Assembly (NCBI GenBank): GCA_965603825.1
Contig: CBFDEM010000016.1
Span: forward strand, 310,001 to 374,000
Direction of reading: 5' to 3'
Source: Blepharisma stoltei ATCC 30299
Taxonomy: Eukaryota; Protista; Ciliophora
DNA length: 64,000 bases
The position numbers and the translations under genes are program-made. Shown here in pieces: positions 1 through 64,000 of this stretch (position 1 is its first letter; each line of letters opens with the position of its first letter). Under the pieces are notes generated by a model, which saw only the letters and a program-made list of their open reading frames with translations, was not told where the DNA came from and made no database searches.

Positions 1-598
1 TGCTCATAGGCATTGAGGCTCTTTTTCAAGCTATATCAGCACAATGTTTCCTTTATATTTTATTACATTAATAATTTAATAAGAAGAGAAGCATTGAGAC
101 CAGATTTAACCGTAAAAATATTTTGAATTTCTTATTTGAGCTTTTGAGCAATTTTCTCTTTTACTCATCTTAAGCTTTACAACTTCAGAAGTGGCCTAAT
201 CATGCCAAAATCTTAGAGCAAGCTCTAATACCTGAAGATGCCACGCTTTTCAAATTTTCTTATAATTATATTTTTTTTCAGAGCTTCACTTATACCTCAC
301 TTTATTTTGATTAATTATTCTCTTAATTATTCTCTTGCCAAGTTTACTTCTTATTTAATAAAATTTATGATTTTTTATTTACCCATATTTATCCCTAAAG
401 ATAACTTCTAGAACCATTGCTTTAAAAATTTGCAAAATTATTTGCTTTCGCTTCTTATTATTATCCTGTAAAATTTGAGTACCAATTAAATTATTTTCAA
501 TTTCCGCATGTTCTTACGAACCCAAAAATTTTTTATAACCTATAAAAACCCTTTCACTTGGCATTATAAATAGCATCCATTAAATCTAATAATAAATA

Positions 599-2236
599 AT
601 GCTTGTCAGCCCGGCAGCAAAAGATTCTCCGACAGTCAATTTTCTTCGTAAAGCAGAGATTGGAATCACTGTGACCTTCCTCACATGAATTATTTATACT
701 ATTTTTTCTGAAGCTTGAATTCTCTCTTCAAGGGTAGCAGCTTCTACAACCATTGATGGCTTAGAAAAAAGCTCAATTTCTAGCAGTGGTTACGTAGATT
801 TAAACGATGGCCAACTTGCCACATTTCTAAGTAATCTTCCAGCTCTTCTAGTTTTTGCCACCTTATTTGTATCCGGACGCAAATTACTTATAAGTCAAAA
901 ACTTGAATTGAAGCATCAATTAATTTACTATTTATTTATAGGGATAGGAATGAATATATATTTGCATGGCCCAGGATTTTTATTTTTACTGTTTGAGCTC
1001 TTATTTAATTATCTTTTAGCTTACAAATATGCAGGAAAACGAGGGTTTCCTCTATTAGCTTGGGCTTTTAACTTCACATATTTAATTTTAGCAGAATATT
1101 ATCATGGGTTCCAATTCTCATGGTTTGCTCCATCATTAAAGTTTCTAGATGATTTACCTGTGGAAATGAATTGGTCTGGAGTCAATAAAATGTGCATGCT
1201 TAAAGCCTTAAGTTTTGTTCTTGATTATCATTGGGCACTCTCCAAAGATGATTATATGCCTTTAAATAAGCATAAGCTTGACTGTAATGAATGCAATGAG
1301 ATAAATGTATGCTTCACCTATAGAATGAGAGCACACGCAAGTCATTATTCTTTATTAGCATATGCTGCTTATTTCTTTTATCCACCTCTGTATTTTGCTG
1401 GACCAACTGTGTGCTATAATGCTTGGATATCTCAAGTGCAGAGTCCACAAAGGAGCTATGATACAAAAAAATTAATTATTTATGGATTGAGAATCGTTGT
1501 TGTATTTATAATACTTGAATTATTTATTCATAATTTATATTTTCCAGCCATAGCTGGAAATGATAAAAACACGTGAATTTGGGAATCATTTACGCCATTT
1601 GAGCTTGTTATTGCAAGCTATGTTATATTGAAATGGATTTGGCTAAAATTTACATTGATTTGGAGATTTTTCAGGATGTGGGCACTTTGTGATGGCATAG
1701 AGACCCCAGAGAATATGGGAAGATGCATGTCAAATAATTATTGCTTTGAAGGCTTTTGAAGAATGTGGCATAGGGCTTTTAATCAATGACTGATTAGGTA
1801 TTTATTTGTGCCACTCGGAGGAAGCAAATATAAAATCTTCAACATTTGGATAGTCTTTGGTTTTGTAGCTCTCTGGCATGATTTAAATTTAAATTTATTA
1901 GTATGGGGCTGGGGAATGTGCTTGTTCATAATGCCAGAAGTGTTGGTAAAGAGCTATTTTCAAAGAAGCAAATTTTTGAACTTCAGGAAAACTCTGAAGT
2001 ATAGCTGACTGTGTGCATTTGGAGGTGGAATATATATAATTTTGATGATGGCTGCTAACTTAGTAGGATTTTCTTTTGGAGTTCGTGGATTGATAATTGT
2101 CTTAGAAGAAATTTTCACATTATCTGGAAGTATTTTGCTATTCAAAGTGATCTTGACTGCCACAATGGCAACGCATTTTATGCTTATAGTCAGGCATCAA
2201 GAAACAAGATGTGAAATAAAAAATAAAGGATTTTAA
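599..2236 (+). CDS. GUP1: MBOAT O-acyltransferase, GUP1/HHAT-like (545 aa)
   Basis: One frame from ATG 599 to TAA 2236 with six TGA=Trp (686, 716, 1574, 1757, 1787, 2006). Motifs PPLYFAGP, PENMGRCMSNNY, F[W]RMWHRAFNQ[W]LIRYLFVPLGG and FVALWHD (catalytic His). Confidence 0.93.
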
Positions 2237-2242
2237 ATTTAT

Positions 2243-3166
2243 TTAGGAATTTGTAATATCGATTATATTATATGGAACATATTCTATATATTTCATTTTC
2301 AAGTCATCAAAGCACTCAGTTGAGTCTAATGATGGTGAATAAAAGATTCCACTCTGATTAGGAGATATGGAACTCTGAGAAGAAAACGAGGAATTTAAAG
2401 ATTGGGAACTCTCCATCATTTTTTTAAAAGCTGATTTTTGGTTTTCTAAAGTTTTGCTAAGCATTTCTGTTATGGTACCTTCAGCCATTCCAAGCTTTTT
2501 TATTTCTTTTTGAGTATTTTTTTTAGCTTTACTTTCAAGCTCCATTCTTTCCATAAACTTCATCTCGTTAGAGATTTTTAATGCTTCTCGCTTTAAATCA
2601 AGCTTTTCTTTTCTCCTTCTTGCAGCCTGAATAATAGATTCTGCCCTCTCTTTGGCAACAGTTCTTTCCATTTCTTCTCGGCTTTTAATCAAGTTTTCAA
2701 TGTTTTTTGATTCCAGTTTTACAGCTGACGACGCTCGATGTTTATTTTCAAGAATTTTTGTTTTTGTTTGGCTTAAGCTATCTGCTCTTTTTTTCCTTTG
2801 CTGCGATACATATTTTTTCTTATTTTCCAGCTCTTTTGCTTTTAGATTTTTGCTTTTTTCAGTAAAATCTAAACTTTCTTTGTGCTTTTTTCGAATTTCT
2901 AATCTTTTTTGGTTTAAGGTTTTGGCTAAATCTACTAATCGGGCAGATTTTAGTCTTTCTGTTTCTAAAAATTTAATTCGATTTTCTAATGTTTTTACTC
3001 TCAAGTCTAATTTTTTTCGTTCTTGCATTAGATTCTGTATTTGAAATTCGGAGGATGTTTGAATTTTTCTGTGTAGAGTTTTATGAGAAGTTTTAGACTG
3101 CGAATTAACTCGAATATTTTCAGTTTGAAGAAACCGGGCCATTGGAGACTGGCTTTGCTTAGACAT
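2243..3166 (-). CDS. Basic coiled-coil protein of unknown function (307 aa)
   Basis: Uninterrupted ORF, K/E/R-rich heptads, Ser-rich tail. Confidence 0.8.
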   Translation of the reverse strand: MSKQSQSPMARFLQTENIRVNSQSKTSHKTLHRKIQTSSEFQIQNLMQERKKLDLRVKTLENRIKFLETERLKSARLVDLAKTLNQKRLEIRKKHKESLDFTEKSKNLKAKELENKKKYVSQQRKKRADSLSQTKTKILENKHRASSAVKLESKNIENLIKSREEMERTVAKERAESIIQAARRRKEKLDLKREALKISNEMKFMERMELESKAKKNTQKEIKKLGMAEGTITEMLSKTLENQKSAFKKMMESSQSLNSSFSSQSSISPNQSGIFYSPSLDSTECFDDLKMKYIEYVPYNIIDITNS

Positions 3167-3196
3167 TTAACAATCAATAATAAACTATTGTTAACT

Positions 3197-5017
3197 ATGG
3201 AGGTGAAGAATATCAGAGAAGTTGTCTTAGAACAAAATCAAGAAATTTGTGTAGTAAATCCATGGCAAAGTGATAAAGCTACTGAGGAATATCTAAAGAA
3301 CCTTTTAGGAGAAAATGAGGCAGAAAAATCAGAAGTTCTAAAAAGAGAATTTGGAAATGAGGAAATGAAAAAATTTGTGAGATTTTTAATTTATAATCAA
3401 AAAAGCCGAATTGAAAGTATAGAAGAGTTGGAAATCATTATACAGAATTATAAAAATCATATTGAAACTGAAAGAGGACAAATCGATGATTCTGTAGAAG
3501 ATTCTCAAAAAGCCGGGAATAAGCCAAGATCTCCTATAAAAGTTGAAGAAATGGGTTCTGACATAGAAATCAACGAAGGATTAACTGATAGAAGCATAGA
3601 AACAAATGAAACAGCTCGCTATTGAACCTCGCTAGTTGAAGATCAAAAATCATCCTCTTCTTCAGATGAAGAAAAAGCTCAAAAATCTTCATTAATCCCA
3701 TTAAAAAAATTCAATACAGCCACTTATTCATCTTCTGATGATCCAGCCCGCTTAACCCAAGAATGTGATATTTCTTTTCATGTAGATGGTCTAACTGAGG
3801 AAATTTCATTATTTTCTGAAATTTATCAAGTCCCCTCTATTGAGTTACCTGCTAATGAGCTTTCAAACGAGCTATCTGAAGTCAAAGTCTCAAAGTAATT
3901 TTAATATAGCCCTACTCTTGACATAAAATTATGCACTTTGACAACAGTTCCATTTGGATGGGTTGTTCAACGAAAAATAAGTGATTTTTCATGGTTTCGC
4001 GATATGCTGACTACTTCTTATGCGGGCGTTTATGTTCCTCCACCAATTCCTAAAGTTAGCAAAAAAAATAAAGAAGATGCAATATTTTATTTACAAAGAT
4101 TTATAAATGATGTAATTTCTCATCCACTGCTTAGAAGATCCCCATACCTCCTTGGCTTTCTAAAAGAAAATACTAAAGAAGGCTTTACGCTTTTCCAAAA
4201 GCAATCAAAACGCCTAAAGTCACCAAAAAACGTTGAGGCGATGTTTTCAATAAACCCTACTTCAAACTGTGACAGTTCGCTTAATTCAAATTTCTCTAAA
4301 TGCCTAACTGATTATATCAAAAATACTCAACATGTCCAGAAAACTATTATTAAGCTATCTAATCAGTTCGAGATCCAATTAAGAGCCACTATGTCAACTC
4401 TCAACAGACTTGCATATAATATCAAGCAGCTTGGAAAAATGCAAGAAATTCTTCCTAACAACAAATATCAGTCAGATTTATACTCTTCCTTAAGCAGCGC
4501 TTTAGAAATCTGGGAAAAAGTCGATAACGAAAGAATAAAAACAGTTAAAGACCGCCTTTGCAAGCTTTTTGAGTATTCTTACAACGAGTCCATCCAGCTA
4601 TCCGGTTTAATAAAGATAAGAGAAAATTCTTATCAAGACTACTCAAAATATGAAAAAAAACTAATGGACAAAAAAGGAAAACTATGGGAGCAAGGAGATC
4701 CTTACAAGTGGTGGGAAAGCTCAGAAGAAGTCTATATGGACATCGACAAGTTAAAAAATGATAAAGAGTACGCATATTCTAAGATGATGCAAAAAGAAAC
4801 GAAGGTTTTAGAAGATCTGAAAAACATTTATGGGTTTTATAATTATAAGCTGCAAGATGAAACTTTTAGGCTATTGAAGTATGTGACTATAAGAAATTGT
4901 GAAAACTTCAAAGAGTTTTCAGATCATGAATGGAATATAGCGGAGAGGCTGAAGGATGGCTGGACAGAGTTTGGGGAAAAGCTAGACAAGTTCAAAATGG
5001 AAGTGCTCGCTAATTAA
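3197..5017 (+). CDS. PX-BAR sorting nexin (Vps5/SNX1-like), copy 1; 2 exons
   Basis: ATG 3197, TGA=W at 3623, intron 3895-3909. PX motif VVQRKISDFSWF...YVPPPIPK followed by a helical BAR-like region. Confidence 0.88.
3895..3909 (+). other. 15-nt spliceosomal intron
   Basis: gtaattttaatatag. Removal deletes an in-frame TAA; same position in both paralogues. Confidence 0.9.
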
Positions 5018-5079
5018 TTAGTAAAATCTTTAATAAAATTATCAACTATTAATGGGGGATTCTTTCTAATTATTTGTTG

Positions 5080-5355
5080 ATGAACTTAAGCATAAACCAA
5101 TCAGGAAGTTCTCAAAATTGCTGCACAGTTTATGTTGGAGGGCTTGCTACTATAGCGACTCCTGCGTCTATAAGAAAATATTTCTCAAAATGCGGAAAAG
5201 TAAAAAAAGTGAGGATGGCTTATAATCCTAGAGGCGAAAAAGCTGGGTTTGCTTATGTTGATTTTGCTGATTCAAGAGGTGTTGAAACTGCTTTAAAGAT
5301 TAGATATCCAAGCATAGAAGGGCGCGAAATCAAAATAAGTTTAGTCACTGGATAA
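5080..5355 (+). CDS. Small single-RRM RNA-binding protein (about 91 aa)
   Basis: RNP2 VYVGGL and RNP1 AGFAYVDF. First in-frame ATG at 5080. Confidence 0.8.
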   Translation: MNLSINQSGSSQNCCTVYVGGLATIATPASIRKYFSKCGKVKKVRMAYNPRGEKAGFAYVDFADSRGVETALKIRYPSIEGREIKISLVTG

Positions 5356-5740
5356 CGTAAAATTTGATAACAGGAATAAAATAAGCACTTATCTTACTTT
5401 ATTAATTTTTTCTCCGCCAAAATACAACAATAGATGTATGATTAAATCGTTTTAATTTATTTAAAATTCAAATTTATCGAAAAACTTTTACTCATAAATA
5501 ATGTTATATAGTGCTATAATTTATATAATTACCACAATCTTTTTAATCAATGAAAACCCATCTTTTGTTCTTTTATTCAATTTCTGCCCTATTTTCGTTG
5601 GATTATAATATATATCCGACATATACTTTATACCTTCATAATCGCTTTTCAACTATTTATGTGCTATGCCGCAACTTATGGACTAAATTAATTTTTAATT
5701 TCTTTGTTTATTTAAATATTGGCTAATTTATAAAATTTAC

Positions 5741-6604
5741 ATGCAAAAATCCACTAACAAAGCTGACAACCTTTCACTCGGGGAGATCGATTTCTACGAC
5801 TTTCTCGATTTCCCAGCCCCAGCACCAATCCAAGTTCGCGAAACTGAAGAAACTTGCACAGAAGTTAAATCGACTGGCCGCAAACAAATAGTTGACACAA
5901 AAATCTTAGGGAGGTTCCAAAGTGTTTCCAATCCTTATCCTCCTAAAAAAGAATATTTAAGATGCAAGATGATCCGTGGCCACAAAAGAGCTAACCGTCA
6001 AATTGAAAAAGGCGTAATCCCCAAGCGCACTATAAACGCATACTCAGCTATTGCTGAGTCCTATTGAAGCAAACTAACTAACTGCTTTAACGCTAACAAA
6101 AATATACTGATAGAAGAAAGTAAGACTGAAGCAGGACCAAAAACTGATGGGAAAACAAAGCGAAATGGCAATGAAAATGGAATCCCTAAGAGCTTCAATG
6201 AAAAGTTTTGCAAAAGGTATTTTTCTCCAAAAGAAGTAAGAGAGTCATATTTCTACTACACAGAGTACATTTTCGCAGAATTTGAGCCGAGTGTTTTGTG
6301 CAAAAAATTTAAAATCAAGTGCTGCAGATCTCCTAATCACACTTATGAGTGTTTAGAAAGTTGGAAATTGCTGAAGTTTTATGTACAAAAGATTATGCTT
6401 GACAATTTGTGTGTCGAGCCATGGCTTGTGATGGAAAGTACAACAGACATTTCAACGTTTCCTAAAATTACAAAAGCAATTGCAGAGCCAAAAATCGCGG
6501 AAGATGTGGATGCAGACCCAAATATCATTAAGGAAGATGATCCACTAGGAATCTTCAAAGAGCTGAATGAAGACATCAGCCTAGAGTTATTTTTTGGCAT
6601 TTAA
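5741..6604 (+). CDS. Hypothetical protein with basic segment and Cys/His cluster (287 aa)
   Basis: ORFs 5741 and 6296 join in frame through TGA 6065. Contains PKKEYLRCKMIRGHKRANRQ and LCKKFKIKCCRSPNHTYEC. Confidence 0.8.
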
Positions 6605-6707
6605 ATATCTATAAACTCGGTTTCTAAGACCTAACTTTCTAACAAAATTTTATTAATAATCTATACATGAAAGTCTAGAATTTCCAGTTTATTTTGTATT
6701 AATTGAA

Positions 6708-8594
6708 ATGGAGGAAAAAATAAGCTCTCCAACTAAACCAGCTGAATCCCCATTCCTAAACAAACTTAATGACCTATTTAGCAAAATTCTGGGTTTTGAA
6801 AACATAGACTACCAATTAAAGCAAGAAATGTTTTCTAAAGAATTTCAGAATGAGGAATTGCAAGTTGAAGAGTTCACAAAATATTTAGATAAAGCTGAAA
6901 TAAAGAGAATTGAAGATGTAAATCAGCTGGAAAGCTATATAAAAGAGTTCAAAACGCAGCTAAAAGATTGTGGAGAAAAAAATTTTAACGATGCCCAGAC
7001 TAGGTCAAGGATGAAAACTTATATGGTGCTTGGAGGGAATTTAGAAGACATAAAAATCGACCAATTAGAAGAAAGTCCAAAAGAAAATGAAAATAGCACA
7101 AAGTCAGCTAATGAGATCTCAAATGAAGAGCCAAATTATGAGGATTTTAAGACTGTGTCTTCTTCTTTTGAAGATGAAAACAAAAATGAGCCAGATAAGC
7201 ATATTTCTTCTGAAGAAATTCGTAGCGTTTATGATACAACAATTGACTCGTCATTTACAAGAGAGCCATCAAAAACTTATAAGGAAAATAGGCCAAACTC
7301 TACTACCCAAGAAGAAATAAAGCGCTCTGCAACTATTATCCCTGGTCTAACAGCTCAAAACTCACAGGAGCCTCTTTCACCTGGAATTTATAAAATTCCT
7401 GCTTTAAATCTGCCATCAAATGAACTATCTTCTCAAACTGCAACTGTAACCGTATCTAAGTAATTTTCAATTAGTCCAAATTCTGATCCAAAGGTATATA
7501 CCCTAATAACTTCTCCTTTGAATTGGACAGTTCAGCGAAAAATAGAAGATTTCACATGATTCCAAAACATCCTTACAATAGCTTATCCTGGAGTTTATAT
7601 CCCTCCACCACTCCCTACAAATGTTGGAAAAAGCAAAGAAGATTCTCTCTATAAATTTAAGGCCTTTTTACAAAGATTTATGAATGATATCATATCCCAC
7701 CCACTTCTTAAGCGATCACCAATCGTACATGGATTCTTAAAAGAAGACAACAAAGACAAATACAAGCTTTTCAAAAGGCAATCAAAAAAGCTCAAAACAC
7801 CTGAAAAAGTTGAATTAATGTTTTCTGTTGACAATGTTTCCTACTGCGATATCTCAACTAGTAATGATTTTAGTAAAAATCTGAATGATTATGTTCATAG
7901 CGCCCAAACGATTCAAAAAAACATAAAAAGACTGTCCGATCAATTTGAAGAACAGCTTAAAAATGCAGTAGCTACCATTGAAAAATTGGCTTATTCTTTC
8001 CAAGAATTAGCTAAGATTCAAGAAGTTTTTCCACAAAATAAAATCCAACAAGAAATCTATATTTCTCTAAGCCAAACATTTGAATCATGCAAAAATTCTG
8101 ACTTAGAGCGTGTAAAATCAGTAAAAGAACATATAAACACGTTTTTTAAGTACTCTTATAATGAAGTTGCTCAACTTAAAGATTTAATTAAAGAAAGAGA
8201 AAATTGGAATATAGAATATGTGAAAAATGAAAAAAAAGTTATGGGAAGAAAAGAAAAGTTGTGGGAGCAAGGAGATGCTTTGAAATGGTGGAATAGCTCA
8301 GAAGAGGCATATATGGATATTGAAAAGCTAAAAAATGATAAAGAATTAGCATTTTCTAAAATGCTCCAAAAGGAAACTCAACAGTTGGAGACAATTAGAA
8401 ACTTTTATGGATATTTTAATTATAAACTCCAAGAAGAGGCTTTGAGGTTTTTCCAAAATTCAGCCATCAGAAATTGCAAAAATTTTAAAGAATTTGCTGA
8501 TCAGGAAGCTAGCCTTGGCGCAAGGGATAATGACGGGTGGAAAGAGCTTGCTGAAAAATTGCAAAATTTGGAAGCAGAACTAAATAATAATTAG
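6708..8594 (+). CDS. PX-BAR sorting nexin, copy 2; 2 exons
   Basis: Intron 7460-7474. TGA=W at 7557 in RKIEDFT[W]F, aligned with TGG in the paralogues. Confidence 0.9.
7460..7474 (+). other. 15-nt spliceosomal intron
   Basis: gtaattttcaattag. Confidence 0.9.
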
Positions 8595-8671
8595 CAAAAA
8601 TTATAATTTAAATGATAAATAATTTTCCCTCAAAATAATATATCTATAGCTGCTTAATAAAAAGATATAAG

Positions 8672-10261
8672 ATGGAGAGGAATCAAGGCAAAAAATTTCA
8701 AGATTACTTGGGCCAGACAAATGAAGCACTAGCGATAATATTATTTTCAGGAAATATAGAAAATAAAGCTAAAGAAGATATTTTGAATAGAGAAATAATA
8801 GAAAAGCAGGTACCAATTGATGATTTTATAAGTTTTTTAAAACAAAAAGAAATTAGCTCAATTGAAAATGCAAACCAACTTCAAGTTCTTATAGAAGAAT
8901 ATCGAAATAAGGGATTAGAAAGTCCTCCAAAAAATTGTTCTATAGAAGAAACTTCAAAATCCGAAAATCCTCAACAACTAGAACAAAGCAGTAGTTTAGA
9001 TGATTATAGCTCAGTAGATTCATCACCTCGCAAGCTTGAGCTATTATCTGAAGTTTATACAGTCTCAGCCCAAAATCTCCCAGAAAATGAAATATCACTC
9101 CAAGATCTACAGATCTCTATTTCTAAGTAATTTTAAGACAGCTCGCAAACCGATTCCAAATTATATACATTGACAACTCTGCCATTTGAATGGGTTGTTC
9201 AACGAAAAATTGAAGACTTTGGGTGGCTCATAAGAAGACTTACTTCATCATTCCCTGGCTCTTTTATACCTCCACCTTTACCCAAAAACATCGGCAAAAA
9301 TAAAGAAGATTCTTTATATAAAATCATTACATTTCTTCAAAGATTTATTAATGACGTTATTTCTCATCCGCTTTTAAAGCGATCACCAATTGTTATGGGC
9401 TTTTTGAAAGAAGATGATAACGAAAAATACAAATTATTTAAAAAACAAATAAAAAAGCTTAAGAGTCCAGAAAAAGTCAAGCTGATGTACTCAACAGGTA
9501 GTGATGTGTCCTGTGACTCCTCAACAAATAATGAATTTTGCAAGCACTTGTCTGAATATATTCGCAATGCAGAATTGATACAAAAAAGTATTAAAAAGGT
9601 GTCAGAGCAGCTTGAAAATCAACTTGGTGAAGTTGTGTCTACAGTTGGAAAATTGTCTCATTATATCAAAGAATTGTTGCTAATTCAAGAAACTTTGCCG
9701 AAAAATAAATTTCAATGTGAAGTTTATGATTCAGTTATTCATACACTTGAAGTATGGCAAAATGTCGACTTGGAGCGCATAAAATCAATAAAAGATCATT
9801 TCAATACTTTTTTCAAATATTCTTACTGTGAAATTCTCCCATTAAAAAACCTTATAAAAGAAAGAGATAATTGGTTAGCTAAATACATTCCAAAAGAAAA
9901 AAAAATAAAAGAAAAAAAGGAGAAGCTTTGGGAGCAAGGAGATGTTATGAAATGGTGGGACAGCTCACAAGAAGTATATATTGATGTCGAAAAATTAAAG
10001 AATGATAAAGATTTAGCTTTTTCTAAAATGCTTAGCAAAGAAACAAAAAGTGTCGAAAAAACGAAAAACATGTATGGATTTTTTAATTCTAAATTACAAA
10101 ATGAAACGGCGTGGTTTTTGAGAAATGTTACAATAAAAAGCTGTCAGAATTTTAAAGAATATGCAAATCATGAAATAGTAGCTGCTTCAAGGACAAAGCA
10201 AGAATGGGAAGAGTTGATTGAGAAATTGGATAAATTAGAGTGTGAAGTTAAAGCTGAGTAG
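8672..10261 (+). CDS. PX-BAR sorting nexin, copy 3; 2 exons
   Basis: Intron 9127-9141 joins ORFs 8672 and 9170 in frame. Highly similar to copies 1 and 2. Confidence 0.9.
9127..9141 (+). other. 15-nt spliceosomal intron
   Basis: gtaattttaagacag. Confidence 0.9.
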
Positions 10262-10344
10262 ATATAATATTTAAAATACAATATCTAGTATAAAGATAAA
10301 TCTAAGACTGCATATTAATTTTTGTAATTTAAATCACTAAATAC

Positions 10345-10713
10345 TTAAAACCTACTAACTTTTAAATTTTGTAATGAGTGCAAAAGCAATGATTCTCTTA
10401 GCTCATTTTTCATCATTTCTTTATCTAGTTTAGCTTCCTTTACATATTCGCAATACTTTCATTTCCTTTTCTTTACAGATTTTATATTGTGTCACTTTTT
10501 CAAATACAGCTTCTCAAGTTTATAGCATTTCGGCTTCAAAAATCCATATTTGTGAAGTTTTAAGTCAATTTTTATTTCTCTAGCAGTTTTAGAGTTCAGG
10601 CTACCATCATCTCATCTACTAAATAAATACATTAAACTCTGCTCGCAGTCTTTGCAGCAGCAAGACTTTATGGTTTGGTTTGTATAGCATCCAAATATTT
10701 TCTTCCTTCTCAT
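10345..10713 (-). CDS. Small basic protein with N-terminal CxCxxC motif (122 aa); absent from the ORF track
   Basis: MRRKKIFGCYTNQTIKSCCCKDCEQSL...KVSRF* with three TGA=W. N-terminus matches the 11225 gene. Confidence 0.75.
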
Positions 10714-11224
10714 ATTTAATTTTAATAGATATGGATAGTAGCTAAATATGTGCCTATTATAAGATGAAAGTTTCATAAATATAGAAATAAGTTGATTTTT
10801 TCCCTCTGTAAAATCTAATAAGTGAAATAAAAGGTGATTTTGAAAAAAATTTATATCTTAGGTATTTTCAGCTTGCTAGGATCTTGCAACGGGTAATTGG
10901 GATAAACGAACCTCATTAAACTACATAAGAAGCTAATAAAAATTTTATTACTATGATCCTAGGACGAGCGATCATAATGATAATTTTAATAAATTCTATT
11001 TATTGTTAAAATACAAGTTTGGGTGGGCAAAAATTAATTCGATATATTAATATATTGTGAATCGGCTCCAAAAGTGAAAAATTATTCCACAAATGAAATC
11101 AAAATCCCGCATAAGAATTCCATGCTTGAATCGCTTCATATAGAATTTTTGTTCACATAAATAAATCCAACAAATTATATTTGATAAGAACCTAAACTAT
11201 TCATATCTAATTTTTTAATAAAAA

Positions 11225-11617
11225 ATGAGACGAAACTGCAAGAATGGAATTTATACAAGCCAGACTATAAAATCTTGCAGATGCATAGCATGCATGAGCT
11301 TTATAAGGCTTATCCTTGATCCAAATACTTGGTATACCACAAATAAGATTCATATGAGTTTGCACAACCGGTCTCATCAATTGTGTTCAAACTCTTATAA
11401 CTTGACTAAATCAATATTTGTCAAAATGCTTCATAGAGATAGAAAAAGATTAATTCCTTGGGACTTTCGTCGTTATATCAAAAATAGAAGACGTGAAAAA
11501 AGAAAAATAGTAAAATTGAAAAAGAAAAATGTTATTTGGGATATGGACGATTCTTTAGACTATTGCTCATATGCTATGAAGAATGGGTTTATAGAAAGAG
11601 GTCAATTCAGATTATAA
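11225..11617 (+). CDS. Small basic protein with N-terminal CxCxxC motif (130 aa), paralogue of 10345-10713
   Basis: MRRNCKNGIYTSQTIKSCRCIAC...; shared motif MRRxxxxGxYTxQTIKSCxCxxC. Confidence 0.75.
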   Translation: MRRNCKNGIYTSQTIKSCRCIACMSFIRLILDPNTWYTTNKIHMSLHNRSHQLCSNSYNLTKSIFVKMLHRDRKRLIPWDFRRYIKNRRREKRKIVKLKKKNVIWDMDDSLDYCSYAMKNGFIERGQFRL

Positions 11618-11863
11618 AGATATTAATTTCAATTTTTAATATAGATCATAACTATTTAATAATTGAGGTTAAAATCTACTAATTTTGAGATGATAAACTT
11701 TAGATATAAAGAGCGTAAAAAATGACTGGAATTAATTTTTGCAAAATGAAATCTTGATATATAAAATACTGACTAAGAATTTTATAAATGAGTTCTATTT
11801 AAAGAGTCTTCATCTACCATAATTTTATATCTATTCAAAGTTAGACCTAAGTTCAACTGAATT

Positions 11864-12166
11864 TTAATATAGTAACTTAGGATGACTAGCACCATAAGGG
11901 TGCGCTTTTAGTCCATCCAAATCACAGCATGAACTGGGAATGATGACTGCTCCAGTAGATTCAATTGATTTTGATGCAAGACTGGCATTTGCACCTTTGG
12001 AAAACAACTCGTTTGTGGGTTCATAATTAAAAGCGATAATTTCTAGATGCGCCTTTCCTAATCTCCTAGATATAAATTACTCATTCCACTGAATTGAAGG
12101 ATTGTGCATTTGTGCTATTTTAATGAAGTCTTTTCTTGCGCCCTTAGAACGCTGTGGAGAAAGCAT
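11864..12166 (-). pseudogene. Possible short gene or gene remnant (95 aa if intron 12066-12080 is spliced) running through the left IR arm
   Basis: MLSPQRSKGARKDF...QWNE|RLGKAHLEII...ASHPKLLY*. Canonical intron gtaatttatatctag. The frame stays open upstream to about 12355 without an in-frame ATG. Confidence 0.35.
11868..12083. repeat. Left arm of a 216-bp inverted repeat
   Basis: Reverse complement of 12466-12681 with 12 substitutions and no indels (hand alignment). Confidence 0.95.
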
Positions 12167-12465
12167 GAGATGAGATTTCTTGGGCAGAGAATTTGCTGAT
12201 AGATATGCAGTAATTAAAAATTCGGAAGTAGTTAATTCAAGTGCAGCAAAAAATAGTCCAACTTTCTTAGAAGTTGATAAAGGCTTCTCTTGTCAAGATT
12301 TCCAAGTGCTTGATTCATAATGATGTTGCTGAATTCGTGCGTGTGAGAATCCATTTTAAGCAAACCAAAATCATTTAAGTTGAACAGAATTAATTAATCC
12401 GAACGGAATTTTTTTACCTGTAAAAATGAAAATTTCTGAGCAAACTCAGCTGATGCTAGGATCTC

Positions 12466-12681
12466 TGAGTAATTTATATCTAGGAGATTAGGAAAGGCGT
12501 ATCTTAAAATTATCACTTTTAATTATGAACCCACAAACGAGTTGTTTTCCAAAGGTGCAAAAGCCAGTTGTGCATCAAATTCAATTGAATCTACTGGAGC
12601 AGTCATCATTCCCAGTTCATGCTGTGATTTGGATGGACTAAAAGCGTGCCCTTATGGTGCTAGTCATCCTAAGTCGCTATA
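12466..12681. repeat. Right arm of the 216-bp inverted repeat
   Basis: Matches the left arm; 382-bp spacer between arms. Confidence 0.95.
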
Positions 12682-12885
12682 ATTCTATATGCTTTAATTA
12701 TTTTATCTTTTAGGTACCAAAATCTTACCTTTTGAGCTTTTTGGCTATGGGAAACAGATTCGTTAGTCATCGAAGAAGATTGGTTATGCTAAATTGTCCC
12801 AATTGATAGATTTAATAATTTGTTTAGTTTTTAAATGGTTTCACTCGCAGCTTTTAATTAATTTTACGCTTTTTATAAAATTTCG

Positions 12886-13521
12886 ATGGAATATGATATT
12901 TTGAATGAGATCCTAACCAGTACAGTTTCGTCTCTATTTGAATGGAAAAATCCTGGAATGGAAGAACAAATGAGATCAAGTCTAGCCTCATTACCCCCTC
13001 CAAACTCAAGTGACTGGGTAAAGGTAGAAGGCAATCAGAAACTTGAAATGGCACTTAGGCGATTAAGAATCGATAGAAATACTACAAATGGAAGGGAGCT
13101 GAATAATAAAACAACTGATGAACTAAATACTGAAAAAAAGAAAGTTAAAAATGAGCTCAAAGCATATGACACCACTTTTAAATCACTATTCGGTCGATTA
13201 CCTAAAAGAGAAGAAAAAGAGCCTATGAGGCCACTATATATGTATTACAAAAAGATTAAGCAAGCTATCTCTAAAAGACCAGCTGAAAAAGGCAATAAAA
13301 AATTAAATCGTGATGAAGTAGCAAGAAAATTAGAAACTTTAAGAAAGGAAAGAAGTGAGTTAAAAGCAATTCTTCATAATTTTCAATTAGAGTTTTCTCA
13401 AACAAACCAGAGAAAGATAAGATATCACAAAGATATCCTACCAGTAGAAAATGAATATAAAAGATATAAAGAAGTTAAAGCTGAGATTGCAAAATTAGAC
13501 TCAGAACTGAGCAAAGCATAA
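12886..13521 (+). CDS. FAM13-like C-terminal repeat protein (211 aa)
   Basis: Two helical repeats, EKKKVKNELKAYD..F...GRLPKREEKEPMRPLYMYYK and ERSELKAILHNFQLEF...EYKRYKEVK, resembling the FAM13 C-terminus. Confidence 0.75.
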   Translation: MEYDILNEILTSTVSSLFEWKNPGMEEQMRSSLASLPPPNSSDWVKVEGNQKLEMALRRLRIDRNTTNGRELNNKTTDELNTEKKKVKNELKAYDTTFKSLFGRLPKREEKEPMRPLYMYYKKIKQAISKRPAEKGNKKLNRDEVARKLETLRKERSELKAILHNFQLEFSQTNQRKIRYHKDILPVENEYKRYKEVKAEIAKLDSELSKA

Positions 13522-13592
13522 AATTAATATAAAGTCCTATATAAATCCCAGTGAACTATTTTGATCTTAAAAATATTCACAATTAATAAAAT

Positions 13593-14414
13593 TTATTTAT
13601 TTATTTTCTCTTTTTTTCTCTTCACAGGTCTGTCCTCTTCTTTATTTTCACACCCTTCGCATTTGCACGTATCGCTGCATTTTATACCACTCTGATAGCA
13701 CTCGCAATATTTCTTTAAACATGCACTTTTCTTACAATTGCACCCTCGATTATGTTTTCCTTTAAGTTCTGAATTCACCACAATTGAATTGATTTTTGGT
13801 TTAAATGCTGATGGATTTCTGTCAAGAACCAAATTTGCAGCTTCTTTTCTTACTGCTTCACATTCCACTCTGTTTAAACAGTCTTTACAAGCACAATCTT
13901 TGCAATACTGATTCGAAGAAAAACAGTCGCAATATAGTTTTAGGCATCGGGATTTAGAGCAATTACAAGTTACTTGTTTTGGGGCATCATAACGAGGTCT
14001 AGACTTTTTACGAGGCCGAGTTTTAGGGATATCTTGTGGAGAGGATGGGGATTCTTGGGAAATTCGCACTTGGACTGTAAGAGAACTCGCATGGAATTTG
14101 AGAGTTGTAGGAAATGACTTGAAATCAAGCTTTTGGATGTACCGGTGGGTTGAGGGTTTTGGAGGATGAGTTTCTGTCTGTAATGGAGAGTTTAACGGTC
14201 AAAGATTACGAGGAGTTAGATCTTGATGATTAGCTGGGTATGGGGAATATATTAAATTGGTAGGAGGAAGAGGAGATAGAGAAGACATACAAAATTGAGA
14301 GAAAGGAGATGGATGAGAAATAGGACGATGAGATGGCCGCTGTGGGGTTGATGCTCCTATGAATACTTCGTTTGCGATAAGTGGGTCATTATCTTCTTCC
14401 TTCTTGATTTCCAT
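13593..14414 (-). CDS. Tesmin/TSO1/LIN54-like CRC (CXC) domain protein (273 aa)
   Basis: CNCSKSRCLKLYCDCF, linker RNPSAFKPKI, GCNCKKSACLKKYCECY. TGA=W at 14199. Confidence 0.92.
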
Positions 14415-14536
14415 AGTAAGATTTTATAATGGATATAAAGTTATGTTTTTAAATTCTATAGTTAAGAGCCAGCTACGAATTTAGGAAATTACTTGTAAAT
14501 GATTTAAGTATTTTATTAATTTCTGACTTAATTACT

Positions 14537-15805
14537 TTACTTTAATAACGGCGCTACAGTTCTATATAGCTCAAGCGACCGGCTGCCTTGATCTTGATAA
14601 TGTCTTGTTAAATTTATTGTTCTTGTACTTCGATTGTACTCAGGAATATAATTCAAGTCAGCATATGAATCCCCTGCTAGGTTTGCATCAGGTGGCCCAT
14701 AGGTATATAGCATATTACTTTGGAAATGGTTTATTTCAGGATTTTCGCTTAGTAACTGATAACAGTCTTCCTTAATTTTTGGTACTCGGCGGATCTTTCT
14801 ACAAATTAATCATAATAGGATCACTAGAGTAAAAAATAACGCACTTAGAGTTGGGATTATATAAGGCCATTCAAAAAGAAAAGAAAATTGTTCGTAAATT
14901 CCATCAAAAAAACTATTATCCGTTTCATCTTTATATTTATCTTTATCTTCATGTTCTTGCTCTTCTTCATTTTCTTCAATGGGCGTGCCAGGTAACTGAT
15001 GAATTGTAAAGTTAAAGCTGCAATCATAGCTATAGCAAGTTATGCAAAAAAGAAATACACATGTTTCACTTGGGCAAATTTTTGCAAATGCTTCAAAGCC
15101 CAAGTAAATTTCCTCATTTGTCCCATTTGTTATCATTTGATAACTAACATCGGTATAATTATGATTCGGCCAATTTTCTGGATTTTTACCAATTTTAGCA
15201 TAGTCATGTATAGAAAAATAAATTGATCCTTTTCCTATTATTTTTACCAATGATACTGTTCATGGACTTGTAGAATTAATTATGCTGAAATGATTAAAAT
15301 CGTATCCAAATTTTGTTGAAATTGTTGTTTGTCATTCAGGCCAAATCTCAGCAGGCATTATTGGGGTTGATATGATAGTAAACGTATAAGATGCAGCTGA
15401 ATATCCATATATTGCTATGTGATAAAAGCATGGACTCGATATAATTGTAGATGTAGATGATAAAAGCGAAGGACAATTAGCTGAAGATTTTCCATCCGAA
15501 TAAAATTCTTTCCTTTCTTCAAAGCTTTTAGCAGTAGAAGAAATATAATCATAAGCTTTCTTACTAGGAAGAATATTGTTAGAATTAATATTCACATAAA
15601 GATCAGGATCTCCCCAGCTTGGAATTATTTTTATTGTGATATTTTTATGCCCATAATGATAAGGTATACGATAATATCGATATTGATTCGAATCGACATT
15701 ATCTTTGAAAGTTATATTTTCTTGTAATAATATCTCATTAGGACCTTCTTGTTCTTGACCTTTAGCAAATACTGAAAGCAAACAAAAAAGTAACAATGAC
15801 TTCAT
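14537..15805 (-). CDS. Type I membrane protein with PPC-like (GDPDLYV) ectodomain (422 aa)
   Basis: Signal peptide MKSLLLFCLLSVFAKG, three TGA=W, TM segment WPYIIPTLSALFFTLVILL[W]LIC, then a cytosolic tail. Confidence 0.82.
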
Positions 15806-16441
15806 CCTACTTTATATGTTTATAGAAATGGATTAGAAATAAATAGATATAAAGAAATAATAAGGATTTTATTATATAATTAATAATCTTTTAAATGGAT
15901 AATTGAAATGCCCAAAAGATTATAATGCTTTTTTACCTATTAATTTAATCTTGCATATTGCAAGCTACTCTTTGGTCACAAAGATCTCCAACTGCGTTTG
16001 AGGAGCTGATAAAATGATGAATTTCAATATATAGAAACGATTTTTCTTCTATCTATTATTTGATTTGCCATAAAGCTTTATAAACTTATCATCTACTATA
16101 AATGGATGCTAATAATGCAAGGCACTATGAAGTACTTTAATTGAACAAACAAAACCTATTTTATCAATAAAAACCCTTTTTAAATCCGCTATTTCTTTTT
16201 TCATCTGACCATTTTTCAATTAATTCGGAATTATTAACTAATTCATTTGTAAGTTTAGTTACAGCAATAGAAATCATCATAAAAAGCTTGAAATTAAATA
16301 AAGTTAGCAAATTTTCAATAAATAAGAGCTTTGCTTAATATTAATTGTGCTTGGTAAATAAGCTGTAAAGTATTTATTTAGCACGAATTAATGTCTTCTG
16401 ATCATTTTATAAAATAAAAGTTATTAGACAGCAGCTTTTAA

Positions 16442-16960
16442 ATGATAAATGTATATATCAACCAGCCAAAGAAAAACTGTAATGAAAAGAGCTCAAAAAC
16501 TTCAATATCTGCTAAATCCTCAATCAAGAAATATTTTCTTAAAAAGAACTATTATAGGTCAAAGTGGAAGCATCATCGATTTATTTACCATAATCATTCA
16601 GCTCATAATCCATGAGAGATTAATGAAAAAAGCTATAAATTCGATGAACGCTCATCCTTGATATTAGAATTTTACTATAGTATTAGAGATAGAAATTTTA
16701 AATTCGATGAAATTTTAGCTAGTTTTTATCGTCAATGTGAAGAGTGCATTCGGACTCATGGAAAGTTAGCAAAAATTCTCTATGATTATGAAACAAAACT
16801 AACTTTTAATTCATATTATAAGGAAAATAAAAGATTCGACAAAGAAGAAGGAAAAAAGATTTTTCAAAAAAATAAAAGAGAATATATTCCGATGAAAAAT
16901 ATGAAATTTTTAGAACTAATTAGTGGAATTTACAAGAGTTTTAGTAATGAGATGCTTTAA
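16442..16960 (+). CDS. Hypothetical basic protein (172 aa)
   Basis: ATG 16442 is in frame with ORF 16658 through one TGA (HNP[W]EIN). No recognisable domain. Confidence 0.6.
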
Positions 16961-17533
16961 TTTTATATTTACTTTAAATTTAATATTGAAATGCATGGAT
17001 AAAAGATATTTTGTAAGATTATATTAAATAGTTGTAAAGAGATGGCATAGTTTGTTATATTATTTTAATTTTACAATTTTTTATTAAAAAATTAAGGGAA
17101 ATTATCAAAAATGTTGGATTCAAGTTTTAAAATTCTCAATTTACAAATCCTTTCAACGATCAAAAATGGCAGCCTTGAAAAATTAGAGTCGCAGGTTGCA
17201 GATGGTAACGTATTACATTGACTTGAAAAAAAATTATGATTCAACAAGGACTTAATATCATTTCAGCTTACCTGATTTCAATTTAGAGTTTTCATTCATT
17301 ATAAAGAGTTTATTGAATAATATAAGAAAATTGAAATATTTTGATTATTGAGCTTTGCTTTATTCAATATAGTATTTTTTCCTTCAAATTAATGCCAAAT
17401 CTACAGAAAATACAAATTAGATAAGCTATAAAATTATTTCCATTTCCTTTGTAGAAGATGTATCTGTTCTCATTTGATACTCCATATCTAAGGATAAATT
17501 GACAAACCATATTTTTACTTATTATTTGTCTAT

Positions 17534-18895
17534 TTAGATACCCTTTTCACCAGATATCATAAGAATGGACTTACTGCTATCTTCAGTCTCACAAATACTG
17601 TTATTATCTTGAGGATTAATAACATCGTCAGCAGAGCAGTCTCTCTTACACAAGCAGCAAGTCTATATAGTCATTACTTTGCTAATAAGAAACCACTCTT
17701 CGATACACGTTGTATGAAAAACATGGCCACAAAAAAGCATTCTTACCATAGAATTCTTTTGGAATTGCTCAAAGCAAATCGCACAATTCACGGTCGGAGT
17801 TTGTAACGAATTTATATTTGAAAATTGGATTGCTGGGTAATTTTTATTTATAAAGGAAGCTGCAAGCCCTGGGGACCCTTCTTGCTCGAGTAAAGTAGCG
17901 TGAAAAAGCCAGCACTTCTTCCATTTGCAAAATAAAGTAACAGCAATAACAAAAGCGATGAACCCTGCTACTACACTTATGCTTCATCAAAGAACAGATT
18001 CAGTATTCTCTGAGGAACTGGATTCTCTATACCTGATATAAAGACTCAATGGGTCTGGGCTCATTTTGTTATATAAAAGAAAATACAAACGGTCTTTGAT
18101 ATTTGAAACATCGATATTAATGGACGCTGAATTATCTGAACCTTGGAGAATAATGGATAAATAATAACTATAAAGAGATGGCAGGCTTGAGGGACTAAGT
18201 AAAAATTACGTATTTCCATCATAATTCAGCAGCAAAATTCCAGACAATCCTTCCCATTCCATTTCAAGTTGGATTTCGTCTGAACTAATGGAATTGATAT
18301 TAATATAGCCATAGCGGTATCCATATGCATGAGCATTAAGTACAGATTCCGACTCCTTAAGCTCGATTGCAGGAATCATACAATTTTTACCTATGAAATT
18401 ACTATAGCAAGCACACTTGTTCAAAGAAACACAATTTCCTTTGCCACTGCAGTCATTTGGGCACAAAATTCTATCTTTGGCATCTAAGCCTATTTGGTAG
18501 CTCATTGGGCCAGATTCAAAATGTTCATTCCCAACTCCAACATATATACTTGATCAATCTGAAATATCGGAGCTTAGCAATATAATTGAGTGATAAGTTG
18601 AATCACTGTAATGATCCTCCAAATCAACAAAGTCTGCAATAACTGATGAATGATTGCTTAAAAACAATGGCTTTTGTTGGGATAGTGCCAGAATTGGTCT
18701 CGCGTTTGCTTGGTTTGGCTTTATTCGAAGTCATACTCTTATGTACGTTTTAAAAGAGTAGCTTGCTGATATTTTATAGTAGCTCCATTGATTCATACTG
18801 GTAGTTTCTATTGCATCCCCAGGGCTTAAACTAAAAACTTCTTGATTCCCATAGGATACAATTGCTAGGCACAAAACAGTTAACACGATCATCAT
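17534..18895 (-). CDS. Signal peptide + EGF-like + TM + RING-H2 membrane E3 ligase (443 aa); 3 exons
   Basis: CPNDCSGKGNC...CAC...GKNC. TM follows tandem TGA-TGA. RING CAIC..CGHVFHTTC..W..|TCCLC. Introns 18195-18209 and 17663-17677. Confidence 0.88.
17663..17677 (-). other. 15-nt spliceosomal intron
   Basis: gtaatgactatatag; required to complete the RING. Confidence 0.88.
18195..18209 (-). other. 15-nt spliceosomal intron
   Basis: gtaatttttacttag. Confidence 0.88.
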
Positions 18896-19502
18896 TTCAA
18901 AAATGAGATTTATTATTCTGTTTCATAAATATTATGGTTTTAAATTAGCTACTTATCCAGTATATCAAGTGATCTATCTTTTAGGGTTCTGGCTTGAGAA
19001 GTATACCTTTACTATCGTAAATATTAGGAAGACCATTCTAAATCTGTGATTGTGCAATAAAGAGAAGTAGGATGCTAAAACAACAAATAGCTCTACTAAG
19101 TCAAAAATCTTGTTTAAATTACGATTTAAGAAATTTTGCTTTTAAAGGAAAGTATAAGTACAAGGGCTTACAGAAATATAAATTTGCTTATCAAGGTGAT
19201 CAGATTGCCATTTTAAATTCGCCAGCTCAGTAATGAAACAGAATGGAAAAATTTTAATTTCGTCTGAAATATGGAGAGTTTTTTCAAATAAACTGAAACT
19301 AGATACTTATCTTTAAACATTCATTTGGGCATCCTCATCATTCAAAATAATTTTCAATATAATTCAACTCATCTATTAATCAATAATCCTTGCTAAAACC
19401 CAGAGTTTAGGTTTTCTAAATTAGCCTTAAAAAATGACCAATAATTTTTCAAGAATAAATCAATCACATAAATCATATTTTTTTATAATAACTCATTTAA
19501 AA

Positions 19503-20681
19503 TTAACATTTAGCTTGTTCCATAAAACGGCTTTCAAAATTATCAAATGCAATGATAATTGCTGTGAGATTATCTCCGCTCCTTCTTCTCATACTTTGCG
19601 TAACAATTCCTTCAACTGCATTCCTACAGAAATTTGGTGATAATTCATCACTATTAAAATTGCTGTTTCATGCAGTTGATACGACTTCTTGAGTATTCAT
19701 CACGTCGAAAATTCCATCACAGCCTAGAACCATAAAATCGTGATCCTTTTTTATTTTAAATGACTTTATTTCTGGCTTAGCAATAATCACATTTGGGTTG
19801 CCCCCGAATTCTGAGTCTTTAGCATCAAGGTCGCCAATGGTTCTGCTGACTGAAAGTCCACCTGGAGAGACTCTATAAACTATATTGGGAGAATTTTTAT
19901 GATAGTAAATTTTACCTCCCTCTTTTTGGACTCTAACTTGCTCTTCAGGGTCTGAAGGCTTATGGTCTTTTGTAATAGTAATAGCTTGCTGACCTCCACA
20001 GCCACTCATAATGGCTCTAGAGTCCCCAACATTAGCTACGTAGCATGTATCTCCTATAACTAAACTAATGAGAGCACAAGACCCAGATTTTTCTCCAGTT
20101 TGTTTGGCCAGCTTCAAAAAATCAGTTTCAGCTTGTTCAAAACCTCTTAATATCGCTTGCTTTGGGCAATCAGGGAATAATGGATCATTTATAATATATT
20201 GATGCAAATTCTCTCTTAAGAAATTAGAACAAGTTTTGCCACCATGTCCATCATAAAGACCAAAAAATGAGCAATCTGGCCAGTCTTTTTTAGCTTGAAG
20301 CTGCGGCTTTTTAATTCTCAGTATAATAATCGCTTTGTCTTCGTTATATTGCCGAGTCAGACCTTGGTTGGTATTAGCAGCATAAGCTTTAACTTTACCA
20401 CAGGAAGAACTGGAAATCGCTGAAGGCTGTAGTTGTGGCAAAAGACGGTCTGTAAGTGGAAGTTGGGGATATGTCTGCGAAACTTCTATATTTCTAGGAC
20501 TATTATGCTTAAGTTCTGGTAGGGTATTAAGGCTTGGGACTGAGTTTGATGAGACAGAAATTTTGCCATGCTGACTCTTTCTTGCAAATCTGGGCGTTGG
20601 AGTTTCTGAGCCTCGAGGACTTCTAATACTTGGTAAAGAATCAGAGGAAGGCGCTTTTAAGCTTTTGAGAAATGCTGACAT
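19503..20681 (-). CDS. Protein phosphatase 2C (392 aa)
   Basis: YDGHGG, NVGDSRA, DHKP, SRTIGD and CDGIFD motifs; SGDNLT lies beyond TGA 19668. Confidence 0.95.
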
Positions 20682-20929
20682 GATTAAATTATTTTAATTA
20701 TAAATCGGTTGCGACTTTGGCAAGTGAAAATGGAGTTTTCGTATAAATAACAATAAAAAAATATAAAAAATGAGAAAGAGGATAAGATTTCAATAAATAT
20801 TTTCATTTAGCAAGCATGATTAGTATTAATAAAGGAGATTAAGCATTAATTTTTAAATTATGATGAGTAATTGCAAAACGAAACAGATATTTATAAAACG
20901 CATGCCAATTTTTTATTTCAATTATTTTA

Positions 20930-21910
20930 TTAAGCATTTAGCGATTGTTTATCTTTTTTTCTAGAAGAATTGTCTTTAATTACTGTATTCTCAGTAGGAA
21001 AATGGCTAGGAAGTTCTTTGCGACTTGAGCGATGGCTTAGTGTTAAAGAATCAGTTCTCTCATGCTCATTGATGTGGGATTTTGAGACTTTATGGCTTTC
21101 AGACTCGCAATTTGTTAAATTTCTTTTATGCCTAGAAATAGGAGGCTTCAAATTGGAATTTGTTGCTTCAAGTCGAGAATTACTCATGTGTGAGGAAGAT
21201 GAAGTCGGTGGACGATTTGATGGAGTTTCTAAATAGGAGTCTTTATAAACTTTGGAGTCTTGAAAGTGAATGCTGCTTTCATCAAATCCTCTAATTGAGG
21301 CAGAGTTATCTAAGAAGCTGTCTCTTCTTGATGCTGTTGTAGACTCGAATAATGATAATTTTGAGTTCCCTTTTGTGAATATGCTTTTAAAATGGTATTT
21401 TAATGTCTTTCTAGCTTGGACATTAGTTTCATCTTCAAGGGATTTGGTTATGGTGGTTAATGTATCAAAGATCCCTTTGGAGTTATCTTTACTTTCTAAC
21501 AACAATGATGATGTTGATAGATTGAATGAAGATTTACTATTAGAAATAGACTGTATAGAAAGCTTAGACATATTTATCATAGTCTTTTTGCCTTGTTTCA
21601 TATTAGCAATTTGATCTTTTATTTTTTTTGACAAATTTTTCAGCTCGGAGTGGCCTCTTTTAGCAGATTCCACAGCTTTGTCACTGTACTCAACAAGGGT
21701 ATAGCAGAAAGCCCTGGATTGCTCAATTATATTTTGACAGATTACAGTCGGCGGAGTCGGGATTTTGCTGAAATTGGAATCGTAAGCTTGAGATAGCTTA
21801 GTGTGGTATTTTGAAGCTTCTTTTAGGAAGGATTTTAGTCCTCTAACAAAGGAAAGATTGATGGAAAGTCTTTTCAGCAGTGAGTCGTAGCTGTCTAGTG
21901 CCGTATCCAT
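20930..21910 (-). CDS. Hypothetical protein, helical N-half and Ser-rich C-half (326 aa)
   Basis: Long uninterrupted ORF. Confidence 0.8.
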   Translation of the reverse strand: MDTALDSYDSLLKRLSINLSFVRGLKSFLKEASKYHTKLSQAYDSNFSKIPTPPTVICQNIIEQSRAFCYTLVEYSDKAVESAKRGHSELKNLSKKIKDQIANMKQGKKTMINMSKLSIQSISNSKSSFNLSTSSLLLESKDNSKGIFDTLTTITKSLEDETNVQARKTLKYHFKSIFTKGNSKLSLFESTTASRRDSFLDNSASIRGFDESSIHFQDSKVYKDSYLETPSNRPPTSSSSHMSNSRLEATNSNLKPPISRHKRNLTNCESESHKVSKSHINEHERTDSLTLSHRSSRKELPSHFPTENTVIKDNSSRKKDKQSLNA

Positions 21911-21959
21911 TTTTACGATTATATTTATTAACTCTGAAATCGAGGATACTTAAATCATT

Positions 21960-23195
21960 ATGGCAGAATGCTAGCTCAAAGATTTGGAGCTTTAAAAAGG
22001 AAGTTATAGTCAGAGATCATAAGGAGATGAGTTGCGATTGCTGAGATATTTATTATTAAGAAATTTAATCATTTATTTAATAATGTTTTCAAGATTAAAA
22101 CTATAGATTGATTTGTTCTTTAAAATATCATAGATAATTAAATCTATACTTTTGAGTTAAAGATCATAAAAACTGAAGATACTTCTTTGGGACAAAAATG
22201 AAGAAAGAGCTTTAGAGATTCAAGAGGTCAAAACGTATAAATTTCAGAGGATTCAGCCTGAAGAAACAGTATGTTTTTACAAGTAGTCCCACTTTATGAT
22301 GAGCTTGAGGGTGAAGCTAATGAAATAAACGAGACAAGCATCCTGGACAGCTGAGCTTAATCAGAGATTTCAAAGGAATGGAAATTATTCAAGTAAATCA
22401 TCAAATGGGAAGAAAAGCCTAACATTCTTGGAATGATCAATTAAACAGCAAATTGCGTCTATAGAAAATAGAGAAAAACTAAAAATATTGAAATGAAGTA
22501 AGTAATGATATAGAAGAAGACGAATTACCTGAGTTATGGGACTGAACAAATATCAATGGAGTAAACTATGCTCCAAATCATCGAGGATAAATAATTACTG
22601 GTCTTGCTATATTTTGGCAACTATTGAAATGATCAATCAAGACTACGAATTCTGAATAATAAGAATTTGCAGCATCTATAAGCATTTAATATGCTTTAAG
22701 CTGCAATTTTTACACTAAAAGTTGTCATAGAGGCTGCCCACATTATTAAAAAGATTTATCTCAGAATCATACGCCTATTATGAAGCCAAAAATGCAGAAT
22801 GCCAAATAAAATGTGACGATGCTCTTCTGTTACTGTTTTAGACTAATATTATATAGAGGCTATTATAGAGATTCTAACGAAGAAAATATGATGAAAGAAT
22901 CTGTGCGAGAGGGCCTATCATTGCCAATTTAAAACCATCAAGAGATTTTGTTTTCATATAAGTAGGATATATGAAAGCTTTCCAAGAGAAAGATATGAGA
23001 GAAAGTTCCCTAGATTGGGAAGAAATCGACTACAGAGTTTTAATTGCAGGATTGGGTATTGAGAGTTTGTTAAAATTTAGAAAAGCTTTAAACACCTAGG
23101 ATCAATTGGAGAGAGAACGGATTTTTTAGGATAAAAAGAGGTTGATGAGTGTGCGATTGAATCAATGAGGGAAGCAACAGCTCCTTATTTTGTAT
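21960..23195 (+). pseudogene. CTSC: Decayed cathepsin C (dipeptidyl peptidase I, papain family) gene
   Basis: Fragments LPELWD[W]TNINGVNY, SCYILA, SRLRIL, LSCNFYT, EENMMKE, DWEEIDY, GENG..RIK and ECAIESM, broken by stops and frameshifts. 5' boundary approximate. Confidence 0.8.
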
Positions 23196-23209
23196 AATTT
23201 TTATTAACT

Positions 23210-23500
23210 TTAAGAGTTAGCATTTAAAACTCTGCCCATCATTGCAAGTGCGCTGACCCAGGTTTCAGCTTCTGCTGGATAAGTCTTTTTCTCAGTATTT
23301 AGCTCTTCAAACTTAATTTGGCATTGGTGAACTGATAAGCCTGCACCAAATCCAGCTCCATATAAAATTGCAGGAAGTCTTGACTTCAATACTAGTAAGG
23401 AAATTGCGCTAGCTATTCCAGCCCCAACTAAAGAACTATATGCGAGATTTTCGAAGCATTGATAAGATTCAGATTCAACTTGGTCGTATGAAGTTTTCAT
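23210..23500 (-). CDS. MIC10: MICOS subunit Mic10-like (96 aa)
   Basis: C.EN...two glycine-rich TMs (VGAGIAS; YGAGFGAG) around a basic KSR loop, then HQC. Confidence 0.7.
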   Translation of the reverse strand: MKTSYDQVESESYQCFENLAYSSLVGAGIASAISLLVLKSRLPAILYGAGFGAGLSVHQCQIKFEELNTEKKTYPAEAETWVSALAMMGRVLNANS

Positions 23501-23682
23501 TTATTTCTATAGCAATCGTGTAATATAAAAAGACATATATTGAATAGATTTCTCATTCAGCGTATATAGATTAAATTGAGGCTATAAAGCAGGATATGCG
23601 ATATATTTGATAAAATAATCTCAAATTAGTAATATTTACTTTGTATCAAATATTAAATTTTTGCTTATCTAAGATAATAAAA

Positions 23683-25071
23683 CTAGCTATTATTTAACTT
23701 TGATTGATTAGCAAAAACTCTAATATTTTGCTTCGAGCCAATCGTAAAAATTACATGCTTAATTTCGGTTGATTCATTTGAAATTCCTTTTTGTACCATA
23801 TTCACTATCTTAATTGGAGCAAAAACTGCATATTCAGGGCACTTCTTTTTCCTAGGACAAAAGCTTTCATGGGAGTTATTTTTTCCAGGAGAATCGCATG
23901 ATCTATTAGTATTTCATATAAAGATTCTCCCTTTTTCAGACCCACAAAGAAGATGCTCTCCGTCTTCTGATAAACTTGATCTAATAGGAAATTTGATATT
24001 TTCAGTGCCTTTGTATTTTTGCAGTAATAAGTTATCTTTATATCTATATAGCCGAATATTTGAATCATTGGTAGTCACACACAGATGTTCCTCATCCATA
24101 AATTCTAGTCCTGTAACTCTTTTTCCACCCGATAGAAGTCCTCTTCGATTTCTACATATTAAGGTAGTTCCTAGTCTTAGCTTGTGGTCAGATCTTCCTT
24201 GATATAGAACAACCTGCCCTTTATCAATACCAACTGCTAAGAATTCACCTGACGGTGAATAACAAATTGAAGTAATTTCTCCTGGAGCTTGGTAAAACCC
24301 TTCTATTATTTTATCTGGAAACCTAAATAGCCGAATAATTAAATCTCCAGAAGCAGTGACAAAATAATTTGAATCAATAGGGTTAAATGTGACTGCACTC
24401 ACTTCGCATGGAAGTTGAATCGTATCAATTGAGCTGTCTTGACTTGAAGATCACAATTTTACTGTTCCATCTGCAGAAGAAGACAATAGATTGTTTTGTC
24501 GGCTTCAGCTAATATCGGTGACTGGGCCATTATGCTCATTCAATATGTGTGAGGGGACGCTAGAAATAGCACCTCCAGCTGAAAGATTTACATCGAAAAT
24601 TATAATTCTCCCATTGCTTCCACCAACAGTGAGTTTTCGGGAATCATAGCTGAATTTTAATATGCAAATCACATTATTTTCTCTGTGAGGAAGTTCAATC
24701 TCTTGTAAAAGTTGCAAATTATTGAATTCATTAAATTCTTTTTTTGTGATCTACATGATCAATACTTTATAGTCGCCATTGTGCTCGAGCAAAACTACAG
24801 GCTGATCTTTCGGTTTTTCTATCTCAAAGTCATGTACTGATTTATTTTCTACTGGCATTGCATGAGCACGAGGTAGAGGAGGGACTGCTTCGGTGTACGA
24901 TCTCGCTATATGAGTTGGGCTATTTTCAAATGAACTAGTTTGGAAATCAGTTTTTATTGAAACCGCCTCTGCTTTATATTGAACTGTGCAGGATCTTTGA
25001 TATAAATCTATCTGGTCTTCTGTTTCGCAGGCATCAAAAAACTCATCTCCGCTGCTGCTATTCGGCTCCAT
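23683..25071 (-). CDS. WDR44: WD40 protein, WDR44/Rabphilin-11-like, with N-terminal FFAT motif (457 aa); 2 exons
   Basis: DEFFDACE FFAT-like motif, VTTNDSNIRLY..KYKG, CGSEKGRIFI[W]. Intron 24751-24765 and TGA=W joins. Confidence 0.85.
24751..24765 (-). other. 15-nt spliceosomal intron
   Basis: gtattgatcatgtag. Confidence 0.88.
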
Positions 25072-25108
25072 TTTAGATTAATAAAGGATATTCAATTATA
25101 TAATCCAA

Positions 25109-26062
25109 TTACCAGTCAATAAAAGGATCATCTGAAGCTCTTACTGGTGGTGACATTGTTCCTGAATCTGGATAATGCGAAAAGTTTGATGTATCATCAG
25201 GCGCTCTGACTATTGGCCTATAGGGCATGCCTATTTGCTTTTGCAGTAGTCTTACCCAATCCAGCCCCGCATTTCATCTATGGTTCTTTATATCGCCAAC
25301 CCCATTTTTAAGATTTCCATATCGCTTGGTTAAATCTGCGACTAGTAGATGCTTAACTAGACTTTTGGCGTTTTTATCAAAATTTCGAGGAAACTTTACT
25401 TTTCCTTTGAGGATTTTTTGATAAATTGCCATGGGGTCTTCATCACTGAAGGGATCAATCCCTGCCATCATCTCATAAACAATAATTCCCAAGGTCCACC
25501 AATCAACCGGTTTTCCATGTCCTTTATTAAGTAGAATTTCTGGGGCTAGGTATTCTGGAGTCCCACAAAGAGTGTAAGTTCGGCCTTCTACTGTTTTTGC
25601 AAAGCCGAAATCTGTAAGTTTTAAGTAGCCATCATAAGCTATTAGTAAATTTTCTGGCTTTAAGTCTCTATAAACGATATTTAGTGAATGCATATATTCA
25701 AACATCAGTGTAATTTGGGCAGCGTAGAGACGACAATGATCGTTTTCCAGCTTTCCGACATTGCGGAGATAACTGAAAAGCTCTCCACCTGGAACATAGT
25801 CAAGTGCTAAGTAGAGATAGCGGTCATCTTGAGTGTAACCAATTAGGTTCACCAAGAAAGGGTGGCGTATTATACGAAGTATAGAAAATTCTGAAATCAC
25901 GTGGTCGACTTGCTTCATTCTAAGAATCTCGTATTTTTTTAGTATCTTTAGAGCAATGTACTCTCCTGAGGTTTTCATACGAGCTAGCCGAACTCTTCCA
26001 AATGATCCTGTACCAAGTGTTTGAAGGACTTCCAAATCTGATAGATTTATTCTTCTCTCCAT
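25109..26062 (-). CDS. PKAc: cAMP-dependent protein kinase catalytic subunit (317 aa)
   Basis: GTGSFGRV, YRDLKPEN, DFGFAK, RTYTLCGTPEYLAPE. AGC tail beyond TGA 25274 ends DPFIDW*. Confidence 0.96.
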
Positions 26063-26243
26063 TTATTAATAATTTTCTATTTAGCACTGAACAATGCCTA
26101 TATTCAATTTATAGAAATTTCTTTATAGTTATTATCAGGTCAGCTTTCTATATAGATTTTATGATTTATTCTTTATTGTTTATTTATATGCTAATAATTT
26201 ACTCTTTAAGTATTTGTATATAAATTAAAGAGGATTAGATACA

Positions 26244-27143
26244 CTAGGCTGAGGCTCGCTTTACTCTAACATCATCTTTCGATAAGAAAATTGTGTTTGG
26301 AGAGTTGCACTGCAGAATCTCCCAGCTTCCTGCATCAAAAGTTTTCCAGCTGCTTCCAAATCCTGAGTACCATTTCTGCGCATTAGGGTCATATAGCCAA
26401 TCTCTTTTATATAACTCTTCTGCTGACAAGGCTTGCAGCATTTCTCCTGGCATGTTATAGAAAATATAAAAAAGCGTTTTTATTTCAAAGATCCCAAACA
26501 TTTTCATCCTCAGTATTGGCTTGCTTATATAATAGCACGACGGCAGCGAAAATTCTGGCTGCTCTGTTGCTTCAAGGTCTCCATCTTGAAAAACGCTTGG
26601 TAATACTGAAGACAGCGTTTCTGAGGATTTCATATTCAGTCCAAGTTTCGTCAGGTCCCTTCCTCTCGCAAGCATATGCAAGTCACTTGTAGTATCTTTT
26701 TGTAAAGATAAAATTCCTCTTACCCCATATACGATTTCCTCACTGTCAGGAGCTGGCTGTGGCGGAGTTATTACAGCAGGAGGTGGGCTTGGCGCAACAC
26801 TCAGAGGCACAAAACTGACTGCGTTGGGGTTTGGTGCTTTCAGTGTTTTGGGCTGCACTTGAGATTGCGAAAATCCTGGAGGATAAAATTCTTCTGCCTG
26901 AAAATTTGGTAATTTTGGCTGGGATAATTTTGGAAATTCTTCTTCTGATCTATAAAAGTTGGGCACAAACTCATTAGCTGACAAATAAAAATTTGATGGT
27001 GGAGGTCTGTAGACTTGAGGGTTGTAAAATTCAGCAGAAGGATTCAAATGTTTCGCATATCCATCAGGATCATAGCCTGGAGGTTTATTGAGGTTTTCAT
27101 CTCTTAAGTTAGGATAAAACCCGAGGTTTCGATTTGGATGCAT
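26244..27143 (-). CDS. CNOT2: CCR4-NOT subunit NOT2-like, with N-terminal PAM2-like motifs (299 aa)
   Basis: YGVRGIL..LARGRDLTKLGLN, PEFSLPSCY and TLFYIFYNMP..QALSAEELYKRDW (NOT box). Confidence 0.88.
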   Translation of the reverse strand: MHPNRNLGFYPNLRDENLNKPPGYDPDGYAKHLNPSAEFYNPQVYRPPPSNFYLSANEFVPNFYRSEEEFPKLSQPKLPNFQAEEFYPPGFSQSQVQPKTLKAPNPNAVSFVPLSVAPSPPPAVITPPQPAPDSEEIVYGVRGILSLQKDTTSDLHMLARGRDLTKLGLNMKSSETLSSVLPSVFQDGDLEATEQPEFSLPSCYYISKPILRMKMFGIFEIKTLFYIFYNMPGEMLQALSAEELYKRDWLYDPNAQKWYSGFGSSWKTFDAGSWEILQCNSPNTIFLSKDDVRVKRASA

Positions 27144-27995
27144 TTCTTATTAATGAATATCCATTTTAAAAGGTACCTCTATTAATATATCACTGCTATT
27201 GCTAATCACACAAGTCGATGCATATTACCATCATCAAGATGAGATTAATATCGTCTGTGTCAATCCCAAGCTAAATATTGTGTGAGTTATCGTAAAAAAA
27301 TTATTTAATAATTAGCTAATCTTTTCATTTTAGAATGAGCTTGAATGAGCATATCTAGCTTGATCAAAATACAAGAATTCTCTCAATCTTATAATCATAT
27401 GAGCAGAGCTATGATGGTGACTATAGCACCAATTGAGGAAAGAAGCCAATCGCAGCCTTTATAGCAAATGGATCTGCAAATTTAGGCTCTTGCAAAAAGA
27501 GTATGTGAGATGAGGCGAAGCTTAGCTTTGCCTGGGTTAGATAAAGTGTATTTGCAATAGTCGAGTTTTTTAATATGGATATTCTTCAGTAGATATCTCA
27601 ATAGAACTTTAGGTGTTTTATATGGGCCTAGCAAGAGTTTTTGATGAAGTGATTCTTCTATGAGTGAAAATATCAGTGGTTCTTTTGGTGCTAAGATAGA
27701 TCCTTAACCAAAACATAAAGACATAATATTATCGCCGATTTTAGATTTAGTTTTAAAGAATAAATATATAAGTAATTAATTATCACTTATAAGAAAATTG
27801 TATTTATGCACTTGATAATTAGCTTATGTTGTATATGCAGAAGTTTCGCTTTAAAACATTCAAAACATTTTTTGAATTTGAATTTAGCAAAGTTATTACC
27901 AGAAAAAATCTAATTAGAAAAAAATTGTCATCTATATTAAAAGCTTGAGATATAGGGAAAACCCCTATATTTATGATTTATCAAGGTTTATAAAG

Positions 27996-29873
27996 ATGGG
28001 TTGTGGGGACAGTAAAAGGAGTATCCTTGCGGGACTAAATTCACAAACTGACTATATTAAAGGTCTAAACCAGAAATTGCAGCAGGAAATTGATCTAGTT
28101 AAAAGAGACTATGAAAAAAAAGAAGCTGAGGAGCTTCTTATCATAAAAAATTTCAATGATGAAAACCAATCATTATGCGAAAAAAAATCACGCCTTGAAA
28201 TACAGTTGAGGAATCTTGACCCAAAAGCTGACGAAGTAAGAACTAAGCTTCATAGTTTAGAAGCTGAGTTTAAGCTCACCAAAAAAGAAATAAAACAATT
28301 AGCAAAAGAACTAAAATCTGCAGAATATGAAAAAAATTCTATTGAGAACAGCTATAATAGCATAAGTCAAGAAGTAAATAATTTATTGCAAGCAGAGCAT
28401 GAATTAGAAGAAAAAATTGAAAATTTAGGGAACTCTGAGCATCAGATCTTGGAATTGGATAATGATGGCGAAAGGCTTGAACAAGAATTAAAGGAAAAGG
28501 AGAAAACAATCCAAGATTTAGAGGAAAGCATCAAGAGAAAGCAAGCAGAAAATAGAGAAAAAGATGATCTAAAAAAGCAGATTGAAGAGATTTTAGGAAA
28601 TACTAAAAATACTCTGATGGAGCTTCAAGGAGTAAAAGATGAAATTCATGAAATTGAAGAAATCCAAAGAGAAGCTGACGAAAAGCTCGATGAAAACCAA
28701 AAATTGGAGCAAGATATTCAATCTGCTGAAATCACACAAGAAGAAATTGCTGCAGAGCTTGAATTAGACAAAGAAATTGAGAAATTGACCAATTCGATTA
28801 ATGAAGCAACTGAAACTAACGAAAAGAGAAATAATTTATCTGATAAATTGCAAGAAGTTTTGTCAACACAGAATGCATATAATGCCACAAAAACTGGTCT
28901 GGAAAATGAAATAAATGGAATCCAAGAAGAGATTGAGAGGCTAAAGCGTGAAAAAGAAGAAGCGCTAAATGAAAAATTAAACCAGGGTATTAATGAATTG
29001 AACAGTAGAATAACAGAAAACAACGATAATTACGAAAAAGAGCTTCAAGGGCTGCAAGCCGAGATTGAAGAGCTAGAGAAGAAAAGGCAGCATAGGCTTG
29101 ATAAAAGAGATAAAGAACAAAAAGAAGTCGAAGAATTAAGGCAAGAACTTGAAGCAATTCTAAACAGCCCAGTAATTGAAGAAAAAGCAGAAGAAACCAA
29201 AGAGCCACAAGTTGATCCTGAACCAACTAAAGTTGATCCTGAACCAACTAAAGTTGATCCTGAACCGACTAAAGTTGAGCCTGAGGTTCCGGAACCTCAG
29301 ACAATAGTTGAAATGCCTCCACAAGCAGTTCGATATGAAATTCCCGTTAAGCTTCGGCATGCAACAACTGGATGGGCTCTTCATTCACATTCCATTAATT
29401 ATCAAGGAGGCTCTCGCCAACAAGAAGTCACATGCTATGAAGGCCGAGATGAGAACGACTGATGGGTTATAAGAGCTATTCCACCCAAAAAGGGAGAAAA
29501 AGTTAAGGGAGGCAGATTTCGAGTCGGCGCTGAGATTCCAAATGGCACAACTTTTACTCTCATGCATCTAACCACAAAGAAAAACCTCCACTCTAATTCA
29601 GGGGTTCAGTCTCCTGCAACTTCCCAACAAGAAGTTACTTGCTTTGGGGAATTTGGAGTTGGCGATAAGAAAGACATTTGGAAGCTTGAAATTCCTGGTG
29701 GGGAGAGTAAAGAGCCTTGGATGTCCAATATGAGGGTAAAATTAATACATGTAGCAACAAATTTCGCGCTGCATTCTCATGGAGGACACCAGACACATTC
29801 TTGGCAACAAGAAGTGACTTGCTATGAGGGAAGGGATGATAATGATCTATGGACGATCGAAAGAATAGCATAG
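27996..29873 (+). CDS. N-acylated coiled-coil protein with C-terminal SDF2-like MIR domains (625 aa)
   Basis: MGCGDS start, about 390-aa coiled coil, three MIR repeats (LHSH...QQEVTC...D[W]W). TGA=W at 29460. Confidence 0.88.
29211..29285 (+). repeat. 21-nt coding tandem repeat (VDPEPTK x3.5)
   Basis: gttgatcctgaaccaactaaa repeated. Confidence 0.95.
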
Positions 29874-30375
29874 AATTAAATTAAACTTTATATGGACCAA
29901 TATTTTTTTTATTTATTTTTGTATTTGTAATAGCAGATATATTAATTCTGGCCTAAAGAAAATAAAATATTGCCACATAATGGAGATATCTGAATTATAA
30001 ACTTGCTATATATGGTTTTAGGTCAAATTTATTTTGACTCCTTATCACTTAGATATCAATTTAAATCCATTTGTTTTTTAAGAATTATTGAAAACCTAAT
30101 TTATTCTTAAAAGGTGCAGATAGAACCATTTTTTCTCTTTTAATATTAATGATTACTCTTAAGGCTAACAAATTAGCTGAAGGATGACAGATTTTAGAGA
30201 AAAATTAAAAAAAAATTACTTTAATATTATGGCTTCCTTTTTTCAGACAAAAGTCTGATACATGGAAAAATCGTTATAGTATACTCCTAGCAATAAAAAT
30301 ATAATAAGCATCTAAATTATTCTTATAAAATATAGAGTTTATAGTGCCATCTTTTTAAGCATTAAACAATTTTCT

Positions 30376-30813
30376 CTATCTTAAGATTTGCCAATTGCAG
30401 TTTGGGCACTTTTTTTTACTAGACGAGATTATTCATTCATCAATGCATCCGACATGAAAAATGTGTTTGCATTTTGTCAATCTTAGGACTTCTCCTTGTT
30501 TAAAATCTACCAGACAAATTGTGCAAGCAGGCTCTCCTTTGAATTTTTTCTTTATTGGGTAAAACAGCATTGGCATCTTTTTATTTAGCATGGTTTCTGT
30601 GATTTCTGAAGTTATTTGATTTGGTCCAGAAATATTACTGGAAATTGGACCGGCAGAATTAGCAGTGAATTGCCTGGAAAGTCTTTTCAACCTTGAAAAA
30701 TACCTTCTGCAATAAATATATATGGCCAAAAAGCTAAATAAAGCTTACACAAAGAAAAAGAGGCCTACTATCAAGCAACCGGCGATAATTAGGCTGTCTT
30801 GGTTATCTGTCAT
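30376..30813 (-). CDS. ATL-like TM + RING-H2 protein (140 aa); 2 exons
   Basis: N-terminal TM, intron 30734-30748, RING CTIC..CKHIFHVGCIDE[W]..KCPNC. Confidence 0.85.
30734..30748 (-). other. 15-nt spliceosomal intron
   Basis: gtaagctttatttag. Confidence 0.85.
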
Positions 30814-31106
30814 ATCCCTTTTTAATTACTTCATTCATCATGCATTTTAAAAATAATTATTTTGGAGAAATTCTTACTAAAATTAAAAGTATCAAAGAGA
30901 ATTTATATTAATGAAATTCATTAAAATTAAGTATTAATATAAAGTATTTTACATAAAAATCAAAATATATTTATAAATTGTCTCTCTCTTATGTATATTT
31001 AACCTAATAGTTTGGATCTACTCAGCATATTTATATTCCAGATTTTCTTGAAAAATAAATTAATTAAACTGATTAATATAAATAAACAATATCTTGACTG
31101 TATGAA

Positions 31107-31697
31107 TTATTGCTCAATAATGATAAAATTGCAATTAGGGCATTTTGCACGATGGCAGGTCAATAATCACGCATCTAAGCATGCTACATGATAAATATGT
31201 TTACAAACCGTCACCCTAATAGCTTCCCCCGTTTTAAAATCTGCCAAGCACACACTGCAAACAGACTGCCCTTTAAACTCTACTGAGTCCCCATAATATT
31301 CTACTTGCACATGATTATTAATCATACTTTGCGTTAATAACACTTCAGAATCTGACGAATGAGACCGTGGATTTCCATTTTCATTTGCCCAATTATTCTC
31401 CCATTCATTGCGATATTTTTTGATTCTCGCTATCATTTTCCAGCAACAACAGCAGCAGCACAAAAATCTAAATAGATTTTACATAACGACCCCTGTGGCG
31501 AGTGCCAAAATCCCTCCAATCCAGCCATTTGAACTGTCATTATCACTTGAACTTTTAGTGCAATTAGATCAATACTGGCAAGATTCAGGAAAGCATGAAG
31601 GGTCACAGTCTACTCCACTAACAGAACCAGTCGAGCAATTACATTCAGAAGCAGTTGCACATACAGCCAAAAGTCATATCAAAAAAAGCTTTTTCAT
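31107..31697 (-). CDS. Signal peptide + Cys-rich ectodomain + TM + RING-H2 protein (191 aa); 2 exons
   Basis: MKKLFLI[W]LLAV.., intron 31468-31482, juxtamembrane poly-Cys, RING CSVC..CKHIYHVACLDA[W]..KCPNC. Confidence 0.87.
31468..31482 (-). other. 15-nt spliceosomal intron
   Basis: gtaaaatctatttag. Confidence 0.85.
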
Positions 31698-31839
31698 TTT
31701 AAAACAGCTTGATCACGTCAATATATTTATTTAATAGCTAAGCTATTTTGTATTTTATGAGTTAAAATGATTATAGCATATTAAAATTAAGATTTTTCAC
31801 AATATCTTGCTCATCTTTAGAAGCGATTAAGTTAGAAGA

Positions 31840-32304
31840 TTAAAAGTCTGCCCTGCGGGCAATACGATTGCACTCTTCTAAAACTCGATTTCTTTCAGCT
31901 CCAAGCTCAAACTCTGTCCCAACATTGAGCATTTCAAAAAAGCGCCTGTTGTGCTGATTAAACCTCTTCCCAATTTGCCAATAATAAACTACAGGCCAAG
32001 TCAAAAACAAAGGATAAAAAACAAGTCTTTTGCGGTTGAAGCTGACTGCAAGTTGAAGGAGATTCCCTACAAACATGCCATCAAAAAAGGACCTTAAAAC
32101 TACGGCAAATCTGTATTCTCTTTTGACGATATAAGCCCAATCTCTTTCAGCATCAGTTTTATAGGTGTCTAAGTTCTTGTTTAGTGCCCAGTCTTCGATA
32201 AATTTCATACGCAAGTTGTCGCAAACGTGGTCAGCGTCTCTTTGAGCATCAGGAGCTAGTTCAGTCTTCTCCTTATAGAAGTATTCTTCATCCATAACAC
32301 CCAT
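31840..32304 (-). CDS. Small two-TM protein of unknown function (154 aa), possibly mitochondrial
   Basis: Clean ORF with two hydrophobic segments. The mitochondrial suggestion is a guess. Confidence 0.8.
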   Translation of the reverse strand: MGVMDEEYFYKEKTELAPDAQRDADHVCDNLRMKFIEDWALNKNLDTYKTDAERDWAYIVKREYRFAVVLRSFFDGMFVGNLLQLAVSFNRKRLVFYPLFLTWPVVYYWQIGKRFNQHNRRFFEMLNVGTEFELGAERNRVLEECNRIARRADF

Positions 32305-32498
32305 GATATTAAATGGTAGGAATTTATTTATTTGCTTTTAAACCAAACTCTTTCTATTAAGATCCACCGAAGATATTCATTACCAAACTAATCAATTTTG
32401 GCTCAAATTAAGAAAAATGCTTAGATATGGATACTATAAATTTCTTCATAATCGAAAAGCAGCAAAATATTGATTAGTTTGATTATCAGTCATAATTA

Positions 32499-34259
32499 TT
32501 ATGTTCTTAAAATTGATATTGCATGAGGAATCACTTGTGAAAGAATTTCAAAGCCTTCTTTGACTGCTTTCAAGCTTCCAGGCAAGTTTATAATCAAGCT
32601 CCTCCCTTTTATTCCTGCAACTCCTCTTGAAAGTGACGCCAGCGGTGTTTTAGCAAGCCCTTCTACAATCAGCTGTGTCGAAATTCCAGGTGCTTCTCTT
32701 TCAATAACCATTTTCGTCGCTTCAGGGGTGACATCTCTTTCAGAAAATCCAGTCCCTCCAGTTGTAAAAATTAATTCGAATCCTTCATTGCATCATTCTA
32801 ATAATGCGTCTCTTATTCTCTCTATTTCATCAGGGACAATCTGATAAAATGTGCAGCATCCATTAAACAGTTCCTTTGATTTTTCAATTAAATGTGGCTA
32901 AATAAAAATTACTCCACTGGTATCTGTAGCTACTCCTTCAGAAACCCTATCACTTATAGTTAAAATCCCTATTTTTACACTGTCATTTCTCGGAGCAAAA
33001 TGTGGACACTCATGATGCTGTGTTGAAATGCGAGCAGCTTTCATTTCAGGCTGGATATTGGAGAAGGGCTTAACTAAAATAGCTTGGACTTTGCCTGAAA
33101 TAGATGAAAGTGATGGCGAAGATTTGGGCAGCATCAATAAAGCATTTGCTTTAGATGCGCTTAAAAGTCTGGAAGAGGCTTGGGACCCAGTTGTGACAGC
33201 TTTGAATTCTGAGCCATCCCAAGCGACAATTACTCTATGATATTCTGGCCTGCTGTCAAGCTTTATTTCTTGTGATCCCAAATTGACTGTGATGATAGGA
33301 AACTCTGGCTTGGAAGAAATTAGATCAATTGCGTATCTTACTAGCAAGTAGAAGCAAACAAAGCATGAGACAGGATTTCCAGGAAGGGCAAAGGCCAAGG
33401 CATTATTAAGTTTTGCAAATGTTGTGGGTTTCCCAGGCTTCATATTCAATCTGCCAAAAAATACTTGTCCTTCTTGTTCAAGGATTGGCTTAACGAAATC
33501 TCGATCGCCCATGCTTACACCTCCGCTTGTGATAATAATTTCGCATTCCTCGCTCATAGTAATCAAAGTGTTTTTTACTAAATCCAGGTCATCTTTTACA
33601 ATTCCATAATTTTTTACTTCACATCCAGCTTCTTGGCACAGCATATTAATCATGATACTGTTGCTATCAATAATTTCTCCATATTTCGTTTCTTCGCCTA
33701 AGGTTTTGAGCTCATTGCCAGTTGACAAAATACCTATTTTAATTTTTGCTATAGCAGATATTTCTCTTACATTTAAAGACGCTAGTAGCGCAATTTCTGC
33801 AGCACCTAAAACATTGTTCTTCGAAATAACGATTTGTCCTTCTTCTATGTCACTTCCTATTTCTCTAATTCATTGGCCAAGTTTGGCTTGTGGAACAGTT
33901 AAAGTGTCGTTTTCAATCTTGACTTCTTCTATGGGGATAACGGCATCTGCACCTTTAGGGAGCGGTGCTCCCGTCGTAATATATTTAGCATGTCCGGTTT
34001 CTAATTCATTTGAAGCCTCCCCTGCTCTTATAGATCCATCTATCTGCAAATTTCCAGGACAATCCTGCACTTTCACTGCATACCCATCCATTGTGCTTGC
34101 TCTGAACTCTGGAAAAGGTTTCTTTGCAACTATATCTTCAGCTAGCACCCTATTTAGTCCTTGAATCAACTCAATTCTTTCGATTTTCTTATTTTCGCAC
34201 TGCGATTTCACAATATTTCTCGCTTCTTCGACCTCAATCATTGGATACTTGCTGAACAT
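32499..34259 (-). CDS. CNX1: Molybdenum insertase Cnx1-type MoeA(E)-MogA(G) fusion (581 aa); 2 exons
   Basis: FRASTMDGYA, TTGAPLP, STGNEL, TSGGVSMG, MKPGKP and LPGNPVS. After intron 32898-32912: DTSG|PHL, TTGGTGFSERDVTPEAT and NLPGS. Confidence 0.95.
32898..32912 (-). other. 15-nt spliceosomal intron
   Basis: gtaatttttatttag; restores the MogA DxSGP motif. Confidence 0.92.
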
Positions 34260-34357
34260 TTTATTTAATTTATAAAAAATGCACTTTTACTCAATTTCAT
34301 GCATTTTTCACTTGGCTAATTATGCGGAATCTTGAATTTTCGTGACCATAATAATAA

Positions 34358-34813
34358 ATGGCAGCCGAGCAATATAAAGATTATTGGAAGGGATATACGG
34401 ATGGGCACAAGGGTGCAGCTCACGCAAAAAACCAGCCTTGGTATTTATATAGAAATTTCAGAGGCCCAGTGCAAACAGTTGTACCAGAGCCTAAGAGACA
34501 ACCCCAAGTTTACAATCGTTGGACTAATGATGCTCGCACCAAGGCAGCCTTAAGATGGTGTGGCAAATGGCTTTTCGCTACTAGAAAGCAGCGTCTATTT
34601 ATGGTGATTCTTGCCGCTTTTACTGTTGAAAAGGTAGATACTTGGATCCTTCATTCAATAACAAGATACAACAACTTGGAATGCACAATGGAATATGCAT
34701 ATAAGAAAGAAAGAGAATGGAAAGAGCACCTTGAAGCTGAAAAGGCTAGAAGAAGAGCCTTAGGCCTTCCTGAAGATGGTGAGGAAGAAGAAGTTGAGGA
34801 ATCAGAAGAATAG
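34358..34813 (+). CDS. Single-TM protein, possibly a QCR9-like complex III subunit (151 aa)
   Basis: Clean ORF. LF..RKQRLFMVILAAFTVEKVD..I..YNN loosely matches the QCR9 pattern; product tentative. Confidence 0.75.
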   Translation: MAAEQYKDYWKGYTDGHKGAAHAKNQPWYLYRNFRGPVQTVVPEPKRQPQVYNRWTNDARTKAALRWCGKWLFATRKQRLFMVILAAFTVEKVDTWILHSITRYNNLECTMEYAYKKEREWKEHLEAEKARRRALGLPEDGEEEEVEESEE

Positions 34814-34850
34814 ATAACTTAATCTATTAGGGATATTCTATTTAAATAAT

Positions 34851-36278
34851 ATGGAATTCACTCTTATTGATGTAAATAGAGCAAAACTCAAAACGATTTT
34901 TCAGAAGCACGCAGGGACTGATGGAAAAGTCAGCTTAGTGGACTTTCAGAAGTTTTGCAAAAATGCAAGACTGTTGAATGTAGGAACTATGTAGGAACTA
35001 ATAATGCAAGCTGATATCAGAAACCTTTTTACGAGAGCAGCAAATAATCAAGTATTAAGCAGAGCTAAAATAAATTATGAACAATTTGAATGCATTATTA
35101 AGGAGATTGCTATAAGTAGGTTTGAAAAGGCTGGAAATTCATGTGATTGCGTCAAAATGCTGTTTCAGCATATATTGCATGCGGTAAAGAATACTTATAA
35201 TATAGCTCTCTCTATGAATGATCAATCCAAAATCATAAAACCTTCAGAAATTAGCATAAGGCAGGTCAAATCACTTGTTATAGAAAAACGAGATAATGGA
35301 ATTATCGAACAAAAAGAAATTAAGCCACCAAAAATCGATGGAATAATCATACCGCCAATATTTGCTGAAAGAGAAACAAATGGAAGTTTAGATACATCTA
35401 TTAGAGAAGCATTAGAAGCGCTTAAGAAAAAAGAAAATTTACACAGCAATAGCCAATCTCCTGTAAGAAAAGAAAATGCGCCAGCCAAAATCATCAGAAA
35501 ACATTCGAGAACGGTAAGCCAAAAATCAACTTTTGAAGTGAAAAAAGTCATCAAGCCTACAATGAGTGCAATTCAATCTCCTAAGGGCGGCAATAAGCCA
35601 AATTTTAAATTGAACTTGTCTAGTATAACTCCTAGCCAAGCCCCTTTAACAACTTCCAGGCTTAGAAAAAATGCATCATACATTAGCAAGGATGTAGACG
35701 AACTTTTTGATGATCAGAGAGATCTAAAAGAGTTTCTTGAAACAGAAAAAAGAGTCCAGAAAGAAGTTCTTTGTGTAACTGTTTCACTTAAATCAGAAAC
35801 TGATCCTAACGCAAGCAATCCATTTGAGCTCGCAAAAGAAGCGAATGGAATTATCACCAAGCTTAATGAAGAAGTTTTAGCTCAAAAACAGTCGCAATCC
35901 ATCCCTCCTAAGCACTCTAAACTTGGAGAAGGTGCTCCTCTAACAAACATTTTATTCAAGGCAAAGCACCCAAAGTGCTTGAATAGCCAGCTGACAGAAA
36001 ATGAAGAAGATCTAAGAACTAGATCATCTCCTATAGACCATAAAGCAAAGCTCCAAGAGATTAAATCTTCTTTGGAGAGCTTTAAAATTCGGCACACACA
36101 AAAATTATCAAAGATTTCCAATTCTAAGCCTTCATTGACACTTATAAGGGAGTACCAAGAGTTTTTATTAAATCAGAAAAAGAGAAGCTTTACCACACAG
36201 TTTGTAATGAGAATGATTTTAAATTCATGAAAAAAAGAAACAGAAATCAGTAAATTAGCTAAAAGAAAAAGAAAATAA
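34851..36278 (+). CDS. Protein with N-terminal p25alpha/TPPP-like domain and disordered tail (470 aa); 2 exons
   Basis: DFQKFCKNARLLN|ELIMQADIRNLF...KINYEQF..IIKEIA..RF. Intron 34980-34994; TGA=W at 36228. Confidence 0.8.
34980..34994 (+). other. 15-nt spliceosomal intron
   Basis: gtaggaactatgtag. Confidence 0.8.
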
Positions 36279-36376
36279 TGTTATTGGCAAGATTCTGCGA
36301 TAATTAGAATATCGTTGGATTAATTTGAATCAATAAATTTAATGCATCATCTTATAAATGTAAGTGATATATTAAA

Positions 36377-36976
36377 ATGGAGCTCTACTTGGTCCGCCAT
36401 GCCCAATCTGCTTTTAATAGGTGGCATCATATGAAATGGTTGAAGCCTTGGGAATGGTTTGTCAAAGATCCATTTATATGGGATGCAAAACTGACAGAAA
36501 AAGGAATTCAGCAAACCATTAAAGCAAGACAAGAATATGCAGATATTATAAAGAGAACTGAATTGATTATTTGCTCCCCATTATCAAGGACCATTATGAC
36601 CATGCAAGGAGTTTTCGCAGAGGCTAAATGTCCTGTGATTTTAACTCCGCTTATTGCTGAAAAAGTTCATCACTCTTGTGATATAGGACTTCCTTTGAAG
36701 GAGTTGAAGGAAAAATACACAAATTACCAGTTTTGCCATTTCGAAGAAGAGCTATGGTGATATCATAAAGGAGAAGATCCGAAAGGTATTATAATTGAGC
36801 CTTGGGAGAATGTAAAGCATAGGGCTGATAAGATTAAGGAATTTTTAAAAACTAGAGATGAAAAAGTTATTGCTATGGTGAGCCATGGAAATTTCATTAG
36901 GTCATTTATGGACGAAGTAATTATGTTTAGAAACTGTCAAATTAAAAAAGTTGAAGGCTTTGGCAAGGCTCAATAG
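36377..36976 (+). CDS. Histidine phosphatase / phosphoglycerate mutase family protein (199 aa)
   Basis: LVRHAQS, DAKLTEKG and SPLSRT motifs; VSHG lies beyond TGA 36758. Confidence 0.92.
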
Positions 36977-37250
36977 AATTAAATAAGAAATATGGAATTT
37001 AGACATAAAATAATGCCGTAATGGTGAACTAACTAAATACAGCCGTTTATGTGCTTGAAAGATAAATATTAATACTTTTTAAAATTTAATTTTTAAATAA
37101 TTATAGCTTTTCTAAATTTTTGTCGTCCTTACTGATATGAAAAAATATGTCATGATTAATAGATTACGCCATTATTTTTTAAAATGCTTCACTGATCGTA
37201 TTCTCTTAATTTGAAGCTTTAATTTTTTAGCTTTTTATGATGTATTTTTG

Positions 37251-37460
37251 GTCCTTAATCAGGCTGGCTATAAAATTCCATCGCTAGTGTAACCCATGAG
37301 AAGGGTTAGCAATCTGATTAAGCAGGCGAAAGATATTCCTAGAAGTCTTACTTCGCTGGGCATGAATTTCTGATATGAAGCCACATTCGAGAAAAGCATG
37401 GCGGCTTAAGCACTACACTAACTGTTAGCCTATACCTTTACCTAAACTTACTGAACATAA
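37251..37460 (+). ncRNA. Candidate structured RNA with SRP (7SL) Alu-domain-like features; identity uncertain
   Basis: GC-elevated non-coding island with several complementary helices, a UGUAA hinge between two hairpins, and complementary loops. Confidence 0.5.
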
Positions 37461-37483
37461 TTAATTAATATATTGTGACAATT

Positions 37484-37729
37484 TTAATACTCTACCGTTA
37501 CCGCCTCACAGTTTTGCCCATCTTCTACATCTATGCTTGCTCTAGTAGGAATCCATTGCATACGTTTCATGTATAATTTGTTGAGCTCCAAATTAAGTAG
37601 TGGAGCATTTAAGGCTTTGGCTTTATTTATTTGATACCTTATTTCATCCAGTTTTCTCGGGTCAGGCTGTTTTTCTTGCTTCAGTCTTATCACTCTGAGA
37701 TTATTTTCACTGCCTATGCACGCTCCCAT
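37484..37729 (-). CDS. Small protein with N-terminal MGAC acylation motif (81 aa)
   Basis: ATG 37729 follows an AT-rich leader; MGACIGS. Confidence 0.7.
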   Translation of the reverse strand: MGACIGSENNLRVIRLKQEKQPDPRKLDEIRYQINKAKALNAPLLNLELNKLYMKRMQWIPTRASIDVEDGQNCEAVTVEY

Positions 37730-37749
37730 TTTTAGTAATTTATTATAAA

Positions 37750-40281
37750 ATGGCCAAGTCTCTATGTCAATACCCTGAGTTTTCTTCATCTCCTGAGCAT
37801 AATGATATTTTACGAGATCGTTATTCTCGACCTAATTTTGATGCAATGCTCTCACCTCTATCATCAACGAATTTTTCTATAGAAAACGTAGAAAAAGAAA
37901 GAAAAGCTCGGAAAAAAATTCGATATTTGCTAGACGAACAAGCAATTATCAACGAACAGTTAGCTGATGAGAATGAAATTTTGAATGTCCAACAAAAAAG
38001 CTTGCTTAAACTTTTAATTACTAAGGATAAGCAGCTTGAAAGTTTAGCGGCTTCTTTATCATCAACTTTAAATACAAGCGAAAATTTCAAAGAGATGGAT
38101 AACTGCGAAACACAAACAATAATTTTTGATGGAATAGAAAGAATTATTACAAGGAAACTGAAAAGTGCATGAAAACGATTTGAATTAGGAACCTGGGCAA
38201 AAATCAAAGAAAGAATGGAAGATCAACTGAAAATTGAAAAAATGAATTTTGGAGCAATGTATTTAAAACATATTTTAGTTAAAAACCACCAAAAAAATAT
38301 TGAAAATGTGTGGAGAGAATTTCAAAAACCAATAAAAACTTCAAGCTATTTGCCAAGAATTATTATAAGAATTTTCGAAGAACAGATGAAAGCTTCTATT
38401 TTTAAATTGAAGAAAAATGTGATAAATAGAAAAATTACCCAAGAAAAAGCTAGGAATTTTGGAGCAAAAATCTATTATTTGCTTCAGAGCCACTCATATA
38501 GCAAAAGATCGCTGGAACATTGCTTTAAAAAATGGTCATCAAAGCAAGACTGCTCTCAAAATGTTAAAATACTTGGCAAAGTAATTCTAAATTTATTGAG
38601 AAACCAATTAAGGTTGCCATTCGGATTGATATATAAATCAAGTATTATAAATATTATTGATAATTTAAAACAGGAAAACCAAGCAAAATATATAAATGAA
38701 GCAGAAACTGAGATTGATACATTTGTTAAGGAAAATTCTGAGCTAAAAGAAGAGTTAAAAATAAAATTAGATGAAAGAGATTTTTTGCAAAGTGAGCTTG
38801 ATTCAGCAAAGCAAAAAATAAAAGAGGATGAAAATGAAATACAAGAATCAATGATACAAAATGCCCAGCTTAAAAACCAAATTAAAAAACTTCAGGATGT
38901 TCTTGCTCAGCTTCAGGCTGATAAATCGAAATTTCAAACGAATGATATAGAACAGCGAAAGCAGATAATTTCAATGACTTCAGCATTAGAAAGCCTAGAA
39001 GAAGATAAAGAAAAGCTTTTTGGAAGTTTATCACAGGCAAACGAAGAAATTATGGACCTTAGAAAAGAACTTAAAACTCAGCAAAACGAAAAAGATTTCT
39101 TTAAAAATGAGCTTGATACAGCAAAGCAAAAAATCAAAGAATATGAAGATGAAAGACAAGTCTCTGTGCTGCAAAATGCACAGCTTAAGGGCCAAATTAA
39201 AAAAATTCAAGACATGTTTGCTCAGCTGCAAACTGAAAAATCAAAATTCCAAGCAAATGATATAGAGCAGCGCAAACAAATAATTTCACTATCATCAGCC
39301 ATAGAAAATTTGGAAGAAGATAAAGAGCAACTATTCCAAAAACTTTCTCAAGCAAATGAAGAAATTACCGACCTTAGAGTACAGATCAATGAATGTGCTC
39401 AAAGCAACGAACTCCTGTCATCCAATTTGCAATTCTATATGAAACAGGAAAAGGAGATTCAAAAGCATCTCAAAGAGTCTGAAGACGAAATAGAATCAAA
39501 ATCAAATTTATTGTATCAAAAAGAAAATGATCTACAAAAATTAAACGAAACTAACCAATCCTTAAGAAATCAGCTGAACCAAGTTAAAAAAGAAATAGAA
39601 AATTTGCAGCAAAATCCTGATAAAAATAAAATTAAGCAACTAATAAAAGAAAATTCCCAACTAAATGCAAAAATAGAAGAGCTTCAAAAATCTTCAGAAA
39701 AAAGAAATAATAAAGAAATTGCTGAATTAAAAGGAGAGTTAAAAAAGTATCAAGAAATTTCCCAGCAAGCAAACCATGATAATTCATTGCTTCATCACGA
39801 ACTAGAATTAGTGACTAACGAACTAAATAGCATTCAAGAAGAAAGAAATCAGCTCTTGCAAGTAATCAAAGAAAAGCAAACAATTCACCATCAAAAAAGT
39901 GAATCCCAAGTTCAAGCAATGCGAGATTATTGCAATAATCTTGAGCAAAAGGTGCAAAGCTTACAAACGGCTGTTAATAAGTCGAAAAAATACGAAAATG
40001 AAGTAGAAGAATTGAAGGAAAGGAATGAAAGTTTAGAAGAAAAAGTTGCAAAGCTGCAAGCTGAGCTTGAAGAAGTCAATGAGGTAGCGATTACCAGTAG
40101 AAAACAAATTGTGTTGGTTACTGCTGAAATTGAAAATTATGCAAGTATTTTTGGTATAATGGAAGAAAAAATCACAGAAACAGAAGAAAGGCTTAAAAAG
40201 GCTGAGCATGAAAGAGATATGGCTAAACTTGAAACTCAAACAATAAGGCAGCGCTATATCAATAAGATAGACAGCATATAA
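37750..40281 (+). CDS. Large coiled-coil protein (843 aa)
   Basis: ORFs 37750 and 38215 join through TGA 38170. Internal 105-aa duplication. Confidence 0.85.
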
Positions 40282-40596
40282 TTATAATGAATTTTAATTA
40301 AAAAATGATGATAAATAAATTGCACAATTCTAACTTCATACAAGTTTTAATTAAAAAAGCCATTAATGATATGATAAAATTTATACCAGAATTATTTTTT
40401 AGTCTAAGAAAAATTATTTTTAAGCATTTTTTAATGATAGATGCCATTCAAAGGATCTTATTAAAATCTTCCTCAAATATCAGACATAAATTTGCTAAAT
40501 ATACTGAAACTAATGTGATTTAAGGATTGCAACTCTTTAGATTTCTTCGTGAAAATAAAATGCAATTATCACTCATCATGACTAAATAATAATATT

Positions 40597-42753
40597 ATGA
40601 ATCCTTTTAATTATTCTCAAATCTTTAAAACTGCTGAAAAATCCAAAGAAGAAAGCTACAGAGAATTAAAGATTCAAAAAATTACTGAAATGCTAGACAA
40701 AGAATTTGAATTAAGCTTAATGAAATCAAGTGCGTTTTCCTTTTCACAAATAACTGATCGGCATTCACTAATGAAAAAATACAATCAATTACTATTTACC
40801 AATCAGCAAAAAAGCAAAGAATTAGACAGCCTCAAAGATATCATTGAAAATTTAAAAAAATCTAACTCTTCAGCTATTTTTACACAGAAAAAATCTGAAA
40901 ATTTACTTATAGATATACAAAGCTCTATAAATAGTAGATATGCTGCTACAGAATCTGAAAAACTAGACCTGATTGAAAAACTTAAAGAAGAAATAGTAAA
41001 AATCAATAGTAAAATTGAGCAAGAATATTTCACTTCAGAACGGTTAGCTGCTATGAAATCAAAAGCAAAAAAATCGCTTGTAAATACCAATTAGATTGAT
41101 ATAAAGAAAAAGGTTTGAGAAATGCAAACAGAATGCGACACAGTAAGAAAATATGAAAATAAGACAATGATTATAGAAAGGACTGCAGATAACGAAAAAA
41201 TTAGATGTGATTTTGAAAACACGATACAAAGATCAAGCATTAAAACTGAAAGGATAGCTCGGAAAGAAAAACTTACTTTATTAGCCAAAAAGCAAATTAT
41301 ATTAAAAAAAGACACAGAGCTATTGACCACAAAATTTGTCGAGGATACTGTAAAAAATGATGATCAAAAAGAATTCAAGATGATTTTGTCACAAGATTTG
41401 AGAGAAGCGTTGTCAGATCATGACGAGCTAAGATTCATGAGCAAAAAAATTCAAGCTAAACTTGAAGCGTATGAAGAAGTATTTTTTCACATAAAAGAGT
41501 AAAATATATTTAGGCTGACTGGAAAATCAAAATGCTTAGACTTGGATCCAGAAAGTCCTGGACTCAGCATTCCACAAGAAGTTACGAGCTGTTTTAGTAA
41601 AATGATTTCAATAGAAACAAAGCTTAAAGAAAGGTTTGAATATCTCACATCAATTCATAACAAACTGAAGTACAAATGTGATAAAATTTCTTATGATCTG
41701 AGTATGCTGAAAAAACTAGATGAAAATTGTATAAATTTTAATGACTTAAAACATCATACAAAAGTTTTGAGATGCCAAACCGCAAATAATGGAATCACAC
41801 TCACAGATTTAATAATTTCATGAGACACCTATTCTAATGATACTCAAAAGCAAGAACTTATAGAGAAATATGAAAATATATCATTTTTTACATATAAATT
41901 TTTATCTGAAACATGCACAAAAGTAGCTTCTACTCTTCAAAGATTATTTTTAGAGACTGGCGACATTAAAAGTCAAGCAATTTTACAAGAAAATTCTACA
42001 TTTTTGACAGAAGTTCGAGAAACTTTATCTTCAGATTCCTTTCAAAAAAGTCCCAAAAAATCTAATAGTTCTCAAAATTCCTCTATAGGCCAAAAAATCG
42101 AATCATCCATTTATATTCTCCAACAAATTTTATCAGGCCATGCAGAATTGACAAAGGAGCTTGAAATTATTGTAAAATCTTATGAAATTCCAGAGCAAAA
42201 ACAACCCAAGTTAAGCTCTGTTCTATCAGCTCCAGTCTCAAAACACAATTCAAAATCAATTTCTGACCTCCTCACTTCAGCTATCAAGATGAAAGTCCAA
42301 GAATTAATTAAAAAGAAGTCTTCAGCGCATTCAGGCCTCAAAGCAGAATTTGAAGATTTTGTGAAAAGGTTTAAAATAAATGAAGTTAATATAAATGATT
42401 TAAACACAGAAGAAATTTTAGAAGAAACTGATTCTCAAAGCGGCTTAAATTTAGGCCATACTAACATGAATGAGTCAACAATGTCACCAAGGACGAAGAG
42501 AAAACGAAAAACAAATCTGCCTAAACTATATCAGATACCTACAAAGCAAGATAGGAGAAATGTGATTCAAGAAGTCAAACTCTTAGAACTAAGGCTTAAT
42601 GAAGTAAAAAAATTGAGCAATAAAAATATAAACAAGAAATATCAAGCTAAAGGGTTAACATCAAGGGCTTCTACTGATAAAAGTGTTCCTTCTTTTTCAC
42701 AGAGTGATATTTTATATAAAACTTATTCTCATATGCCCACAAAAAGAAAATAA
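40597..42753 (+). CDS. Hypothetical coiled-coil protein (708 aa); 3 exons
   Basis: Four same-frame ORFs joined by introns 41080-41094 and 41499-41513 and two TGA=W. Confidence 0.82.
41080..41094 (+). other. 15-nt spliceosomal intron
   Basis: gtaaataccaattag. Confidence 0.85.
41499..41513 (+). other. 15-nt spliceosomal intron
   Basis: gtaaaatatatttag. Confidence 0.85.
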
Positions 42754-42870
42754 TTTCTTCAGCACCTGAGATTAAATTTTTAAATAGATTTTCTTTTATA
42801 TCTAGAGAATTTTCATACAATCTCTTTAATAAAATAAGCTTAAAATCAATTTGCTATATGAGAAACGAAT

Positions 42871-45255
42871 ATGGTAAAAATCTTACTTATTTCCTTTTTG
42901 TTGATATCTGCTATAGCACACTCAGGGACTTTAAAAACTGGTAGAAATTATGTGCAAGTCCCTTTAGAGTCATTTTTGGAAACTGAATTAACAGAAGATA
43001 CAAGTTCAGACGAAGTGACAGATGTCCCTGTCCAAGATGAGGACGCAGAAAGCCAAACAATCCCTCAAGGAGACAGTGATTCTGCTCCTGCTGAAGTAGA
43101 AGATGAGTCTACTCAAATGATGACAGTTGACTACTCAGACGAAGAAAAATTAAATACCACTGCAAGTGCAAAGGACGCAGCAAACGGAATCGTCAGTCAA
43201 GTCTTAGAATATGCTTATAAAAATGATCAATTGTATATGACAAATTTAAAATTGAGCCGAGAAATTGAAGATTTAGAAGAAATGCTAGATGGGGCAGTAG
43301 GGAAAATAAACAGTGCACGATTAAGCGAGTTAAACTTGGTAAGTAAATTAAATGAAGAAATGAAAGTTTTAGATCAGTACTATGGAGCCATTCTTAATGA
43401 TCCAGAAAAAGTGGTGGAAGCGGCAAATAATATCAAAGCTGAAGTTGAAAAAATTAATGAAGAAAAGGCTGAGGAGGAAGAGCAGAAAGAAGATAATGAA
43501 GATGATGAGGATGAAGATTTGGAGGCCTCTTCTACCATGGTATGCGTTATTGGGCTTGGATTCTTGTTTCTAATACTCCGTGGAGCTCGATCTGTATTTG
43601 GAGCCTTAGTTGAAAATGGCCTGAAAACAGGAATTTATGCTTTAATGGCAGATATTGCATTATTAGTTGTGGTATGATCTGCAACTGTCGTTGCTGATTA
43701 TGGAGATTGGTTTGACGAAGATAGGCTTGACTTCGACATGATAGTCGTTGGAGTTGCTTTGTTTATCCTAATATGAATGATGCAAGGACTTTGGCTGATT
43801 TTCCTATGTCATTTATATGCAAAACAATGGAAAAGGCAAGAAAAAATCATTGGAAATCCAGATAAAGAAATGCCAGCTGGATTAGCTTCATATGGAATAA
43901 TGCGATATCTCTTTTTAAATCCATCTTACTTTCCATCAGTTACAGAATCATATTTAAGCTCAAATTTCAATTTTGCTGAATATTTAACTCGAGCTCTTGG
44001 TGAGATTTTGAAATCTGTGTATTCGTTCTCATGACTGGGATTTTTTCTTATGCTTTTTGCTATTTTTTGTTGAAGAATTGCTCTTGAAGGAGATAATACA
44101 CTAGAAATCGCAATTTTTTTTGTTGTTCCAGCCATTTTATTATTAATTTGGTTTTGTGTTTATATGAAGCTAAAATTGATCTTTAAACTTCTAGTGCCAC
44201 AGGTAGACAATTTTGAGAGGAAAGTATCACCTGAAATAAACCCAGAAGAAATAAAAAATATTGTACCGATGCCTTTATATCTAGAAGGACAAATCCCAGA
44301 CGAAGAGATTCGAATTTTATATTTTAAAATAAACCCCATGAAACTGACTTGTGGCTATATTTTTATTGGACAGTACCCCACAAAGCATGAACTTCTTTTT
44401 TGGTTTGATTCCTATGGGCCACAATTCTTCGGGAGTATAATCCAAGCTCTTAACGTGATTTTAACACTATGACTAGTTGTAGTACTTATTTACTATATTT
44501 CTATGCTTGATGACGAAGTAGGTGGACTCACAGCAATTTTTATTATTTTTGCTATACTCTTTTGGACAATCTTAGCATGCATTTGTATACCTCTAGCAGT
44601 TCGCTTATATTGCATCACAACAAAAATAGAAATGCTTAAAGATAGAAATCTGATTAATGAAGCAGTACAAGTTCAAAAGGCAGAAAGATCGATGAGGACT
44701 ATGAGAATTTATAGACAAGTGAAGTCAATCTATAGAGATTACCAGCGTAGTAGTAATGAAGAAAATTTAGTAAATCTGAAGCCAGATGTTTTAAATTTAA
44801 CTGATGAAGTCTATCATTTGGAAGCTCAAAATAAGCAAATTTATGTTACACAAATTGATAATATATTAGAACTAGTCGGAGTTAGACTCACTGAAGATGA
44901 ACTTAGACTCCTAGCTAAAGAATGCTCCCCTAGCGCAGATAATAATGTGAATTTTAAAGGCTTCAAAACAGCACTAGAGCGAATTTTAGCTGGAAAAGGC
45001 TATAAACCTCAAGAAGTCATTAAAAAAACCTTCAAGGCTTACATAGAACTGGCAAAAGGTAAGGATGAAAGCGCGAAAACAATTTCTCTCAGAAATCTAA
45101 GTGAGTTTTTCAAAGAGTATAGCTGGCATTTGAATGATGATGATATGAGAGAGTTTCTAAAAGATATAAAATACTTCACAGGAAATAGCGGAAAAATGAC
45201 AACAAACGATTTCGGAGGGATTTTCAGGGATGAAGTTTCTCGTCTCCCTAAATAA
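42871..45255 (+). CDS. MLO-like multi-TM protein with signal peptide, acidic ectodomain and C-terminal EF-hand-like region (794 aa)
   Basis: Four ORFs in one frame joined by TGA=W; about 7 TMs. Motifs YGIMRYLF..FNFAEYLTRALGEILKSVYSFS[W] and LLFWF...P. Confidence 0.82.
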
Positions 45256-46017
45256 TCATATGAATATAATAATATTTGAATTTAAAAAATTCTAATAAAA
45301 CATTTCTTAAGTTAAATATCAATATTAATGACAAAAATGCAAGGGTAATGCTATATCTATTCTTCTATTTTAAAATATAATCCTAATTTATAGAAATAAA
45401 TACAGCTATAATTCAATTTATCGTATATTTTATCTTATAATTGCTTGGACCTGATAATTGAGACCTTAAGCTCATTAGTCTAGTGATTTTATATTTGCAA
45501 ATGTAAAATTTTACTTTAAATGCATAATTTAATATCATTAAGTTCTATACAATATATTCTAAAGTGCTTTAGACTAAATATATCACAAATCGATGGATTT
45601 TTATATTTAAAAAAGAATTTACTCTTAATAATTTTAATATCAAGAATTTAAAGCATTATAATTTTTAAAAACCAAAATATATATGATACTCTTGTTCGAC
45701 GATCACAATAGAAATAAATTGATGCATTACTATCTTTAGGGTTATGAAAAATACCCGTTTAGAAAGCTAAGAAAGCTTTTTTTTGATAATAAAGGACTTT
45801 ATTATTCTTATAAAAATGTCTTGCCTGACCATATACCATTGTGTTGAAGAAATTTTAAATCATAAATTTATTAAATTTGAGTATGCAGATTTATTTCAAA
45901 TATAAAGTCCTTATAATTTTCTTTTAATGGGCTGGCTAAGTAGATCCTTGATAAACTTAAGTTTTAATAGGTTTTACTAGACTTAAAAGAATAAAAGGCC
46001 ATTTAAGGGTTAAATGC

Positions 46018-46428
46018 TTAAATACTGAAACTCTCATTTTTGATGACGCTGTAAGACCTCGCTTTATGATAACTTTGTAAGTAGCAAAACTGGCACATTC
46101 CTTTGGCATATAGCTTGCGCTCTTCATGAGGGCATGCCCATGCTTTCTTTTCCCTTCCTACCCTGTGGTAGCAGTTATTGCACATATTCTTAGCATAATG
46201 TCGTTTGTTTACATGAGGACAAGCAGTAATTCTCTTTCTAGAGCTCTTTAGGCTGCTTTTATCCTTAAGCTTTTTGGCTCTTCTCCTATGTTCAGTATCT
46301 CCAGTTTGATTTTCTTCATCAAATAAAATTTTTGGAAGGCTTAGGCTTGTTGAAGAGCCTGAAAAATTGCAAAGGAGCGAAAACATTCCAGAAAAAACTG
46401 AGTTTTTATCTTCAAAATTTTGGGTCAT
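46018..46428 (-). CDS. Small protein with two ACPH-x5-YAKxMCxxCY repeats (136 aa)
   Basis: Repeat visible in the translation; preceded by a basic NLS-like stretch. Confidence 0.85.
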   Translation of the reverse strand: MTQNFEDKNSVFSGMFSLLCNFSGSSTSLSLPKILFDEENQTGDTEHRRRAKKLKDKSSLKSSRKRITACPHVNKRHYAKNMCNNCYHRVGREKKAWACPHEERKLYAKGMCQFCYLQSYHKARSYSVIKNESFSI

Positions 46429-47225
46429 CGAATAATATTATTGTTACCTAAAATAATCAGCATTTGCAAATGGAGTTATAGATCTAGAATTTAAATAATC
46501 AAAAATTTTAAACTTAAAAAATAAGAATTAAGGTGTTTTATTAGAAATTGTTAGCATTTTTTATTTTAGACTATATTTCTTATTATAATCTTTCTAAGCT
46601 ATGAGGGATTTAAGCTTCATCCATTTTGAATCGCAGGGTTAATAGACAATTGGAAATCAGGAAATCAATTTTTGATGCAATAAAAATTGTTGAGGTGTAC
46701 GAATCGCTAAATTTCTATATTTTATAAGTAGCATAGCAAGAATTATTGAAATTTCCTGATGCTAGATTGAATTTTTCATATTCTAAATTCTATTGATGTA
46801 TTCATATGTTTGCAAAGCAATCAATGCTAAAATGAATACTTACAAAACTATTCAAATTTAAATCAAACTAATTGTCTTCAATGAATTTATAAAATTAAAG
46901 GCTTTAAAGAAATAAACTACTCAAAAAATATCGGGAAATTAAAATTAATTGTATGACGAAATACTTATAGCATGAGCTTGTGGGGTATATTATAAATATT
47001 TTTCTTAGAAAATCATTATAAAGGCAAAAATAGATATAATTTTAAGCTAGATAATAGAATTTTCTCTTGAAATTTAGTATCCATGATTTCACCATATTAG
47101 AATATTATTCATTGTCTAATAAAAAGTATATTAAAAAATGCCTTAAAAGGGCTTAATATACACTTTTAGCAATTTTATTCAAAAATAATATTTTTCTTTA
47201 ATCCTATTTATTTAAATTTACTTAA

Positions 47226-48041
47226 CTATGATCTCTTCGAATAAAACAACTCTTCTGGAAAACTGATAAACGCGCTTTGAAGGTTGTCCGGAACAGTACT
47301 AATACCACAATGTATCAAAAATGCTGTAAAAGGCAGCGTCAAATCTTCAAAAAAATCAAATCCATTATGATCCATCTTGCTCGGTAAAAGCAAGTTAGAT
47401 GGCCCTCCACACAGCTCATGCAAAATTTGTGAATGCTGATAAGGAATTAATGTGTCGTTCTGTCCATGTACCAAAAAGCAAGGACATTTTACTTTAGGCA
47501 TTAAATCAATATTCCTAAATCTTTCTTTTACAAAATACATTAATAAGCTCCCAGCAATATTTTTTGCAACAGCCCTTATGGACGTATAAGCTGACATTAG
47601 TAGTAAAGCACCAGGATTTTTTTCTGCACCCAACCAAACTGCTGGGCCTGCTCCTATCGATCGGCCAAATATAAAAATATTTGTAGGAGAAATTTTCAAG
47701 ACATCTGTCAGGTAGTTAAAAACATTTTCAGAATCTTCTAAAATTCGAGAAGCGCTTGGCTTACCTTTATAAATCCCATAGCCTGGATATTCTAATGCAA
47801 GGACATGAACCATTAGTGTGTTTCGTGTATGATTTAACATTTCATAAGCTAGACCAAGATCTTCTGCGTTTCCATGGAAATAAAGTAAAATTTTACTTGA
47901 ACCTCGAGAAAATGGGAGAAAAATGCAGGGAACACCTTGACGCTTGCCTTTAAGCCTTGGAATTTTTAAAAGTTCTCCTGGGAAGCTAATAACTGTGTAG
48001 GATGGACTTGGTGCTGGAAATATAAAACTGTTGAGCTCCAT
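47226..48041 (-). CDS. ABHD17: ABHD17-like alpha/beta hydrolase (271 aa)
   Basis: YFHGNAEDLG, EYPGYG, GRSIG nucleophile, HGQND and MDHN. Confidence 0.9.
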   Translation of the reverse strand: MELNSFIFPAPSPSYTVISFPGELLKIPRLKGKRQGVPCIFLPFSRGSSKILLYFHGNAEDLGLAYEMLNHTRNTLMVHVLALEYPGYGIYKGKPSASRILEDSENVFNYLTDVLKISPTNIFIFGRSIGAGPAVWLGAEKNPGALLLMSAYTSIRAVAKNIAGSLLMYFVKERFRNIDLMPKVKCPCFLVHGQNDTLIPYQHSQILHELCGGPSNLLLPSKMDHNGFDFFEDLTLPFTAFLIHCGISTVPDNLQSAFISFPEELFYSKRS

Positions 48042-48441
48042 TTATTGGGTAGAGAAGAAAATAAATTTTATATCACTTATCATTTCAAATTTAAGCCAAC
48101 TGATGAGGAAATTTTCTATTTCTCTTGGAAAATTTATTGAAATTTTGTTATTTTTGGAAGTTTTATTCAGTTTTTCAGACAAGAAGTAAACGATTTAAAG
48201 CAGACAATATTTTAAACAAATGTTTTTGATCATAAGCTCAAAAATTAGTGAGAAATATAAATTTAGTAATATAAATGATAAGATAGATTTAACTATATAT
48301 TTCATCAAATATCCATTAGGAATTTCTTTTATTTCCTCTGCAAAACTGATTCTCCAATCTTCAATTATCTTTTCAGCAATATCTGGACTTAAAAACTATT
48401 TGGCTAAATATATATTGCCATTAGTTAGTGAAATATCAGTC

Positions 48442-48512
48442 GTCGGTATAGTTTAGTGGTAGAATCTTACGTTGTGGCCGTAAGTACCTGGGCTCGATTC
48501 CCAGTACCGACA
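48442..48512 (+). tRNA. trnH: tRNA-His(GTG)
   Basis: Acceptor gtcggta/taccgac, anticodon arm ttacg-ttGTGgc-cgtaa, T arm ctggg/cccag, downstream T-tract terminator. Confidence 0.93.
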
Positions 48513-48637
48513 TCTTTTATTTTTTGTCTCTTTTCTTTTTGCATAGTCCTGATTCTCTTCTCATTCTCTCCTTTACAACAGCTGAGCCTTTCCTATTACA
48601 TTTTCTTTAAAAAACTCCTAAAATAAATTCTTTTGAA

Positions 48638-49093
48638 ATGGACGAAGAAAATACATATACTACAGGAGAAAATTTTGTTGATATCCCAGTCACAGAAGAA
48701 ACAAAGTTCGAAAATTTGCTCATTTTAGCAGAACAGAGGTATGGAAATGACATTATAAAGCTTCAAGAAGCTGTTATCAGAACAAAAAAACTTGGATTGA
48801 TTCACATAATGGGGTTGCATTATAAGCTTAGGCCACTTTTTAAGATGACTTTGAAGCTCTTGGTTGAAAATGCCTTTTATAAATGAAAATCTGAAAGCAG
48901 GGTTAATAGAGCCTATAGGTTTCAAAAATTTTCTAGGCTTCTAAAATATTTATACAAAAAGATTTTAATCAAAGCGTTTTTGACTTTTAGAGAAAAATGC
49001 AAAAGAATCCCATTTGAAAGACAAATGAGAAAATCTGATCAAAGCTATAAAGCAGCATCTATTAATAGTGAATATGATGAAGATCTCAACTAA
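48638..49093 (+). CDS. Hypothetical protein (151 aa)
   Basis: ORF 48638 stays open past TGA 48884 to TAA 49093. Confidence 0.65.
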
Positions 49094-49158
49094 ACAAGAG
49101 TGAAGGAATATTTACACAAAGGATACACAAATTTTCTAATTTCAATTATTTTCTATAT

Positions 49159-49743
49159 TTAATCTTCTTGCTTAATATTATTATTACTTTCCAACAGCTG
49201 TGACACATAAAAGTTATAGTCAATTGCAGTTCTTTCATCATTATCAGGCTTCACGTAACTAAGTTCTTCATACTTCGAGTTCAATTCAAAGTATCCAATA
49301 TTCAATAAATGCTTATTTTTCCCAAACCAAGTTCGATACTCTTCTAAAAAACCAGGAAAGTCTTTCTGCAAATCCTGCTCAATCCCGTCACAATTTTCGT
49401 TAAGCACCGATTTCGTTGCAAATGCTGTGAAATTTAAAACGTTTTCTAAGGAGTAATCATAATCAGTTCAACCAAATCTTGATAAGTAAATGCCAAACCA
49501 TACAATTTCAAGCTCAGACAGGTTTAGAGATTTCGAGACTTGGCAAAGGTGGAACAGGATAAACTCGATTGGCTCTTGCCTTATAAATTGAGCACCTAAT
49601 GATAGTCTTTGAAGAAACTGATAGGATTTATAAGAAAGGCCAAAATCAGAGATAAGAGTTTGATTGTAAACAGTAGAATGGTTGTTTTCTGAAGTCTCAG
49701 AGGAGTTTTCTTCGTCTTCTGAAATTTGGCTTGTTTTTAGCAT
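49159..49743 (-). CDS. Hypothetical protein, weak cyclin-box-like pattern (194 aa)
   Basis: Two ORFs joined by TGA 49468. LSELEIVWFGIYLSRF..FTAFATK; the domain call is weak. Confidence 0.72.
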
Positions 49744-49893
49744 TTTATTTTGGAATATATGAAACTTATAATTAATGCATATAAGCAATAAATTCATTAA
49801 TTATGATTTTTTATGAAGTAAATTCCAACCTTTGTCTGATTTTTATTAGACAAATTTATAGTATAATTCAAACTGATAAATTAAGCCATTAAA

Positions 49894-52704
49894 TTAATTT
49901 CCTTTGACTTTCCTATTTCTTTCAGTAACCTCAATAATTTTTTGCTGTACTTTTGATGATATATCTGTATTCTCTATGACAATTTTTTGGATATTTCTAA
50001 TTCTTGTAGCTAAAGCAACTAATGCAAGCCCAGCGTTATCAGTTAAGTCTGTATTATAGCTTAAATCAATTTCTACTATTCCTAGCTGTCTGCTGAGCTC
50101 TAATCTTCTACACAGCTCACAAACAGCTAGATCTCCAAGCTTATTTTCTCTTAAATACAAATATTCAAGATTTGGAAAGTCCTCAATTCCATCCAAAATA
50201 GCGTTCAGTCCTCTATTCCCAAGGTAATAATAATTCAAATCTAAAATTGTTGAATTTTGATTTGTTACATCTTGGAAATCTTGAATAATCGCTTCTTGCT
50301 GCTCTGTAGGCAAACTATGGAAAGTTTTATAATCATTATACTCCAGTCCAAACAGAATCGCCATGTCTCTTTCAAATTCAATTTCCTGTGCAAGAGGGTC
50401 TTGGATTTTAAACTCCAGATCATCTTCTATTTCATTTTGCTGGATATTTTTTCTTAATTCTTTTATTCCTTGTGAATAGCTTTGGCCAAGCTTAGTCTGT
50501 GAATTATCTGTAACAAGCCCTGGTGTTGCTGGCTTTGTGACAGCTTTGCCGAACGCAATTGATTTTACTTCCTCTTTTTTTTTCTCTTCATTTAGCCCTT
50601 TTCTCACAATTTCTTTTCCTATTTGCTTTACTAGTGGTTTATCATTAATCATACTTTGTAAGTTAAATGGCAGCGCTTTCTCTTCTTCCTCTTTTTTCTC
50701 TCCTTTTATTGCTCTATTAATAATTTCCATCCCTATCGGTTTCAACGAAGGCTTTTCATTGACCATATTTTGCAAATTATGAGGTAGCATAGCCTGTTTT
50801 ATTAATTGATTTTGCTCTTTTTTAGAAGCATTTATAGCAGAGTCTGCAAGACTTTTCCCGATATCAAGCTTAGTAGGTCTCGCTCTTTCCCCTTCTTCCT
50901 CTTCTAATATGACTTCCCAGCTTTTATTTTCAAACGCTATTTCATCTTTTTGGCAAGAAAAATAGATAGATAAATAGCAATCACTGCAGACACCCTCACT
51001 GGAATTCATAATGACTATAGAGTATTTCCCTGCTTTTAATTCGCCGCCAGCCATAACACATCTCGAGTCTGCTCCTTGAGATTGCAAAGCGATTCTATCT
51101 GGCACAAAAGCACCAACTGATTTTTCAGCCATGTCGAGTTTAAATACAACGATAAGAAGAGTCAGTTTTTTGAAGGGAGGGCGATTCTCAGCAACAGATC
51201 GAGGATCTGGCTGCTGAAGGAGTATTGAAATGTCTGTTGTTTTTTTAATATAAAATGGAAACTGAGGATTTTTCGTTCAGTTTTTCCCTCGTGGTGGAAT
51301 TCCGTAGCTAGGATTCCATCCTGTATAATATCTAACTCCGCTTCATTCATCAGGGAAATCTCTAACAGCCATAATAGTATTGAAATACTGTGCAAAATTT
51401 TCAGCGTGCATTATAAAAATGTTATCTTCAGCTCCCCATACATGAAAAAGCTCGTCTTTATCAAATTTGTCAGGTAAATCCTTGAGGACTTCGTTATATT
51501 TATCTTTAAGCTCAGGAGTTCACCTTGTATCTGCGTCGCTCCAGTCTCCATTTCATTCCATATTATTCTCTTTTCCCCAAGGGTTTTTTAGCCTTAAAAA
51601 TTGTAAAACGCCATTAGGGTCTTCTTCGAAAGGCACTTCTCTTATATCTAATATTCCATAAGCGTGACCATATTGTATCCCATGCCTTCTAGCGTCAACC
51701 TGCAGCTCACGCTTGTCTTCATCTGGAATGTCTCTCCTGCCTAAGAAATTTAATGAAGCTCCTATAAGAGATCCTGAATAAACCAAAATTTTTAGCATCT
51801 GCCATAAGCGGCTATTGTCTACACTAGAAGTAAATCGAATCATTTCTGGGGCAAGTCCAGTCAAATCTTGCAGAGCTTCATCTATAAACCCGCTCGTCAA
51901 GTTAATGTATTTAATATTCAGCTTTGCATACGCTTTTTCTATTAAAGACACCCAGAATTCATTGCGGTTTCTGCACCTTGCAAAAGCAGGAAAACACCTC
52001 CCATTTGCTCGCTCCAAGCAAGGAATTTTGTCATCCACTATCACGTAATGGACTCTGCAGTTTTTATACATTCGAAATACGTATAAGCCGAATTTTTCAA
52101 ACTCCTCAAAGTAGCCTCTGCAAATTAGTTGGTCAAATAAGTCGTCTCGACCAGCGACTAAAGCCATTCCACTAATAAACCAGCAGTCTCCTAAATTTCC
52201 TTGCATAACGTCTAATGAACTTGCTCCAGAGCGATTCTTGTGCATTGATGCATTGGATTTTCCTACTGTTGCTTTTTTAGTTGTGGACCGTTTTATGGCT
52301 GCAGGCTTTTTTTCTTCTTGCTCTTCTTCAGGGTCTTCTTCGTTTTTATTTTCTTCATCTGACTCGTCATCTGACTCCTCTCGAGTAATAAAAGCACATA
52401 AAGAAGGGTCTTTGCAAAAGTCAAGTGGCCTTAGTCATTTAATCATATCTATATGAAGTCCTGCAATATTGTTATATTGCCCTACTGAAGCATCTCCCTG
52501 CATTTCATTTGCTTCATCTGGAGGGTAAAAAATTGCTAATTCTCCAGTTGGATCTTTTTCTGTGGGCCCAAAGTCAGGATCATTAAATTTCTTGTCTTCT
52601 CCAACATATTGCGATACTAGTTCTTCTATTTTGGTCCTGACCTCTTCAATATTTGGGGTTAGAAAAACCGTTCTAGCATAAAAGTCTGATACATAAGTGC
52701 TCAT
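49894..52704 (-). CDS. Calpain-family protease with domain III and C-terminal LRRs (936 aa)
   Basis: Catalytic triad QGNLGDCW / GHAY / NPWG, E[W]NGDWSD, [W]TKNPQF, then RI-type LRRs (LDLNYYYLG, LYLRENKLGD, IDLSYN). Confidence 0.92.
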
Positions 52705-52797
52705 ATTTATTTAAATACTTTGAAAATTTATCAGATTTTTTCTACCTTTACACTTTTCATAAAAACATGGGTGTTATTCAAGATTCAATAAACATAA

Positions 52798-53787
52798 ATG
52801 AGCATTAATTTATATGCAAGAAAAAGAAGTACAAGCCCTATAAAAAATAGCAAAACAATAGATTCTGACGAGTCGACTTTCGCTGTTTTATCTTCAAGTT
52901 TCTCTTCGATGAATTTGCCTTACAGGTCTTATAAAAAGCAGATGAAGAGCTTAAAGTCTCCTTTTGGGTGCATAGATAGAGACATACAACGACCTAGGCA
53001 TATTATATTTCCAAAAAAGAGCTCGTCATTAATTGACTCACAGAATTCTATTGATAACTCCTCAGACAGATCTTCATTCTCAGGCAGCAATTCGAAGCTA
53101 ATACATAACAATACATACCAAATTCACATTATTTCTGAAAAGGAAGCACTGTCTCCAAACCCTGCTTTTAAAATTAAAGAAGCGACAAAAGTTGACGATA
53201 CGTCTAATAGGAAAATTGCAGAAAAATTCAGCCAGCTTGATAAAAACCATCAAAATTTTACAGTTTATAGTGAAATCTTTAATTTGGTGATTAAAAAAGA
53301 TAAAGAATTTGGATATATTTTAAAAAAAATCAAAGATGTTTATGATGCAATGATTTTAAAACAAGAGCATGACAAAAACCAATCAATCAAAGAAGAAGAA
53401 AATAAGCACAAAAGCCTTTCAATAGAGCAGTCAATGCTAGAAGAAATGATAAGGGACCTAGAAAAAGACAAAATCAAACTTGAAAAAGAGCTAGAAGTTA
53501 AGGAAAACGAAATTAAAGAGCTAGTGCACCAATGTACAATAATTCCAAGTATAATCAATGAAAACCAAAGCTTGAAAAACCATATGATAGAACTAGAAAA
53601 AAATTTTGACAAATCTTTTCATTTCCCTGGCATTGGAATGAACGAAACCTTAAATAAGATTTCCCACGAAAAGTCAGCGTTCACAAGAAAGCCTAGCTCA
53701 AAGACCCAGTACCCTTTGCTTAAGAAAAAGACTTCTTGCTATCTCAAGCTTCCTGACCTATCATTGCCGGTGAAGACAAAGCAATAA
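52798..53787 (+). CDS. Coiled-coil protein with TSNAXIP1 N-terminal-like segment (329 aa)
   Basis: VYSEIFNLVIKKDKEFGYILKKIKDVYD followed by a coiled coil. Confidence 0.8.
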   Translation: MSINLYARKRSTSPIKNSKTIDSDESTFAVLSSSFSSMNLPYRSYKKQMKSLKSPFGCIDRDIQRPRHIIFPKKSSSLIDSQNSIDNSSDRSSFSGSNSKLIHNNTYQIHIISEKEALSPNPAFKIKEATKVDDTSNRKIAEKFSQLDKNHQNFTVYSEIFNLVIKKDKEFGYILKKIKDVYDAMILKQEHDKNQSIKEEENKHKSLSIEQSMLEEMIRDLEKDKIKLEKELEVKENEIKELVHQCTIIPSIINENQSLKNHMIELEKNFDKSFHFPGIGMNETLNKISHEKSAFTRKPSSKTQYPLLKKKTSCYLKLPDLSLPVKTKQ

Positions 53788-53813
53788 AAATCTGTGAAGA
53801 ATAAGTAATTAAA

Positions 53814-54212
53814 CTATAATTCATAATTATTGAATGAAATTAGGGCTATCTTAATTAGAAACTTATGATAAAGAGCAATTGCGAATACGTTAATTATGCA
53901 ATGCATTGTTGCATTTTCCCATTTAACAACGATAAATCCATCGAGTGAAGGATTCCATAAGCAGGTTGAATTTATATGGAGCGAGCTTGAGTTTTTCCTC
54001 GTAATCACACATGTAGCGCAAAACTTAAAACCTTTGTTAAACTCATGAAGATTCCTGATAATGGCTTGGGGAATGTTGCTGCACCAAGACTCTACTCTAT
54101 CTTCTTGGTAAGTTGCGTCAGATAAAGATTCTTCAATAATGTTTGTGACTAGCCTTTCAGATTCTTCTTTCTATATAAGCTTTACCAGTTGCGCAAATGG
54201 AACTCGACTCAT
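53814..54212 (-). CDS. DYNLT1: Tctex-1 type dynein light chain (127 aa); 2 exons
   Basis: Intron 54171-54185. Motifs FKFCATCVI..LHINSTCLWNPSLDG..WEN.TMHCIINVFAIAL. Confidence 0.9.
54171..54185 (-). other. 15-nt spliceosomal intron
   Basis: gtaaagcttatatag. Confidence 0.88.
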
Positions 54213-54859
54213 CACTCTTAAAATAATGGAAAATTAGAATAAAATGTTGACTAATTACTAAGTTCTTTGATATTCTTCTTAAAATGCAAATTCATAATTA
54301 ATTTAATAAAAATCAGTCGACTATATTATTAATTGTCTTAGGTAAGTAATTTTATAAAAAGTTAGAAATTAAAAATAGAGAAAATAATAAAAGCAAATTA
54401 TAATGAAAATCAATATGCAATTCAATTAATTATTATAATTAGGAGACTAAAATAATTATATTGCAGTCACATAAATAATGAAAAATCTAGGCTTCATTGC
54501 TGCTATAATTTTTGAAGCCTTTTATCAAAGTTTATGTATTTTAATCACTTATAAAGTTCATATATATCTTTCATAGGCTACTTCCTTCTCACTCAAGCTT
54601 TCTTCATATCTTTTTCGTTATAATCTCAGCATTTCCTAAATTTTTATTATGAAAACCCTCCCATCAACAGTTACACCTTTCCTCAAAAGATTCAGCCAAA
54701 CTTCCTTAAACCACCTTTTCTCTATTGAATTAATCCCAAGTCTTCCCCATTGTTCTTTTTTTCATCTCTATCTTCCAAAATCTTCTAAAAACTCCCCTTT
54801 TGCATCACAATTTATCATCATTTATAGATATATTGTCCATAAATTAAACTAAGTTCATC

Positions 54860-55855
54860 ATGTTCTCCGATCTATGCGTTACAGCCCCAAGCAAAAAGAA
54901 AGGCTTAAGGCTAAATATCAGAAAAATAAACACGACTTGCCCCAAGAAAAAACTTCCCAAAAAATTTGAAGAAAAAGTATGGAAAGATCAACTCATTCAA
55001 GGTGACTTTTATTCAATTTCAGCCAAAAAAGGACCAATAAGAAAGCAAATGGAAGATACTTTTAGTGTTTTAAGAACTCCGTATAAGCCTTTTGTGGGTT
55101 TTGGAGTATTTGATGGCCACTCCGGAATCCAGGCTGCAGTTTACGCATCAGAGCACTTGCTAAATAAAATCAGATCATTTGATAGCAGCAGCCTTATGCA
55201 AGCTTTTCTCGAGACTGATCAACTTTTCTGCAACTCAGCAAAAACTTTAAAAGATGGATCTACCGCAACTGTAGCCTTAGTACAAAACTCAAGTATTTTA
55301 GTCGGAAATGTAGGGGACTCCAGAGCTATTTTAATCAGTGAGAATTCTTGGCAAATACTAACAAAAGACCATGCAGCAAGCGATTTAGAAGAGCAGCTGA
55401 GAATTGAAAAAGCTGGAGGCTATGTTATACCTGTAGGAAGAATCCCAAGAGTGCAAGGAACTATAGCCATAACAAGAAGCATAGGAGACCTCGGATTCAA
55501 GCAATTTTTAATTGCTGAGCCATATATAAATCAAAAAGAGATTGAAGAGGACGATTTATTTTTGGTTCTGAGCAGTGATGGGCTCTTTAATAATTGGGAT
55601 ATTGAAGGACTTGCAAATTTTCTGAGGGAACGGAAAGAGTCAAAGACAGAACTTTTGGCTGAAGCAATTTGTGAGTATGCTTTGAGGAGTGGAAGCCGAG
55701 ATAATATAACTGCCATTGTAGTTGATCTCAGGCATTTTAAAAATGAAAGGATAAAGAGAAGACTTCTAGATATTGATATGGGGTCTGATGAAGAGGATGA
55801 CATTATGGAAATCGAAACAACACCCAAAATGATGGTCAAAAAATTCATGTTTTAA
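54860..55855 (+). CDS. Protein phosphatase 2C (331 aa)
   Basis: MED, FDGHSG, NVGDSRA, TRSIGD, SDGLF and GSRDNIT motifs. Confidence 0.95.
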   Translation: MFSDLCVTAPSKKKGLRLNIRKINTTCPKKKLPKKFEEKVWKDQLIQGDFYSISAKKGPIRKQMEDTFSVLRTPYKPFVGFGVFDGHSGIQAAVYASEHLLNKIRSFDSSSLMQAFLETDQLFCNSAKTLKDGSTATVALVQNSSILVGNVGDSRAILISENSWQILTKDHAASDLEEQLRIEKAGGYVIPVGRIPRVQGTIAITRSIGDLGFKQFLIAEPYINQKEIEEDDLFLVLSSDGLFNNWDIEGLANFLRERKESKTELLAEAICEYALRSGSRDNITAIVVDLRHFKNERIKRRLLDIDMGSDEEDDIMEIETTPKMMVKKFMF

Positions 55856-56010
55856 AGCAATTAATTGCATATATATTCTAATCATATATTTCTTGCTTAA
55901 ATAAGATAGTTTAGAAAAATGATGAATTGAATGAGTAATCCAATAACTAAAAAAAATCCTCACAAATGTCTATATTCTTTTATCCATTTTATAATATTCG
56001 GGAAAAACAC

Positions 56011-57900
56011 ATGGAAGGAGTCACAGCCAATTTTATAAGAGAAGAAACAATCCTCCCCAGCTGTATAATAAAAAGAGTTATTACAGAGGGGGACGGCGAC
56101 CTCATAGTTCCCAATACAAAAATTGAAATGCTTTTTGAAACTTACGAAGATGACGGAAAGCTGATATCATCTGAAACACTAATTCACACCATCATTAATT
56201 ATGCAGAAGGGGCAGACAAGAGTGCAATTGATTATGCATTGCTTTCGATGAAACTAAATGAAATAGCTTATGTCAAAGTGTCAGCAGGTCGGCATATAGT
56301 AAAAGGGAACTCATGGGATGACATATGATACAAAATAAATCCTCATAAAATCGAGTCAAACATCGATATAATTATGCCTGACACTCTCAGCATAATAAGA
56401 GAAGAGGAAATTGCTACTGAAGATAACTTTAAAATTATTAAAAAAGTTATGCAAGAAGGATTTGATAATTTGCCTACTCCAGAATCAAAAATATCATTTA
56501 ACCTTGAATTTCGACATATGGATGGAACTTTAGCAGAGTCTTTAGCTACTAAATCGATTATTTTGACAAAAATATTGAATCCTGGAGTTCATAAAGGAGT
56601 TCAGCTAGTTTTAAAAACTATGAAATGCTCGGAAGAAGCTTGGGTCCTCATCCCTGAAAACTACCATTATGTAGATTCTGCAGCAAATAGGCCAGTTTGG
56701 GCATATATTTTTGTGACAGAAATAATAATCAATTCCAATATCCTTCTTCCTCAAAATGAGCCATTTTTAAGAGAGGAAATTCTTAGTAGTGACAATGGGG
56801 TGATTAAAAGGGTTGTAAAAGAGGGAGAAGGAGATCTTGTTCCTGCCAATACCAAGATCTGGCTGAAATATGAAGGAAGAACTGAAGACGGTTTCGAATT
56901 CCAAAAACCAAATGAGTTTGTTATTGGAAATGACAAACTTTATAGCGAGGCTTGGCACTTAGCTTTAGAATCAATGAAAAGAGGGGAAGTTGCATGAATA
57001 AAAGCTACAAAAGGCCATCACATAATAGGAGATTTTATAAATGAAACCTTATGGTTTAAATTCTACCTTGAAGAATTTTTGGTAACTAGAGAAATCAACC
57101 CAAATGCTCCTTTGCCTTCAAAGCTTGCAGCTGCTTCCGAAATAATGAATGATGGTAACAGGCTTTACTCAACTAAAAAATACGCAGACTGCAGGACACT
57201 CTATAATAAAGCTCACCAATTATTAACATTAAGAAAAGGAGCATTTGAAACTATGGAAGATGAAGAACTAAAAAAACAATATGTCGCAGTTAGGACAAGA
57301 GCCTGCTTAAATTGTGCACAAATATCAATTATAAACGCAGAGCAAGCTAATGGACTTAAGAAACGAATTGAGTATCTAGATAAAGTTTTAGAAAAATGCA
57401 ACGAAGTCATTGGATATGATAGCAAAAATATTAAAGCGAATTATCGGAAGGCTATAGCTTATAAAATGAAGGATGATATCCCAAAGGCAATAGAAATTAT
57501 TGAATTTCTTTTAAAAATCCAGCCAGAGAGCAAAGAAATTTCAACTTTGTATGCAGAATTAGTAAGAAAAGGAGGATCGATAAAAGCAAAAGAAAAATTA
57601 ATGTGCAAAGGGATTTTTGATAGATGGGAAAATGAAATGCATAAGGAAGATGAAGAGGAAAAGAAGATAAATGAAAGGAAAAAAGCAGAAAAAATTATAG
57701 AAAGTCAAGAAGAGGTAAAGAGGAACAGAGAGATTAGGGAGAAGGCTGAAGAAGAAAATAGGCAGAAGGAAAGTATTAAGAAATTGAGATCTCAATTAGA
57801 AAAAGGATTTATTGTAGACACAATGGACCCAGAAGATGAAAATGTAGATTTTCTACTTGGTCAAGATGAAAATGTAAGCGAGGGTGAAAATAGTAGTTAA
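56011..57900 (+). CDS. Multi-domain FKBP-TPR immunophilin (ROF1/FKBP62-like; three divergent FKBP domains) (629 aa)
   Basis: Repeats of IKRV..EG.G...P and ALxSMK..E.A, TPR with KANYRKAIAY. TGA=W at 56326 and 56995. Confidence 0.88.
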
Positions 57901-58259
57901 GTTTAACTGATTTAACAATTAAATGATTCCATCGTTATCTATGATTTACTTGCCGCATTATGTTTTAAAAATTTTTATACAAAAGATAGTAATCTTTTCT
58001 AAATTAATTAAAATATATATAAAGAAGAGTTAATTACTATCGTGCCCAATTTTATAAATATTAATGTCTATGCCCAGCCAATTTTAATAAAAAACTAGCA
58101 AAGATAAATCACAAATATATCATTTAATTCCAAGAATTAATTTAATAATAATTTAAATAAAAGCCATATAAGTTATTTGCTATTAGCAAGCAAATTGTCC
58201 ATAAATGGGCTGACCTATAGAAGCATCAGAAAACGCTTAGGTCATTCAAAATCCTATAA

Positions 58260-58502
58260 ATGTCTAAATACCTAGCACACCGTTGCGATTATAATTCTTT
58301 TGATTCTTTACTAAGTCCAAGCATAATTTCTATTGGCATCAGGAATTCTCAGGCTTCCCGGGCTCGTGAATCTTTCACAAATTTTGAATCAAACGAAAAA
58401 ATAGGCTCAGTCATAACTCTCATTGGAAGCACTTCTAAAGAATCCCATATCCATCATAGAAATGATATTGTATCAAAAGGTTGCACATGTACCATATATT
58501 AA
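58260..58502 (+). CDS. Possible small protein ending in a CaaX-like motif (80 aa)
   Basis: ORF ends KGCTCTIY*. No other support. Confidence 0.35.
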   Translation: MSKYLAHRCDYNSFDSLLSPSIISIGIRNSQASRARESFTNFESNEKIGSVITLIGSTSKESHIHHRNDIVSKGCTCTIY

Positions 58503-58514
58503 ATTAAAAATTTT

Positions 58515-60002
<1,488 letters not shown>

Positions 60003-60082
60003 TTATTGTAACAACTTTTATTTAGTTTTGATAAGAATTTACTGATTTTTTGAAATATTATTTAACTTTACTCATATGAACA

Positions 60083-63000
60083 TTATTTTCTATTTAAGTT
60101 TTGGATCCTTTCTTTCATTTCACTGATAAAGTTTGCTTGTTCATCTTGTCCATTGGTTTTGTTTAGCAAGCTGTTTACCTTTGCCTTTAAGTCAGTTAGA
60201 GTTGAACTTAATTGAGCAGGCTGATTTGAAGCTGCTAAGCCGTACCGCTGTTTCATCATGGCTAAGCGGTTTTGGAAGTCTTGGAAATTATAACTTTCTA
60301 AGGCTTGTGGCTGTGGCTCCTCATTTCTGGCTTTGTCTTCTTTTAGATTGCGTAAGTCATCAGTAATTCTACTATAAAGATCAGAAGGAACTTGACCTAG
60401 ATAAGGAGCAAGATCTGTTTTTGGATTTTTTTCAATATAATCAGATAATTCGGTGATTGCTGAAGTGTATCCCGAATCATCAGACAGACGAGAAAAGATG
60501 GAATTTAATATAGGGTCTTGTGGAGCCTTAAGAATGCGAGGTGAAGTTATACTGGAGATTGTAGTTGTTGGAGTGAGAAGGGTAGAAATCCATCTCTCAA
60601 TGTTCGAATCAGGCTTGGAGTGATTCCTCACAGCTGCATATGACTCCCAAATAGCCTCTCCTTGTAATTTCACTAACTCATTTATAATAGTTTTTATTGT
60701 TTTCGTTCCCATTTCATCAGTGTTAGCTGAGCTGTTGATTTTATGTTCAACCAAATACTCATGCATAGCCACTAGGATTTTATCAACTTCCAGCTGATGG
60801 ATCACAGTTGACAAAATTTTGGTCAATTTCAATAAGCATCTAATGATCAATCCTGGCATCTTTGATAGTGAAGTTTCATTTATATACTTTGTTAGTAATT
60901 TTATAAGTACCACAAAAATCCGAGTTGGTTTGCAGTGCTCTAAAACTCTTAGCATGGTCCCGTTCAAGGTTTTGAGCATGACTTCTCCTTCCCCTTTTTC
61001 ACCTAACTTATCAAGATCTTCAATTAGCAATCTTTTAAGGATCTGCTCAGTAAGCACAAAAAGAGAAGTTTCGCTGACCTCACGCATAATGAGCTTTGTG
61101 CAGCAAACTTTATGTACTACATTTAAGAAATATTTAGCAAAGCGCAAAGGAATATCTTCAATCGGTCTTTCAAAAGTACTAATAATGACTTTGCTGAGTG
61201 CATCAATTAACATATTAGCCTTCTTCTGGAACTCTTCTTTATGAGAATCCAGATTATTCAATATCAAATCATTAATAGCAACTAAAGCATCTACACGGGA
61301 AGACATGTCACCGCTGCGCAAAGTGTCTATATGTCTGTCCAGTTCTGACTGTGCTTCTTCAGCCCGATGAGGGTCATAAAGAAGACTTTCATTAATACTG
61401 ACTTCTGGAGAAGTGACTAAGGTGTCTAAAACTGAAATCTTTTTTTCTTCTTCACGATTTATGCGCGGAGTTATCTGCTCTTGTTTGGATGGAGGACTAT
61501 CAAACTGAGTTGTTATTTGTGAGCTAGGAGGTTGGATGACTTGGGGCTTGTAAAGCTGAGATGGAGCTGGAATGATAGCTTGGCTAGGAGTAGAAATTTG
61601 GCTAGAAATTTGAGGGATTTGGTCTGAGATTTGGCTTGGGATTAACATTTGGATTGGCTGGTCTATTGAAGACTGTAGAGGATTCCTTTGAAGAGTTGGA
61701 ATTCTTCCTGATGAAGATTGGTTTGGAGTTTGTGTTGCCAGCTGCTGTGAAGGTGGCGATGTTACTGCAATTTCAGGCTTTTTCTTAGGCTGTGCCACAA
61801 CTTCTACTTCGTCAGATTCATTAAATGTTGGAACTTCTGCATTCCCTTCTTCAAACTTAAATTGCAATTTATTTCCTCTTGGCGTGCTCAGCTTGCTACC
61901 GCTTTCTTCATCTTTCTTTTTCATTGGTGGCTTCAAAGAGCTTCCTTGGCTTGGGGGCGGATTCGTTGGCCCTGCAATTGATTTAAACCTCTCCTTTAAT
62001 AAATCTTTAACCTTATCAGGGACTTCTCCAATTAAGTTCCATATTCTCTCACCCATCGTTTTAAAGCATTCTCCAATAGTGCCAACAGCTGAAGTTCTTA
62101 CACTATTATCAGGACTATTCACAAACTTCGCAATAGCTCTTATGTCTCTAGGCTGCGCAATTACCGAGCCAAACTCTTGTATTAAGCTTGTTAATTCGTC
62201 AAGACATTCCACTTTGCTTCGTGCATTTTTTGAGTTCAATCCTTGTAGTACAATTAAAAACACTTTTTCGGCAGGATAAATTTTGGTTGTGCTATGAATA
62301 ATGTTCCTTATCATCTGTCTGAACACTGCATTATTATTTCCAGATTTTTCACACAAAATTGGCAAAAATAGCATGGCTTCTCCTTCATTTAGGGAATAGT
62401 TGTCTTCTTGAAAAGTGTTAACAAGCTGGACGCAAAACTCAAACAGTGCTTTATAAATCTGTGGGTTATTGCCTTCTAGCAGTTTGAACCAGATAAACTT
62501 GAAGACTAGGTCAATAACGTCTTGCATTTCTCTACGCTGAGAAGTTAGTAAGATTGATAAATCTTGGATGGATTCTATTTGCTTTTTGAAGTCAGCAGAA
62601 AATAGCAAGTTGAACAAATCATTGGAAAAGGATGCTTTCATGTCTGCTCGCAGCTTATCCACGTAATCTTGACGAAGCTCTTCAATGCTCCATCTGTGCT
62701 TAGCTTCATAATCTAGTCTTTTGTCTTTTCCGGGTCCAGGAATTATGGAGATGTCTTGAGAAGCTTGTTCTGAAGCTTTTGAGGCAGGTTTGGGGGTTTT
62801 AAGAAGCTCTTTTTCGTTCTTTGGGGTGTCGCTGCCAACTTTGCTGGTATTTCTATTAGAGCCCTTGGAGTTTGATCTGGATCCTCCTGTGTTGGCTGTT
62901 TGGGAACGACTTTGTCTGCTGCTTGCTGATAAAGTGTTTTCTCTTGGACTGTCCGCCTCACTTGCTTGGCTATTGCTACTGCCTTTATACTTATCAAAAA

Positions 63001-64000
63001 TAGTAGAAAGGGTATTCATAACAGCAGGCTTTATATCTTTTAATAAAGGCTGAAAAGTATCAAACCCAACCAAGTTTACAGTTTCTGCGAATAACAATTC
63101 TGCAGCATTTCTAATACTTGCGCTTCTATCCTGCAAGCAAGATAAAATACTTGGTGCCATAGATTTCATATCACACTTCGGAAAATTCTCTTTGTGAGCT
63201 AACAGCCAGCTAAGGAGTTCTGTACGAAGCTCAGGGTTTTCTTGCAGTAAAGGCTGGGCGCTTTGATTTATTACGCATTCAGGGCTTACTTCTTGCGACC
63301 ATTTATCAACTGCTGCTAATGCATCTGTTCTTAACAATGAATTTTTGTCTGATAAATTTGAAATTATTCCTGGAACTATTGACTTTGATATTGAATTCCC
63401 TTCTGAACCTAAAGCTTGTGCAAGCTTGCCCATAAGTCCAAGTGTTTGTCTGACAAGCGATTTATTTGGATCAGCAAGTCTAGCTTTCAAAGCTTTAATT
63501 AGTACTTCTAAGCCAGTTGGCAGGATCCTCATTCCACTTTGGTCTATTACTGCTTCTACTGCTTCTAGTCCTTCTTTTCTTACTTTCCAATTCGAATCCC
63601 CTAGCTTTTTCAGAATTGCTGCATTTATCTGTGAGCTTATATTTGTGCGTGGGAACTGTGCATCCATCATTTTATTTGGATCTAATTTAGACTCCTCTTC
63701 TCCTCTGATAGTTTTATAGTTAGCATTTTTAATGACCTCAGTTTTGGAAAATTCTTCTTGTAATGCTTTCAAAGTTTGCTCTTTTATGTCTGATATAAAT
63801 GGAAGAATCTTATCACCAATGTGGGAATATATAATTATAGTAAGGCTTTGAGCAGCTTTTTTAATAACCGCATTTGTTTGGGAAATCCCAGCTTTTGAAT
63901 AGTCAATGACTTCTTTCAGATTTACTGTGTGAATGCCATAATCATTAATGGCCTTACCAATTGTTGAGCAGCACTCAGAAACGACTTTAGGCTTGTTGCA
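60083..64000 (-). CDS. CKAP5: XMAP215/CKAP5/MOR1 TOG-domain microtubule polymerase, 5'-truncated by the window edge
   Basis: Frame open to 64000. DSNWKVRKEGL TOG motif, HEAT repeats and C-terminal RCLLKLTK. Confidence 0.92.
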   Translation of the reverse strand, partial: CNKPKVVSECCSTIGKAINDYGIHTVNLKEVIDYSKAGISQTNAVIKKAAQSLTIIIYSHIGDKILPFISDIKEQTLKALQEEFSKTEVIKNANYKTIRGEEESKLDPNKMMDAQFPRTNISSQINAAILKKLGDSNWKVRKEGLEAVEAVIDQSGMRILPTGLEVLIKALKARLADPNKSLVRQTLGLMGKLAQALGSEGNSISKSIVPGIISNLSDKNSLLRTDALAAVDKWSQEVSPECVINQSAQPLLQENPELRTELLSWLLAHKENFPKCDMKSMAPSILSCLQDRSASIRNAAELLFAETVNLVGFDTFQPLLKDIKPAVMNTLSTIFDKYKGSSNSQASEADSPRENTLSASSRQSRSQTANTGGSRSNSKGSNRNTSKVGSDTPKNEKELLKTPKPASKASEQASQDISIIPGPGKDKRLDYEAKHRWSIEELRQDYVDKLRADMKASFSNDLFNLLFSADFKKQIESIQDLSILLTSQRREMQDVIDLVFKFIWFKLLEGNNPQIYKALFEFCVQLVNTFQEDNYSLNEGEAMLFLPILCEKSGNNNAVFRQMIRNIIHSTTKIYPAEKVFLIVLQGLNSKNARSKVECLDELTSLIQEFGSVIAQPRDIRAIAKFVNSPDNSVRTSAVGTIGECFKTMGERIWNLIGEVPDKVKDLLKERFKSIAGPTNPPPSQGSSLKPPMKKKDEESGSKLSTPRGNKLQFKFEEGNAEVPTFNESDEVEVVAQPKKKPEIAVTSPPSQQLATQTPNQSSSGRIPTLQRNPLQSSIDQPIQMLIPSQISDQIPQISSQISTPSQAIIPAPSQLYKPQVIQPPSSQITTQFDSPPSKQEQITPRINREEEKKISVLDTLVTSPEVSINESLLYDPHRAEEAQSELDRHIDTLRSGDMSSRVDALVAINDLILNNLDSHKEEFQKKANMLIDALSKVIISTFERPIEDIPLRFAKYFLNVVHKVCCTKLIMREVSETSLFVLTEQILKRLLIEDLDKLGEKGEGEVMLKTLNGTMLRVLEHCKPTRIFVVLIKLLTKYINETSLSKMPGLIIRCLLKLTKILSTVIHQLEVDKILVAMHEYLVEHKINSSANTDEMGTKTIKTIINELVKLQGEAIWESYAAVRNHSKPDSNIERWISTLLTPTTTISSITSPRILKAPQDPILNSIFSRLSDDSGYTSAITELSDYIEKNPKTDLAPYLGQVPSDLYSRITDDLRNLKEDKARNEEPQPQALESYNFQDFQNRLAMMKQRYGLAASNQPAQLSSTLTDLKAKVNSLLNKTNGQDEQANFISEMKERIQNLNRK

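Follow-up and report, generated by a model that had tools for sequence, protein, structure and literature searches.

We identified a locus in Blepharisma stoltei that is probably the soma-retained remnant of a germline mobile element, a non-autonomous, internally deleted inverted-repeat relic that has escaped elimination. It lies in the window, a 64,000-nucleotide stretch of contig CBFDEM010000016.1, between genes encoding proteins of 130 and 211 aa, both on the plus strand. The locus is bounded by TA, its ends belong to a dispersed family, and an intron-containing gene was the source of both arm and spacer. Two arms of 216 nt, which differ at 12 positions with no indels, enclose a spacer of 382 nt, exactly as the first-pass annotation had described them, and a TA dinucleotide stands at both outer limits of complementarity. 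The next-longest inverted repeats in the window do not exceed 35 nt. The MAC+IES record is identical to the window over 11774-13111, gap-free, with no IES called at or inside the element. The features of the locus are collected in Table 1.

Table 1. Features of the inverted-repeat locus and of its germline-limited relative (window coordinates unless another locus is given).
Feature	Position	Strand	Description
Whole element relic	11868-12681		814 bp, starts and ends in TA; in soma and germline
Left arm	11868-12083	-	element end with intron and second exon of the broken gene, reading outward
Right arm	12466-12681	+	content as left arm, reading outward; frame stop at 12680-12682
Terminal core, left	11868-11913	+	about 46 bp, begins TATAGTAA; also present at both C11 ends and at the solitary ends on C54 and C57
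Terminal core, right	12636-12681	-	begins TATAGCGA read from outside
Inner neighbour of right arm	12458-12465	+	8 bp common to the C11 and C33 copies (partly C54), absent beside the left arm
Annotated 95-aa gene model P0002 (CAG9316678.1)	11864-12166	-	spliced; fragment of the parent gene without RING domain
5' part of parent gene in spacer	12084-12383	-	homology changes frame near 12235-12290
Intron, left arm	12066-12080	-	15 nt, GT-AG, spliced in RNA (both runs)
Intron, right arm (mirror copy)	12469-12483	+	15 nt, spliced in RNA
RNA contigs of the locus itself	11815-12545		no RNA contig joins either neighbouring gene
IES site	11774-11775		323-bp germline IES, decayed BogoMITE-like ends, 94 bp outside left arm
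Segment absent in X12 strain	11743-12422		680 bp, between 9-nt direct repeats 11743-11751 and 12423-12431
Germline-limited IES	L074:428-5901 (MAC+IES contig 48); MAC junction G000:C48:378676-378678		5.5 kb, short C-rich inverted ends

The ends of the element recur at unrelated sites. Searching the B. stoltei MAC genome (41.46 Mb, 64 contigs), we found single arm copies with 82-89% identity on C11, C33 and C54, relatives that the first-pass annotation had overlooked, in addition to older relics on C62, C2, C13 and C36. The C11 copy is 1.5 kb long and carries the terminal core at both ends, the second of which shares only the outer ~46 bp; a lone copy of that second type of end occurs on C57. 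Five of six family ends match TAYAGYNR, for which the background in the window is 6.5e-4 per base. This pattern is the Paramecium IES consensus and resembles Tc1/mariner ends (PMC3464196). A search with a degenerate form of the end pattern returned no ends beyond the known ones, and its count was at control level. The earlier reading had noted neither a target site duplication nor a transposase. The exact TA at both ends had escaped it, still unproven as a target duplication, while on the second point our searches agree: no transposase was found in or near any copy, the MAC copies tested give no Pfam transposase match, and the family has yielded neither a DDE transposase nor a tyrosine recombinase. 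Contigs of four runs show neither an empty site nor a joint across 11868-12681, and the second strain described below retains the right end. Within the extracted loci, no long inverted repeat surrounds the other MAC relics, and the C11 interior does not match the window spacer or the other relics.

Several copies have features of their own. The two-ended C11 copy (L004:225-1728; G000:C11:536857-538360) is annotated with two orphan gene models, and in its germline version it contains three IESs, which suggests long residence in MAC-destined DNA. On C33 (L008:1069-1953; G000:C33, ~80500-81400) a truncated element end directly follows a host gene stop codon and separates that gene from its 93%-identical, internally deleted duplicate; the arm is possibly part of the host 3' UTR. 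On C62 (L052:460-1720; G000:C62:289570-290830) a decayed copy of the RING gene sits in an insertion of ~1.26 kb that is missing from the adjacent tandem paralog (L058); parts of this insertion recur on C29, C7 and C5. The C29 locus (L056:1451-2334) contains a 28-bp inverted repeat (89%) around 830 bp that include sequence shared with the C62 insertion, and is possibly another TIR derivative.

The region had been described as free of any clear protein gene. This is incorrect, as a spliced 95-aa model is annotated there and the spacer holds the 5' part of its parent gene. On the minus strand, arm and spacer align in frame with the decayed MAC relics on C62 and C2, and the spacer, which is unique in the MAC assembly, matches the left arm of a germline unit with a score of 59.5 against a shuffle maximum of 38.4. 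A profile search of 1.84 billion proteins gave three hits, all of them B. stoltei MAC+IES models: the C11 model (P0001), the 95-aa model of the locus itself (P0002) and a 200-aa RING-type protein (P0003). The window copy of the gene is broken by its frame change in the spacer and ended by the terminal core before the RING domain, and its truncated protein is probably without function. Differences among the close arm copies fall on the three codon positions without bias (17/19/16), and these copies therefore decay neutrally. Neither ten reading frames nor P0001-P0003 gave a significant Pfam match, Rfam gave none, Atlas had no hit to the spacer frame, its leads for P0003 being RING matches that all scored under 0.9, and homologue searches brought back only the query sequences. 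Some of the Atlas RING leads are viral; being below 0.9, they were not counted as evidence of viral origin. A match of the spacer frame on C20 lies inside an RNA polymerase subunit gene and was rejected as chance. Database queries were single exons or proteins returned by the tools, and spliced or joined models were only translated locally. B. stoltei reads UGA as tryptophan, and its introns are 15-16 nt long (PMC9942806). Upstream of the element, window positions 10408-11617 hold a divergent pair of small genes that are related to each other (122 and 130 aa in the public annotation) and show a 72% inverted match over 95 bp, and positions 3926-10261 contain three PX-domain paralogs in tandem, corresponding to repeat families D1 and D3, two of which are recognized by Pfam as PX.

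The RING-type protein P0003 is encoded in a 5.5-kb stretch that is missing from the MAC, where its flanks adjoin on C48. This germline-limited IES contains a 5.1-kb foldback-like unit (~629-5729 in L074) with inverted arms, each carrying an outward-facing RING gene. Further inward are tandem arrays of ~190-bp repeats (three inverted, ~6 and ~6 direct); the unique middle is GC-rich and matches C53 and C64 weakly. The intron of the germline gene is 16 nt long and agrees in position and phase with the 15-nt intron of the locus. The left arm of the unit has a TA-bounded piece of 268 bp, the first exon, that is missing from the right arm (L074:968-1235 vs L074:5123-5124), and the break lies at the 5' end of the intron, where the window arms also diverge. 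The termini of the unit differ in sequence from the ends of the window element, and we therefore consider it a cousin through the gene and not a direct parent. Close germline copies probably exist, judging from several extra diverged contigs over left arm and spacer in run X7 that have almost no counterpart in run X12. Run X7, a candidate MIC-enriched library, comes from a four-run study that fits the paper's four MIC-enriched fractions.

Two RNA-type runs (X8 and X10) cover the locus and both neighbouring genes and leave the intergenic gaps bare, which makes the locus its own transcription unit. Its contig depth is higher than that of the neighbouring genes. A single 512-letter RNA contig spans 12004-12545 with 30 letters missing. 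By binned depth, the bins 12012-12112 and 12416-12516 each lack 15 of these letters, and nothing is missing between them (an exact fit in X10, a compatible one in X8). Canonical 15-nt introns in these bins are limited to the left-arm intron on the minus strand and its mirror copy on the plus strand. As each missing 15 nt fits the intron of one strand, both strands are transcribed and spliced, and a full read-through cannot dominate on both, because the opposite-strand intron would stay unspliced. Depth arithmetic excluded a single 30-nt intron at 12420-12449 and other 15-nt candidates. The idea that the intron was born from a new stop codon was dropped, as an intron occupies that site in the germline relative too.

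The simplest reading is that two transcripts run outward from the spacer, each through one arm and both of the same sense, with strand and start sites deduced from the logic of contigs, which drop the weaker path, and not from stranded reads. Promoter activity inside the spacer would produce two such transcripts, overlapping only there. As they could pair only within this overlap, the bulk of the RNA would be unable to fold into the hairpin. Transcription is not confined to the window copy. The C11 copy is represented by a 1.3-kb RNA contig and is spliced at the corresponding intron, and RNA of the C54 copy is also seen; expression is therefore a trait of the family and not a property of the inverted pair.

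The locus had been proposed mainly as a hairpin-RNA gene, in which a read-through transcript forms ~200 bp of double-stranded RNA that is diced and silences or marks homologous copies. We consider such a function unlikely, and the locus is a weak candidate for a hairpin-RNA gene. As a main product the hairpin is unsupported, since each strand is spliced at its own arm and a second strain has no left arm. The fold itself would be very stable (-435 kcal/mol, z = -34, for the predicted read-through RNA over both arms, with perfect runs up to 66 bp), but read-through RNA is probably at most a minority product. The independent transcription unit and its elevated contig depth are consistent with a functional hairpin, diced hairpins would be scarce in mRNA libraries, and small-RNA loci bearing hairpins are known in Tetrahymena (PMC5340916). 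Against this, the splicing of both introns in one contig speaks against dominant read-through on both strands, no RNA contig of the locus itself covers the outer right arm, and single-arm copies are also transcribed. The G-U pairs cited in favour of the hairpin were counted correctly (5 among the arm mismatches on the plus strand, 3 on the minus strand) but carry no signal (p = 0.73), and the counts are uninformative because each of the 8 transitions gives a G-U pair on one strand or the other. The predicted homologous targets exist insofar as arm copies are found on C11, C54 and C33, with 6, 10 and 7 perfect 22-mers shared with the window arms, respectively. However, these are relics of the element, and no host-gene target was found in the MAC. 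Germline copies are possible targets of small RNAs from the window locus.

Run X12 diverges by 2-4% from the reference and is from another strain, probably HT-IV (PMC9942806). Its contigs join 11742 to 12423 at a depth of 76, which is single-copy depth, and none covers 11810-11910. From this joint at full depth it follows that in the soma of this strain the left arm and the larger part of the spacer are missing. The hairpin is thus not a fixed feature of the species, and the locus appears to be dispensable. Loss in this strain is likelier than gain in the reference, because 125 bp of the missing piece are flank and because the arms differ by 5.6% compared with 2-4% between the strains. The 680 bp might instead be present in both germlines and excised from the MAC of one strain only. 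The cleanness of the joint, its position between 9-nt direct repeats and its full depth would suit such somatic editing, as would the known IES site within the piece, which would amount to ~1 kb with the nested IES; moreover, Blepharisma has thousands of non-TA IESs bounded by direct repeats (bioRxiv 10.1101/2022.05.02.489906). Yet the joint lacks TA and falls off the element ends, resembling an ordinary microhomology deletion. Run X7 shows no excised form, and X12 has no low-depth contig with the deleted flank, although contigs drop rare forms. Strain-specific editing is quite improbable.

The two arms could also have arisen separately, either from two ends that landed head to head or from one end duplicated locally, with the arms homogenised later. 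Lone ends do occur on C54, C57 and C33, and the window arms run inward into different family sequences. However, the element terminates on either side in an exact family end with TA, and the germline relative has the same outward two-armed layout with arms diverging at the same intron, which makes an origin other than a single insertion very improbable. Purely local duplication, the null hypothesis of the first-pass annotation, does not fit either, because it cannot explain why the right arm has a neighbour in common with copies on other contigs: the inner 8 bp recur in the C11 and C33 copies and are absent by the left arm, so the right arm is more than a local mirror copy of the left. The foldback or TIR element that had been offered as its other option is upheld by the TA-bounded ends across contigs, the two-ended 1.5-kb relative and the germline foldback-like element with a homologous gene. 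We favour an insertion of one element, whose long inverted ends would be the present arms. The arms are nearest to each other (95% vs 86-91% to other copies) and have a 3-bp gap in common; copying or conversion may have kept them alike. The TA would be the target duplication of a Tc1/mariner-type enzyme, and the germline element would have undergone internal deletion, escaped elimination and so become part of MAC-destined DNA.

The inverted repeat is real, and an assembly artefact is practically negligible: short-read contigs cannot orient a spacer between arms whose longest perfect run is 66 bp, but independent contigs run through each of the four arm junctions without mismatch, 12 differences distinguish the arms and the assembly was built from HiFi reads (PMC9942806).

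Membership of the Tc1/mariner group is likely from the ends, given the TIRs common to copies at unrelated sites (the window, both ends of C11, C54 and C57) and the TA ends with a TAYAGYNR-like start, but it is unproven because there is no empty site and no transposase. The element is not a MITE, a class of short, non-coding elements in many uniform copies, as it is 814 bp long and gene-derived with few, unlike MAC copies. It has the long inverted arms around a variable middle that are typical of foldback elements. The tandem sub-repeats of such arms are found only in the germline relative, the window copy having no direct repeat. Nor is it an IES, which would be TA-bounded and partly excised: none is called in the MAC+IES record and no excision joint was seen, in contigs that miss rare excision.

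Among known systems, the Paramecium elements Sardine and Thon (PMC3464196) share TA-bounded TAYAGYNR-type ends, long inverted ends, hypothetical cargo genes and scattered lone ends. In contrast, the B. stoltei copies stay in the MAC and are transcribed, their arms hold coding sequence, and no transposase or recombinase was found. Bogo, BogoMITE and BstTc1 (PMC9942856) are from the same genome and include non-autonomous inverted-repeat derivatives of germline elements. Their TIRs, however, start with poly-C, are 30-38 bp long and have TAA or TATA duplications, with full-length copies in IESs (PMC9942856), whereas the window element is somatic and its ends are unrelated. The foldback elements FB, Galileo and Tetris (PMC4079207) have long inverted arms and a variable middle, and the modular arms of the L074 unit with their ~190-bp tandem repeats are similar. 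The window copy differs in lacking tandem repeats, in being TA-bounded without flanking duplications of 8-10 bp and in carrying a gene in its arms. The TASL loci of Tetrahymena (PMC5340916) are likewise macronuclear, transcribed, pseudogene-like and hairpin-capable, but they form short terminal stems on one transcript and their small RNAs have been shown, while the main transcripts of the locus appear to be one-armed.

We did not find this element family, including its germline-limited foldback-like member and its gene-bearing arms, in the main text of the published description of Blepharisma repeats. The words 'foldback' and 'tandem' are absent from the text of the preprint on Blepharisma. 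Elements of this kind are able to evade elimination, to remain transcribed and spliced and to become annotated as orphan genes. It is conceivable, though doubtful, that a soma-retained relic of an undescribed germline foldback family serves as a small-RNA source or maternal template that decides the elimination of its germline copies; the two mating strains would then differ in this respect, as the left arm and spacer are kept in one MAC and missing from the other. The strain difference is a natural experiment on the effect of a somatic copy on small RNAs or on the excision of its germline kin.
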